This document shows positions 1 through 64,000 of a DNA stretch of 64,000 nt, piece after piece. The number at the start of each line of letters is the position of its first letter. Position 1 is the stretch's first letter. Below the pieces are notes generated by a model. That model had not been told where the DNA came from, did not search any database, and was given only the letters and a program-made list of their open reading frames with translations. The position numbers were made by a program, and so were the translations under genes. The stretch is from an uncultured cyanobacterium. Lineage in GTDB: Bacteria > Cyanobacteriota > Cyanobacteriia > Cyanobacteriales > CAWUOF01. The DNA lies in NCBI GenBank assembly GCA_963744145.1, contig CAVUSO010000001.1, positions 992,001-1,056,000 of the forward strand, given 5' to 3'.

Positions 1-1
1 A

Positions 2-73
2 AAAATTGCCGCAGAATTGAGAAAAGGAGGTATTCCCCCCATCCATATTGAAAGTGATGGTACAGTATTTTAA
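2..73 (+). CDS. 3' end (partial) of URC4/urg3-family (DUF1688) protein
   Basis: Frame from base 2 reads KIAAELRKGGIPPIHIESDGTVF*. The PPxxIxSDGTVF terminus is characteristic of URC4-like proteins, which commonly precede upp. Confidence 0.7.
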   Translation, partial: KIAAELRKGGIPPIHIESDGTVF

Positions 74-100
74 ATTTATTTATTTTAGAGTTAAATTCAG

Positions 101-736
101 ATGCACCCAGCTGTAACAATCATTGATCATCCCTTAATTCAACATAAACTCACCTTAATGAGGAAAACCGAAACTAGCACAGCTAAATTTCGGACTTTAT
201 TGAAAGAAATTGGGATGCTATTAGCTTACGAAGTAACAAGAGATTTACCACTTAAATATGAGCTAATTAACACACCAATGACAGTAATGAATGCACCAGT
301 GTTAGCTTCAGAAAAGAAAATGGTAATTATTTCCATTATGAGAGCTGGACAGGGAATTGTCGATGGAATATTAGAACTGATACCTTCAGCACGAGTAGGA
401 CATATTGGGTTATATCGAGATCCAAAAACTTTAGTACCAGTGGAATATTATTTTAAAGTTCCCCATGATGTAGAAGATCGAGATTTATTAGTAGTTGATC
501 CGATGATGGCAACAGGTAACTCAGCTATTGCTGCTGTTTATCGACTGAAAGAAACTCGTCCCAAATCAATAAAATTCGTGTGTTTATTAGCAGCACCAGA
601 GGGAATTAAGCATTTTCACGAGATTCATCCCGATGTACCAGTTTATACTACTGCAATTGACGATCGCCTAGATGAACATGGGTATATTATCCCAGGTTTA
701 GGTGATGCAGGCGATCGCTTATATGGAACAAAATAA
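101..736 (+). CDS. upp: uracil phosphoribosyltransferase
   Basis: [13 protein letters not shown]-binding [11 protein letters not shown] and C-terminal [16 protein letters not shown] motifs. Confidence 0.97.
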
Positions 737-806
737 AGCCTGTTGGTTAGATAATAATATAGCGGATTCCACGTTAATGAAGTACAGTCAGTTATCTCGT
801 TTGGTT

Positions 807-887
807 GGGCAGGTTTATAAGTGGGACAGGCATCTTGCCTGTCCGTGATTGGTTTGGAGCAGAATTGATTGGTGAACCTGCCCCTAC
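807..887. repeat. REP-like palindrome with a nested inner hairpin
   Basis: Outer arms GGGCAGGTT...AACCTGCCC(CTAC); inner GGACAGGCA-TCT-TGCCTGTCC hairpin, a variant of which recurs at ~61680. Confidence 0.7.
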
Positions 888-971
888 AAATCCTGGTTGA
901 TTGTGATCATCAATTCATCGACTTTTTGGTAAATAATCCAATATCCTAATTGATCACCTGTAGGGTTACCG

Positions 972-1689
972 ATGAATTTACCACACACAAATAACCTTAA
1001 TAAACCCGCCCTGCTCAAAGGAGTGAAAGTCGTCATTCTTCCCCAAATCCGTTATGCCAGTGCCTTGCCCGGAATTTTGCTGAATCTCTACGGAAGTAAG
1101 GAGGTAGCAGGTGATGTCACCTGGGCTGAATTTGCCGAAGATATAGGAAACATAGAACCCGACGTACCAATTGGCCAACCCATCCTCAATGCCGAGATTT
1201 ATATCTTGGATGAAAATTTGCAGCCAGTTCTTCCATGCGAAGTAGGCGAACTCTGGGTAGGAGGTATTGTGCTAGCACGCGGATACCATAAAAAGCCAGA
1301 AGAAACTAAAGCACGATTCATCCCCAACCCGTTTTCTGGCAATGGTATTCTCTTCAAAACAGCTAGTGGCGTTTGTTGTTCCTTCTACAGTTAATGTGGA
1401 TACAATGAAACAGTATGCCCTCTTCAACCTACCTCATTACATGGTGCCAGCGAGAATCGTCGCCGTAGATGAACTGCCCTTGACTCCCAATGGTAAACTT
1501 GATCGTCAAGCCTTATCTGGCATGAGTGGGTGGAGATTTAGAGTTATCGACTCTGAAAATCTCCTTCAAACCGAAACAGAAAAGTTACTAGCAGACATTT
1601 GGCAGCAGATGTTTCTTTTGTTTCCTATTAGCAGAGATGATGATTTCTTTCCATTGATCCATACAAGAAAAAATAATGACTCGAATTAG
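972..1689 (+). pseudogene. NRPS adenylation + carrier-domain remnant with internal deletions
   Basis: A-domain motifs NLYG.KE, PIGQP, GELWVGG..LARGY, LFKT and LPLTPNGKLDR split over two frames. The PCP start TETEKLLADIW...DDDFF is cut before the GGxS serine. Confidence 0.85.
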
Positions 1690-2119
1690 ACTAATGCACG
1701 CCAAGTTACATCGAGTGCGCGTAACAGATGCAAATGTTAATTATGTAGGCAGTGTCACTATTGATAGTGAATTGATTGATCAGGTGGGAATCCTGCCTTT
1801 GCAGGAGGTGGAGATTTGGAATATTAGCAATGGCAATCGCTTGTCAACCTATGTGTTGCCCGGAGATCCTGGCAGTGGTGTTATTTGTCTCAATGGTGCA
1901 GCAGCTTATTTGTGCGCTCCCGGAGATTTTGTGATTATTGCTGCCTATGAAGAACGCGATCGCACTGAGGTATTCCGCACCGGACATGAGGCGCGGGTGG
2001 TGATTGCCGATGAACACAATCGCTGTAAACAGTTTTTCTACCAGACTTTAGCTCCCTGTCAGGGCAAACTCATATTTCACACCGAGACTAGCGAAGCACC
2101 AGCAACTACCAATAGCTAA
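1676..2119 (+). CDS. panD: aspartate 1-decarboxylase proenzyme
   Basis: [24 protein letters not shown] with the Gly-Ser autocleavage site; NGNRLSTY and NGAAA motifs. Confidence 0.95.
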
Positions 2120-2122
2120 ATT

Positions 2123-2323
2123 ATGCCGTTTAAACCTAACTCCCTATGCTTGAGTATAATCCTTGGTGTACTGGCTGCACTACTACCGCTATCAATAGAT
2201 ATGGGACTACCAGCATTTCCTGCCATTGGTACTTCACTAAATGCCTCTCCTGCTGCTGTAGGACTAACACTCAGTTTATTTATGGCTAGTCAATACTCTA
2301 TTAAAAGAAGAGTCTGCTACTAA
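2123..2323 (+). pseudogene. N-terminal fragment of Bcr/CflA-type MFS efflux pump
   Basis: LAALLPLSIDMGLPAFPAI...LTLSLFM matches Bcr/CflA TM1-2, then stops after 66 aa. Confidence 0.8.
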
Positions 2324-2492
2324 ACTAAATCAAGCTTACTCAATACTTTCCTCACTAGAATTGACTGAAACCGATCATACTCAACCGGATGGCGATCGCA
2401 ACTCTTAGAGAATTGGGGATCGAGCCAGGTTCAGGTTATGTGATATAATATTCTTAATTGAAAGTGCCAATTCACCAGGGAAAGGTGCAATT

Positions 2493-3038
2493 ATGACCCA
2501 AGAATTAATAGATTTAAGAACCAGTATCCTTGAGGGTCGGTATCAAGATGCTTTGCAGATCGTCGATGAATTAGATTGGATGAGTAAGAAAGGAACATTA
2601 CGCACCATTAAATCCTATTTAATGCGGTTGCTAATTCATTTGATTAAAAATCACCTTGAACAACGATTAACTAATTCTTGGGCAGCTTCGATTAGAGGTT
2701 CGGTTGTAGAAATTCTTGACTATAATCTTAAAGATAATACAACTTCTTATTACGTTAACCCGAATGAATGGGAAACCATAATTGAAGAAATTTTTGATTT
2801 GGCTGTTGGTGAAGCTAGTGCAGAAGTGATGGCAGGTGAATATACTCCTTTTGAACTCTTAGAGATCATGGATCAAAGCCAAATAATTGCCACTACAAAA
2901 GTTTTTTTAGCTTTGACCTACAATTACTCGTTAAAAGATTTACCCGCAGCGGTAGATCGGAATTTAACTGAATTGCCTGGTGGAGAAGAGTGGAAAACTG
3001 GAAAAAGCAAGAAAAATAGTACCTTCAGGTTGGGGTAA
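2493..3038 (+). CDS. DUF29-family protein (paralog A)
   Basis: LLIHLIK...SWAASI motif typical of cyanobacterial DUF29. Confidence 0.8.
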   Translation: MTQELIDLRTSILEGRYQDALQIVDELDWMSKKGTLRTIKSYLMRLLIHLIKNHLEQRLTNSWAASIRGSVVEILDYNLKDNTTSYYVNPNEWETIIEEIFDLAVGEASAEVMAGEYTPFELLEIMDQSQIIATTKVFLALTYNYSLKDLPAAVDRNLTELPGGEEWKTGKSKKNSTFRLG

Positions 3039-3053
3039 TGCTAAATCTCGATG

Positions 3054-3071
3054 CTTAACTGAACCGTATGG
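3054..3071. mobile_element. orphan MITE right terminal repeat
   Basis: CTTAACTGAACCGTATGG, 17/18 identical to the right TIR at 8148-8165. Confidence 0.7.
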
Positions 3072-3109
3072 CGATAAAATCTACTGATATTTGAGGTAAT
3101 TTTATGACC

Positions 3110-3285
3110 CCTACTCTTACTCAGTCAAAGAATTATTCTCAGTCGTTGATGAGAGTTTAGCCGCATTGCCCGGAGGTGAAGAGTGGACTATGGGCAGAAG
3201 GAAGAAAAAATAGGTCGTTCAGATTTGGGTTAGGGATGAAGAAAGACGATCAAAATTAATACCGTGGAAAACTATTAGAATTGTT
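3110..3285 (+). repeat. duplicated 3' tail of DUF29 paralog B (copy of 11184-11359)
   Basis: 176 bp near-identical to 11184-11359, including stop codon and downstream UTR. Confidence 0.9.
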
Positions 3286-3371
3286 TAATAACTTAGAAGA
3301 ACAGAAAACTCCCGGTAGTCCCTGCTTTCATGGTGCGTGCGATCGCCCACAGAAAGGAAATATCAACAGAA

Positions 3372-3394
3372 CCCTTCGACAGGCTCAGGGCAAG
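3372..3394. repeat. short dispersed repeat CCCTTCGAC-AG-GCTCAGGGCAAG
   Basis: The same unit occurs three times, nested, at 48393-48461. Confidence 0.75.
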
Positions 3395-3443
3395 TTTTGT
3401 CCAGATTTGTAGGGGCAAAGCATTTCGGCAGATCAATAATTGC

Positions 3444-4843
3444 TTATCCCTATGATTGTCACTCTAGATAAAGTATAATAGGGACAATAAGCTAAAAGTC
3501 TCATCTGATATATGGTAGAACCAAAATCAAGCCCTCAAACGATCAGCTTCATCGATGACTATTGTCAATATTATCAAAAGCTGTTTCCAGAAGTGCGAAG
3601 CTTTACAGCTTTTAAATATTTGCACATTGGGTTACTTTCGGAATTAAAACGGAAATCCTGACCAGAAATTGCGAAACTGGTTGGGTTAAAAAATTCCCAA
3701 TCATTACATCATTTTTTACAAAGCTCACCCTAGTCAGCAGAGCAATTAAAATTAGCGCGATTGCAATTAATCTTAAAAATTTTAAATGGCAGAGAAATTA
3801 CGGCGATCGTTGATGAAACAGGAGACCCAAAAAAAGGAAAAACTACAGATTATGTGAAGCGGCAATATATTAGGAACTTGGGTAAGCTAGAAAACGGAAT
3901 TGTAGCGGTAACGGTATATGGTTTAATTGATCACCTAACTATGCCTCTGACCTTTGAAGTTTATCAACCGCAAGAGCGACTAAAACCAGGAGATAAATAT
4001 AAAAGTAAACCACAACTAGCTGGTGAAATGTTAAAAGAACGACCGAAGATGGGATTTAATTTTAAATTAGTTTTAGCAGATAGTTTATCTGGTGAAAGTG
4101 CCAGTAATTTTATTAGTTTATTAGATGAATTACAGCTTAACTTTGTGATGTCAATTCGGAGTAACCACAAAGTGCTGATGGCAAAAGGCCAAAAAGTTCC
4201 CAGAAATAGATGGCGGAAATTTGAGCGAGTTTTTACCAATGGAAAAACCCAAGAACGATAGATAAGAGAAATAATTTTTGGTCAACGTCGTGGTTATCAA
4301 TATTGGCAAATTACTACAGACAAAGAGGAATTACCTCAGAATGAAACTTGGTATGTAATCACCAAATTTCCGGGGATTAAGTATGAGCAAGTTGGTCAAT
4401 TCTATGGATTAAGAACATGGGTAGAATATGGGTTAAAGCCAAGTAAAAACTCCTTGGGATGGGCAGATTTTCGGCTCACGGATGATCAGGAAATTGAAAA
4501 ATGGTGGGAATTAGTGTGTAGTGCTTATTTATTGGTGAGTCTTTATTCATCATCCTTACGATCACCGAGTGCGATGAATGAAACTAAATTTTCTGCTCAT
4601 TCCCACTGGTGTCCGCCTAATAACTGGAATAATTTGCTAAATAATTTACGTTTAATTATTCAGCCTTTTATCGGTTTTAATCTGATTAAACTTTGGTTAG
4701 ATGTTTTTCCAATTCCACAATTATCCTGGGGGTTTCCGAGACTAATTGCCCTGATGAATGAGTTTCCTAGTTGCTTAGATTTTAATGCTTTTGAGCTTGA
4801 CTTATATTTTTCCTCTGCTAGCGAGTGACAATCATAGGGATAA
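3444..4843 (+). mobile_element. IS701-family insertion sequence (inactive)
   Basis: Perfect 21-bp inverted repeats TTATCCCTATGATTGTCACTC (3444-3464) and its reverse complement (4823-4843); no TSD visible. Confidence 0.9.
3512..4828 (+). pseudogene. IS701-family transposase with three in-frame stops
   Basis: One frame from ATG 3512 with IVDETG..KKGK..DYVKRQY, VLADS and LGWADF motifs; stops at ~3659, ~3731 and ~4259. Confidence 0.9.
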
Positions 4844-5024
4844 CACACTGGACCAAATACTAGAACGCGATGATTGGACGGCTGAGGACATCGAGGACAT
4901 CAGTTATGAAGAGTTGTTCGCGAAGGTCAGCCAGATAATGGCAAAGCCCCTTTATTCGGAAAATAAAGAGGCTTATACGCTTGAGGAGTTGGACGCTCGA
5001 CAAGCTTTAGGATTTGACTGGTAG
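4844..5024 (+). pseudogene. C-terminal fragment of unknown gene abutting the IS701 right end
   Basis: Protein-like frame TLDQILERDDW...LGFDW* with no start of its own outside the IS. Confidence 0.45.
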
Positions 5025-5033
5025 AAACGAATG

Positions 5034-5060
5034 GGGGTTGAAGCTGGTAACTTCAGCCCC
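5034..5060. terminator. hairpin between convergent ORFs
   Basis: GGGGTTGAAG-7nt-CTTCAGCCCC stem (one G-U pair). Confidence 0.55.
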
Positions 5061-5119
5061 GCCCAAATTTATATAAAAGCTAAGGATGTCTGTTGCGTGT
5101 CTTGATTGCGACTTCCCGA

Positions 5120-6100
5120 CTACTTGATTGCAAAGTAACCTGGCCCGTTGAGGTCGGTAAGCAGGCCCGGCCCAGTTGGTTCCCAATCCAGTTGCTCACG
5201 CGTGCGAACGCTCGAAGACGGATTGTCGGTTGCGACGAAGGCCCCGAACCAACTAAAGGCCTTGGCCGCTTCTTCAGCCGATATGGACTCAACCGGAATG
5301 CTCAATTGACGGCCAATGATCTCGGCGATGGCACGGAAAGGGATGCCCTCATCGGCAACACCGTGATAGCGAGTTCCCGCAACACCTTTTTCGAGTGCAA
5401 GCCGGAACAGCCGCGCCACATCCCGCCGATGCACGGCTGGCCAGCGATTTTGCCCGTCGCCGATATAAGCAAAGCGGCCTCGTTTACGCGCGATGCCAAT
5501 CAGTTGGGGCACCAACCCCGTATCCCCTTCGCCGTGCACCGTCGGCGCAAGCCGAATCATCGTTGCCCGTACCCCTAACGATGCCAGCGCCTCGACATTT
5601 TCCTCCGCCTTCGCGCGTGCAAATCCAGACGAGAGGGGATCGGGTTCATCCTCTTCGGTTGCCGCCTTCACGGCACGAAATCCAACGTGAGACAGGCCCA
5701 TGGTGCCGAAGGTCGTAACCAGAGGCCGTCCCGAGCCTTTCAGGGCTGCACCAAAGGTATCAATTGCGCGCCGATCAGCTGCCGCTGCGACCGCCATGAA
5801 GCGACCGGCAATGCCAGAGGGCAATCCACCGAAGATAACACCCATGCGCTGCAAAAACGGAATCTGCGATGGGCCGTGCATGAAGGCTAGGTGGATTACC
5901 CCGTCAGCCGCTGCCGCTGCATTGAGCAGGCTCTCCATATTATCGAGGCCGCCAAGAATAGGCTGAATTCCCTTGGCAGACAATTTCTTTGCTGCCTCCT
6001 CCGTTCGCGCCAGCGCCGTCACAGTATGTCCAGCCGCCATCAGTTCTTCCGCGACTGCTGATCCAATAAAACCCGTTGCTCCCGTAACAAAGACTCGCAT
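5120..6100 (-). CDS. extended SDR / NAD-dependent epimerase-dehydratase
   Basis: MRVFVTGATGFIGS Rossmann motif; GVIHLAF; GDGQNRWPAVHRRDVARLF; markedly GC-rich. Confidence 0.92.
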   Translation of the reverse strand: MRVFVTGATGFIGSAVAEELMAAGHTVTALARTEEAAKKLSAKGIQPILGGLDNMESLLNAAAAADGVIHLAFMHGPSQIPFLQRMGVIFGGLPSGIAGRFMAVAAAADRRAIDTFGAALKGSGRPLVTTFGTMGLSHVGFRAVKAATEEDEPDPLSSGFARAKAEENVEALASLGVRATMIRLAPTVHGEGDTGLVPQLIGIARKRGRFAYIGDGQNRWPAVHRRDVARLFRLALEKGVAGTRYHGVADEGIPFRAIAEIIGRQLSIPVESISAEEAAKAFSWFGAFVATDNPSSSVRTREQLDWEPTGPGLLTDLNGPGYFAIK

Positions 6101-6242
6101 GTGACTCCTCCTTATTCTTTGCCCGACCGATTCTGGTCCGTCGCCCGACGGGCTGTTTCCTGGGCAACTGAATCCAACTCTAGACGCAGAATGCAGGACG
6201 GTCTATAATCGATAATCCGTTTTCCTTTATCGCGAGTCCAGA

Positions 6243-6295
6243 ATGGATCCGTTATCTCAAATTCTTGATCCTCTTAAAGCCGCAAGCCCCAGTTC
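6243..6295 (+). pseudogene. N-terminal stub of cupin/AraC regulator
   Basis: ATG 6243 reads MDPLSQILDPLKAASP, resembling the MDPLSDVL start of AraC regulators that typically sit divergent to this SDR class; similarity is lost after ~15 codons. Confidence 0.5.
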
Positions 6296-6550
6296 CGACT
6301 CGTCAACTAGAAAATCATCAGGGATAGTTTTGCGTCTGTCCCAAATTTGGTCGAGACCGCAATTGTAACAATCGAATCGTACAGCCATATTCAAATCAAT
6401 AGCCGAATAAGCATATAAGTCAATATAGTACAGTTACCCCAAATATCAAAACCGCAAGGCAAGAAGGTATCGGAACCAACCAAAAGTTTTACCAGTGCCA
6501 CGGAAACAATCTTTTTACCTTGGTACTCGACTGTTCTACCTGTTCAAAGA

Positions 6551-6850
6551 ATGGGAATAGTTTATGAAAAATTTGGTATTATTGGGGATAGTAGAGGTAA
6601 AGAAAATCGTTTGCGTATTTTTCTAAAACAGAGATATGATCATCAACAAGAATCTCAATCTTTTTTCAAGACTCATTCTTTTAGTAAAAATTTAAACAAT
6701 GAAAATAAAAGTGTCAGTCAATTAAAAGACCGAATAAAAGAATTATTTAAAACGCTTAATCAAAAGATTTCAGAAACTCAAAAAAGACGCAGAGTCCTAT
6801 CTCAATACCACAATCCGGGATGCAGTAATTACAGTTCCAGCTTATTTTGA
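6551..6850 (+). CDS. hypothetical protein fragment running into the Hsp70 remnant
   Basis: AT-rich ORF; its 3' part overlaps Hsp70-like sequence in another frame. Confidence 0.35.
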   Translation: MGIVYEKFGIIGDSRGKENRLRIFLKQRYDHQQESQSFFKTHSFSKNLNNENKSVSQLKDRIKELFKTLNQKISETQKRRRVLSQYHNPGCSNYSSSLF

Positions 6851-7993
6851 TGATCGAAAAAGAATGGCGACTAAGACCGCAGGAGAACTGGCAGGACTAA
6901 ATGTACTTCAAATTATTAACGAGCCTACTGCCGCAGCGATAGAGTTTACTGCTAGCCATACAGTAGAAAACAAAACTATACTTGTTTATGATTTAGGATG
7001 TGCTACATTTGATGTCACTATTATGAAAGTTAATGGTAAAAAAATCGATGTAATTGCTACTTGTGGTGACCATCAACTCGGTGGGAAAGATATTGATGAT
7101 CGTATCATAGCTTACTTTCAGGAGGAATTTCAAAAAACAACTGGATTCGATCCTTTAAATTCTCGGGCTGGTCAAGAAAGACTCCGTAATGAAGCAGAAG
7201 CAAGTAAAAAAAGACTATCTTCCTCTACCAATACAAGGATTAGTCTTGATGTAGAAGGTCGTCAAGCAAACTTTAAAATTAATCAAACCAAATTTGATGA
7301 CCTAATTGATGACTTGATTGTGCGTACTGAAATGAATATTGAGTTAGTTTTAGAGAATGCTAATTTAACTATTCAAAAAATTGATGATGTTCTTTTAGTA
7401 GGAGGTTCAAGTCGAATCCCAGCCGTGAGCAAGCTGTTAAAAAAATATTCGGTAAAGAACCACTAAAAACGGTTAATCCTGACGAAGTAGTAGCCCAGGG
7501 TGCAGCGATCTTAGCACAAAGTTTAGCAATTGAATCTGGTCAAGCAATTCCTGCTCCCAATACAACTTTACCGAAATTTTCTGATGTTTGTTCTCACAGT
7601 TTGGGAGTTGTGAGCCTAAATGAATATGGTGTACCTGAAAACTCAGTAATTATCGCCAAAAATAGTAAGATTCCCTGCACCTATTCACAAAGCTATGGTA
7701 CTGTTCGAGATAATCAGAATACAGTTAATATTCAAATTTTGCAAGGAGATGCTAAAGATCCAGAAGATTGTGGACAGTTAGGAAATGCCCTGATAGAAAA
7801 TATTCCTCCTTCACCACAAGGTTCAGAAGTGGAAATTACTTTTGCCTATGATGCAAATGGTATTCTTAATGTGACTGAAATCTTTGTCCCTACTGGTCAG
7901 AAAATAGTTACAACAATTCAAGTTCAAGAAACCATGTCTCCTGAAGCTACTCAAAAAAGTAAAAAAGATATTAATGATATCAATATTGAGTAG
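6783..7993 (+). pseudogene. Hsp70/DnaK-like protein, 5'-truncated and frameshifted
   Basis: DAVITVPAYF, INEPTAAA, VYDLGCATFDVT, LVGGSSRIP and NPDEVVAQGAA motifs; one base missing in the A7 run at 7439-7445; N-terminal GIDLGT lobe absent. Confidence 0.88.
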
Positions 7994-8029
7994 TCTAACA
8001 ATAGAGCATAAATTTAGCATGATATAATC

Positions 8030-8165
8030 CAACACGGTTCAGTTAAGAATATTTTTGAAGATTCTCAGCAGAAGAAGGGTAAAGCATTCGGATCTAATAT
8101 TACTGGTTTGAGCGCTCAATTGTCGCTAAACATGCTTTACCCCTACACTTAACTGAACCGTATTG
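8030..8165. mobile_element. MITE (136 bp) with 18-bp TIRs
   Basis: CAACACGGTTCAGTTAAG ... CTTAACTGAACCGTATTG; internal sequence shared with 48319-48522. Confidence 0.85.
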
Positions 8166-8896
8166 TACTACAAGCTAGTTATTTAATTTCGATTTCTTCC
8201 ACGGATTGCCAGTTCACTTTTACCTCGTGCGGCTGTAATTAGCACACCCCAATTAAGCAAAGCTACCATAAGAAATAACATATTTTGACAAAATTGGATT
8301 TAATTCAAACAAAATTTGCTCTGCTGATATTTTTTCATTAAATAACGCTGATGCCAGGATTGTAACCCATTAATTAAATCCATAGATGATAGAGATAAAC
8401 ACTGAGATTAGACGGGTATTTTGATTTGTTAATTATTGGGATAGGGTTTGTAGTTCTGCGGTGCGATCGCAACTCTTAGAGAATTGGGGATCGAGCCAGG
8501 TTCACCTTATGTGATATTATATTCTTAATTGAAAGTGCCAATTCACCAGGGAAAGGTACAATTATGACCCAAGAATTAATAGATTTAAGAACCAGTATCC
8601 TTGATGGTCGGTATCAAGATGCTTTGGTAATTATAGATGAGTTAGAAGGAATGAGTAAACAAGCTATCCTCCGTAACATCCAATCTTTTTTACTCAGAAT
8701 TCTGATTCATTTAATTAAAAATCAAGGAGAACAACGCTTAACTAATTCTTGGGTTGCCTCAATTCGAGATTCTATTCGTCAAATTAAAAAACTCAACCTT
8801 CAAGATCATAAAACTTCCTATTACGTTCAATCGGACGAATGGCAATCACTCCTTGATGATGAATTTGATGAAGCTATTTATCAAGCTAGTTTAGAA

Positions 8897-11086
8897 CCCA
8901 TATTCCGCACTTCAAAATGTAGTATAAAAGTTACATAAAGGCCAAGAGCATTAATGAGTATAATTACTTAAATAACCACAGGGCAAAAAAATGAGATGAT
9001 CAGAAAGTCAGCCAAAATCTAAAAACTTCAAAAAAATGATTACTTCATCAGAAATACAAATCAAAAATCTAGACCACTTAGGAATAGTGGCAGGGATAAT
9101 TGATGAAATAGGAATAGTCGAAATAATCAATGATAAATTAGGAATGGATAGCCGCTCAAATATCGATAATGGTCAAGTAGTAAAAGCGATGCTCTTGAAT
9201 GGACTAGGGATGGTATCAAAACCCTTATATTTATTTAGTCAATTCTTTGCAGATAAAGCGATAGAAAAATTGCTAGGACCAAATATTAAAAGTGAATATT
9301 TAAACGACGATAAACTTGGTAGAGTGATGGATAAACTCTATAAATACGGATTAACTAGGCTATTTGTAGAAATCGTATTAGTAACTATAAACAAGTTTAA
9401 AATTGAATCAAAGTATGCCCATTTAGATGCGACATCATTTCATTTACATGGGGAATATAATTATGAAAAAGTCAACCAAGAAAATGAAGATATCATCAAA
9501 GAAAGACCGATATTTATAACTAAAGGATATTCTCGTGATCATCGTTCAGACTTGAAGCAATGTATATTAGACTTGGTGGTAAGTAGCGATGGGGATATCC
9601 CATTATTTATCCGAATCGCCGATGGCAATGAAGCAGATAAGGCTGTCTTTGGCCAGGTTTTTAGCTCATTTAAAAATCAACTAAATTTAGACAGTATTTT
9701 GGTAGCTGATAGTGCTTTATATAGTGAGGAAAATCTAAAAATAATGAAGGATTTTAACTGGATAACTAGAGTCCCAAGCACTATTTCCCAAGCCAAAAAT
9801 TTAATCCAAGTTAAAGAGATAGAACCGGAAAAATATGAGAATTTAGAAAAATTACCTCAACCCGAAAAAGACTTGATTAAAGGTTTACAAGCCAAAGGAT
9901 ATAAGTGGCAAGAAAAAACAGTAAATTACGGAGATATAGAGCAAAGATGGTTAATAGTAGAAAGTGAAAAAAGAAAAAAAAGTGATCGAGAAAAGTTCGA
10001 GAAACAACTCCAGCAATCACAACAGAAAGCCGAAAAAATTCTCAAAAAACTCCAAAATGAAAAATTTGAAAGTATCGCTCAAGCTCGAACTAAACTAACG
10101 GAAATAAATCAATCACTAAAATTTTTTGAGCTCCAGGAAATCAATGTGATTATAACTGGATATAAATCATTAAAAAGCTGGCAGATAGCTGGAAAAGTCG
10201 TGCCAAAACTATCAGAAATAGACCCGAAAAAATCAGAAGCAGGTCGATTTATTTTAGCGACAAATGTTCTGGAACCAGAAAAAATTAAATCTCCAGAAAT
10301 TCTCAGAAGTTATAAAAATCAACAGGGATGTGAGCGGGGATTTGGTTTTCTCAAAGACCCCTTATTTTTTGCCGATAGTTTTTTTGTCAAAAAACCACAA
10401 AGAGTTGAGACAATTTTATTTTTAATGTCTATGTGTTTATTAGTTTATAATCTTGGTCAAAGAGAACTAAGAAAGAATTTACTTAGAACTCAGACTGGAG
10501 TAAAAAATCAAGTCGGTAAATTAACAAGCCGACCGACATTAAGATGGATATTTCAATGTTTTCAAGGAATTCATTTTGTGATTCTAAATGGAGTTGAAAG
10601 AATTATTAACTTGACCGAAGAACGTAATTTTATGTTAGAATTTTTACCCACTTCTTGTCAAAGATATTATCAATAATTCCCTAGTTTTCTGGGCAAAATC
10701 GCTGAGATAATGAAGCACTTCATTATGGGGAGAAATAAATTTTCTTCCTTGACTTTTTGATGGCTATATTCACTAATTTTCATCAAAAAAATACCTTGAT
10801 TGACTTTTTTACTTGCTCTTTCAGATTTTTTTAATAATTCTTCTTTTTATCTTTGTATTCTTGTGTTTTACATAATGAAGGATCAATCTGACCAGCTAGC
10901 AATGCCAAAAGCAACACTTGGTAAGGCAATATCTGTCACTTTAATCAGCATAAGTACTTATTATTTCTAGGATGATTTCCGACCAATTAGTGCTGTGGTG
11001 AGCGGAAAATTTCGGTCATTCATGAGTATAAATGCTCAGATAAATATGTTACAAAGTATATTACAAATTGACGTGCGGAATGTGGG
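8897..11086 (+). mobile_element. IS1634-family insertion sequence, 2190 bp
   Basis: TIRs CCCATATTCCGCACTTCAA / TTGACGTGCGGAATGTGGG (17/19); 6-bp TSD TTAGAA at 8891-8896 and 11087-11092. Confidence 0.95.
9036..10676 (+). CDS. IS1634-family DDE transposase (intact)
   Basis: LDHLGIVAG, HLDATS, GYSRDHR.DLKQ, VADSALY and ERGFGFLK motifs. Confidence 0.95.
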   Translation: MITSSEIQIKNLDHLGIVAGIIDEIGIVEIINDKLGMDSRSNIDNGQVVKAMLLNGLGMVSKPLYLFSQFFADKAIEKLLGPNIKSEYLNDDKLGRVMDKLYKYGLTRLFVEIVLVTINKFKIESKYAHLDATSFHLHGEYNYEKVNQENEDIIKERPIFITKGYSRDHRSDLKQCILDLVVSSDGDIPLFIRIADGNEADKAVFGQVFSSFKNQLNLDSILVADSALYSEENLKIMKDFNWITRVPSTISQAKNLIQVKEIEPEKYENLEKLPQPEKDLIKGLQAKGYKWQEKTVNYGDIEQRWLIVESEKRKKSDREKFEKQLQQSQQKAEKILKKLQNEKFESIAQARTKLTEINQSLKFFELQEINVIITGYKSLKSWQIAGKVVPKLSEIDPKKSEAGRFILATNVLEPEKIKSPEILRSYKNQQGCERGFGFLKDPLFFADSFFVKKPQRVETILFLMSMCLLVYNLGQRELRKNLLRTQTGVKNQVGKLTSRPTLRWIFQCFQGIHFVILNGVERIINLTEERNFMLEFLPTSCQRYYQ

Positions 11087-11390
11087 TTAGAAGTGATGAA
11101 TGGTGAATATGAAGATTTTGAATTGGCAGACTTAGTTAATAAAAATCAGATCATAATCGATGCTTATAAACTGCTAAATTTAACCTACTCTTACTCAGTT
11201 AAAGAATTATTCTCAGTCGTTGATGAGAGTTTAGCCGCATTGCCCGGAGGTGAAGAGTGGGCTATGGGCAGAAGGAAGAAAAAATAGGTCGTTCAGATTT
11301 GGGTTAGGGATGAAGAAAGACGATCAAAATTAATACCGTGGAAAACTAGTAGAATTGTTGGTGTTGCTGATTTACGGTATGAATAAATTT

Positions 11391-11463
11391 GTAGGGGCAT
11401 AAGGCCCTATGCCCGACCGTATTGCCGCATCCATATAGAGGGCGTATTGTCATACGTCCCTAC
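11391..11463. repeat. REP doublet (GTAGGGGC...GCCCC / GGGCGTAT...ATACGTCCCTAC)
   Basis: Two imperfect hairpins of the family seen at 17826. Confidence 0.65.
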
Positions 11464-11504
11464 AGGATTTTCATGTCCCTGATTAAGCAACGCCAAAAAA
11501 TTAA

Positions 11505-11906
11505 CTATTCAACTGGTACAGGTTCCCAAATTTCGCCATATTTTTCCCGGAGTGAATACCAAGCTTCTACCTGTCCATCTGCATATTCACCTGGTTTATT
11601 CCATTGTAAAAATAAACTTAAAGCCGTTTCTTCTTTTTCATCTAAAAACCGAATTGCATATGTAGTAAAATTGCCTCTTTTCGAGTCACCAAGCTCAAAT
11701 TTAACTTTAATAATCCTATCCATATTTAAGTGAAACTCAAACGCTTCATTGTGCATATTTGCATACTTACCTTTCGGTAATTCTGCATAAAAAAGTTTTT
11801 CAATTGTTCCTTGAGCTTCTAAAACTGCGGCACTACTAGTCACAATTAAACGCAATCTTCCTAAAGTATGACATATTTCTAAAAATTCTTTCAGTGTAGT
11901 AGACAT
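11505..11906 (-). CDS. ChuX/HutX-like heme-binding protein
   Basis: LRLIVTSSAAVLE...GKYANMH...FEFHLN...YAIRFLD pattern. Confidence 0.75.
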   Translation of the reverse strand: MSTTLKEFLEICHTLGRLRLIVTSSAAVLEAQGTIEKLFYAELPKGKYANMHNEAFEFHLNMDRIIKVKFELGDSKRGNFTTYAIRFLDEKEETALSLFLQWNKPGEYADGQVEAWYSLREKYGEIWEPVPVE

Positions 11907-11911
11907 AATGA

Positions 11912-12866
11912 TTATTTTTCCGATTCTTCGTAAGCTGCAACAATTCTTTGGACTAAAGGATGACGGACTACATCAGCTTGGGAAAGACGACAAAAGGCAA
12001 TCCCTTCTACCTGTGCTAAAATTTTCTGAGCTACTACTAAACCTGATGGTTGATTAGTGGGTAAATCAGTCTGAGTAATATCCCCTGTAATTACCATCCG
12101 CGATCGCATCCCCAAACGAGTTAAAATCATTTTCATTTGCGCGGGAGTGGTATTTTGAGCTTCATCTAATATGACAAAAGCATGATTAAGAGTGCGACCT
12201 CGCATATAAGCAAGAGGAGCGACTTCAATAATCCCCCGTTCCATCAGATTAGCCATTTTTTCCGGTTCAATTATCTCATATAAAGCATCATAAAGAGGAC
12301 GAAGATAGGGATTAACTTTTTGTTGTAAATCTCCTGGTAAAAAACCGAGTTTTTCCCCTGCTTCAACTGCGGGACGAGTCAAAATTAGCCTTTCATATTG
12401 ATTATCTAACAGAGCTTGAATCGCAATAATCGCAGCTAAGAAAGTCTTACCTGTCCCAGCTGGACCAATCCCAAAAATCATGTCATAGGTGCGAATTGCT
12501 TCAATATACTGACGTTGACGAAAAGTTTTCGCCCGAATTTCTTGTCCACGTCGGGTTTTCGCTAAAACATCTCGCTGTAAATCCTTTAATTCTTCTTGAC
12601 GATTGGTATCGATCGCATGACGAGCGGTCAGAATATCTACTCCAGTAATCACTTTTCCATGCTTCCAGAAATCTGATAGCGATCGCACCAACATCGAACA
12701 TAATTCGATTTGATTAGCAGTTCCAGAAATCACCAGTTCTGTTCCACGTAGAACCAATTGAGTCTCCAGTTTGCTTCGCTAGAGTTTTCAGATTTTCTTC
12801 CAAATCACCAGAAATCGCGATCGCACTTTCCCTACTGGGTAGATGAATTATTGCGGGTTCACTCAT
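11912..12866 (-). CDS. phoH: PhoH-like ATPase (one extra base at ~12764)
   Basis: GPAGTGKT, RPAVEAGE.LGFLPGDL, RGRT and DEAQN motifs. The true N-terminus MSEPAIIHLPSRESAIA from ATG 12866 is out of frame by +1. Confidence 0.92.
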
Positions 12867-12988
12867 GCAAAAATCATTCCCTTTATTGGCACCAAAAACT
12901 TCTTCTCCTAGTAGCTACTAACAAGTCAAAATAGCAACTTGCATCCCCACCCTAACATGGATGGGGAATCCACCAAGTTAGATCATTC

Positions 12989-13408
12989 TTACTGAGAGCG
13001 GAGCCGGGGGGAATTGCTAGGACGTGGTGGTGATGGTAAAGTACGGGATTTTGGTGCTGGTGCTTGAGGTGGTGGCAAACTTTCTCGACTGCTCGGTTGG
13101 CCACCATAGATATCCAAGCTCACCAATTGCCCAACAGTTTGAGCTGTAGCTTCTAAGACCGACCGGATCGCTTGAATATTGCGTCCACCCCGACCAAATA
13201 CTCGCCCTTTGTCTGCTCCTTCAAAAGCCAGTCGAATCCAAACTAGCCGATTAGTAGGTAATACTTCGCAATCCACTTTCAAAGAAGCAGGCTCTTCGAG
13301 AAATGGTTCCATCAGAAAACGTACTAGCCCATAATAATCTGGGCTAAGAGATGAGACTCGATTGACTGGACTACTGGTAGAATCAGGTACCGACTTGCTG
13401 GAATACAT
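12989..13408 (-). CDS. khpA: KH-domain RNA-binding protein
   Basis: [17 protein letters not shown]xxG KH motif; downstream of rpsP; start uncertain. Confidence 0.85.
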
Positions 13409-13631
13409 TGTTCTTTTCTAGAATACGCCGCACCGTATCAGTTGGTTGAGCTCCTTGTTTAAGGCGGGTAACTATGCCTGGGATATCAAGAGTAACTTCA
13501 TCAGTTCTAGGATTATAGAAACCGAGTTCTGCCAGGGGACGACCATCACGACGAGTACTACTATTCATGACCACAATGCGGTAACTGGCTTCCCGCTTTT
13601 TGCCGTATCGTTTCAAACGCAATTTGATCAT
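13383..13631 (-). CDS. rpsP: 30S ribosomal protein S16
   Basis: [12 protein letters not shown]...YRIVV...RRDGR...LGFYNP...GAQPTDTV. Confidence 0.98.
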
Positions 13632-13778
13632 GAGTGATAATTTGGCTGTTGGAGTAAATTTTGAGCGATTAACAATTAAATGTTTAAGACAGAGTCAACT
13701 ATTATAGCACTTAATAGAAGAGATCAGGCATCTCACTAAAAATGCTTTTACCCAGAGTTGTTTCATTCTACCAGAACA

Positions 13779-13867
13779 CCTCTCCCCCAACCCCTCTCCT
13801 AAGAGGAAAGGGGAGCAGAATAAATTCTCCCCCTGCCCTGCTAGGGAAGGGGGTTGGGGGGTTAGGT
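13779..13867. repeat. REP-like inverted repeat
   Basis: CCCCCAACCCC...GGGGTTGGGGG outer arms with two internal hairpins. Confidence 0.75.
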
Positions 13868-13874
13868 CAGTATT

Positions 13875-15338
13875 TTAGAAACTGCCAAAGCCTTTCTTCT
13901 TTTTTTCCTTTTTCTTTTTCTTCTGCTGGACATTACCACCAGTATAACCGCGCCAACCTGGTTGATTGGGAGTTTTCGTTGGTGCGCCAAAAGGTCCGGG
14001 CATTCCGGGCATTCCGGGCATTCCGGGCATTCCGGGGATACTAGCACCTTGCCCCATTTGCTGCATCATATTACGCATTTTTTGGAAATCGCTCACCAAT
14101 TTCGATACATCTGACTCCCGATAACCAGAACCACGGGCAATGCGACGACGACGACTAGGAAAACTAGCCAATAATTCTGGGTTTTGCCGTTCATCGGGGG
14201 TCATCGAATTAATCATTGCTTCAGTCCGTTTTAGCTGGACCTCTCCCTGTTGCAGTTGTTCATCAGTAATTTTCATTCCTGGAATCAACTTCAACAAACC
14301 ACCGAGAGAACCCATGTTCTTCAGCATCCGCATTTGCTTGATGAAGTCAGTAAAATCAAACTTAGCTGAGAGAATTTTTTGCTGCATTTTCTCAGCATCA
14401 GCAAGATCAAATTCCTCCTGGGCTTTTTCGACCAGAGTCAGAACATCACCCATCCCCAGAATCCGAGAAGCTAATCGATCTGGATAAAAAGGTTGGAGAG
14501 CTTCAACTTTTTCTCCTGTCCCCACAAACTTAATCGGTGCCCCGGAGATTTGGCGGACTGAAAGAGCTGCACCACCACGACTATCTCCATCCATTTTGGT
14601 GAGGATCGCACCAGTAATCCCAATTTGGGTATGGAAAGTTCGGGTCAGATTGGCCGCTTCTTGGCCAGTCATCGCATCTACTACTAGCAGAGTTTCATGA
14701 GGTTCAACCGTGGCTTTAATCTGAGCCAACTCTGCCATCATATCTTGGTCAATTTGCAGACGACCGGCAGTGTCAATAATAACAGTATCGACACCAGTTG
14801 CCCGCGCCTGAGCGACTCCTTGACGAGCAATTTCTACTGGATCGACATCAGTACCAAGTTCAAAGACTGGTACTTGAATTTGTTGACCCAGAGTTACCAG
14901 TTGAGCGATCGCTGCTGGTCGGTAGATATCAGTTGCAACTAGAAGTGCAGAGAGATTTTGCTTGCGTAAATGTAGAGCCAGTTTAGCTGCTGCGGTAGTT
15001 TTACCAGTACCTTGCAAACCAGCCATGATTATAATCGTCGGGGGAGAATCTGCTGTTACCAGAGGAACATTAGTTTCTCCCATCACCACAACTAGTTCAT
15101 CGTAAACAATCTTAATAAATTGTTGAGCTGGTTTAACACCTGCAATTACCTCTGCACCTAGAGCCTTAGTTTCCACTTGGGCAATAAAGTTTTTGACCAC
15201 CTGGAGATTAACATCGGCTTCGAGCAGCGCCCGACGCACTTCACGCAAGGCTTCTTGGATATTGGATTCACGAATTTTATCCTGGCCCCGCAATTTAGTC
15301 CAGGCAGACTCTAAGCGTTCAGCAAGGGCGTCAAACAT
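13875..15338 (-). CDS. ffh: signal recognition particle protein
   Basis: GLQGTGKTT, DTAGR and TKMDGD GTPase motifs; Met-rich M domain. Confidence 0.98.
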   Translation of the reverse strand: MFDALAERLESAWTKLRGQDKIRESNIQEALREVRRALLEADVNLQVVKNFIAQVETKALGAEVIAGVKPAQQFIKIVYDELVVVMGETNVPLVTADSPPTIIIMAGLQGTGKTTAAAKLALHLRKQNLSALLVATDIYRPAAIAQLVTLGQQIQVPVFELGTDVDPVEIARQGVAQARATGVDTVIIDTAGRLQIDQDMMAELAQIKATVEPHETLLVVDAMTGQEAANLTRTFHTQIGITGAILTKMDGDSRGGAALSVRQISGAPIKFVGTGEKVEALQPFYPDRLASRILGMGDVLTLVEKAQEEFDLADAEKMQQKILSAKFDFTDFIKQMRMLKNMGSLGGLLKLIPGMKITDEQLQQGEVQLKRTEAMINSMTPDERQNPELLASFPSRRRRIARGSGYRESDVSKLVSDFQKMRNMMQQMGQGASIPGMPGMPGMPGMPGPFGAPTKTPNQPGWRGYTGGNVQQKKKKKEKKKKGFGSF

Positions 15339-15511
15339 AGAATTAAGTTAATTTGTATCTAGGGGTGCAAAACAACAAGCGATCGAACCAGTTAGGGCGT
15401 TGCCTTTTGGTTGAGAAAGCATAACTGCTTCTTTACTAGCTTAGTAGATGGCCGTCATAACTGGTCGGTGAAATGGCTTGATGATTTTCAAAAAAATTAA
15501 AATCTTTCAGT

Positions 15512-17791
15512 TTGGTGCATCCTTATATGCAAAATGCCAAGTCCATATCTCCTCGAGAGAAAAAACTGAGTACCAGTGACAAAATCTCTGTTGAAGTCCC
15601 TCCATCAAGCTGTGACCAGGACATTAAACCCGATTTAGACTGGCTCAAAATTTTTCTCAGGTCTAGTCAACTCCTCATTGCTTTAGTCGATCCGGAAACT
15701 TTTACTGTCCAATATGCGAATGACTACTTTTGCCGTTTGACCGGAATAGTCATAGAAAACCATGGGTTCAAGGAACCGCTACTGAATGAACAGGGTAATG
15801 ATGGTGATTTTAGTCCTTTGAACATTCCGTTACTGGATCTATTTCCAGATTTAAAAGAAAAAGCAGCTAGTAATTTATACCGACACTATGTCTTGCATTT
15901 AGTATTGCGGGAATTTTATCAAATTGATTTACCTGGTCTACGTTTATTAGATGAGCCAGTGATCGTTTCCGTAAACAGTCCGATAGATCAACAACCACGT
16001 TTAATTGAATTTTGGGTCAGAGCTGACCGGATTCAAATCACTCGGATTGATCCCCAGCTTGATGAGTTTGACGATTGGCAATTGCTACCTATGCCATTAG
16101 AAACTTTAGCAGTTAAACTAATGGACCCAGACCAAATGCAAGCTTTAGTCCAAAAACTGTGCCTGGAAAATTATCATTTAGAAGGACAAGTGCTGTTAGA
16201 AGGGATAGATGTGACAGAACGAGAGACAATTCGGCATATTACCCGATTGTTGATCGATCGCAACTCGATTTTGCGACCAGAAAAATTTCGCCAAATTAAC
16301 CAACGCTTGCGATCGCTATTTCGGGCTACTAATAGTCTAATTCTTAGTGTCGAAGGTGAACAAGCTCGGTTATTTATCGGCAGCGATCGCAAAGAATTAA
16401 GAGCGACAGTGTACTCTATGGCATCATTACAAGGTTCTCATTTTTTGCGAGCAGCAGAAGCCAATCGGGTCTGGAACTTACCAGATTTAAGCTTAGATTC
16501 TCATACCGAATGCGAGCGATCGCTGCTTAAACAAGGATTTCGGTCTTTACTACTGATTCCCCTACTGGTGAAAGGCATAAAATCACCAAAAGTCCAACAA
16601 TTAGCGGGAGTAGTAGCATTAGGGAGCGATCGCCCCTTTAACTTCGATGGAGTAGATGCTAAATATGCAGAAGAATTAATTCCAGCATTTGCTGCTGCTC
16701 TACGTCAAGCAATTCAACAACGTTTTACCAGCATCCATCCCGCAGTGGAATGGCGATTTTTACAGGAAGCGGAAAGACGGAGCTGGGGATTACCACCAGA
16801 ACCGATCGCCTTTAACGCAGTTTATCCTCTGTATGGAATCTCTGATATTCGTGGTTCATCAGAGGAACGTAATCGCTCAATTCAAGCTGACTTACTCGAA
16901 CAATTTCGTTTAGCTTTAGCAGTAATCAATGCAGTTTGTGATTTCCAAAAAACTTCTTTGGGGGAACAATTGCGTTTGGACTTACTCGATTATATCGAAA
17001 GTCTCAAAGGTCAAATTACTGTCGATGCAGAAGTCACAGCTCTTAAATATCTCAGTGAAAAAGTAGAAATCTACTTTGACTACTTTGCTCAATGTGGACC
17101 AGAAGCTCTGACCGGGGTAGAAGCTTATCGGACTAGCTGTGAGAATGATCATGAGTCAGTCTATATAGCTCGCGCCCATTATGATCAGATGATTAATCAA
17201 ATTAATACTAAGCTAAAAGAAACTTGGGAACAATGGCAATTACGGATGCAGCAAATTATTCCCCACTATGCTGATTTAGAGTCCACGGATGGGATTAATC
17301 ACATGATTTACGTGGGGGAATCGATCGACCCAAAATTTACAGCTTTTCATCTGCGAAGTCTACGTTATGAACAATTAAAAGCGGTGTGTGACTGTGCCCG
17401 TACTGCTCTGAGTCTTCAAACTGAGTACCATACTAAAATGGAAGTCACCCACTTAATCTTAGTCCAAGACCTAACTGTCGATATTTTTCACGATAACAAT
17501 ACAGAAAGACTCTTTGAGGTGCGAGGTACTCGCGACATCCGCTACGAAATCGTGAAAAAGCGGATTGATAAAGCTGTTGATGAGCAAACCCAAACTCGGA
17601 TTACCCAACCAGGAATGCTCACCTTAGTTTACTCAACCGAAGAAGAGTGGGGTGAATACCAGGAATATCTACGCTATTTAAGTCGTGAAGGCTGGGTAGA
17701 CAATCAGATTGAATCTGGTACAGTTGAACCATTGCAAGGAATTACTGGTCTGAAATTTGCCCGTGTCAAGGTTTTACCAGTTTCTAGTTAG
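15512..17791 (+). CDS. PAS-like/GAF sensor with uncharacterised C-terminal domain
   Basis: YANDYFCRLTG (PAS-like); GFRSLLLIPLLVKG...GVVALGSDRP..F (GAF); ATG start may be 15527. Confidence 0.8.
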   Translation: MVHPYMQNAKSISPREKKLSTSDKISVEVPPSSCDQDIKPDLDWLKIFLRSSQLLIALVDPETFTVQYANDYFCRLTGIVIENHGFKEPLLNEQGNDGDFSPLNIPLLDLFPDLKEKAASNLYRHYVLHLVLREFYQIDLPGLRLLDEPVIVSVNSPIDQQPRLIEFWVRADRIQITRIDPQLDEFDDWQLLPMPLETLAVKLMDPDQMQALVQKLCLENYHLEGQVLLEGIDVTERETIRHITRLLIDRNSILRPEKFRQINQRLRSLFRATNSLILSVEGEQARLFIGSDRKELRATVYSMASLQGSHFLRAAEANRVWNLPDLSLDSHTECERSLLKQGFRSLLLIPLLVKGIKSPKVQQLAGVVALGSDRPFNFDGVDAKYAEELIPAFAAALRQAIQQRFTSIHPAVEWRFLQEAERRSWGLPPEPIAFNAVYPLYGISDIRGSSEERNRSIQADLLEQFRLALAVINAVCDFQKTSLGEQLRLDLLDYIESLKGQITVDAEVTALKYLSEKVEIYFDYFAQCGPEALTGVEAYRTSCENDHESVYIARAHYDQMINQINTKLKETWEQWQLRMQQIIPHYADLESTDGINHMIYVGESIDPKFTAFHLRSLRYEQLKAVCDCARTALSLQTEYHTKMEVTHLILVQDLTVDIFHDNNTERLFEVRGTRDIRYEIVKKRIDKAVDEQTQTRITQPGMLTLVYSTEEEWGEYQEYLRYLSREGWVDNQIESGTVEPLQGITGLKFARVKVLPVSS

Positions 17792-17825
17792 GTCGAAATC
17801 TGTCATCGATGGATACAATTATATT

Positions 17826-17853
17826 GTAGGGGCGTATAGCAATACGCCCCTAC
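17826..17853. repeat. REP palindrome / possible bidirectional terminator
   Basis: GTAGGGGCGTAT-AGCA-ATACGCCCCTAC, a perfect 12-bp stem between convergent genes. Confidence 0.85.
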
Positions 17854-17876
17854 CAGAATGACCCAACGAAAAAACT

Positions 17877-18266
17877 CTAACGAGCTACAAATGTGGTCAT
17901 GACTGACTCTTGACGACAACCTTTTAGTCCTAAATTTGGCTGTTGACGGTATTCTTGCTGGGGAATCCAAACACTGACTGTAGAATCTAAGCCAATAGAG
18001 TATAAGTATTCTACGTTTGGATCATAAGTGACCCCTACTCTTAGATTGGAGTAATCATCTTCGCAAATTTCAAACCCGAACCGAACCACAATCTGGGCAA
18101 CTAAGCATCCAGGTGTGTTATCGTGTTCCCCACAAGTTTCTCTTTCTTGCCAAAATTTTTCGAGAAAACGGTTTAAAATCGGCAGAACCTTGGAGGGTGT
18201 TCCATTTCTGCTAGCGTAGATGATGGCTGGATTCTCAGCAACGATAATGTGACAAGGTGTCGGCAT
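17877..18266 (-). CDS. conserved hypothetical protein
   Basis: ATG-initiated ORF with plausible composition, filling the gap between genes. Confidence 0.7.
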   Translation of the reverse strand: MPTPCHIIVAENPAIIYASRNGTPSKVLPILNRFLEKFWQERETCGEHDNTPGCLVAQIVVRFGFEICEDDYSNLRVGVTYDPNVEYLYSIGLDSTVSVWIPQQEYRQQPNLGLKGCRQESVMTTFVAR

Positions 18267-18345
18267 AGATTTTAACTTCTTTAAAATTATGTCAAGCTGT
18301 TCTATTCATGCTAACCATTAAAGAGCGTGATCAGGAGTGTAAGGA

Positions 18346-18765
18346 GTGAACGCAGCTGAACAGGTCATCAACTTTGAAGTCGCGAACAAGATTGCTAGTA
18401 TTGTTAATTTATTTAAGTCAGAGTTTCCTGACATTCGCGCTGATTTAAACCCTTGGAGCAATGACCCGGATACGCGGGAGTTAGTTGATCCCGATTCCAT
18501 TGATATTGGGTTTCATTTTCCTGGTCGCAGTCGCTCATTCCAAAGTCGTAGTCTGTTAGTTCAGATTCGCTTTTACGAAGATCCGATCGATGGTCAGCGA
18601 CGGGCGATCGGTGTGGAAGTTTTAGGATATGATCATCAAGGTCAACAGTGGCGTTTCTCGACAGTGGAAAATTGGCGCTTTGGTGGAGTGACTGAGCCAA
18701 ACCAAATTGTAGCAGAACAACTTAAGCAGCTCTGCCGACATATATTTGAGTTATTTAATGGTTAA
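18346..18765 (+). CDS. conserved cyanobacterial hypothetical protein
   Basis: AAGGA immediately upstream; DLNPW..DPDT...DPDSIDIGFHFPG pattern. Confidence 0.75.
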   Translation: MNAAEQVINFEVANKIASIVNLFKSEFPDIRADLNPWSNDPDTRELVDPDSIDIGFHFPGRSRSFQSRSLLVQIRFYEDPIDGQRRAIGVEVLGYDHQGQQWRFSTVENWRFGGVTEPNQIVAEQLKQLCRHIFELFNG

Positions 18766-18777
18766 TCTAGTTCTTAA

Positions 18778-19788
18778 TTAGTTCTGATAATAGCTCCGAT
18801 ACCATTCCACAAAACGGGGAATCCCAATTTCAATGGGAGTGCTAGGTTTAAATCCGACATCTGTTTCTAAGTCCTCGATCGCTGCGTAGGTTGCTGGGAC
18901 ATCTCCCGGTTGGAGTGGAAGTAGTTCTTTTGATGCTTTGCTCCCAAGACAATTTTCCAAGACTTCGATAAAGTGTAACAATTCCACTGGTTGATGGTTG
19001 CCAATATTATAAACTTTGTAAGGGGCGTAACTTGTCCCAGGATCGGGATTGGCACTTGACCAATGAGGATTGGGTGCAGAAATTAAATCTAGCGATCGCA
19101 CTACCCCATCAATAATATCATCAATATAGGTAAAATCCCGTTTCATTTTGCCGTGATTAAAAACTTGAATAGTTTCTCCAGCTAAGATCGCTTTGGTAAA
19201 CAAAAACAAAGCCATATCTGGTCTTCCCCATCGACCATAAACTGTAAAAAATCTTAATCCCGTCGTTGGTAAACCATAGAGATGACTATAGCTATGAGCC
19301 ATCAGTTCATTGGCTTTTTTCGTTGCGGCGTATAAACTAACTGGATGATCAACATTATCATGGATCGAAAAAGGCATTTTAGTATTAGCACCATAGACTG
19401 AGCTAGAAGATGCGTAAACTAAATGTTTAACTTTTCCATGACGACATCCTTCTAAGATATTAATAAATCCGACTAAGTTACTATCTATATAAGCATGAGG
19501 ATTTTGGAGAGAATAGCGGACTCCTGCTTGAGCGGCTAAATTAACTACTTTTTCGGGTTGATATTCAGCAAATAAATTGGCGATTCCTTCGCGATCGGCA
19601 AGATCTAACTGGCTGAATAAAAAATGCTGATGTTCTTTGAGTTGTCTGAGTCTTGCCAATTTTAAGTTAACATCATAATAAGGATTGAGATTATCAATCC
19701 CCAAGACAGTTTCACCTCGAGCTAGCAGATGTTGACAAAGATGAAACCCAATAAAACCTGCTGCCCCAGTCACTAATATATTTGCCAT
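18778..19788 (-). CDS. UDP-glucuronate 4-epimerase-like NAD-dependent epimerase
   Basis: [27 protein letters not shown] and GRPDMA motifs; likely start is ATG 19788. Confidence 0.92.
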
Positions 19789-19927
19789 AATTTTTGTTTT
19801 TCTAAACTGTATAAATTGTGAATTTTGACAGATTAATCCCACATCTAGTCAGAAGATGTGGGTAGCGAGAAAACCCAATTAATCTGGTTGCCCCCAATAA
19901 CTAATATATTTGCCAGAGCTTTGGTAT

Positions 19928-21211
19928 TTATAAACTCCAGTAAATAATTTCTGGTGGTATAGCATGAGGCTCAAAAGCAGATTTAATATCCATGAAAATT
20001 CCACCCAATCGCAAACAGGTAAGTAATTTTGACAAGGGCTTTTCTAGATATTTCCGATGACTAACTGCTAAAACTAAAGCATCTAAATCATCGAATTCAT
20101 GCCATTTGACCAAATTAATCCCATATTCCTCCTTGACTTCTTCAGCATTAGCAATTGGGTCATGAATTAAAGGTTTAATCCCAAAATGATGAAGTTCGTT
20201 AATGATATCTGGAACCCGACTATTACGAATATCTGACACATTTTCTTTGAAGGTAATCCCTAAAATGCCCACCCGTGCTTTTTTAATGGGGATATCTTGA
20301 TGAGTTGTCATTAGTTTAATCAGACGCTGACCTAAATATACTCCCATTCCATCATTAATTCTTCGTCCAGCTAGAATAACTTCCGGATGATATCCAAGTT
20401 CTTGAGCTTTAGCAGTGAGATAATAGGGGTCAACACCGATACAATGACCACCGACTAATCCCGGTTTGAACCCTAAAAAATTCCATTTGGTACTAGCAGC
20501 TGCTAAAACATCTTGAGTCCGGAGTTGCAAGCGATCGCAAATTAATGCTAATTCATTCATCAAAGCAATATTCAAATCCCGTTGAATATTTTCAATGACC
20601 TTAGCTGCTTCCGCAGTTTTGATCGAGGTACTTTGATAAACACCTGCATCAATAATCGCTTGATAGACATTAGTAACACGATTTAATGTATCCGGATCTT
20701 CAGCTGAGACAACTTTGATAATTTTTTCTAAAGTATGTTCTGGATCACCGGGATTAATGCGCTCTGGTGAGTAACCTAATTTAAAATCTTTCCCTTGCTG
20801 TAAACCTGATACTGAAGCAATAATCGGACCACAAATTTCTTCGGTAACACCGGGATAGACTGTAGATTCATAGACAACTACAGCACCAGGTTGAATAAAC
20901 TTACCGATAGTTTCAGAAGCACTAATTAAAGGTTTCAGATTAGGAAAATTATGGGAGTCGATCGGTGTAGGTACAGCAACCACAAAAAAAGTAGCTGAAC
21001 TTAAATTAGTTGGGTTGCTGGTAATTTGGAGTGTTGAAGATTGTAATTCTGCGGGAGCAACTTGATTAGTAGTATCAAGTCCTTGTTGCAGTGATTCCAC
21101 CTTTTTTTGATTAAGATCAAAGCCAATTGTATCGGAAAATTTTTTTGCAAAAGCTAAAGCCAAGGGTAACCCAACATAACCCAAACCAATGACGGCAATA
21201 CGTTCTTTCAT
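19928..21211 (-). CDS. UDP-HexNAc 6-dehydrogenase (TviB/WbpO-like)
   Basis: GLGYVGLP, YESTVYPG, YSPERINPG and GGHCIGVDPYYL motifs. Confidence 0.92.
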   Translation of the reverse strand: MKERIAVIGLGYVGLPLALAFAKKFSDTIGFDLNQKKVESLQQGLDTTNQVAPAELQSSTLQITSNPTNLSSATFFVVAVPTPIDSHNFPNLKPLISASETIGKFIQPGAVVVYESTVYPGVTEEICGPIIASVSGLQQGKDFKLGYSPERINPGDPEHTLEKIIKVVSAEDPDTLNRVTNVYQAIIDAGVYQSTSIKTAEAAKVIENIQRDLNIALMNELALICDRLQLRTQDVLAAASTKWNFLGFKPGLVGGHCIGVDPYYLTAKAQELGYHPEVILAGRRINDGMGVYLGQRLIKLMTTHQDIPIKKARVGILGITFKENVSDIRNSRVPDIINELHHFGIKPLIHDPIANAEEVKEEYGINLVKWHEFDDLDALVLAVSHRKYLEKPLSKLLTCLRLGGIFMDIKSAFEPHAIPPEIIYWSL

Positions 21212-21542
21212 TTGCAGTATCTCTTGTGAAAAGATCAGAATTAGACTGGTAATTAGTCAGATATATTCCTTCTTTCTAAAATTTTCAGACGTAGCCGGAA
21301 AAGAAATGTTTCCTAAATATTTTTTTTGATTTTTTGCTTAAAAATTAGCTGTTCAGATTCCGGATGGTAACTAAAAATTTTGTGATCTTAGACTAGATAG
21401 GCAAGATCCAGCAGGGTTGCGTATCAGCAATTATACCAAGTTGAATTGAGCAATTCAATTGTCAGCCTGAGGTGGCAACTATTTCATTAATTATTACCTG
21501 ATCATTCAATTTGGGATTAGTTTACCTGCTCCAAAAAAAATC

Positions 21543-22734
21543 ATGCTAAATACAAAGCTTAAAAAGATCAACAAAAAAATCCTTCTTGTTGCTAACACCA
21601 GTTGGTATCTTTACAATTTTCGTCTCCCTTTAGCTCGATATCTCCGTTCTCATGGGTTTCAAGTTGTGTTTGTTTCTCCTGGAGATGCTTATGTAGAAAG
21701 ATTGCGAGCTGAAGGTTTTCGCTGGGTTAACCTCAAATTAAGTCGGCGTAGTGTTAATCCTTTGAGAGAATTTTTGACGATCGCAGCTTTAACACTTATT
21801 TATTTACAGGAACAACCAGCAGCAGTGCATCACTTCACAATTAAATGTGTTCTCTATGGAACTATTGCTGCTAAACTCAGTCAAGTAAAGGCTGTAGTAA
21901 ATGCTGTAACTGGGTTAGGGCACATTTTTATTGGTACGGGATGGAAAGCAGATATTTTGCGGTTGGTGGTCAGACCACTATACAAACTTATTCTTGGGGC
22001 TAGAAGAAGTAGGGTGGTATTTCAAAATATGGATGATTTAAAAACTTTTGATGACTTGCATTTAATTATTCCCGATCGGACTGTATTGATTAGAAGTTCT
22101 GGAGTAGATTTAAACCGTTTTTCACCGCGTCCTAGTCATCCTGATGTACTACCAACACCGATCGTTCTTTTTGCTTCTCGGTTTATTGCTGAAAAAGGAA
22201 TTAATGAATATGTAGAAGCAGTGCGTATTCTGAAAGATCGAGGAGTTAAGGCTACATTTCAAATTGCCGGAAGCTCTTGATCCTGATAATCCTTCTTCTA
22301 TTTCTTTTGCTACTCTTGAGCAGTGGAAACAGGAAGGAGCAGTGGATGTTTTAGAATATGCTGATGAGATTGAAAAGCTGATTGATTTATCAACTATGGT
22401 TGTGCTTCCTTCCTATCGAGAAGGAACACCAAGAATTTTACTCGAAGCAGCAGCGATGGGAAAAGCGCTGGTAGCAACAGATGTTCCTGGTTGTCGAGAA
22501 GTGGTAGAACATGGTAAAAATGGGTTACTTGTACCGGCTAAAAATTCTCTAGCTTTAGCTGATGCGATGGAGACTCTTTTAAAAAATCCCACTCTTTGTC
22601 AGCAGATGGGTATGGCAGGAAGAGATAAAGTGGTGAGAGAGTTTGATGTGCGAGAAGTAGTTCAAAAAACTGCTCAAGTATATGAACGGATGGGCATATT
22701 ATCTCCTCGTCCAGGATTAGCGGTTCAATATTAA
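21543..22734 (+). CDS. GT4 glycosyltransferase (CapM-like), one extra base at ~22272
   Basis: Two ORFs join as ...FQIAG-ALDPDNPSS...; LPSYREG.P..LLEA.AMG GT4 motif. Confidence 0.88.
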
Positions 22735-22782
22735 GTAGTTCCAGATGATCGGAGTGGATGAAGATCCACTCCGATTTTGGTT

Positions 22783-24726
22783 TTATTGATGTTCTAACCA
22801 TGCTTGAAACATCAGGATATCCCAGAGATAATGTTGCCAATTGCGATCGCCTGCTAAATGTTCTTCCCACTTCTGACGGATGGGTTGAACGTTTAAAAAC
22901 CCTTCTTGTTTTAGTCGCTGTTCATCCAGCAATGTTTCTGCCCAATCGCGTAAGTAACCGCGCAACCAGTGATGTAACGGAATAGCAAAGCCCATTTTCG
23001 GTCTTTCCATTAGATGTGGAGGTACATATTGAGCTAAAACTTGACGCAATAACCACTTACTTTGATTTTGACAAATTTTTAGGTTTAAAGGCAATTGCCA
23101 TGCCAATTCAACTACGCGATGATCTAAAAATGGTACACGAGATTCTAAACTTACCCCCATGCTGGCTCGATCTAATTTAACCAGAATATCATCGGGAAGA
23201 TAAGTAATAGTATCTAAATAAAGCATTTGCTGGGTAGAATCGGCAAATTCTCCCCATTGTTCAAGGCTATTCAAAATGGTTTTTGGTTCAGTTCCAGCTA
23301 ATACTAAAGAGTCTAAATCATTATAGTTGGAAACTAGTCGTCTATATAATGCTTTTGGACTGGAAATTGATAAAATATTTGACAGTTTGTGGACTTTATC
23401 ACCGGGATGACTTTGTTTGATTTTTGCTGGAATTAAGGCATCAAAATTATTAAAAAGAGTATCCCAGATTTGAGGAGATATGCTAGTTAATGTATCGGCT
23501 GCTATTTGTCGTAAAGGCTGAGGTATCCAGCCTATTTTTTGCCAAAAATTTCGTCCCCATAAATGTCGATTATATCCAGCAAAAAGTTCGTCTCCACCGT
23601 CACCGGAAAGACTAACGGTTACTTGTTGTCTGGCTAATTGAGATACTAAAAAAGTTGGAATCTGGGAAGAATCGGCAAAAGGTTCATCATATAAGGTGGG
23701 TAGTTTAGGGATAATCGCGATCGCATCTTTATCAGTTAGATAAAGTTCTGTATGATCTGTCCCTAGATGGTTCGCTATTGCTTGAGCATGGTTCGCTTCG
23801 TTATAACTATCTTCATAAAAACCAATCGTAAATGTTTTGATAGCTTGGGAGCTTTGAATTTGCATCAGCGCTACGATCGTTGAGGAGTCAATTCCTCCTG
23901 ATAAAAATGCACCTAAAGGGACATCTGCCATCATGCGTAAACTGACTGCATTTTGGAGAAGTGAATCTAGTTTAGCGATCGCTTCTGATGGAGAGCCAGT
24001 AAAGGGATGATTAATCCCATTTTCGGCGATCGACTGAACAGACCAATAGGGTATAGGTTCAGAACTATTTCCATTTGGTTCTACTGTTAAAACACAAGCT
24101 GGGGGCAGTTTATAGATACCTTTGTAAATAGAATAGGGTGCAGGAATATAGTTATAGCGGAGATAAAGAGCTAAAGCATCACGATTAATTTCTGCGGGAA
24201 AGTCCGGATAAGCTTTGATCGCTTTTAATTCTGAAGCAAACAGAAAAGTTTGATTTACCCAACCGTAATAAAGAGGTTTTTCACCTAAGCGATCGCGTCC
24301 TAAATGTAAAAGTCGTTCTTGTCTATCCCATAAAGCAAAAGCAAACATTCCATTAAACCGTTGAACCGATTTCTCTAAACCCCACTCGCTAAAAGCAGCT
24401 AACATTACTTCTGTATCAGAACCACCGCGAAAACTATGACCTAGTGGTTCTAATTCTCGACGTAATTCTAAAAAGTTATAAATTTCACCATTAAAAACTA
24501 TGACATAACGTCCATTCACAGATACCATTGGTTGATGTCCTTCTGGGGAGAGATCAACGATCGCTAGTCGTCGATGTCCTAAAGCAATTCCTGCTGTTTC
24601 ATCAATCCAGATTCCACCACTATCGGGTCCTCGATGTAACAAGGTATTATTCATTTGTTCTAGGGTGGAACGATAATTGATAGTAGTCGAGGAACTATTG
24701 TTAATCCATCCGCAAATACCGCACAT
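22783..24726 (-). CDS. asnB: AsnB-like glutamine amidotransferase (glycan amidation)
   Basis: MCGICG N-terminal nucleophile, HRGPD, LSGGIDSS and SGDGGDELFAGY motifs. Confidence 0.9.
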   Translation of the reverse strand: MCGICGWINNSSSTTINYRSTLEQMNNTLLHRGPDSGGIWIDETAGIALGHRRLAIVDLSPEGHQPMVSVNGRYVIVFNGEIYNFLELRRELEPLGHSFRGGSDTEVMLAAFSEWGLEKSVQRFNGMFAFALWDRQERLLHLGRDRLGEKPLYYGWVNQTFLFASELKAIKAYPDFPAEINRDALALYLRYNYIPAPYSIYKGIYKLPPACVLTVEPNGNSSEPIPYWSVQSIAENGINHPFTGSPSEAIAKLDSLLQNAVSLRMMADVPLGAFLSGGIDSSTIVALMQIQSSQAIKTFTIGFYEDSYNEANHAQAIANHLGTDHTELYLTDKDAIAIIPKLPTLYDEPFADSSQIPTFLVSQLARQQVTVSLSGDGGDELFAGYNRHLWGRNFWQKIGWIPQPLRQIAADTLTSISPQIWDTLFNNFDALIPAKIKQSHPGDKVHKLSNILSISSPKALYRRLVSNYNDLDSLVLAGTEPKTILNSLEQWGEFADSTQQMLYLDTITYLPDDILVKLDRASMGVSLESRVPFLDHRVVELAWQLPLNLKICQNQSKWLLRQVLAQYVPPHLMERPKMGFAIPLHHWLRGYLRDWAETLLDEQRLKQEGFLNVQPIRQKWEEHLAGDRNWQHYLWDILMFQAWLEHQ

Positions 24727-24867
24727 ATTTTATATTTCCCAAAAAGATAAATAGCGTTTGGAGTTGAGCATAAACTGCATTTAGTTTACAGTTAGGAATC
24801 CAAATGATTGTAAAGATTAAATGCTCTGCTAATTTAGCTTTCGGTAGAAAATGTTGAGATCAGGAAA

Positions 24868-26211
24868 TTAAGGACTTTTTCTGGGAGCTAATCTTTGATA
24901 ATTTTCTAAGTTTTTTTTACTATTGCGTTTAATTACTTTAGTTCCTTTGGCACGAATATAAAGTAGTAATATTAAAAATATGGGTAATATTTGTAACCTG
25001 TAACGGACTCCTGAACCCAAGTTTTGAGAAGAGATAAATCCATATATAGTTGACCAAACTAACACTAGCACAATTGCCCACATTACTATAGGTTCTCGCA
25101 AAGTTTGCCAACGAGATCGTTTTACTGCTTGTCCAAATAGGAAAAGGAGAAACAAATTTTCAAATCCAGCTAATAATCCAAAAGGGTTAAGAACTTCTCC
25201 AGGTAGAGGACGAAATAAAGCTGTAAATATACCCACAGGAGCAAATGCGATCATCTGATTAACACCTGTAAATTGTGGTAATGCTTGGTTAGAACCTCCC
25301 TGTTCCCAGGTTTTAGATATGGTATTCGTAGTAGTCAGAGCATCTTCGGCACTTTCTAGACGAAATTGATTAGTAAACTGATTGAAAGTAAATAAAAGTG
25401 CTGCTATTGCAAAGGTAAGAAACAACAACTTAGGTAAAATTCCTCTGACACTACCCCAAGCAAAAACTATCAATGGGAATGCTAAAATTGGCCCTAACCA
25501 GGTACGGATGAAGATCGCGATCGCGATTCCTAGTGCTAAGGGAATAATATAGCGCAACTGTTGCAGTCGGAACAATCCGACGACTCCATAAAAATAGAGA
25601 GCTATTCCTAAAATAATCAGTGGATCTTTTCCCAAAATAGAAGACCAAAATAAAATCGATGGGAAAAAACCTAAGATATACAATAACCGGGGGTTACTTT
25701 GCTGAAAAAATATTTCAGCAGCTCGATAAAAAATATAAATTGAGATCATTCCCACCATCGAGAAGCTTACTTTCAAAGCATGATAAGAAGCGGGAAAAAT
25801 CTGATTGTGCAGCCAAGCGATAAAAATAGTATTAGTAGTACCATTGCTGCCTACTGTTTCCATCGGAAAGTCATACTTAAGAGATTCGCTAAAATAAGAA
25901 TAGGAATCTAAACCATAGTTATCTTCATATAACAACATAAAAACTAAGGTAACTAAAGTTTTGCCTACCCACAACCATAACAGAATTTTTTTATCTCTTT
26001 GTGGTACTGACCAGAAGAAGATGCTGATGCCCAAAGTTATTGCCCAACCAAGGGCAGTCATATAATCAGTTCCGATATCTTTTTGAGGAATTCTATGTCC
26101 CCAAATCACGATTAAATCGGAAAATTTAGCCACAACTATCCCGAATAGAGTGGCGATTGAAATAAAAGCAGAAATCAGAAATTCTTGATTTTTGTACCAA
26201 GGTGTGTTCAT
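24868..26211 (-). CDS. multi-pass membrane protein, putative Wzy-like polymerase/ligase
   Basis: About 10-12 hydrophobic segments with a periplasmic loop; N.G..VRYR motif; inside the glycan cluster. Confidence 0.6.
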   Translation of the reverse strand: MNTPWYKNQEFLISAFISIATLFGIVVAKFSDLIVIWGHRIPQKDIGTDYMTALGWAITLGISIFFWSVPQRDKKILLWLWVGKTLVTLVFMLLYEDNYGLDSYSYFSESLKYDFPMETVGSNGTTNTIFIAWLHNQIFPASYHALKVSFSMVGMISIYIFYRAAEIFFQQSNPRLLYILGFFPSILFWSSILGKDPLIILGIALYFYGVVGLFRLQQLRYIIPLALGIAIAIFIRTWLGPILAFPLIVFAWGSVRGILPKLLFLTFAIAALLFTFNQFTNQFRLESAEDALTTTNTISKTWEQGGSNQALPQFTGVNQMIAFAPVGIFTALFRPLPGEVLNPFGLLAGFENLFLLFLFGQAVKRSRWQTLREPIVMWAIVLVLVWSTIYGFISSQNLGSGVRYRLQILPIFLILLLYIRAKGTKVIKRNSKKNLENYQRLAPRKSP

Positions 26212-26261
26212 TTAATCTATCTTTTTAGTAAGATGTGAATAAATCATGGTGGACTGCGCTG

Positions 26262-27113
26262 TTAATTGGTTATTTGGAGTAACGAGACAAAGCGATCGCG
26301 CCGGGACGGGTGGATAAAGACATAGTTATCTTCCACAACTTCTTCCACTTGAGTAAGTCGAAGCCATTTCTGATCTGCTACTGTTTCATAGCGATACAGA
26401 CTGTAACCCAGCATAAAGAAAAATTGGGTGAGTTCTTCTAATCTAATACCGAAACCTTCTAGATACCAGGGATTAATTTCGCAGATCACTGACGGATAGT
26501 GCTGCTCAATAATTTTTTGACCACCTCGAAAAGCAAATAACTCAGCTCCTTCAATATCACATTTAATCAACGACAAATCTTTCAGGGGCGGTAAAAATTC
26601 ATCTAGTGCGATCGTTTCGCACCAAACTTCCTTAGTTTCCTTCCACCTAACTTGTGTCTCTTTACCATCACGATCATCATTCCGTTGAGCAATATGGGAT
26701 TGACCGGCAGAAATAGTTCCTGAAGATGCTATGGGCACCCTAAAAGCCATCTTTTCTGTGCGATCGCTACAACCTTTTGGCACGATTTCAACATTCTTAA
26801 ATTGCAAAATTTTAGCGATTATCCTTAATGTGGTATTAGTAAAGGGTACTGGCTCAAAAGCATAGACCCGTCCTAACTCTCCTACTGCTCGCGATAAATG
26901 ATAGCAATAAAGTCCATAATTTGCACCAATATCTAGAACTGATTCTCCTGGTTGAACAGCAAAAGCAATCAGGTCAATTTCGGGTTCAGAAAGGCTACCT
27001 GTCCGAATATCCCAAGCCATTGCCATAGCTTGAATTAGTTGATAATTTCTCTCGGTTAAAATCGGATGCAAAATCCGTTTGAAAAAGCGTCTCACTAAAG
27101 AATTAGCTGGCAT
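26262..27113 (-). CDS. FkbM-family methyltransferase
   Basis: LDIGANYG, VYAFEP and IKCDIEGAE motifs. Confidence 0.9.
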   Translation of the reverse strand: MPANSLVRRFFKRILHPILTERNYQLIQAMAMAWDIRTGSLSEPEIDLIAFAVQPGESVLDIGANYGLYCYHLSRAVGELGRVYAFEPVPFTNTTLRIIAKILQFKNVEIVPKGCSDRTEKMAFRVPIASSGTISAGQSHIAQRNDDRDGKETQVRWKETKEVWCETIALDEFLPPLKDLSLIKCDIEGAELFAFRGGQKIIEQHYPSVICEINPWYLEGFGIRLEELTQFFFMLGYSLYRYETVADQKWLRLTQVEEVVEDNYVFIHPSRRDRFVSLLQITN

Positions 27114-27171
27114 TGATTTTCCTGTTAGTATTGATTAATAAATGAATTATCTGGCGATCGCCAAAAGTAAC

Positions 27172-28212
27172 TTAAATCGATCCAGAATTACCGATCTTAC
27201 TGCGCTGGATCTTTAACGCATTTTCAACATCTTGTTTGGTAAAATTAGCATAAGGTACTCCATAATGACGATCAGATAGTTTGCCATCAATAGGATTACC
27301 ACACTGCAAATCTTTGAGAAGTTGCTGAATAGTTGACCGATTCTCTATAGTTTGGCTAGAATTGAGTTGTTGTTGGATCAACGGAGCCAACCCTTCATTA
27401 CTTGTTTGCTGAAGGATATGAAACAAACTGTATAAATAATCAACATTTGGTCCTAATTTAAACTCTTCCCGCTGTTTCATACCTTTAAAACCATCATTCG
27501 TGGGATAAAAATCGAAATATTCAACTATCTTAATATCGAGGGCTTTTGCTATTCCTAAATTTGTTGCTAACTGTCGAAATTTAGCCTCATTACCTTTAAA
27601 AATTGGTATCCGTTTCAGTCGATCTTTCCAGGTAGTTGGGTATTTGTTACTCCAGAGAGCTAAAGTAATTGTTAATGATGGTGGATAAAAAGGAACATGG
27701 GCTATATAAGAATCAACAAACGCAACATGGTGAAGTGCGTGGAGTTTATTTTCGATAACTTCCAGGTAAAATATCTCATTAGTAGCATCGACTATCTGCG
27801 GTTGCGTAAATGTCCAGTGTTCGTATCCATGTCCAAATATAGTTGCAGTTGAAAGTAACATATTACCGTGGTGATGAATTGCTTTAGTAGAAATATTTGT
27901 TTCACCACCCGGTAAAGGAATCCAACAGTTGGCTACAATATTGTAGAATTCATTATTTTCAATATTAAGACCCACCACTGGATAGTGTTTTTTGTTTAAT
28001 CCCCCAGGTGTTGCTAAATGTTTATTCAGAACAGCAGCAAGAAAATCTGGATCGGATGCTATATCCTCCATGACACTTTTACTTTGGAAGTGAGCATCAT
28101 GTTTGTTAACTGCTTGCTTAAATATCCTAGTCAGTTCTCCAAGATAGTCTTTGATCTTTTTCATATATTTCACCATTATCATCAAACTCGTTATTCTCGG
28201 ATCGCCCAGCAA
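27172..28212 (-). CDS. hypothetical protein with His-rich cupin-like motif
   Basis: KAIHHHGNMLL...GYEH...IAHVP; start uncertain. Confidence 0.6.
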   Translation of the reverse strand: MLGDPRITSLMIMVKYMKKIKDYLGELTRIFKQAVNKHDAHFQSKSVMEDIASDPDFLAAVLNKHLATPGGLNKKHYPVVGLNIENNEFYNIVANCWIPLPGGETNISTKAIHHHGNMLLSTATIFGHGYEHWTFTQPQIVDATNEIFYLEVIENKLHALHHVAFVDSYIAHVPFYPPSLTITLALWSNKYPTTWKDRLKRIPIFKGNEAKFRQLATNLGIAKALDIKIVEYFDFYPTNDGFKGMKQREEFKLGPNVDYLYSLFHILQQTSNEGLAPLIQQQLNSSQTIENRSTIQQLLKDLQCGNPIDGKLSDRHYGVPYANFTKQDVENALKIQRSKIGNSGSI

Positions 28213-29150
28213 ATAATACCGTCTCCCATCCCGATTAACTTACCTAATGACTGCACCAGATCTAAACCGATATACTCAATTTTTCCTGAGATACCTTTTC
28301 CGGGAAATAAATTACCCAACCGATAAAGTTGAAGTGATAACGGTCGAAATCCAACCGAAGTTAGCAGTCGTCGTAGACTAGTTGGACAAAAACCTACAAC
28401 GTGAAAAGGAGGGAAAGTTGGGCTTAAATTTATAGCCCAATCTCTTCCTCTTAGCCGCATATAGGAATTGCCAACGATGGTACTTAAAGAACACTCGTTG
28501 GGAACATCTATAAATATTAATCCACCGGGTTGAAGAGCTGATCGAATCATTTTAAGGGTTTTTACTGGCTCATATAAATGTTCGAGAATAGCAGCCAAAA
28601 TTACCACATCGTAGACTTCTTTTAAGGAATTGCAAGTTTCTATAGGAGCAAATTCTACTTCTATATCTTTGAGATCCTGAGCAACAACTGCAAAGCTTTC
28701 AGTCATCTCTACACCGCGCACTTCCCAACCACGATTGACTGCACCTCGAAGTAAATCACCTCGACCACAACCTAGTTCTAACATTTTCCCCGGTTTGCCA
28801 AGGATATTTTCTGCAAAATTAGCTAGTTTTTCCCCGTATAAAATTTTTTCTTGAGATTGTTGAAAATAAAAATATTCTTCAGCGGAATACTCTGAGTATG
28901 GGTTAGACTCGGGCAATAACGTAGGCTGTTGATAGACAGCATGACAGTCTAGACAGCGAACGATCTTGGTTTCTACACCTTTGTTTTCGTGATGAGCGCG
29001 TCCACCTCTTACTCCCAGAACCTTTGCTTTTCTAGAATCACACAGGGGACAAGGAGAATCTTCAGCACGCCATTGTATTTTACTTAGTTCTGTCATCATG
29101 ATATCCTCTGTTAATTTATGCAACTGCGGCTCTAAATGCCTCAATAACAC
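28191..29150 (-). CDS. class I SAM methyltransferase with N-terminal zinc motif
   Basis: CPLC...CLDC, MLELGCGRG, LEHL and FIDVPN motifs; real start probably ~29099. Confidence 0.88.
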   Translation of the reverse strand: MLLRHLEPQLHKLTEDIMMTELSKIQWRAEDSPCPLCDSRKAKVLGVRGGRAHHENKGVETKIVRCLDCHAVYQQPTLLPESNPYSEYSAEEYFYFQQSQEKILYGEKLANFAENILGKPGKMLELGCGRGDLLRGAVNRGWEVRGVEMTESFAVVAQDLKDIEVEFAPIETCNSLKEVYDVVILAAILEHLYEPVKTLKMIRSALQPGGLIFIDVPNECSLSTIVGNSYMRLRGRDWAINLSPTFPPFHVVGFCPTSLRRLLTSVGFRPLSLQLYRLGNLFPGKGISGKIEYIGLDLVQSLGKLIGMGDGIICWAIRE

Positions 29151-30189
29151 GCTGAGTGTTAGCTTTTAAGCTATATTTTTCTTGGGCTACTCGCACACAG
29201 TTATATGACATTTTGATCCGGAGTGAATTATCTTTAATTAATAGCTGTAAGTAGTCAACCCATTCACTATGAGTATGAGCAAGAAATCCAGTAACTCCAT
29301 GTTCAATTACTTCCAAATTCGAGCCAAGCGGAGTGCATACAGAAGGAATACCTAAAGCCATATATTGAACTACTTTCATGTAAAACTTGCGCTTATTCCA
29401 CTCAGTTACTGGTAAAGGAACTAGACCGATCTGAATTTTTCGCAAATCTTCAATTTCTGTTTCTGCTTTCCAATTCTGTGCTGTGTATTTAACTCCAGGT
29501 AGATCAAACTCTGTACCACCGATCAACTGAATCTGGTGTTTCACTTTTTGCCCGAGTTCTTTTAAAACATCCGCAAGTAAAAGCATATTGTTAACAGTGG
29601 TGGGACTGCCACTCCAACCAATGCAGATTGAATCCGAGTTTGGTTGAGGTGGATAAAAAACATATTTTTCCGTATCGACAATACTGGGAATTTGCCACAC
29701 ATTTGAGTTGAATTGCGTAGCATATTCTTTGATTTGGGTGGAATTAACTATTACAACTCGACTCAGACGGCAAATTTCTGCTACTTTGCCAAAAAATTTA
29801 AGATAGGATAAGTAACCATTTGATTTGCTGCGATAGGGTACGTAAATTGGATCGTCAAATTGATAAATAATTGGTTTTCCTTGACGGGCAATCCATTTTT
29901 CTAGTAATGCTGGTCCAAATAATGCTGCTTCTCGATGAATAAAAACCGCGTCAAAAGCATCTAAGTTTTGGAGCAATTTGATCCGATTGGCAAAAGCTCC
30001 GATCATTTCCCAAGCTTTAACACTCAGGTGTCCTGTTTGCTGAAGCACATCATGCAAGCGTTCAGTTTCAAAGGGAACGAAGTGAAGATGAATACCAGCA
30101 TTTTTTAAGATTGGCTCCCACAGTTCAATGCTGGATCGCTGACTTGGTACGTAGCCATAAAGATAGGGAATGAGAACAAGAACATTCAT
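29116..30189 (-). CDS. GT4 glycosyltransferase
   Basis: IGWSGS and KVVQYMALGIP motifs; EHGVTGFL. Confidence 0.88.
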   Translation of the reverse strand: MNVLVLIPYLYGYVPSQRSSIELWEPILKNAGIHLHFVPFETERLHDVLQQTGHLSVKAWEMIGAFANRIKLLQNLDAFDAVFIHREAALFGPALLEKWIARQGKPIIYQFDDPIYVPYRSKSNGYLSYLKFFGKVAEICRLSRVVIVNSTQIKEYATQFNSNVWQIPSIVDTEKYVFYPPQPNSDSICIGWSGSPTTVNNMLLLADVLKELGQKVKHQIQLIGGTEFDLPGVKYTAQNWKAETEIEDLRKIQIGLVPLPVTEWNKRKFYMKVVQYMALGIPSVCTPLGSNLEVIEHGVTGFLAHTHSEWVDYLQLLIKDNSLRIKMSYNCVRVAQEKYSLKANTQRVIEAFRAAVA

Positions 30190-30207
30190 AGTTAATAAAT
30201 TCTGAAT

Positions 30208-31440
30208 TTATCTTGATTGGGCGAGAGATTGATAAATTCGGTGATAGGATTGCACACCATCTTCTAAAGAAAAATAACGGTGGGCAGCAGTCACACAGCG
30301 ATCGCTAATTCCCGTTTCCTCAACCAATTCCAAAAGCTCCTGTACCGCTTTTTTTTGTGCTGTTTCGGTGAACTCGCGCAAAACTACACCTACTTTTTCT
30401 CCTGCTAATATTTGTTCCATATCACCGACTCCAGCATTGCTCAGACAAGGAATTCCACAGCCTAAAAACTCACCCAGCTTGGTTGCTGCCGAGGATAGTT
30501 TGGAAAAAACTGGTTTAATGAAAAATATTCCTGCATCCATCCGACCCATTTCAACCGGAACCTGGGCAGGGGCTACAGTTTTAATCTCTACCCCATCCTC
30601 TATACTGTGAGCTGCCAGTCGTTCCCGGATAAAATTATGTTCGCCCCTATTTAGAATCAGCAGTTTGGCATTTGGTTTAAACTGCCGTAATATTTTAAAA
30701 CACTCTAATGTTGGATCAAATAAATACCATACACCCACCGTGCCTACATAGCCAAGGGTAAAAGGGCGATCGCTGGTTAAATCTGTCTTAGGTAGAGGAC
30801 GAAATCTTTCTAGGTTAGTGCAGGTGGAAATAATTTCAAAAGGCGGAAAATATTCTTTCAGATAGGGAAATTCCCGCATCGCAGCTACACCAGCATGAGT
30901 TAAAGAAACTACTAGATCTGAACGAGTAAGAAATTGGCGTTCAAACCATTTGGCAACTTTATACAATCGGGAATCTTTCCGCCATAAACCACCATCAATT
31001 CGCTCATCTGCCCAGAAACCACGCATATCAAAAATGAACCGAGTACCTAAGAGTTGTTTGAGACTCAGAGCAAGAACCGATGGTACATAGCTGCGAGCGT
31101 GAACAATCTGAATTTGGTGACGTAGGATTAAATAGGTACAGACAATAAATCCCACGGTTAAATCGTAAGAAGTTGCCAGTGTGGTAGGGTGTTTATGATA
31201 TCCCAGAGGTATCCAACGAATCCCAGCATCGCTAACTTCTTCAATCACAGCATTGCGGTTTTTAGTGTTAGCCCAGTCATCTGGTTTTTCATAACTTACC
31301 AAAGTAATTTGATGTTCTTTAGCCAGCAGACGCAGATATTGATAAATCTGAGATTGTCCTAGAGGTTCCATCAAACCATCATAGGAAATATAAAGAACAG
31401 ATATGCCAGATTTCTTATCCATACCGGGTTTTTCAATCAA
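30208..31440 (-). CDS. GT4 glycosyltransferase
   Basis: HARSY, FDMRGFW and TKLGEFLGCGIP motifs. Confidence 0.88.
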   Translation of the reverse strand: MIEKPGMDKKSGISVLYISYDGLMEPLGQSQIYQYLRLLAKEHQITLVSYEKPDDWANTKNRNAVIEEVSDAGIRWIPLGYHKHPTTLATSYDLTVGFIVCTYLILRHQIQIVHARSYVPSVLALSLKQLLGTRFIFDMRGFWADERIDGGLWRKDSRLYKVAKWFERQFLTRSDLVVSLTHAGVAAMREFPYLKEYFPPFEIISTCTNLERFRPLPKTDLTSDRPFTLGYVGTVGVWYLFDPTLECFKILRQFKPNAKLLILNRGEHNFIRERLAAHSIEDGVEIKTVAPAQVPVEMGRMDAGIFFIKPVFSKLSSAATKLGEFLGCGIPCLSNAGVGDMEQILAGEKVGVVLREFTETAQKKAVQELLELVEETGISDRCVTAAHRYFSLEDGVQSYHRIYQSLAQSR

Positions 31441-31451
31441 GACCGATTTAC

Positions 31452-32468
31452 TTATTTACCTTTCTGTCCAATTAGGTTAACTCCAGGATGATTAAGATGC
31501 TGAATATCGATTATTTCAGAATTGGATAGCCATTTTTCTACATCTGGCCGAGTTTGGGGTTGATCGTATTCAGGAGATAGCATATCAAAGGTATCTAAAA
31601 TTGCCCAATCATAACGCTGTTTTAAGGACAGGTCTACCTCATTGACATAATTAGCAATGGGAATGCTAAATCTAAATAATCTGCCAAAAACCGGAAGGCG
31701 GAACAAGACTTCCGTTAGCACAAATAATCCCGGCATAAGCAACTTCAGGCTGGCTAAAAATGCCTTTTTATTGAGCCTTTTTGTCAACGGTCTGATCAGA
31801 TATTTTCCGTTTAGTAATGTCCAAGGTTTTCGCTCATATATAGTCACGGCAATTTTGCCACCAATTTTTAAAACTTTTGGTAAACATTTAGTGGCTGCTT
31901 CTGGATGAGGAGTGTGTTGAATAACTCCTATACAGTAGCAACCATCAAAAACACCAGCACGAAAGGGAAGTTCGTAAATACTTGCTTGCACGAAGTGAAT
32001 ATTTTCGCGATCGCCAAAATTTTCCTTGGCTGCATCCACAGCATTGGTAATATCTACTGCAACTACTTCACAGGAATTTTTTGAGGCAATATCAAGGAAT
32101 CTACCAGCACCACATCCTACCTCTAAAATCCATTTTCCTTTCATCCATTCAGAAGTCCAGCCTGTTTCTGAGTAAAACCGTTTTTCTGATAAGTTTGTCT
32201 GGTTAAAAGAATCAACTTGTTCTAATTTAAACTTATGCCATTGATAGCCAAAAGATGAGGCATAATTATCTTGATTGACAAATCGTGGTATACCTGATTC
32301 AATCGGATATTGATTGGGACAATTACTACACTTAAGATATCCTTCAATTATTTCTTCATTCATGCCCACCATGGTTTGGTTGCAAAAAAGTTCGCTAGCG
32401 CAATGTGGGCAAACTAAAATTTCTAACAGTTTGAGTTTCATAGTATCCTCATTTTTTCTTTCAATCAC
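31452..32468 (-). CDS. SAM methyltransferase with Trm112-like N-terminal domain
   Basis: LLEILVCPHC...LKCSNC..YPIESGIPRF followed by LEVGCGAGR. Confidence 0.85.
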   Translation of the reverse strand: MIERKNEDTMKLKLLEILVCPHCASELFCNQTMVGMNEEIIEGYLKCSNCPNQYPIESGIPRFVNQDNYASSFGYQWHKFKLEQVDSFNQTNLSEKRFYSETGWTSEWMKGKWILEVGCGAGRFLDIASKNSCEVVAVDITNAVDAAKENFGDRENIHFVQASIYELPFRAGVFDGCYCIGVIQHTPHPEAATKCLPKVLKIGGKIAVTIYERKPWTLLNGKYLIRPLTKRLNKKAFLASLKLLMPGLFVLTEVLFRLPVFGRLFRFSIPIANYVNEVDLSLKQRYDWAILDTFDMLSPEYDQPQTRPDVEKWLSNSEIIDIQHLNHPGVNLIGQKGK

Positions 32469-32515
32469 TCAGCAAATTTTGGCCGATTTTATCAATAGGT
32501 TAACTCTGGCAATAC

Positions 32516-33565
32516 TTAATGGTGAATCCAGAGGTAATCGGGGGCAAGAGAAATTCTCGGAAATAGGGCAGATGAAGGATTTTCTACATATATTTCAATC
32601 CCTCTAGGATCAAGAATTTGGCGCTTCATTTCATAGATAATTAGATCAATAGGAACCATAATTGGTAAAGGTTTTAAAGTATCATGGATCTGACCTGGTG
32701 GAGAACTATAAAATGATGCCATGTTAGGATACTGTTGTGGATCTTGATAGAAATAAGCCGGATTATTTAAATCTATTCCACAAAGAACAATGCGCTGATA
32801 ACCGAGTTTGATGGCAAAGGTAATTAGGGCACTTAATGTAGCTCGAAATTTGAAGAGTTTATCGATCTGAGAAGATGGGTGAAAAACATCTGTATTCAGA
32901 AGATAGCGAATATTGGCATCTAGCTCTAATTCATTACGTGCAAAAGCTGAAACGATCGGAACCGCGTACAGATTTTGACGGAACCCATCTGGCAAATCTT
33001 TAATAAAAGATATACGATCTGGATAGAGATCCGTGATAAATTTGATGACGGAAGAGTATTCGGCTTCCTTCTTGGCAACTTCCTCATGGAATACTTTTGC
33101 CATTAATGTTTCTAGTTTGGGACATTCTGGAATCTTATAGTTATAGGATGCTGGTTCAAAGGTATAGAAAGTTGGAATATGCTTGTGGCAAAACCAAAAG
33201 TTAAATCCGATCGAGTCGTGAGATGAAATTATTTGCCATTTGTGAGGGGAAATTTTGTTAATAGAAGAACCACTTCCCAAAATAAAAATAGTATTACTTT
33301 TTTTGACTTTGCTCAAATCTAACTCTTGCAGAAGAGGCATTCCTATTTGACGCCTTGCTTGTTCAAACTGGAGATATTCATACTTGTGTTTGTAAGAAAA
33401 ATGTTTAGCATAATATAATCTCATTGCGAGAGGATAGGGCAGGGTTTTTCCTCGCTCTTTTAAAAATTTGACTAAATCTTCCTGAAATGCAAAACTATTC
33501 ATAGATATCTTTCCTCGGTGATCTGTTTGATTGAAAGTTTCCAGCCTCCAATTATATTTCCTCAA
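32516..33565 (-). CDS. putative CMP-nonulosonate transferase (GT42/Maf-like)
   Basis: IFILGSGSSIN...IGFN...A..LGYQRIVLCGIDL...YFY. Confidence 0.5.
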   Translation of the reverse strand: MRKYNWRLETFNQTDHRGKISMNSFAFQEDLVKFLKERGKTLPYPLAMRLYYAKHFSYKHKYEYLQFEQARRQIGMPLLQELDLSKVKKSNTIFILGSGSSINKISPHKWQIISSHDSIGFNFWFCHKHIPTFYTFEPASYNYKIPECPKLETLMAKVFHEEVAKKEAEYSSVIKFITDLYPDRISFIKDLPDGFRQNLYAVPIVSAFARNELELDANIRYLLNTDVFHPSSQIDKLFKFRATLSALITFAIKLGYQRIVLCGIDLNNPAYFYQDPQQYPNMASFYSSPPGQIHDTLKPLPIMVPIDLIIYEMKRQILDPRGIEIYVENPSSALFPRISLAPDYLWIHH

Positions 33566-33606
33566 TTAGAGTGTGCGATCTGGATGTTTTTCAGTAATTA
33601 CAGAAA

Positions 33607-35412
33607 TTAATCAATGTTGGCCATTGCTTGAAATTCTAAACTTCTAGCAAGTAGTTGATGGTAAGTTCCAGAACAGGAGATTTTACCTGACTGTAAAAAA
33701 TAAAGGCGATCGCACTTTTTCACTGTACTCAAACGATGAGCAATCATAATTATAGTTTTCTCGCCACTTAATCTTTCTAGTGCTTTGGTAATTTCCCTTT
33801 CAGTTTCATTGTCTAAAGCAGCAGTGGCTTCATCCATTACTAATATTTCTGGATCATGATAAAGAGCGCGAGCAATACCAATCCGTTGACGTTGACCTCC
33901 AGAGAGACGAATCCCGCGATCGCCCACCAATGTATCGAGCTGTTCTGGTAAGCTATAAACTAACTCTTTCAGTTGCGCTGCTTCGATCGCTGCCCATACT
34001 TTTTGTTCATCAATTTCCTCGATTGGTAAACCAAAGGCAATATTAGATCGAATAGTATCGTCGGAAAGGTAAATATTCTGAGGAATATAACCGATCTGTC
34101 GTTGCCAACTGTTAAGGTTAGTTTGGATATTTTCACCATCGACCAGAATCTCACCTTGAGTGGGAGTGAGTAATCCTAAAATTAGATCCACCATTGTTGT
34201 TTTTCCAGCTCCTGAAGAGCCAACTAAACCAATAGAGTGAGATTTAGGAATAGATAAAGAGATGCCATTCACTGCCGGATTTTTAGCATTGGGATACTGA
34301 TAGTAAACGTTTTTAATTTCTATAATTTTGTTAAAATCTATAGATTTTTCTACATATTTAGGTACTGGAGGAGTCAAATTTCTAGTTTTTTCTAACGCTA
34401 ATAAGTCGCGATAAATCACATCTACTGAATAACTAAAATAACGAATAGTTGTCAAAGATGCTAAAATCCGGTTAGCTGAGGGCATCAGACGGAAAGCGGC
34501 GATCGCGAATAAGGATAAAGTAGGTAGAATCGATTGCATATTTCTCCCTTGTACCAGCACTACTACGACAATCAAAAGTATGGTAATTACAGCGATACTC
34601 TCTAAAAATAATCTAGGCAAAACGCTAATTGTTTGTACAAATTGAGAAGCAATCGCATATTCACTAGAGTGTGCTGTAAAGGTATTAAGAAAAAATTTTT
34701 CTCGACCTAGAACTTTAACTTCTTTCAATCCTCCCAAACCTTGGTTAATCCATTGAATCATTTTGCTGGAATGGTAGTGTCTGACTTCCCCTAATTTACC
34801 TGTCCGTTTACGAATTAAACTATAAAATCCTACTGTTGCTGTACCAATCACACCTACTGACACAAGAGATGCTAAGGGTTCCATTATAATTAAAAATACT
34901 GCCACAAAAGTAGTAACTAAAAGTTCAGCTAATAAAACTATTCCGGGAATCAAAACATTAATAAACATCACCAGAACTTCGTTGCTGAGGTTGAGAATTA
35001 GTTCAGCTGGATTACGTTCTAGGTGAAAAGTATATGGGCTATAAAGATAGGAACTAAATAAGCGATCAGATAGAGATACTTGCTGATTGAATAAAAATTT
35101 AAATTGCACATATGTTAAAAGACTAAGGTAGATATTTTTGAGAACATAAAATATGATTAAACCGCCAGCTACTAAAATGAGAAATTTTTGGATGGAATCC
35201 ATTCCAGTCAGTTGATATATCCAAAGTAAATACTTATTCTGTTGGATAATTTCTGGTTGGCTAAGTAAATGGACAAATGGTGGAATTAGGCCAATCCCTA
35301 TCATTTCAATTGCTGCGCCTAAGATCATAAGTACAAAAATAGCCCCAGCCTGAATTTGTTCGCGCTGATTGAGTATATAAAGTAGCTTGGGAATAAGTTT
35401 AGCCATGTTCAA
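33607..35412 (-). CDS. ABC exporter (PglK/HepA-like glycan flippase)
   Basis: Six-TM domain plus GSSGAGKT, LSGGQRQR and DEATAALD. Confidence 0.9.
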   Translation of the reverse strand: MNMAKLIPKLLYILNQREQIQAGAIFVLMILGAAIEMIGIGLIPPFVHLLSQPEIIQQNKYLLWIYQLTGMDSIQKFLILVAGGLIIFYVLKNIYLSLLTYVQFKFLFNQQVSLSDRLFSSYLYSPYTFHLERNPAELILNLSNEVLVMFINVLIPGIVLLAELLVTTFVAVFLIIMEPLASLVSVGVIGTATVGFYSLIRKRTGKLGEVRHYHSSKMIQWINQGLGGLKEVKVLGREKFFLNTFTAHSSEYAIASQFVQTISVLPRLFLESIAVITILLIVVVVLVQGRNMQSILPTLSLFAIAAFRLMPSANRILASLTTIRYFSYSVDVIYRDLLALEKTRNLTPPVPKYVEKSIDFNKIIEIKNVYYQYPNAKNPAVNGISLSIPKSHSIGLVGSSGAGKTTMVDLILGLLTPTQGEILVDGENIQTNLNSWQRQIGYIPQNIYLSDDTIRSNIAFGLPIEEIDEQKVWAAIEAAQLKELVYSLPEQLDTLVGDRGIRLSGGQRQRIGIARALYHDPEILVMDEATAALDNETEREITKALERLSGEKTIIMIAHRLSTVKKCDRLYFLQSGKISCSGTYHQLLARSLEFQAMANID

Positions 35413-35610
35413 AATTAGTAATTCAGTAGATACTATGACTAAATATTACCTAAATTAGTTCCCGATGTTTTGAGATGATTTGTCAGATTTTTGCTAATAT
35501 TCGTGTTAGATGATTGCCTAGAAATTATTTGCCAATAATAACAAAAAAACCGGATAATATATACAGAATTAACTTTGCTAATCCGGAACATTCACTGAGC
35601 GAAGTTTGAT

Positions 35611-36660
35611 TTATAATAAGCTCCAGGTCACAGGTGTTCCGGTTTTAGCATCTTGCTTGATTGGTTTTCCTAGTAATGCTTGCTCATACTTTGGTGGTAA
35701 TCCTAGTCCTGGACGTACCGCTCTGAGATTTTCTGAAGTAAAGATATCTCCGGCTTTCATATCCTGGGCTATATATAGCGATCGCCTGTAAATTAAGGAT
35801 TTTTTCTCAGCTTCTGTTTGTCCGTAATGGATCTTACCCAGAGATTGCCAAGCTCGTTCTGTCTCGATTACTAGCGATCGCATTTCAGCGGGTTCCATCG
35901 AAAATGTTGAATCTACACCACCATCAGATCGTTGTAAGGTAAAGTGTTTTTCGATCACTGTAGCACCTAAAGCAACACTAGCGATCGCAACTCCAATTCC
36001 CATCGTGTGATCGGATAGTCCAACTTGCACATTAAACAAGTCCCGGAGATGAGGAATGGTCAGAATATTAGTGTTTTCTGGTGATGCTGGATAAGTGCTA
36101 GTACATTTGAGCAAAACTAAATCTTGACACCCAGCATCCCGCACCGCTTGAACTGTCTCATCTAACTCCGCAACAGTTGCCATTCCAGTCGAGATAATTA
36201 TCGGTTTTTTGGTACTAGCAACTTTGCGAATCAAAGGCAAATCAGTATTTTCAAAAGAGGCTATTTTATAACAAGGTACATCCAGAGATTCTAGAAAATC
36301 AACTGCGGTGCTATCAAAGGGGGTACTGAAACCAATTATTCCCAATTCTTGACAGCGGTTAAAAATTGGTTTGTGCCATTCCCAAGGAGTGTATGCTTGC
36401 TGGTACAGTTTGTACAAAGAGTTACCTTGCCATAAACTATTGGGATCGTCAATATAAAATTCGCCAGTCTCAATATTTAAGGTCATGGTATCAGCAGTAT
36501 AAGTCTGAATTTTTAGAGCCTGTGCCCCAGTGTTTGCTGCTGCTTCAACAATTTCTAAAGCTCTTGCTAATGATTGGTTGTGATTGCCAGACATTTCAGC
36601 AATGACAAAGGGAGGATAATTAGCACCAATTTTTTGATTAGCAATAGTAATCTCTCGCAT
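35611..36660 (-). CDS. pseI: pseudaminic acid synthase
   Basis: IAEMSGNHNQS, AYTPWEWH, KIASFE, SDHT and EKHFTL motifs; SAF domain. Confidence 0.93.
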   Translation of the reverse strand: MREITIANQKIGANYPPFVIAEMSGNHNQSLARALEIVEAAANTGAQALKIQTYTADTMTLNIETGEFYIDDPNSLWQGNSLYKLYQQAYTPWEWHKPIFNRCQELGIIGFSTPFDSTAVDFLESLDVPCYKIASFENTDLPLIRKVASTKKPIIISTGMATVAELDETVQAVRDAGCQDLVLLKCTSTYPASPENTNILTIPHLRDLFNVQVGLSDHTMGIGVAIASVALGATVIEKHFTLQRSDGGVDSTFSMEPAEMRSLVIETERAWQSLGKIHYGQTEAEKKSLIYRRSLYIAQDMKAGDIFTSENLRAVRPGLGLPPKYEQALLGKPIKQDAKTGTPVTWSLL

Positions 36661-36684
36661 CTGCTTACTCCAATAATTAATTGA

Positions 36685-38178
36685 TTAACGGATTTTAACT
36701 AGATGTATAGCTGGCTGGTTTCGCACTATAGTTGGTTCTATATTTTGAAATCCACTTTTGATAAAGGCTCGAATTGATGATTGATTTTCTGGCTTTATGT
36801 AAGCATGAATTTTAGTTATTTCCCCACTATGAAAAAGTTTTTCCGATGCTAGCTGAATTAAAATAATTCCATAGCCATGACCACGAAAATGGCGATCTAT
36901 GCTCAGAGAAACGATCGCTTCATTTTGGTTAATATCATAACGAATTTGACCGACAGGAATATCTTGGTGATTCAGGGCAATATACATAATACAGCTAGGT
37001 TGTGTCAGCTTTTCTTGGAACCATTTAATATGATCTTCCCAAGAAATAGGTTCTGAGGAAAAGGAAACGGCACGCACCTCTGGCTCATTTGCCCATTCCC
37101 AAATCAATTTACTATCATCAGCATCAACTAAGCGAAATTTTAATAATTTGTTTTCTAGATGTTTCAAAACTCGCTTACTTCCTTTACCATCCACTAGCTT
37201 TTGATTTTGTCTGCTTATTTCTATCCGTTGTTCTAGTGTTGTTTGTAATTGGGTGGATACAACTGCGGCTATTTGCTCCATCGAAATATCTTCATGCCAG
37301 CCTAAATTAATGGTTATTCCTATTTCATTTAATTTTTCAGCGATCGCTCGTTGGTTATCAGCCAAAATTAGCATTAAACTCGGTAAACCCATAAAAGCTA
37401 ATTCCCAACAAGTCGATCCACCAGCAGCGATCGCCAGATCAGCCCAAGCCATTAATTCAGGCATATTTCGGACATTATTTTTCAGAGAAATTGGAAACCG
37501 TGACTCTTGTGCAAACAAGCGTAAGTGATCACCGTGGGGATTGTTTCCTCCCACCACAACTATTGCTTCCAGCCCATTTATTTCTACTTGCTGTAATCCT
37601 TGTAGGACTTTAAGCGTTACATTATCGCGATCGCTACCACCTAAAGTAACTAAAATTTTGTGAGCGATCGGCGATATTTTCCGGTGCCATCCCAACCAGG
37701 GCCAAAATTCCTGCCGTAATAGGGTATAGCGAGTTCCTAATAATAGTTGAGTATGAGGTTCTCGGTTCACGTATAAATTTTCATTGGCATAGATATTCTG
37801 ATTTAAAATCAGGTCTGCACAGTAGGATTGTGCGTGTCCGTAATCATCAAGAAACAAAAGATATAATCCAGCTTTTTTGATAATTCGCTGATACTCAGCT
37901 CCAAAATGATAACCATCTACAACAATCCAGCTTGCTGCTACCTGCCGTGCTAAATCTATGGTTTGAATTGCATCTTCAATACTACCTGGTTGAGCTAATA
38001 GATGCACAATTTCCATTCCCTGCGATCGCAAACGTTCAGCTAGTGCTGATGCAACCACATCCATCACAAAAATTGCTTGCCGTCTAGCTTTTTGCCAAAC
38101 CTGAGCCAAAGCTAAACACCGCATCAGGTGACCTGTGCCAATTTGAAGAGAAGCATCTGTCCGAATAATGATTTTCAC
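36685..38178 (-). CDS. pseG: PseG hydrolase fused to GNAT acetyltransferase
   Basis: RTDASLQIGTGHLMRCLALA, VVDGY and AGGSTCWE; C-terminal GNAT with WANEPEVR...FRGHGYG...N..S..AF.K.GF. Confidence 0.88.
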   Translation of the reverse strand: MKIIIRTDASLQIGTGHLMRCLALAQVWQKARRQAIFVMDVVASALAERLRSQGMEIVHLLAQPGSIEDAIQTIDLARQVAASWIVVDGYHFGAEYQRIIKKAGLYLLFLDDYGHAQSYCADLILNQNIYANENLYVNREPHTQLLLGTRYTLLRQEFWPWLGWHRKISPIAHKILVTLGGSDRDNVTLKVLQGLQQVEINGLEAIVVVGGNNPHGDHLRLFAQESRFPISLKNNVRNMPELMAWADLAIAAGGSTCWELAFMGLPSLMLILADNQRAIAEKLNEIGITINLGWHEDISMEQIAAVVSTQLQTTLEQRIEISRQNQKLVDGKGSKRVLKHLENKLLKFRLVDADDSKLIWEWANEPEVRAVSFSSEPISWEDHIKWFQEKLTQPSCIMYIALNHQDIPVGQIRYDINQNEAIVSLSIDRHFRGHGYGIILIQLASEKLFHSGEITKIHAYIKPENQSSIRAFIKSGFQNIEPTIVRNQPAIHLVKIR

Positions 38179-38218
38179 AAGTCAATTTGAGAATGTTTCT
38201 ATTATTAATCTTTACCAA

Positions 38219-38977
38219 CTACAGCCGTACATTTATATTATGTTTTTTGAGAAAACGCTTGGCTTCTAAGGGAGTTTGCTCAGTAAAATGAAACATACTG
38301 GCTGCGGCAACAGCGGATGCGTGACCATCAATTAATGCTGCTGCCATGTGTTCGTAATTACCCGCACCACCAGAGGCAATAACGGGAATAGAAACAGCAT
38401 TACTTACGCATTTTATTAACTCGATATCGTAGCCATTCATCGTTCCATCTAAGTCAATTGATGTGAGGAGAATTTCTCCAGCTCCGAGGGATTCAACCTC
38501 CTTAGCTAAAATTACTGGATCTTTACCAGTAGGCTGTTTACCTGAATGGGTAAACACTTCATAGGTGCCATTAGGTAATTTTTTTGCATCAATTGAAACT
38601 ACCACACATTGAGAGCCGAATTGCTGGGCTACTGACTGAATTAGTTCTGGTGTAGATAACGCTGCTGAGTTAATAGCAACTTTATCAGCACCAACTTGCA
38701 AAAGTTTTCGTACATCTGCAACTGTTTGGATACCACCACCTACAGTTAAAGGCATAAAACATTCATCAGCAATTTCATCAACGGTTTCAAAATCAGGGGA
38801 ACGTCTCTCATTGGTAGCGCTAATATCAAGGAAAATTAACTCATCAACTTCCCGCATATTATAAACTTTGATCGCTTGCATCAGACTACCTATCCGTCGC
38901 CAGCTATCAAAACTTATCCCCTTGACTAAACCAAAATTTTTGAACAATAAAGTTGGCATTACACGGACTTTAAGCAT
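38219..38977 (-). CDS. HisF-like ammonia-tunnel subunit (WbuZ/HisF2)
   Basis: VDELIFLDI, PLTVGGG, SIDLDGTMNG and IASGGAG motifs; glycan-cluster context. Confidence 0.88.
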   Translation of the reverse strand: MLKVRVMPTLLFKNFGLVKGISFDSWRRIGSLMQAIKVYNMREVDELIFLDISATNERRSPDFETVDEIADECFMPLTVGGGIQTVADVRKLLQVGADKVAINSAALSTPELIQSVAQQFGSQCVVVSIDAKKLPNGTYEVFTHSGKQPTGKDPVILAKEVESLGAGEILLTSIDLDGTMNGYDIELIKCVSNAVSIPVIASGGAGNYEHMAAALIDGHASAVAAASMFHFTEQTPLEAKRFLKKHNINVRL

Positions 38978-38989
38978 ATTAGCTACATC

Positions 38990-39607
38990 CTAAAGGGCAA
39001 GAAAATTTTTGAGGAGTTGAAATCCTAACTTCTGGCTTTTTTCCGGATGAAATTGAACTCCGAAAATATTATTTCTCCTTATTGCTGAAGCAAAACCACC
39101 ACAATAAGAGGTAGAAGCGATCACTTCCTGCTGATGATTGCAGGAAAAATGGTAGCTGTGGACAAAATAAAAATCTTTACCAGAAGGAATATTTTGAAAC
39201 AAAGGTGAGGGCTGGTTGAAGATAACTTCATTCCAGCCGACGTGAGGAATACGCACATCAGGATGGTTAGATTCTAGTCGTTTTACTTCTCCATCAATCC
39301 AACCTAAACCTTCAGTTTCTCCACCTTCCCAACCTTTGCTAGCAAGTAGTTGCATCCCTAAACAAATCCCGAGAAAGGGAATGTTTTTTTCGAGAACTTG
39401 TTCTCGTAATATATCTTCTAAGCCATAACTACGAATATTTTTCATCCCGATGGGAAATGCACCCACTCCGGGCATAATTATGTAGTTTGCTAGTTCAAAA
39501 TCACGAGCTTCACGGGTAATCACTGCATCACATCCACATTCCTGAACAGCACGAGCTACAGAATCTAAATTACCCATTCCATAATCCGCGATCGCAACTT
39601 TCTTCAT
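38990..39607 (-). CDS. HisH-like glutaminase (WbuY/HisH2)
   Basis: GICLGMQ, PHVGWN, YFVHSY and QFHPEKS motifs. Confidence 0.9.
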   Translation of the reverse strand: MKKVAIADYGMGNLDSVARAVQECGCDAVITREARDFELANYIIMPGVGAFPIGMKNIRSYGLEDILREQVLEKNIPFLGICLGMQLLASKGWEGGETEGLGWIDGEVKRLESNHPDVRIPHVGWNEVIFNQPSPLFQNIPSGKDFYFVHSYHFSCNHQQEVIASTSYCGGFASAIRRNNIFGVQFHPEKSQKLGFQLLKNFLAL

Positions 39608-39609
39608 AG

Positions 39610-40824
39610 TTATACCTGCAAAATTTTGGCTGTTTTTGAGTTCCCCTGCATATCGGGTTTAGGCTCTGAACCAATTAAGTTGTCATAATTAATTTTCGTT
39701 AGATTCCCCTGTTTGTCTTTGACTAAATTACCTCGGCTATCACAGACAAACAACTTCTTGTTAGTAAAGCGATCGCAGATTTTGATGAACTCTTCCACAG
39801 TCATATCAATCTCCTTGAGAATCTCTTCCAGGGGACATCCTAAATAACTCCAAGGAAATTTGCCATCGTGGATTTTAACTAGGTTAACAGCATCTTTTCG
39901 GTAAAGCCGTCCGCGCCGAATATGTAAGCAAGCTAAGTCCGTGGCTCGTCCAAAGCCGTATTTGAGAAATTTGAAGTAATCATGTATTCCTGTATGACAG
40001 TTATCTAAGTTTTCGTAGTTAACTAAGGAACCTTCAATTGTCTTGTGATAAGTTTCAAAACCATGTGCTTGAGCATAAAGAGCATTGTGATAGCCATCCC
40101 AAGGTAGATAGTAACCCAAAAATAGCCCTGTTACTCCCACTTTTTCCAATTCTTGATCAGAAGGATATCGATACTGAATCAGGTCTTTTGCTTCAATCCC
40201 ATCCTGTCCAATCAAATCAGAAACTCTCAAACCTAAAAGTCCACCGAACTCTTCTAACCATCTGCGGGTGAGTGTATTGTTTTTTGCCGCACCAGCCGGA
40301 CCACCATACTCGTGCTGCGGGTTTTCTCCCCAGATAATCAGCGGAATATTGAGTTGTACGGCCAGCCTAACAGGTATAGTAAATATAGTTACATGTTCTG
40401 GCCAAGAAATATCTCCAACTTGAGTTAGTGTCAGACGGTTAATTTTTCGGCGTACTATGGAATTAGTTGTGACCTCAATGTAGTCTACTCCAAGATTTTT
40501 GAGATTTTCAATATTACGCCGTCCAATTTCAGACAATTTATCTGTTGTGGCGGTAATACATAGTGGATTCATCCCCATTTCTAGGATTTTTAAGACCTGG
40601 TAATGGCTGTCTTTACCACCGCTAACAGGGATAATACAGTCATAGTTACTGCCATCTTTAGAACGGTAACGATCTAGAATACTAAACAATTCTTCTTTGC
40701 GTAAATCCCAGTCAACCGCTTGCCGTTTTTCAAAATAGTAACAAGCGCTACAAACCCCATTCTCATGAATCAATAAATCCGGTTTTGTTTCTGGCATCAC
40801 ACAGCAAGTACAGTACCTAATCAT
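39610..40824 (-). CDS. N-acetyl sugar amidotransferase (WbuX/PseA-like)
   Basis: YCTCCVMP.T.P, PP-loop SGGKDS and KYGFGRAT motifs. Confidence 0.9.
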   Translation of the reverse strand: MIRYCTCCVMPETKPDLLIHENGVCSACYYFEKRQAVDWDLRKEELFSILDRYRSKDGSNYDCIIPVSGGKDSHYQVLKILEMGMNPLCITATTDKLSEIGRRNIENLKNLGVDYIEVTTNSIVRRKINRLTLTQVGDISWPEHVTIFTIPVRLAVQLNIPLIIWGENPQHEYGGPAGAAKNNTLTRRWLEEFGGLLGLRVSDLIGQDGIEAKDLIQYRYPSDQELEKVGVTGLFLGYYLPWDGYHNALYAQAHGFETYHKTIEGSLVNYENLDNCHTGIHDYFKFLKYGFGRATDLACLHIRRGRLYRKDAVNLVKIHDGKFPWSYLGCPLEEILKEIDMTVEEFIKICDRFTNKKLFVCDSRGNLVKDKQGNLTKINYDNLIGSEPKPDMQGNSKTAKILQV

Positions 40825-40851
40825 TAGTAAAACTCCTTTATTGGTAAAAAA

Positions 40852-41466
40852 TTAAACCGTCTTTTCTAACAAAATCCAAGTTGTGTTATCCCAAGCTGGA
40901 CTCATCCGCTGCCACAGAAAGCCATAATCGATTACTATCACTTTGTCTCTGTGCTGTTCCATCAACTCACCAGCAAAGTCACGCTTAAAAAGCTTGTCGG
41001 TATATCCTCGATAATTAATCTCGACCGGAACAGGATTGTAATATTCGTTGAGCAAGATGTACCGCGAGGAAATATCATATATTTTCTGATAAATTAGCGG
41101 CAAATCTTGAGGATTAATGTGAATTAAAACACCACAAGTAAAAACTAAATCAAATTTTTTTTCTGGGTTAAAGTCCTGAATAGATGATTGGACTGATTGC
41201 ACTCCTGGGATTGTCTCTAATTGAGCGATCGCTGTTGGATTTAATTCTACTCCTGTTAGTTGAAAATTAGAGCTGAGTTGGGCGATCGCCTGGAGATTAT
41301 GACCTCGGTTTGCTCCTAACTCACAAATTGTCTTAACTCCATAAGTTTTGGCTAAAACCTGGGCGAAAAATGGTTGACGTTGCTCAGGTAAAATCTGATT
41401 TCGGCTTGTATATTCCGTCCCAAAATTGCCTTGCCAAAACAATTCTTGCTCGGTTTTATTTCTCAT
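40852..41466 (-). CDS. pseudaminic-acid-associated methyltransferase
   Basis: TEQELFWQGNFGTEY, ELGANRG.NL, GVLIHINP and YRG..DKLFKRDFAG motifs. Confidence 0.85.
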   Translation of the reverse strand: MRNKTEQELFWQGNFGTEYTSRNQILPEQRQPFFAQVLAKTYGVKTICELGANRGHNLQAIAQLSSNFQLTGVELNPTAIAQLETIPGVQSVQSSIQDFNPEKKFDLVFTCGVLIHINPQDLPLIYQKIYDISSRYILLNEYYNPVPVEINYRGYTDKLFKRDFAGELMEQHRDKVIVIDYGFLWQRMSPAWDNTTWILLEKTV

Positions 41467-41482
41467 GTCTGGTTCCCAACTA

Positions 41483-42226
41483 TTAACCTAATTTTTTCTG
41501 TTGAACGTGAGCGTTAATTTTTACCAGCTCTGATTTTTCTTTGAGAAGTGTTAAAACTTCATCAGTTTTAAAAATCTCTCCATCTTTGGACAAAGCAGAG
41601 TAAATTTCTTGAATTAACTGCCAATCCTCTTCGGTATCTAGAGTCCAACGGTAATTGGAGATATTTTTTTGATTGGTATATTCTTGTAAAGTGAAAAAAT
41701 CAGGATGCTGATAGATGTAAGGAGTGACATGCTCTTTTTCGTAAGGCTGATGAGCTTCCTTAACAGCCCGTTCTAATGCTTTAAAAGTAAATACCTCAGC
41801 GTCTAACCCGATTGGGTAAGTCCGATTTAAAGTATTACTCAGGTAATCAATTTTTAGTCCTGCAACTGTAGTAGTTTTGAAATAATACAACATTTGCGAT
41901 AGAACTTCTGGATCAAAGAGAGGACAATCAGAGGTAATTCTGACAATAATCTCTGCCTGAAATTGTTGAGCTGCCAAATAATAGCGTTCTAACACATTTT
42001 CTTCACTACCGCGAAACCATTTTACTCCGCATTTCTCAGCCTCGATGACAATGAGATCATCTCCCAATGAGGTCGTGGTAGCAACAATAACTTCATCGAG
42101 CAACAAACAAGATTTAACTCGTGAGATTACATGAGCCAGAACGGTTTTGTCACCAAGAAGTTTCATTACCTTACCAGGTAAGCGAGTAGACCCCATCCGA
42201 GCTTGAATAATGGCAACTATCCTCAT
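41483..42226 (-). CDS. cytidylyltransferase (SpsF/PseF role)
   Basis: IIQARMGSTRLPGKV, RITSDCP, EHVTPYI and RWTLDT.ED motifs. Confidence 0.87.
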   Translation of the reverse strand: MRIVAIIQARMGSTRLPGKVMKLLGDKTVLAHVISRVKSCLLLDEVIVATTTSLGDDLIVIEAEKCGVKWFRGSEENVLERYYLAAQQFQAEIIVRITSDCPLFDPEVLSQMLYYFKTTTVAGLKIDYLSNTLNRTYPIGLDAEVFTFKALERAVKEAHQPYEKEHVTPYIYQHPDFFTLQEYTNQKNISNYRWTLDTEEDWQLIQEIYSALSKDGEIFKTDEVLTLLKEKSELVKINAHVQQKKLG

Positions 42227-42574
42227 AAATGTATCTATTATTCTGTCTCCATTACTTTAGTTTTTGTTCCCAGATATTTCTGATATTTTCCCAAGTTAAC
42301 GATGGTCATATTAATCGAAGTATCTAGAGAAATAACTAGGTTTAACAACTACAAATTCTTGGTTTTCTATGAATAGTTACAGGTCTAAATTTCAGAGATC
42401 CGGATTTTCAGGTAAAAGATCTTACTGATTTAGGATTTACGCAGACTTAACCTAATTCTGTCCTCGGTGTTAATGTAGCTTGATGAAGCGTTAGTGAAAT
42501 TATGCCCGGGATCTTAGCCAGATTTTGAATTTCGCGATCGCGCTAATATTTTTACCAATTGAGTATTTATTCAA

Positions 42575-44742
<2,168 letters not shown>

Positions 44743-45161
44743 TCATTGATACTTACTTCAGCTCTCAAAATTTTCAACCGGAAAATAGACTTGGTAAAAA
44801 ATGTCTATATCAATTAGAAAATCGGGTATATTGGGCAGAAGTTATATTTAATGATGCAGACTTTTGGGAATTGCTCAGGAAAAAATTACGGAATAATTGG
44901 ATGACCGCTCTGATTACGACAAATTTACATTAGAGTTGTGATGAAGCAACCCTTTGGAGCGTTTTCAAAGATTTGCTCTGTTGTTTTCACATCATCTTTG
45001 GGCCAAAAGCTATTGGCCCTAGGGCGTTGGTCGCGATCGCTATGACCAGAAATTAATAGCGGAGATTGGACACTACATTAACTAGCGATCGCAGAAATAA
45101 AGCAAACCTTTTTGTCTGATGAGGATGAGGTTGAACCTTTTCTCTGGATATATAAGCAATC

Positions 45162-46511
45162 TTAAAAAGGTAGATCGTCATATTCATTTTCTTGCGACTC
45201 AGTGGTAGCTGATGCTAATGGTTGGGTCGCGATCGCTGCTTGATTTTGCTCTGGTTCTCTTTTAGTGATTAAACTCCATCGGGTAGTTGCTTCGACTTGT
45301 GGTGCTATTTTCCCGATCGCATTTCCTAATTTTTCTTGAATTTCTTTAGTCAAAGTCACGGGAAATTTTAACTCTATTCTTTTGGATAGGGTTAATTCCG
45401 CTAATTGGGAAAACTTTACTTTTAAGCTGGGGGAATTAGCTAGTTTAAAATTAGGCGAATTTTCTAAATCTTGGACTTGCATTGCTTTTTTTACGCGCTC
45501 TTTTAAATAAGTAAATTCTGTGTCTAGTAATTTCCATTGAGACTCAATTTCTTGATAGCGTTCATTTAGCTGACTTAAGTCTTCAGGTATCAAAATATAG
45601 TGATTTTTTCGAGGTGATTTTTGCCGATTTTGCACAGTTAATCTCCAAGTTGGGATTTCAGCAATTTCTAAGCTCGGATCATTGATAAATCGTCCTAATT
45701 GTTTTTGAATGTCTTTAGTCAGAGTAATCCAAAAATCTAATTCTATCCCCTCTGTATAGGTTAACTGAGCAAGTTGGGAAAAATCTACTTTCAAACTGAC
45801 AGAACTAGATAAGTGAAAATGGTTGTATTTTTCTAGCTCTTGTGTTTGCATTATTTCTTTAATTTTTTCTTTTATCTGACTTATTTCTACATCTAGTGGT
45901 TGCCATTCAGATTCGATTTTTTGGTATTTTTCTGTTAATAATGTTAAATCTTCCGTGACTGGATCAAAGCTAATCTGCTCAGTTAATTTTCGTAAAAGCT
46001 GATCTACTTGAACTAGATATATTACATCCATTTTGGCATATTGTAGCTGTTTGTCGGTCAGCAGACGTTGCCCCCAATTTCCGGTCTGTTCACTTTTATC
46101 TACGGATAGATTACAAAGACTTTTGACTAATGTTTTTAGTTGATAATTAGGTACGGGCAGAAGGTAATAAGGAATATTCTTAGCCATTTCTAAGGTACAG
46201 GTGACATTTTTAGCTTGATCATCTCCTAAAAATTTTAGGTCATATTTAGCATTATGAAAAACTTTCTCAATCCGGGAATTGACCATAATCTGGCTAATAA
46301 AAAATTGGCTCAATTCTGGTTGATCTAAAACGTCAAAAATATAAACGCGATCGCCAGTTAAATCTCGGTAATCAGCCGTAACCTGAATTAAAGATAATTG
46401 GGGATTTTCAGTATTAAAGTCTGCTATTTCTGTATCTACCCACAGGGTTTTGGCAGAAGCAAGTTTAGCAATTTGTCCTCGAATCTGACTGGATACTGTT
46501 AAATAAGGCAT
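45162..46511 (-). CDS. RNase D-like DEDDy 3'-5' exonuclease with duplicated C-terminal module
   Basis: ExoI WVDTE, ExoII FHNAKYD and ExoIII YAKMD motifs; two ~110-aa repeats; ends YDDLPF. Confidence 0.87.
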   Translation of the reverse strand: MPYLTVSSQIRGQIAKLASAKTLWVDTEIADFNTENPQLSLIQVTADYRDLTGDRVYIFDVLDQPELSQFFISQIMVNSRIEKVFHNAKYDLKFLGDDQAKNVTCTLEMAKNIPYYLLPVPNYQLKTLVKSLCNLSVDKSEQTGNWGQRLLTDKQLQYAKMDVIYLVQVDQLLRKLTEQISFDPVTEDLTLLTEKYQKIESEWQPLDVEISQIKEKIKEIMQTQELEKYNHFHLSSSVSLKVDFSQLAQLTYTEGIELDFWITLTKDIQKQLGRFINDPSLEIAEIPTWRLTVQNRQKSPRKNHYILIPEDLSQLNERYQEIESQWKLLDTEFTYLKERVKKAMQVQDLENSPNFKLANSPSLKVKFSQLAELTLSKRIELKFPVTLTKEIQEKLGNAIGKIAPQVEATTRWSLITKREPEQNQAAIATQPLASATTESQENEYDDLPF

Positions 46512-46827
46512 GGGCAAAGTCTCTTAATTATTAGAAGAATAAGTGCATATTTTGATGCTATCTAAGATGATTTTAACATAAATTTTAAGTAAACTTAAGA
46601 AAAATGGACATTGATGCTGTCTGATGCTCACCTATTGTCATCCAGTTTAGCGATCGGATAAAATAGTTCTAATCGACAACGGGCTCAATAGGCTGAAGTT
46701 AAAACGGTAAGACTAGCAGAACGTTGACGATCGCTGGACTCCTGCTCAAGAACTGTCCAACCCTGGGAGAAAAATTAATGATCAGGATCAATATACTTCT
46801 AGTTTTCCATCGATAAATGGAGTAAAT

Positions 46828-47412
46828 ATGACATCAAAACAAGAGCTGCAAAATACTTTAAAAGAAAAGTATGGTATTAATAAAAACATCAGTCAAAGCC
46901 TAAGTCAAGAGGAGTGTGAAAGATTGTTATTTATTCTGAGTACAGAACCGAGTGCTATCAAAATCGTCGATTCCTTTGTCGATAAAAATTCGAGTTTAGG
47001 TAAAAATAATGCTCTCTTTGGTAAAATGCGTAATCAAGCTGAGAAAAAGTTAGAAACTTTAAAATCTGAATATTATGAATTAGAACAGACTATTCAAGGT
47101 ATAGAAACTGATAAACTAGCCCTTGAAGAGAAAAAGAAACAATTAGAACAAGAGCGATTTAAGCTTGAATCGGAAGTAAAGGGTTTAGCTACGGAAATCA
47201 CTACTTTAGAAACTAAAGTCAAAAAATTAAACTATGAAAATACTGAATTATTCGGAGCTAATCAACAGCTACAAAAAGACAACAAAGATTTAAAAAACTT
47301 AGTTGATCGGATCAGACTTCAATTGGCACAAAACACTAAACAACTTTTACAGTATGAGGATAGTGAAATTAGGAAAGCTTTAGTTAAGTTATTCAAATGG
47401 ACATTAGGTTGA
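46828..47412 (+). CDS. coiled-coil hypothetical protein
   Basis: GGAG RBS; long heptad E/K/L-rich stretch. Confidence 0.85.
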   Translation: MTSKQELQNTLKEKYGINKNISQSLSQEECERLLFILSTEPSAIKIVDSFVDKNSSLGKNNALFGKMRNQAEKKLETLKSEYYELEQTIQGIETDKLALEEKKKQLEQERFKLESEVKGLATEITTLETKVKKLNYENTELFGANQQLQKDNKDLKNLVDRIRLQLAQNTKQLLQYEDSEIRKALVKLFKWTLG

Positions 47413-47423
47413 GAAATTGAGAA

Positions 47424-47810
47424 ATGTCAAGCAAAAAAAAGCAACCAATCAAGTTTAAGGGTATGAGTTACCGTCAAGTTCAGCGATTTAACTCGAATAA
47501 TAAGAAGCATCTAGAACCGGAAGATAAAAAATGGCTAAAAGATAACTTTTATAAAAATATAGGATGGCAAAATGTGATTAATCTGTACCAGAAAATTGAG
47601 GAATTTTTAGATAAGTATAAATTTGCCGATTTTACTCTCGAAGAGTTATTTTTAGAAGCAGATAGAATTGGTAATAAATATCTTACTCAGGAGGAAATCG
47701 CACAATATAATCAACAACTGTCACAAATAGTTAGTGAAATTTCTGAAGAAATTGATCAACAATTTCCCGATACAGAAATCGAAATTATCGATTTTGGTAA
47801 ACAAAAGTAA
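47424..47810 (+). CDS. hypothetical protein (basic N-terminus, acidic C-terminus)
   Basis: ORF starts 11 nt after the previous stop. Confidence 0.8.
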   Translation: MSSKKKQPIKFKGMSYRQVQRFNSNNKKHLEPEDKKWLKDNFYKNIGWQNVINLYQKIEEFLDKYKFADFTLEELFLEADRIGNKYLTQEEIAQYNQQLSQIVSEISEEIDQQFPDTEIEIIDFGKQK

Positions 47811-47825
47811 AATTCAAGTTAATCA

Positions 47826-48296
47826 TTGGCAGAAATTATGGAAATTGAAAATAACCCTCTAGAAGAACTATTTATTCAAGCTGATCAAATTGGTAAAAAA
47901 CGTTATCATCGGCTAACTACAAAAGATTTTGAGAATTATCGAAAATTTGAATTTTGGCGATATATTAATGGTGATAGTGAATGTGGAACAACTCAAGCAA
48001 GTAAGGATTGGGTAAAGGATAATTCTGAGTGGTACTGTCCGATTTGTGGTGAAAAATATTCCCATAGGTTAGGTAAAACAATTGATCATAAATTACCCCG
48101 ATCTCAATATCCCTGGCTCTCTATGGATTTTAATAATTTATGGGTTATTTGCCAAATCTGCAATCAAGAAAAGTCTGATATGCACTGGTATGAATATGAA
48201 CATTATATGTTTACTAAGCATCCTGAATTATACTTAGATGTAAAAGCGATGCGTCCGATTCAATTGCTCAAGTCCCTCAAACAATCATCTAGCTAA
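47826..48296 (+). CDS. HNH endonuclease
   Basis: CPICG...TIDHKLPRS...NNLWVICQICNQEK; start may be ATG 47838. Confidence 0.88.
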   Translation: MAEIMEIENNPLEELFIQADQIGKKRYHRLTTKDFENYRKFEFWRYINGDSECGTTQASKDWVKDNSEWYCPICGEKYSHRLGKTIDHKLPRSQYPWLSMDFNNLWVICQICNQEKSDMHWYEYEHYMFTKHPELYLDVKAMRPIQLLKSLKQSSS

Positions 48297-48318
48297 TTGA
48301 TCGCGATCGCTCAGGATT

Positions 48319-48522
48319 CAATACGGTTCGTTTAAGGATATTTTGGGAGATATCGACGAATAAGGGTGAAGCATTCGGATCTAATATTACTCCCCTTCGA
48401 CTCCGCCCTTCGACCCCTTCGACTACGCTCAGGGCAAGGCTCAGGGTAAACTCAGGGTGAAGTTTGAGCTGATAAATTATCGCTAAACATGCTTCACCCC
48501 TACAATTAACCGAACCGTATTG
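48319..48522. mobile_element. MITE (204 bp) with 10-bp target duplication and nested short repeats
   Basis: TIRs CAATACGGTTCG.TTAA / TTAACCGAACCGTATTG; flanks GCTCAGGATT / GCTCAGAATT (9/10). Confidence 0.87.
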
Positions 48523-48559
48523 GCTCAGAATTAATCTTGATGTTGATTAAAATTAAGCC

Positions 48560-48598
48560 AAAAAAAAAACACCCCCCTGAAAGGAGAGTGCTTTTTAT
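48560..48598 (-). terminator. intrinsic terminator of psbA
   Basis: Imperfect hairpin followed on the minus strand by a long T tract, ~12 nt after the stop. Confidence 0.7.
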
Positions 48599-48609
48599 TA
48601 GCTAAGAAA

Positions 48610-49707
<1,098 letters not shown>

Positions 49708-49757
49708 TTATTTATTTTTCAAGGTACTCGGTAGCTTTGTTTTCTACCTTAATTACT

Positions 49758-49786
49758 ATATTAACTGATTTGTTTCGGTTTGTAAA
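49758..49786 (-). promoter_or_regulatory. psbA sigma70-type promoter
   Basis: Minus strand TTTACA-17 nt-TAATAT, ~65 nt upstream of ATG. Confidence 0.65.
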
Positions 49787-49912
49787 GCTTTTTCACAATT
49801 TCTTTATTTTTGTCTGATTCAAGGAGATTTGAACGGAGGAGCGATCGCGCTTAACTCTTACTATGCTTAGGTTTTGAGTTAAATCGCGATCGCCTTAACA
49901 TTTAACAATAGT

Positions 49913-50263
49913 TCAACCTGGAGGCCATTTCATTGGCCGTCCGCCTAAAATATGTAAATGTAAATGGTAGACAGTTTGTCCGGCATCTGGGCCATTATTA
50001 ATCACAATCCGATAACCATCCTTTAACCCAGCTTGTTCGGCAACTCGTTTAGCGGTTAAAAGCAAATGTCCCATCAGTGCATGATCTTTTGATTCAGCAT
50101 CAGCGAGTTTAGCAATGGGTTGTTTGGGAATGACCAGGATATGAACAGGAGCTTGAGGGTGAACATCTTTGAAAGCTAGGGCTAAATTATCTTCATAAAC
50201 AATATCCGCAGGAATCTCGCGACGGATAATTTTACTGAAGAGGGTGTCTGTAGTTTCACTCAT
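49913..50263 (-). CDS. HIT-family (HinT-like) nucleotide hydrolase
   Basis: FSKII..EIPA, PQAPVHILVIPK and GQTVYHLHLHILGGR histidine triad. Confidence 0.95.
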   Translation of the reverse strand: MSETTDTLFSKIIRREIPADIVYEDNLALAFKDVHPQAPVHILVIPKQPIAKLADAESKDHALMGHLLLTAKRVAEQAGLKDGYRIVINNGPDAGQTVYHLHLHILGGRPMKWPPG

Positions 50264-50306
50264 GTTAGGATTGGTAGTACTTATTTCTAGAGATCAATGC
50301 AAAATC

Positions 50307-52316
50307 TTATTCTGCAACGTTAAGGTTAACAATTAAACCATAAGTTGAGACATAATTTTCCAACTCTTTAATATCCACCGTACCATTATGATCAGAATCA
50401 AGAATCTTGAACAGATAATCAGTAATATACATTCTCATCTGTTCCGAACTGCGTTCTCCTGTGGTCATATCCTCAACCAGACCAAGTAGCTCCATAATCT
50501 CAGATTTATCCAGAGTTTTATTACCATCCTGATCCAATTGCTCAAACAGCTTTTTCACATCTTCGGTGGAAACTTTGGAAGAACGGAGTGTTTCCCTCAA
50601 TAGATTGTTATTAAATGAATTTAGCAGCAAGAGCTGTTCTAGGACAGGAATACAGAAAAACCCCACTGAAGCCCAATAAATTCCATACTGGAGAGCTGCG
50701 ATCGTGGAGTTGTCAAGATTAGCACTAGCTCCAGTAAATAAAGCAGCCCAAAGGAAAAAATTGGGATTAACTAGAAGTATATAAATATCTTGTGCTTCTG
50801 CTTTATTAACAAGATAAGGCTCAGAAAATTTAGCGGTTAATGCCGCCAATCCACGCATTAAAACGAAGGTAAGTATCCCAAAACCTAGCTGTTGCAGACA
50901 GTAGAAAGACTTAGTAGTATCAACCGGAACAGCAATATCAGAAATTAAAGTTACAGGAGCAAATTGAAAACCTGTTACTAATGCCATTAATCCTACTGAC
51001 AGGACTCCGATAAATTTCCATTCCTTACTATAGCGATTAGAATCAACCGGAGACTGGGAGCGCCACCATTGGGCCGCAGTTCCTGGTAGAGCTAACCCCA
51101 GGATCAGAATCACAAAGAAAAAGTTCAGATTGCCACTATTAATTGGTAACTGGGCTAGTGCAAAGGTCAATACTAAAGCGATCGGCGCAATGATTGACAA
51201 TAATCGTGATAAAACAGCCGCAGGATAAAGATTTCCACCCCAAAGGATGGATAAAATTGGCGAAGTTAGGGCTGGTGGCACCATCCAAAACATTAGCCAT
51301 AAGATGTTATCAAGATCGCTGGTATTTTGATATATCACTCCAGAAAATATTAGTAATAGACCGATCGCCCATCGGACTAGCATCCAAGCATAGACCACAT
51401 ACTGAACAGTTCGAGACAATTTCTGTTTGCTCGCCGCAAAGTCTATATCTAAATAGGTGTAAAATGTGGAGATGCCAAGACAGAGAACGATTATTCCTCC
51501 AAACAACATTCTCGGAATCCCATCTGTAATTCCAGTACCTATTTTTAGTAAACTGCCCACCAAGAAAGCAGTAGCATAAAGAAAAATCGCCCACATGGTG
51601 GCAAGATCGTTAATTTTTTTCCGTACTGCTGCAAAACCCTTTGATTCACTGTGTCGAAACTTGACTAATTCTTCTCGACTAAGAGCTTTACCATTAGGAA
51701 GTTTCAGAGGATGGTAAGCACTAGGAGGGAGATGACTTAAATAAATTGCTAAAGGTTCTAATACATATTGATGACATACCACTAGAACATTTTCGCCCCG
51801 CTTTAAGTGAGGGACTACTCGCTCTTGATAGAAATCCGCAGCACGTTTATATACTTGGCCGATTTTTTCCCCAGTGGGAGGTGCTTCGTTGTGAGAATGC
51901 AACATTTCCTCGAATCCTTCGTAACCAAGTGCTAGACGGAGAAGGTTTAGGTTACGACCGACAAAAATACCAAAAGAACGCTCACTAATTCGATGGTCAA
52001 TTTGCACAGGAATATCAGGAGAATTGAGTGCTTGACTGACTTCAAGGGCAATTTCACAGGTTTGTCTTGCCCTTCTCATGTGCGATACATATACAGCGTC
52101 AAACTTTATCCCTTTTTTCTGTAAGTCAAGTCCTGCACGACGTGCTTGTAGTTTACCAAAGGCTGTCAAGCCCACATCAATTATACCCGCAAAAATATTG
52201 CGTTCGTTGCTGGTACTTTCGCCATGACGAATAAAATATACTTGTCCTGGACAAGATTCTTGTTCTGCTACTTGGGCGTGATCTAAAGATAAATTGAGTG
52301 CTGCTATTTCTTCCAT
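50307..52316 (-). CDS. histidine phosphatase - membrane transporter-like - EF-hand fusion
   Basis: RHGES/ERSFG/VVCH motifs; ~10 TM segments; EF loops DQDGNKTLDKSE and DSDHNGTVDIKE. Confidence 0.85.
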   Translation of the reverse strand: MEEIAALNLSLDHAQVAEQESCPGQVYFIRHGESTSNERNIFAGIIDVGLTAFGKLQARRAGLDLQKKGIKFDAVYVSHMRRARQTCEIALEVSQALNSPDIPVQIDHRISERSFGIFVGRNLNLLRLALGYEGFEEMLHSHNEAPPTGEKIGQVYKRAADFYQERVVPHLKRGENVLVVCHQYVLEPLAIYLSHLPPSAYHPLKLPNGKALSREELVKFRHSESKGFAAVRKKINDLATMWAIFLYATAFLVGSLLKIGTGITDGIPRMLFGGIIVLCLGISTFYTYLDIDFAASKQKLSRTVQYVVYAWMLVRWAIGLLLIFSGVIYQNTSDLDNILWLMFWMVPPALTSPILSILWGGNLYPAAVLSRLLSIIAPIALVLTFALAQLPINSGNLNFFFVILILGLALPGTAAQWWRSQSPVDSNRYSKEWKFIGVLSVGLMALVTGFQFAPVTLISDIAVPVDTTKSFYCLQQLGFGILTFVLMRGLAALTAKFSEPYLVNKAEAQDIYILLVNPNFFLWAALFTGASANLDNSTIAALQYGIYWASVGFFCIPVLEQLLLLNSFNNNLLRETLRSSKVSTEDVKKLFEQLDQDGNKTLDKSEIMELLGLVEDMTTGERSSEQMRMYITDYLFKILDSDHNGTVDIKELENYVSTYGLIVNLNVAE

Positions 52317-52446
52317 GGTGTTATCTCTTAAGAAGGATCTTGAGATGATCTACCTTATTATTTAAAGCCGTTAAGAATCTTTCTTTATTAATAAGGTAAG
52401 CACTGAATTTAGCTGTTCTCAATTGGTAATAGCTTGAGTGGCATAA

Positions 52447-53760
52447 TCAGATTATATTTACAATCTGATCAAAAGGAAGATTCCAAGTCTGCATCACACG
52501 ACCAATTAAATACTTTTCCAGCCAAGGTGTGTTAACAGAACGACTATGCAGATTGTTAAGATTAACTTTCCACTTAATTTGAGGATTAAAAAGAGTTAAT
52601 TCAGCGGGTTGTCCTACAGCGATCGCTGCTGGAGTTTGTTTCAGACATAAAGCAGGTTGGGTGCTTAAAACTTGCCACAATTGGAGGGCTGACCATCGAT
52701 TAGTTTCGACTAAAAAATGCCAGAGTAGGGGTAAAGCTAACTCCAGACCAATTACTCCTGGTGGTGCAGAGGAAAAAGCGACGGTTTTTTCTTCATAAGT
52801 ATAAGGAGTATGATCAATGGCGATCGCATCAATAATTCCGGCTTTCAAACCATTAATTAATGCGGCTTGATCGTCCGGATTGCCCAGGGGAGGATCGAGA
52901 CGTAAAGCAGGATTATAACTAGCTAAATCTTCACTATTAAATAATAAGTGCATCCAAGTTGTACTAGCAGTGATTGGTAAACCCCGATTTTTAGCGGATT
53001 GAATCAGTTCGACTCCCCGAGCTGTAGAAATTCGCATCAAATGAACTGGAGTACCAATCACCGCGATACATTCTAACAAAGCAGCTAAAGCAGCAGTTTC
53101 GGCGATCGCTGGATTACCACTTAAACCAAACCTAATTGATGCAGCACCTTCGCGCATGACTCCGGGTCCAACTAACTGGCGATCGCATGGCCATATAGCC
53201 ACGGGTTGGCCCAAAGGTGCTACATATTCTAGGAGCCGACGTAACAGTCCTAGATCAGCTAGAGGTTGACCATCTGTAAAACCGACCACACCAGCAGCAG
53301 CCAATTCCGTCAATTCCGTCATTTGCTGACCAGCTAAATCCAGGGTGAGAGCGCCCCAAAAGTAAATCTGGGGAGCAGCAGCAGCGAAAATTTGTCTAGC
53401 AGCAGTGTTACTTTGTTGTTTCAGCCAGGATAACATGGCCGGCGAATCGAGCGGTGGTTTGGTATCCGGTAAAATAGCTAATCGAGTAAATCCACCATGG
53501 ATAGCAGAAAGCATGAGGGAGGCTAAAGTTTCGCGTTCTTCAAATCCCGGTTCACCAGAATGACTATAGAGATCCACCAATCCTGGTCCTAAAATTAAAC
53601 CCTGACAATCTTGTCGTTGGGTATCAACTGGAACATCAGCAATCTGGGAAGCGATCGCCTGAATTCTGCCCTCAGCAATTAAGACATCAGCAATTTGGTC
53701 GGTTTGCGAAACTGGGTCTAACACCCTTACTTGTTGAAGTAACCAACAACCACTAGCCAC
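52447..53760 (-). CDS. pyrC: dihydroorotase-like protein (probably non-catalytic PyrC')
   Basis: GLVDLYSHSGEPGFEERETL and IAIDHTP; the HxH metal motif is degenerate. Confidence 0.85.
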   Translation of the reverse strand: MASGCWLLQQVRVLDPVSQTDQIADVLIAEGRIQAIASQIADVPVDTQRQDCQGLILGPGLVDLYSHSGEPGFEERETLASLMLSAIHGGFTRLAILPDTKPPLDSPAMLSWLKQQSNTAARQIFAAAAPQIYFWGALTLDLAGQQMTELTELAAAGVVGFTDGQPLADLGLLRRLLEYVAPLGQPVAIWPCDRQLVGPGVMREGAASIRFGLSGNPAIAETAALAALLECIAVIGTPVHLMRISTARGVELIQSAKNRGLPITASTTWMHLLFNSEDLASYNPALRLDPPLGNPDDQAALINGLKAGIIDAIAIDHTPYTYEEKTVAFSSAPPGVIGLELALPLLWHFLVETNRWSALQLWQVLSTQPALCLKQTPAAIAVGQPAELTLFNPQIKWKVNLNNLHSRSVNTPWLEKYLIGRVMQTWNLPFDQIVNII

Positions 53761-53771
53761 GATTTATCACC

Positions 53772-55115
53772 TTACAAAGCTCCAGCAGCCGTTTGATCGA
53801 GAATACCTCCGCTCAAATGAGTGGTGATATTCATCGCTTCGAGTACGGGTGGACCATCCAACCCGCGCGGATAATCAATCACAGTTACCGCACCATTACC
53901 TTGCTTAAAGTTCCAAAAATGTTCTGGACTTAAATCAAACAAATGACAGAGAATAGCTTTATTGATGGCATCGTGACCAACCACCAATCCAATGGAAGGA
54001 GATTGATTACCCGCACTAGCAACTACAGAACGCCATGCAGCGATCGCCCGTTCCCATACTTGTTGTAAATTTTCTCCTTCGGGCATTTGCACAGATGCTG
54101 GAGTAGTTTTCCATTGCTGTAATTGACCGGGAAAATCCTGTTCAATTTCGGTTTCAAACTTTCCTTCCCAGAGTCCATGACTAATTTCTCGCAACTGATC
54201 ATCCAGTTTTAATTCTACCTGTGGATGAGGATGAAGAATCAATTCAGCCGTTTCCTTGGGACGTAACATGGAGCTACTGACCGCAAAATCAATGGGAATA
54301 TCTTTCAGAAATACACTGGCTTGGCGAGATTGTTCTTTGCCTTTATCATTAAGAGGAACATCAATTTGACCTTGGAACCGACCTTGGCGATTCCATTCCG
54401 TTTCCCCATGACGTACCAATAACAACCTAGGACCGCGATGACCTTCCCTGGGTTTGGGAAATATTTCTCCGAGATGGTTAGTAATATTCATCGACTCCAA
54501 TTGCACCCCATCACCCCAACCACCTGCAAAATTCAGGATACTAATCCCACAGTTTGACTGCTGGATCGAATGATAAAAAGCTGGAGAAATTCCTAGGGCA
54601 GTGCTAATTAAAGCTCGATTAATCCCATTATGAGCCACAATCATAATGGTGCCATTGACATGACGAGACAACAGCTCTTGCCAAAATTGCTGGGCTTGGG
54701 CAAATAAAGCTAAAACGGGGAAGTGTTCTTTTGGTCCATCTTTTCCGGGTAATAACATCCGAAATTCCTGGGGTTGATCTTTCCAACAGCGATATTCATC
54801 AGGAAATTTCTGCTTGACTTCCTCTTTGACCAAAGTTTCCCATAGGGGCAGATCGATTTCCATCAGTAGATCTGTCACCTGGAGTTTGGGTGGATTTTCT
54901 AAACAGGATAAGATGACTTCTGCTGTGCTTTTTGCCCTCGTCAATGGGCTGGAATAGACTAGATCAAAATTAATTCCTTTGATAGCATCGGCAACCAGAG
55001 TTGCGGTATGACGACCTAATTCTGTCAAAATAGACTGATCAAGACGACCTTGGATACGATGCTCGATATTAAAACTACTTTGACCGTGACGCACGATAAT
55101 AACTCGAGTGGTCAG
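53772..55115 (-). CDS. tandem histidine-phosphatase protein (phosphoserine-phosphatase-like), probable CTG start
   Basis: Two RHG domains (RHGQS and RHGETEWN); GGAGG 8 nt before CTG-ACC-ACT-CGA-GTT (xTTRVIIVRHG). Confidence 0.9.
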   Translation of the reverse strand: MTTRVIIVRHGQSSFNIEHRIQGRLDQSILTELGRHTATLVADAIKGINFDLVYSSPLTRAKSTAEVILSCLENPPKLQVTDLLMEIDLPLWETLVKEEVKQKFPDEYRCWKDQPQEFRMLLPGKDGPKEHFPVLALFAQAQQFWQELLSRHVNGTIMIVAHNGINRALISTALGISPAFYHSIQQSNCGISILNFAGGWGDGVQLESMNITNHLGEIFPKPREGHRGPRLLLVRHGETEWNRQGRFQGQIDVPLNDKGKEQSRQASVFLKDIPIDFAVSSSMLRPKETAELILHPHPQVELKLDDQLREISHGLWEGKFETEIEQDFPGQLQQWKTTPASVQMPEGENLQQVWERAIAAWRSVVASAGNQSPSIGLVVGHDAINKAILCHLFDLSPEHFWNFKQGNGAVTVIDYPRGLDGPPVLEAMNITTHLSGGILDQTAAGAL

Positions 55116-55258
55116 GGTGGTATCCTCCCATTTAATTTTGATGGTGCTAGTAAATGTCCAGAGAAACCTGGAGCCGTTAAAAATATCATCAGCATTTTAG
55201 CCTGCTTTGTCTTTTATGATTTGACTAGCGCAAGAAACTTTTTTTACTGATATAACCT

Positions 55259-56809
55259 ATGACATGGAAACGTTTGATTGTAAGGCTGATTTTAATTTCC
55301 CTGACGATTATGGCAATCTGGTCGATGGGCTATGATTTACTGCAAAGTTGGCATAAACCTCAGATTCAAAGTCGTCTAGAGTTATATCAAGCCAATCTGT
55401 TTCTCCATGCTGCCCAATGGCACCCTAAATCAGATTTGGATCTAAAAAGTTTTAGTAATAATTTACGAGAACAAGCTCAAACAGGTTTAGAGCAAGAGCG
55501 AGATGCTTTGAAATTGCACCAAACCTCATTGCTCCCAGCTACTGAGTCTACCCAGATCGCTCCAAGTCCCATGATATCTGCTCAAGATCAATCCTTGGTT
55601 ACTACTAAATTGGTAACTCAATCTCAATTGGATGAGTTAGATTTGCGGTTGGGTCTAGTTAAAGCTAGTAGTGGACATATAGATGAAGCGATCCAAGGGT
55701 GGACCAGTTTGCTTGAGCGTCCCCAGACTCTGATTACAGATCCACAATTACAAGTTGAAGTCAAAACTAAACTGAAAACTGCTACAGTTTTGATCGGACT
55801 TTGGAGCAATCCACCCCGCATTTTACCTAATGCGGAAACTTTGATTCAAAAACATTTAGACGGATGGTTTCGTTATAGTGCTTTAGCTCAACTTTATCAA
55901 TTACAGCAACGTCAAGATGCTTTTACTAATCTGTTCGCAAGTGAACAGTTAATTGCCCAGCAAGCATTAGTAAAATTAGTTATTCTCAATGTTATTCCTC
56001 TGTTAGCAGGTGTAACTGGAGTCGGTTTACTGATTTTTTTACTGATCCAGTTAGCTATCAAACGTCAAGAATCTTTTCTGGCTCAAAATGCTAATCTCTC
56101 TTGGGAGACACCTTGGAATGGTGAAACTATTTGGCAAGTTTTAGTCATCGGATTTTTCTTTGTTAGTCAGATTTTTCTACCGCTCTTGCTAGGATCGCTT
56201 GGGTTTGCACCAGAAAAATTTAATGTCCGCTCTCAGTCATTTTATTTGCTGTTTACTTACGTTTTATCCGCTAGTGGAGGACTAATGGTTCTCTATTTTT
56301 TGATTAAAGATTTTCTCCCTTTACCAGAAAGCTGGTTTCGGATATCTTTAAAAAGTAACTGGTTTTGGTGGGGGTTAGGTGGTTATTGTGTCGCTTTACC
56401 CTTAGTAATTATAGTCTCGTTAATTAATCAGCAACTTTGGCAAGGATTGGGAGGTAGTAATCCGATTTTGCCGATCGCGTTAGAAGGTAAAGATGGGTTA
56501 GCTTTAGTGATATTTTTTATCACCGCTTCGATCGCAGCACCAATTTATGAGGAGATTTTATTTCGAGGGTTTTTGTTACCATCATTAACTCGTTATTTAC
56601 CCTTATGGGGAGCGATCGCTGTGAGTAGTTTGTTGTTTGCTTTAGCCCATTTGAGTTTATCTGAAGTATTACCTTTAACTACTTTAGGAATGGTGCTAGC
56701 ATTTGTCTATACCCGATCGCGTAATTTACTATCTTCCATGTTTCTCCATAGTCTCTGGAATGCCGGAACTTTATTAAGTTTATATATCTTAGGAAGTAGT
56801 ACAAATTAA
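55259..56809 (+). CDS. CPBP/Abi (CAAX) intramembrane metalloprotease
   Basis: APIYEEILFRGFL, FALAH and HSLWN motifs. Confidence 0.92.
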   Translation: MTWKRLIVRLILISLTIMAIWSMGYDLLQSWHKPQIQSRLELYQANLFLHAAQWHPKSDLDLKSFSNNLREQAQTGLEQERDALKLHQTSLLPATESTQIAPSPMISAQDQSLVTTKLVTQSQLDELDLRLGLVKASSGHIDEAIQGWTSLLERPQTLITDPQLQVEVKTKLKTATVLIGLWSNPPRILPNAETLIQKHLDGWFRYSALAQLYQLQQRQDAFTNLFASEQLIAQQALVKLVILNVIPLLAGVTGVGLLIFLLIQLAIKRQESFLAQNANLSWETPWNGETIWQVLVIGFFFVSQIFLPLLLGSLGFAPEKFNVRSQSFYLLFTYVLSASGGLMVLYFLIKDFLPLPESWFRISLKSNWFWWGLGGYCVALPLVIIVSLINQQLWQGLGGSNPILPIALEGKDGLALVIFFITASIAAPIYEEILFRGFLLPSLTRYLPLWGAIAVSSLLFALAHLSLSEVLPLTTLGMVLAFVYTRSRNLLSSMFLHSLWNAGTLLSLYILGSSTN

Positions 56810-56955
56810 TGTTCGAGAGCGGTAATAATCATAACCAAAAATTAATCTTTGCCAACATCTGTTCAAGGTATATATTAAGCATAGAACTAATTTTGCTCAA
56901 GTTACGGTTACGAAAGTAGTCGGCTAATTCCCAATTATTTTAAGGAGAAAAATCA

Positions 56956-57462
56956 ATGACAATTTCCATGTATCATGCTTCAGTTCCTAGTCTGGTCAAG
57001 ACTCTGACCAATCTGACCAATATTTTGGAGAAAGGTGCTGAATACGCAGAAACTAAAAAGATTGATCCGACCGTGCTGATCAATACTCGTTTATATCCAG
57101 ATATGTTCCCCTTAGCAAGACAGGTACAAATTGCTTCAGATATTGCGAAAAACGGAATCTCAAAATTATCGGAAGTAGCAGCACCCGTATTTGAGGATAA
57201 TGAAAAGAGTTTTCCTGAACTGATCACCAGAATTGAGAAAACGATCATCTACTTAAATACGATCACCCCAGAACAAATTGATGGTTCAGAGGAAAAAGCA
57301 ATTGCTTTGGAAGTTGGCAAAAATACGCTGAATTTTGGGGGAATGGCATTTCTATTAGAATTTGTTCTTCCCAATGTTTATTTTCATGTTACAACAACTT
57401 ATAATATTCTGAGACACTGTGGAGTAGAAATTGGCAAACGCGATTTTCTGGGCAAGATTTAA
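56956..57462 (+). CDS. DUF1993-family protein
   Basis: RLYPDMFPLARQVQIA and LPNVYFHVTTTYNILRH.GV..GKRDF; AAGGAG RBS. Confidence 0.9.
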   Translation: MTISMYHASVPSLVKTLTNLTNILEKGAEYAETKKIDPTVLINTRLYPDMFPLARQVQIASDIAKNGISKLSEVAAPVFEDNEKSFPELITRIEKTIIYLNTITPEQIDGSEEKAIALEVGKNTLNFGGMAFLLEFVLPNVYFHVTTTYNILRHCGVEIGKRDFLGKI

Positions 57463-57530
57463 GTAAATTAAGTAGGGTGCTGAACCGAGCAGAGATTTGC
57501 GCTAATACCAATTTAATGTGAAGTTGCACA

Positions 57531-57591
57531 GATCCCCCTCGCATCCCCCTTAAAAAGGGGGACTTTAATTCATGCTCCCCCTTTTTAAGGG
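57531..57591. repeat. REP-like repeat
   Basis: TCCCCCTT-AAA-AAGGGGGA hairpin followed by a truncated CCCCCTTTTTAAGGG copy. Confidence 0.65.
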
Positions 57592-57603
57592 CACTAAAAA
57601 ATT

Positions 57604-58218
57604 ATGCTAGTATTAGACCCAAACAACCTCCAACCTATAGTAGATCAACGTCTCGTGCTTTACGATATCACCTGGGAACAGTACGAGCAACTTGCTGATC
57701 TGTTTGTGGATGAGTGTTCCCGGATGAATTACTTGGAAGGGACACTAGAAATTATTATGACTACTTCTCCAGAACATGAAAGACTAAAAACTATTATTGC
57801 GCGTTTAATAGAAACTTATGCTGTGGAAAAGAGAATTTCTCTTAATGGTTATGGTAGCGCTACTTTTCGTCGTCGAGCGACTAGAAGGGGTGCAGAACCT
57901 GATGAATGCTACTGTTTAGGTGTTCTCAATGAAGTACCGGATATTGTGATCGAAATTGTCTTGACTAGCGGTGGTGTTGATAAATTAGCAGTATATCAAG
58001 GGTTAGAAGTTCCGGAAGTCTGGTTTTGGGAAAATGAGCAATTTTCTCTGTACCGCTTGCGATCGCAATCATATCACTCAATCTCCAAAAGCGAGTTTTT
58101 ACCAGGATTAGATCTATCTCTGCTGATTCAATATATCGGATATTCAGATCAAACTGAAGCAGTTATTGCTTATCGAGAAGCGTTAACAATGAACTCTTTC
58201 CCTGAACATCATCCATAA
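57604..58218 (+). CDS. Uma2-family endonuclease-like protein
   Basis: ITWEQY, SPEHE, EPDECY, PDIVIEIV and VPEVWFW motifs. Confidence 0.9.
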   Translation: MLVLDPNNLQPIVDQRLVLYDITWEQYEQLADLFVDECSRMNYLEGTLEIIMTTSPEHERLKTIIARLIETYAVEKRISLNGYGSATFRRRATRRGAEPDECYCLGVLNEVPDIVIEIVLTSGGVDKLAVYQGLEVPEVWFWENEQFSLYRLRSQSYHSISKSEFLPGLDLSLLIQYIGYSDQTEAVIAYREALTMNSFPEHHP

Positions 58219-58260
58219 AATTAACATAGTAAGTTTAGTTCCCAGTCAATTTTAATATCT

Positions 58261-60675
58261 ATGGCACTTTCCCCAAAAACTTTGACCACTATCCCGAGTC
58301 CACCCCTAGAAAAGATTACCTTAGACGTGGGGGGAATGAAATGTGCTGGTTGTGTCAAAGCTGTAGAACGACAGTTAACCCAATACCCAGGGGTAATTTC
58401 TGCTGCTGTTAACCTGATGACAGAAATAGCACTAGTAGAATGTGCAACAACTGTAGATCCAATTGCGTTAGCAGAAAAATTAACATCGACTGGTTTTCCC
58501 ACCCAACCACGAATTATCAGTGAAGAGCATCAACCCCTCAGTCTAGCAGAAAGACATCATCAAGAAATTAAACAGCAAATTCGGAACCTAATTATTGCGG
58601 GAATTCTGATTTTTTTATCGGGAATTGGACATTTTAGCCAACATTTTGCCATCCTGACTAATATTTGGATTCATTGGGGGTTAGCAACACTAGCGCTATT
58701 ATTGCCAGGACGTTCCATTATATTAGATGGTTGGCGGGGATGGTGGCAAGGGCATCCCAATATGAATACTTTAGTCGGATTAGGAACGATCAGCGCATAT
58801 TTAGCTAGTGTGGTCGCTCTGTTATTTCCCCAAATGGGTTGGGAATGTTTTTTTGATGAACCAGTAATGTTATTAGGATTTATTCTGCTGGGAAAAACCC
58901 TAGAACAGATAGCCAGAGTTAGAGCTACAGCTGCTTTACAATCTCTTTTAGCATGGCAACCCGCAACTGCGCGATTAGTGGTTAATCCATCAGTACCTGA
59001 AGCAACAACTGAAAATCAAACTTCATCATTACCTATTTATGAAGAAATTCCTACCCAAAAAGTGCGCGTCGGGGATTGGGTACAGGTATTACCAGGAGAA
59101 AAAATCCCTGTGGATGGGGAAGTCTGGGAGGGAAAAACTACTGTTGATGAGTCGATGTTGACTGGGGAAGCTATACCAGTATTAAAGCAAACTGGCGATA
59201 TTGTGACTGGGGGGACTTTAAATCAGTCTGGGGTAATTGTATTGCGAGCAACTCGGACTGGCCAGGATACAACTTTAGCACAAATAGTTTCTTTAGTAGA
59301 AGCAGCTCAAGCCCGCAAAGCACCGATCCAGAAGTTAGCGGATACAGTAGCAGGTTATTTTACTTATGGGGTAATGAGTGCAGCAGTTTTTACCTTGGTC
59401 TTTTGGTATTTTCTTGGCACTCGTCTTTGGTCAGATGTATTAGTAGCTAGTAGTTCAGGGTTGATGATTCATAATTTATCAGGAATGCTGATCCCAGGTG
59501 AACTAGCAAATCTCAATCATCAACCTTTGTTGTTAAGTTTAAAATTAGCGATCGCCGTTTTAGTAGTAGCCTGTCCCTGTGCTTTAGGATTAGCTACCCC
59601 GACAGCGATTTTAGTCGGAACTAGCATTGGTGCGGAAAGGGGGTTATTAATTCGGGGTGGAGATGTTTTAGAAAGACTGCAAAAAATCGACACTGTTGTC
59701 TTTGATAAAACTGGCACAATCACAACCGGCGATCCCACCGTAACGGATTGCATTCCTATCATGGGGGATCATGCTCAGATTAATTCTCAAATTATCCTCC
59801 AAATGGCTGCTGCTGCTGAAAGTGGCACTACACATCCTTTGGCAGTAGCTATTTTAAAGGAAGCCGATCGCCAAAAATTATCTCCTTTGAGCGCCAAGGA
59901 TTTTCATACGGAAGTAGGATTAGGTGTGCAAGCGATCGTCAATGGTGATCAGGTTTTAGTCGGAACTAGGGAGTGGTTAGCAGTTCATGGGGTTGAGATT
60001 AGTAGAGCTGATGATTTGGTACAGATACTAGGAAAACAAGGAAAAACCGTAGTTTATGTAGCGATCGCAGGTGTTTTAGCTGGTTTAATTGCTTGTCTTG
60101 ATACTTTAAGACCTGATGCTAAAGCTACAATAGCCAGACTCAAGCAAATGGGATTGCGGGTAATTTTGCTGACTGGGGATCGACCTTTAGCAGCAATGGC
60201 GATCGGGACGGCGGTAGAACTTGACCCAACGGCAATCCAGGCTGATCTGCGTCCAGTGGCCAAAGCCACAGCGATCGCCCAATTGCAAGCTCAGGGATCT
60301 GTTGTTGCGATGGTTGGGGATGGGATTAATGATGCTCCCGCTTTAGCACAAGCTGATGTGGGGATTGCTTGGGCTAAAGGTACAGATGTGGCTGTAGAGA
60401 CAGCAGGGATTGTATTAATGCGCGATCAGTTAATGGATGTCATTCATTCAATTTACTTGAGTCGCCGTACTCTCAATAAAATTCGCCAAAATTTATTCTG
60501 GGCGTTTGCTTATAATACCCTGGGGATTCCGATCGCTGGGGGGATTTTACTACCAGCCTTTGGGATTTTACTTAGTCCAGCAGCGGCTGGGGCTTTGATG
60601 GCTTTTAGTTCGGTAAGTGTAGTTACGAATTCTTTATTATTACGTTATACTGCCCATTTTGATCACAAATGTTAG
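58261..60675 (+). CDS. copper-transporting P1B-type ATPase (CtaA-like)
   Basis: [35 protein letters not shown] and YN motifs. Confidence 0.93.
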
Positions 60676-60797
60676 CAGACAATGTTCGATTCCTAATCTT
60701 TTGTTGATCCATTACTGATTGGGAGTGTTTTTTGCTCACAAGTATGAGCAAAGCACTAGACTTTAATTCAAAGCCTCATAAGATGTCAAATGGGGTT

Positions 60798-61224
60798 CTA
60801 TAACTTTGGCGGATGTTCTCCCATCTTCACCCACATCTTCCGTACCCGAATTAATTGCGGACGATTCATTTTCAAAGCACTAATTGTCCCTCGGACCAAC
60901 AGAGGTAAGACCAATAATTTCTGTTGCATCTTGATTCCAGGCAAAATGCTCTGACCAAGACTGAAGACAGGGATGAAATAAAGAAACTAGCTGCTCAGTT
61001 AAGGGATCAACCACCATCTGACGAATTGCTTTGTAGCGATTGCAAGCTGGGCAAGCCAAGCAGAGATTTTCCAAAACCGTCTTACCACCTGCACAGAGGG
61101 GAATAATATGTTCAAATTCAAAATTAGTAACAGTTAGCGCTTCCTGCGTCCGACAATAAGCGCAATGTTCATTAAACCTAGTGCGAACTTGTCGCTGTAA
61201 CTCGACAGAAATATAAACACTCAT
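60798..61224 (-). CDS. HNH endonuclease, one extra base at ~60894
   Basis: CAYC, EHIIP and NLCLACPACN. The C-terminus RGTISALKMNRP...GEHPPKL* continues in the shifted frame to the stop at 60798. Confidence 0.85.
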
Positions 61225-61565
61225 ACTGACGAGAAAGCTGACAAGCGTTTTAAGGTATATCTGGCACGAGTTTTGAGGATCGTTAGCTGATCGATTTGTG
61301 CTAAAAGATGGTCTAGCTCGGTGAGTTGTTCAGCCGAGAGTTGGGTTTTGGCATTGAGAGCAAGAAGTTCATCGAGATTGGTTTGGGTAGCGGGAGCCAA
61401 TATACTTTCAGCTAGAGCTTGTAGTTCGGCTTGACTTAAACCAGTCAAGCACTCCTCATCATCAATAGTCTTTTCGTTGGCCAACCGACTGTAGACATCT
61501 AAATCTAATAATACTCCGATTCGCTCTCCCTGCTCGTTGGTAAGATAACGTACCTGTGTACACAT
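61221..61565 (-). CDS. small hypothetical protein, putative partner of the HNH gene
   Basis: 4-bp stop/start overlap with the HNH gene; YLTNEQGERIGVLL N-terminus. Confidence 0.75.
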   Translation of the reverse strand: MCTQVRYLTNEQGERIGVLLDLDVYSRLANEKTIDDEECLTGLSQAELQALAESILAPATQTNLDELLALNAKTQLSAEQLTELDHLLAQIDQLTILKTRARYTLKRLSAFSSV

Positions 61566-61679
61566 AGTGAGAGTAATTTAATTTAATAGTAACTAGGTTA
61601 ATCTTAACTGACTTTTGAGATCAATGCTTCCTAAAAACTCTGATTGATTTTGTGAATTAACGAGAGGGGCGATCGGCTC

Positions 61680-61701
61680 GGACGGGCAAGATGCCCATCC
61701 C
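61680..61701. repeat. REP-like hairpin GGACGGGCAAGATGCCCATCCC
   Basis: Variant of the reverse complement of 823-844. Confidence 0.6.
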
Positions 61702-61835
61702 AAAGCGTTTACTAGCATGAAACAGCTCTGCTGGTCTAAGAGGTGCAAGGTTTTCAACTCTGATCCTGATAAAAATTTACCCTTGCTCTTTAGAGCAAGG
61801 GTAGAAAAGAGAGCAAAGCTTTCAGCCTATAGCTG

Positions 61836-62183
61836 CTATTCAGAAAAGTTTTCCACCAGTTTCCAGTTGCGATTTTCCATAATCGCCTGTTTGACGATCT
61901 CAAACATTTGATAACAATGGTTATTGTTATGCAGAGGTAATTCCTCGTTTTTAATCACGAACTTCATCCGAATTTCGCTGTCAGTAGCAGTAGTTTTGTC
62001 GATGAGGACTTCTACAGTTACCAGTTTCGGAAAAGAGACTCCGCCCGGTATTTCTCGAGCCATCATATAGTCCTCAGTATCATAGATGATATCCATACTA
62101 CAAGCTTCTAGCACCTGTGTGAGCAAGTGCCTGAGACGTTCAATGGGAACGGCGATGATACATGAACAGGTGTAGCGAGCCAT
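61836..62183 (-). CDS. conserved cyanobacterial hypothetical protein
   Basis: MARYT...YMMAREIPG...KLVTVEVLID...KNEELPL pattern. Confidence 0.8.
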   Translation of the reverse strand: MARYTCSCIIAVPIERLRHLLTQVLEACSMDIIYDTEDYMMAREIPGGVSFPKLVTVEVLIDKTTATDSEIRMKFVIKNEELPLHNNNHCYQMFEIVKQAIMENRNWKLVENFSE

Positions 62184-62286
62184 AGAAGAGTCGGATGTGG
62201 TACACTAAGACCATCTAATCATACCTAACCTTGGCAAATCGGCATAATAGGTAAAATTTGATGGATTAATTTCCTATAACTACTGA

Positions 62287-63288
62287 ATGGATGGTTTTAC
62301 AGAACTTGTAGGGCAAAGTCAAGCAGTGGAGTTGCTTACCCAAGCAGTGACCAAAAATCGGGTTGCCCCTGCTTATTTGTTTGTTGGCCCGACAGGAATA
62401 GGGCGAAGTTTAGCTGCGAAGTGTTTTGTCGAGTTTTTGTTTAGCTTTAAGCTGACTGAGATGGAGTTAGTTAAATCGATTAAAAACCGGGTCAATCTGG
62501 GAAACCATCCGGATTTACTTTGGGTAGAACCTACCTATCTCCACCAAGGTAAAAGAATTTCAACCGCTGAAGCAGTAACTTTGGGGGTCAAACGGAAAGC
62601 TCCACCTCAAATTCGTCTGGAACAAGTCCGAGAAATTAGTCAGTTTCTTAGTCGTCCACCGTTATTGGGGTCACGTTCTCTGGTGGTGATTGAACAAACC
62701 GAGACCATGAATGAAAGTGCAGCTAATGGTTTACTGAAAACTCTTGAGGAGCCAGGAAGGGCTACTTTAATTTTAATTACACCTAGCTTAGACTCTTTGT
62801 TGCCCACAATTGTCTCTCGCTGTCAGCGCATTCCTTTTTATCGGTTGAAGACTGAGGATATGAACCAGGTATTACAGCAAACTGGTAATCAGGAAATTTT
62901 AACTCATCCAGAAATATTGGCGATCGCCCAGGGTAGTCCAGGAGCTGCGATCGCTTCTTGGGAACTCTGGCAAAAAATTCCGTCTGAGTTACTTCATCAG
63001 GCTCGACAATTACCCCAATCTTTTGGGGGACATGAAGCTAAATCTTTACGTTTGAGTCTGGAACTTGCTCACCAGATTGAGCAAGGATTGGAACTAGAAA
63101 CTCAGCTTTGGTTAATTGACTATTTACAACAATGTTACTGGCAACAATTTTTAGAAAAAACTATTCCGGTGTTGCTTTTAGAACCTTTAGAAAATGCCAA
63201 GCGATATTTACAAAGATTTGCTCAACCGCGTTTAGTTTGGGAATGTACTTTGATGATGATGTATAAATTAATGTATTCTGTTAATTAG
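62287..63288 (+). CDS. holB: DNA polymerase III delta' subunit
   Basis: AYLFVGP.GIGR, NHPDL, AANGLLKTLEEP and LLPTIVSRCQ motifs. Confidence 0.93.
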   Translation: MDGFTELVGQSQAVELLTQAVTKNRVAPAYLFVGPTGIGRSLAAKCFVEFLFSFKLTEMELVKSIKNRVNLGNHPDLLWVEPTYLHQGKRISTAEAVTLGVKRKAPPQIRLEQVREISQFLSRPPLLGSRSLVVIEQTETMNESAANGLLKTLEEPGRATLILITPSLDSLLPTIVSRCQRIPFYRLKTEDMNQVLQQTGNQEILTHPEILAIAQGSPGAAIASWELWQKIPSELLHQARQLPQSFGGHEAKSLRLSLELAHQIEQGLELETQLWLIDYLQQCYWQQFLEKTIPVLLLEPLENAKRYLQRFAQPRLVWECTLMMMYKLMYSVN

Positions 63289-63308
63289 GGCGATCAAGGA
63301 AATTACAG

Positions 63309-63890
63309 ATGCTGAAAGTCAGAAATTTTACACCAGTTTTAATCATGAGCTTGTATTTAGGTAATTATCCCCTTAGTAATAAGGTTGTTGCTGAAGTCCC
63401 GCTGCAAATAGCAGAATCAACCTGGAAAACATTTACTTCGACTGAGGATGGATTTAGTATATTAATGCCAATTATACCGACCTTACAAACTCGGGATCTG
63501 AAATTGAATAAATCTGTCATTACTTCTAAAGTATTTTCTGTCAATAATGAAGATGTGGTTTATGGGATTGAAGTTAGATATTACCCTGCCAAGGATAGTG
63601 AGATTACCATCGCTAATCCGAACGGATATTTTGATTTAATTTTATCGGAAATTGTTAGTAAGTATAATATTTTAAAACATCGACATAAGCTGACACTCAA
63701 TGGTTATCCTGGTCAAGAGTTTGAGGTAGAAATGACTACAGGTACAGAGATAAAGTTGCTGAAGAGAAGGATGTATTTGGTGAATAATAAAATGTATATA
63801 ATTGGGGCATATATGCCAATTGGAATGAGAATCAATTTGGCGACAAGTACCTCAGATTTTCTTAATTCATTTAAACTATTAGAGCAATAA
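63309..63890 (+). CDS. exported hypothetical protein
   Basis: Signal-like N-terminus; WKTFTS..GFSILMP...LNGYPGQE...FLNSFKL. Confidence 0.75.
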   Translation: MLKVRNFTPVLIMSLYLGNYPLSNKVVAEVPLQIAESTWKTFTSTEDGFSILMPIIPTLQTRDLKLNKSVITSKVFSVNNEDVVYGIEVRYYPAKDSEITIANPNGYFDLILSEIVSKYNILKHRHKLTLNGYPGQEFEVEMTTGTEIKLLKRRMYLVNNKMYIIGAYMPIGMRINLATSTSDFLNSFKLLEQ

Positions 63891-63926
63891 TTTACTGATA
63901 AAACCGTTAGCGATCGCCAGGTAAAA

Positions 63927-64000
63927 ATGAAAAACAGTTGGTTTATCACCATAGCGTTAATATTACTTACAATTCCCGTTAAAGCATCTGAAATTAGATG
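63927..64000 (+). CDS. partial secreted protein (runs off window)
   Basis: MKNSWFITIALILLTIPVKA, signal-peptide-like. Confidence 0.55.
   Translation, partial: MKNSWFITIALILLTIPVKASEIR

Follow-up and report, generated by a model that had tools for sequence, protein, structure and literature searches.

A three-gene nuclease module of cyanobacteria, apparently undescribed, with a shared helix that is copied by phages and plasmid-like elements

The three genes at positions 46828 to 48296 of the window (the whole stretch of 64,000 nt that was analysed) form a real and conserved module, apparently undescribed, that is accompanied by a rich set of probable counter-defence proteins. We consider it likely that the trio is a defence system in which ORF1 is the receptor and helices encoded by mobile elements are decoys, a statement that holds for both the competition and the bridging readings discussed below. 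The defence function is one that we infer mainly from the helix copies of phages and plasmids. In its fuller form, a proposal toward which we lean with some reserve, the trio represents an ATPase-free nuclease defence family that is run by paralogous helices competing for one coiled-coil dock; at least four subtypes appear to have re-coded the dock, and the family would be countered by widespread phage and plasmid decoys, including virion-protein fusions and two-subtype proteins.

The trio consists of three co-oriented ORFs with a GC content of 30-33%, compared with 39.4% for the chromosome, and the coordinates confirm those of an earlier reading of the sequence alone (the sequence-only reading), which had described three co-oriented AT-rich genes. 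The features of the locus are as follows:

46828..47412, plus strand: ORF1, 194 aa, with only compositional coiled-coil matches in Pfam, NCBIfam and PADLOC scans
47272..47352, plus strand: residues 149-175 of ORF1, where the shared helix is predicted to dock (model interface, to which both dimer copies contribute)
47424..47810, plus strand: ORF2, 128 aa, a basic three-helix N-terminal domain followed by a C-terminal helical hairpin
47637..47681, plus strand: shared helix as present in ORF2, L-x-E-L-F-x-x-A-D-x-I-G-x-K-Y, the form that recurs in phage and plasmid proteins
47838..48296, plus strand: ORF3, HNH endonuclease, 152 aa, Pfam HNH E 1.9e-7, alternative start TTG at 47826
47859..47906, plus strand: N-terminal HNH copy of the shared helix (helix 8-21), in which a single residue is inserted ahead of the conserved Tyr
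48036..48173, plus strand: HNH core with zinc ligands C67, C70, C105 and C108, and D83-H84, N100, N109 and K112

The sequence-only reading had placed gaps of 11 and 15 nt between the genes. Its ORF positions stand but the 15-nt gap does not, since alignment with homologues indicates that the HNH gene most likely starts at the ATG at 47838 (152 aa, 27-nt gap) rather than at the TTG at 47826. Each gene is single-copy in the 7.7-Mb genome, and the flanking genes, one RNase D-like and the other psbA, are on the opposite strand. A promoter scan returned 8 sites versus 7.7 expected. Between the HNH gene and psbA, at 48319-48522, is an element of about 200 nt with 17-nt inverted repeats at its ends and short internal repeats; it is represented by 437 BLAST pieces in the genome, 31 of them at least 150 nt in length, and looks like a miniature mobile repeat. 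The RNase D-like 3'-5' exonuclease gene (45162-46517, minus strand) encodes a C-terminal extension with what looks like an internal duplication and with a weak match to DUF7307 (Pam3 gp33-like, E 0.001). Further along, a cluster on the minus strand (36685-44727) with hisF/hisH-like genes and an N-acetyl sugar amidotransferase gene is presumably for pseudaminic-acid-type sugar synthesis.

ORF1 is comprised of a small, swappable N-terminal helical domain, a long coiled coil of variable length and a conserved C-terminal segment, and profile scans with Pfam, NCBIfam and PADLOC found no ATPase domain in the protein. The N-terminal domain occurs in two unrelated forms, and the C-terminal 60 residues are retained in both. 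Within the predicted docking site, N152, L155, K156, D160 and L164 are invariant in 63/63 homologues, and the docking segment has a dN/dS of 0.044 (close pairs pooled, and hence non-independent), which indicates strong constraint. ORF3 scores 31.5 bits against the Pfam HNH cut-off of 21.4 and has the features of the HNH endonuclease superfamily. Its zinc ligands, D83-H84, N100, N109 and K112 are all invariant among the 63 homologues, and the nuclease site is thus intact. The fold of ORF3 is closest to the HNH domains of Cas9, Cap5 and McrA, with none reaching E<=0.001.

No family or solved relative of ORF2 was found in Pfam, NCBIfam, PADLOC, the ESM Atlas, the PDB or fold searches. Neither ORF1 nor ORF2 reached a curated cut-off in Pfam and NCBIfam, the ESM Atlas returned only unnamed cyanobacterial clusters, and PDB sequence searches for solved relatives gave only compositional coiled-coil matches. 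The best hit in the ORF2 fold search had a Z of 5.5 among PDB representatives, with nothing at E<=0.001 in BFVD; a likeness of the ORF2 hairpin to NblA (Z about 5, 2% identity) was not significant and was rejected. The window ORF2 is without the basic C-terminal tail of approximately 15-19 residues that most homologues have. A single-sequence word search, which is weak evidence, found no fusion of ORF2 to other domains at E<=0.001 among proteins of 225-2000 aa, and a later profile search found long proteins with the C-terminal half of ORF2.

ORF2 and the HNH protein are related through the shared helix. As the sequence-only reading had noticed, the 14-mers at 47637 and 47859 are identical at 10 of 14 positions, and this is above chance, as high a score being obtained in 0.1% of 2000 shuffles; at the DNA level, identity between them is 77% across 44 nt. 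The motif is conserved in homologues as well, with 6-10 of 14 positions identical between the two proteins over 79 loci (mean 8.3) and the window at the top of this range. The ORF2 motif has a dN/dS of 0.059 versus 0.231 for the whole of ORF2. Residues L11, G19 and Y23 of the HNH motif are invariant in 63/63 homologues, and the dN/dS of this motif is 0.171 versus 0.159 for the rest of the HNH protein. The HNH motif is therefore under no extra constraint, and this, together with its one-residue insertion, counts against the explanation that we favor. A paired-alignment covariation analysis between proteins over 79 loci returned only variable columns and no usable signal.

Co-occurrence of the genes, one of three points on which the sequence-only reading had said that its idea could fail, held up, as did the other two, conservation of the motif in homologues and the lack of a catalogued system that the trio matches beyond the HNH core. 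ORF1 matches (E<=1e-6) identified 11 carriers among 301 genomes of the phylum, and strong ORF2 and HNH matches fell in the same 11 genomes, where the genes are adjacent and their order is kept in 11/11. A scan of species genomes gave 136 ORF2 relatives, the best 80 of which were used for linkage; in these, ORF1 was present at 80/80 loci and an HNH gene adjoined at 79/80 (an automatic filter had given ORF1 in 79; ORF1 is present at L071, where it overlaps ORF2). Loci were also surveyed for decay. Over 129 distinct loci, in a count that left out L161 and L184 and is biased in that the loci came from ORF2-based queries, 117 were intact, 4 had a broken HNH gene, 1 lacked the HNH gene, 1 had a shortened ORF1, 5 were cut by contig ends and 1 was a stand-alone motif gene. 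A broken ORF2 beside an intact HNH gene was seen at 0/129 loci. At L096 (6449-7836) the start of the HNH gene is present on both sides of a stretch of N, which probably reflects misassembly, and P0237 joins the N-terminal part of ORF1 to the C-terminal half of ORF2, probably as a deletion product.

Weaker matches keep the layout of coiled coil, small protein and HNH, and they represent subtypes B, C and D. Types B and C share the N-terminal domain of ORF2 (approximately residues 11-66) with type A, and since comparison of the type A ORF1 profile with those of B and C was not significant, they are tied to type A through this domain only. Type D matches in the N-terminal 80 aa of ORF1 (probability 96%, E 1.4e-9) but has a different ORF2, whose N-domain shows a weak likeness to a helix-turn-helix of the excisionase type (Pfam DUF3173, E 0.036). 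The common helix is located at both C-termini in type B, and in the C-terminal part of ORF2 and the N-terminus of the HNH protein in type D, with sequences in both types that differ from that of type A. Sharing of the helix by ORF2 and HNH passed a shuffle test (p<=0.015) at 6 of 14 distant loci (L018, L031, L036, L039, L217 and L218) and was not significant at the other 8, including all 3 type C loci; given these numbers, the helix-sharing principle is only suggestive outside type A. At L018 the best alignment of ORF2 and HNH extends past the helix. The HNH-like proteins of the type C loci (L012, L013 and L015) have lost the zinc cysteines and kept the His, Asn, Asn and Lys, and all three genes at these loci end near a K-x-K-Y-like motif. 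At L037 (1300-2184, minus strand), a small HNH frame has upstream of it a gene for a short protein that bears the alternative form of the ORF1 N-terminal domain, and no ORF2 homologue was detected; this locus is possibly a further subtype.

The trio is found at unrelated chromosomal sites and on plasmids, with flanks that vary by lineage and a patchy spread. One type A copy is plasmid-borne, type B is common on plasmids (5 records), and one type B copy sits after a type I restriction system. A neighbour scan (93 of 152 extracted, picked to avoid repeats) revealed mostly housekeeping genes, together with some toxin-antitoxin (Phd, PIN, MazF, Fic), XisH/I and NB-ARC genes, in a tally that stands without a control set. 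That the neighbours are mostly housekeeping genes, which do not suggest defence islands, counts against the explanation that we favor. No terminase was present among the 93 scanned neighbours, and ORF2 queries did not detect the trio in phage records or viral contigs. The idea of a terminase small subunit or terminase-associated HNH module was dropped as there was no terminase context. At L007 (758-1468), ORF1 opens with the first residues of a XisI gene, and XisI/XisH flank several other loci. L065 (3166-4965) is the only scanned locus with a co-oriented SMC_N/AAA_23 ATPase gene directly upstream of the trio.

Copies of the helix are also found in mobile elements. Among 50,697 phage records, ORF2 had a single match, to a 57-aa protein that is encoded by Leptolyngbya phage Lbo402-yong5 (OR994056.1, WYD66234.1); the match spans exactly the motif at E 0.03, and an ORF2-motif profile gives 8e-9. 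When applied to 152,527 segments from this phage and the genome of the window, the profile listed only ORF2, the HNH gene and the phage gene. Viral and metagenome contigs yielded four more lineages, which consist of a 121-aa motif gene among Mu-like head genes (L137), a 44-57-aa motif gene beside tail genes (L140/L144/L149-151), a 1939-aa motif protein (L147) and a motif gene beside a head-morphogenesis gene (L161). A genome search located a motif gene in a prophage-like stretch (L221), and plasmid-like contigs carry motif genes beside ParA-like or actin-like genes (L220, L254). In each of the 8 independent contexts that could be read for the motif outside the trio, the setting is that of a phage, a prophage-like stretch or a plasmid-like contig, and none of the 8 showed an adjacent homologue of ORF1 or HNH.

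Searching 1.84 billion representatives with the motif profile gave 128 matches, which pattern rules sorted into 25 ORF2s, 6 ORF2 fragments, 12 HNHs or fragments, 42 proteins of 70 aa or less, 28 of 71-230 aa and 15 longer ones. The motif is present in 14 of the 15 proteins of more than 230 aa, and among these long proteins are three phage portals and one DarB-like methyltransferase-helicase of 2420 aa (PHROG label). Several stand-alone motif proteins continue into the downstream segment of ORF2, which suggests capture from ORF2 and points to mobile elements having taken the motif from that gene. The net charge is -5 or lower in 36 of the 42 small motif proteins, and in 41/41 (one ORF2 fragment dropped) the ORF2 motif outscores the HNH motif; genomic context was read for a minority of these approximately 40 proteins. 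A profile of the small proteins had matches in 38/401 genomes of the order. The 30 loci and 4 regions inspected were all trio genes except for L206/L220 and L221, and the loci inspected from the 401 genomes yielded no motif-bearing core host protein. Neither the 57-aa phage protein nor P0201 had relatives on viral contigs. Matches at L138, L141, L142, L143, L184, L255 and P0229 were set aside as chance. In one group (P0147, P0192, P0203, P0244, P0171, P0184 and L161 2309-2830) a hydrophobic tail, possibly membrane-bound, comes after the motif, and two cases have a small domain before the motif that by eye looks like SAP/HeH. Another group (P0127, P0160, P0198, P0235 and P0249) has two tandem motif copies, one of them partial in some.

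Three proteins carry the type A motif at the start and a type B helix at the end. The type B helix scores 45.5 bits in P0201, 38.1 in P0219 and 19.6 in P0168, compared with 13.6 for the best of 2720 shuffles; P0174 failed as a dual protein at 6.2 bits. A profile of all four proteins matched 52 places in 51/301 genomes of the class, such that roughly one sampled genome in six had a matched type A or B locus. Inspection of 38 of the 52 places identified 31 type A trios, 5 type B trios (matched through the C-terminal half of the profile, the type A trios being matched through the other half), 1 stand-alone gene and 1 chance match. Helix fusions that draw on two different host loci are hard to explain other than as products of selection against both.

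The sequence-only reading had proposed that the helix is a docking element on the ORF1 coiled coil, and a controlled complex prediction with the phage copy backs this idea. With two copies of ORF1, the HNH protein and a 44-aa phage protein as the scored partner, the phage protein was placed on the C-terminal coiled coil of the ORF1 dimer with a score of 0.72 in three runs (contact agreement at least 87%, partner pLDDT at least 79). The best of 3 controls reached 0.21; replacing ORF1 while keeping the HNH protein gave 0.00, and unrelated partners gave 0.21 and 0.00. The mark was reached by 116/157 solved complexes and 2/215 mismatched pairs, a calibration that is only roughly valid here given a four-chain layout unlike it, custom alignments and 3 controls. 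The score is that of the phage peptide only, not of the HNH protein or ORF2, in a cross-species pair. The modelled interface places peptide residues L7, F8, A11, I14, G15 and Y18 against ORF1 149-175 (N152, L155, K156), with contacts that fall on residues invariant on both sides. The model supports binding of the helix to the ORF1 dimer. We infer that ORF2 and the HNH protein use the same ORF1 groove, and a shared groove would account for their helices staying similar.

How might such a trio work? We picture a compact, horizontally spread nuclease system aimed at mobile DNA, in which ORF1 would form a coiled-coil dimer with its conserved C-terminal segment as the predicted docking groove, and ORF2 and the HNH protein would bear paralogous helices that fit this groove, as modelled for the phage copy. 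DNA cleavage would require the HNH protein to be docked on ORF1, probably in pairs, and ORF2 would exclude it by filling the groove. Upon infection or DNA entry, ORF2 may be lost or displaced by some cue, whereupon the HNH protein would dock and degrade DNA. Phages and plasmid-like elements appear to have captured the ORF2 helix repeatedly, either as proteins of 45-70 aa or in portal, DarB-like and other large virion-type fusions, and the captured helix would stably replace ORF2 in the groove, which would thereby stay blocked. DarB of phage P1 is a virion-delivered antirestriction protein, and the copies on plasmid-like contigs and in the DarB-like protein suggest that the system responds to DNA entering the cell and not to a single phage protein. 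This competition mechanism, with ORF2 as inhibitor and the HNH protein activated by docking on ORF1, is a tentative choice to which we give somewhat less than an even chance. We favor it over bridging because the decoys copy ORF2 and because only the HNH gene decays.

In the bridging mechanism, which we regard as rather unlikely, the ORF1 dimer holds one ORF2 and one HNH protein at two grooves (2:1:1), the basic N-domain of ORF2 recognises DNA or acts as a sensor and so directs or activates the nuclease, and phage and plasmid helices without that N-domain are dominant-negative decoys. The linkage, decoy and docking evidence is equally available to bridging, and subtype D swaps the ORF2 N-domain for the one weakly like an excisionase-type helix-turn-helix. 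Decoys on plasmid-like contigs and in the DarB-like protein suggest incoming DNA as the target here too, and the accessible text on Lamassu describes a comparable A1B2C1 layout with an HTH-like specificity factor, LmuC (PMC12663957). Bridging alone, however, leaves unexplained both the HNH-only decay (from the biased count) and the copying of the ORF2 version by 41/41 small decoys, and the ORF2 N-domain has no significant fold match. Competition and bridging both make the decoys inhibitory. The reverse would apply if ORF1 kept the HNH protein inactive, as LmuB does LmuA, and any incoming helix protein displaced and activated the nuclease, the phage proteins being triggers with another job. The docking model is equally compatible with displacement, and the Lamassu effector is proposed, in the accessible text, to be activated on release from the coiled-coil complex (PMC12663957). 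Many unrelated elements nevertheless keep genes for little more than the helix, several with the ORF2 downstream segment, and some carry helices for two subtypes, which would be self-destructive for a trigger; moreover, no second host target was found in the 152,527 segments or through the matches in 38/401 genomes of the order. A guard of this sort thus seems to us improbable.

It is also conceivable, with a probability that we put lower still, that the trio is a selfish tripartite toxin-antitoxin or addiction module with no role in defence, and that mobile elements carry the helix just in order to tolerate or displace it. Its presence on plasmids and at variable sites, in some cases beside Phd, PIN, MazF or Fic genes, would suit such a module, as would the loss of the toxin-like gene (HNH lost or broken at 5/129 loci). 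On the other hand, an addiction module hardly accounts for phages fusing the helix to portal or DarB-like proteins, and most type A loci are among housekeeping genes. The acidity of the small proteins (36/42 with a net charge of -5 or lower) raises the idea that they are DNA mimics that act on the HNH active site, or that they bind an unrelated host protein, with the ORF1 interface being an artefact, and models can spuriously lay helices along coiled coils. We hold this to be highly improbable, as the score fell to 0.00 when ORF1 was replaced and the HNH protein was present, unrelated partners scored 0.21 and 0.00, and the contacts involve residues invariant on both sides.

The trio as a whole matches nothing in PADLOC 2023, Pfam, NCBIfam or the PDB, and PADLOC matches nothing beyond the HNH core, in keeping with the earlier view that the trio is unlike catalogued systems. 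Septu PtuB and PADLOC PDC-M01B profiles match the HNH core (E 1e-9 to 2e-12), as each has a small zinc-binding HNH, but the matches cover approximately 55-85 residues of models of 210-300 positions and are confined to the core. Partner models of PDC-M01 or Septu did not match ORF1 or ORF2 of types A-D. PtuA is an ATPase, and no adjacent PtuA-type ATPase or reverse transcriptase, as in Septu or retrons, was present in the flanks of the trio or conserved among the 93 scanned neighbours. Tripartite type II toxin-antitoxin loci such as PasABC and omega-epsilon-zeta likewise have three small linked genes. ORF2 resembles an antitoxin in layout (N-terminal folded domain, C-terminal binding helices) and the toxin gene is the one lost, but there is no family match, the third gene encodes a long coiled-coil receptor, and the toxin carries its partner's helix. 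The system that the trio works most like is Lamassu, but the trio is without the ATPase and so is not a member. In LmuABC, according to the accessible text, the coiled coils of a dimer carry the nuclease effector together with a small partner (A1B2C1), and no docking helix shared by LmuA and LmuC is described there (PMC12663957). The likeness is in the three components, with docking in the trio modelled for the phage helix copy only. LmuB is an SMC/SbcC-type ATPase, whereas ORF1 has 194 aa without an ATPase domain and gives only short coiled-coil matches with LmuB models (E>=0.002); no ATPase gene is a conserved neighbour of the trio among the 93 scanned, the lone SMC_N gene at L065 being non-recurrent.

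Capture of a host module by phage has precedents. T4 Dmd, which acts against RnlAB, is a phage orphan antitoxin. AdfN, an orphan antitoxin against DarTG1, is described in the accessible text as a case of a phage capturing the neutralising part of a host defence module (PMC11825919). The captured part in the present case differs in being a helix of 25-45 aa that is predicted to bind the scaffold rather than the toxin, and in taking the form of mini-proteins, virion-protein fusions and two-subtype hybrids. We found no description of the trio in the literature, including by five protein accessions and the phage name, in a search with supplements and most subscription journals outside its scope; the trio may be listed as an unvalidated candidate in supplements or in current DefenseFinder models. 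The accessible text of the DefensePredictor paper has no mention of cyanobacteria (PMC13092281).

The broad logic of a nuclease, an inhibitor and a phage copy of the inhibitor is known already; what would be new is a shared-helix scaffold switch, which was not found in the literature searched. A defence system, its control switch and the counter-defence would be brought together in three genes within 1.5 kb and decoys of 44-84 aa, with one decoy in a cultured Leptolyngbya phage and an interface predicted at the residue level. A search of mobile elements for copies of a host motif is thus one way to uncover defence systems located away from defence islands.
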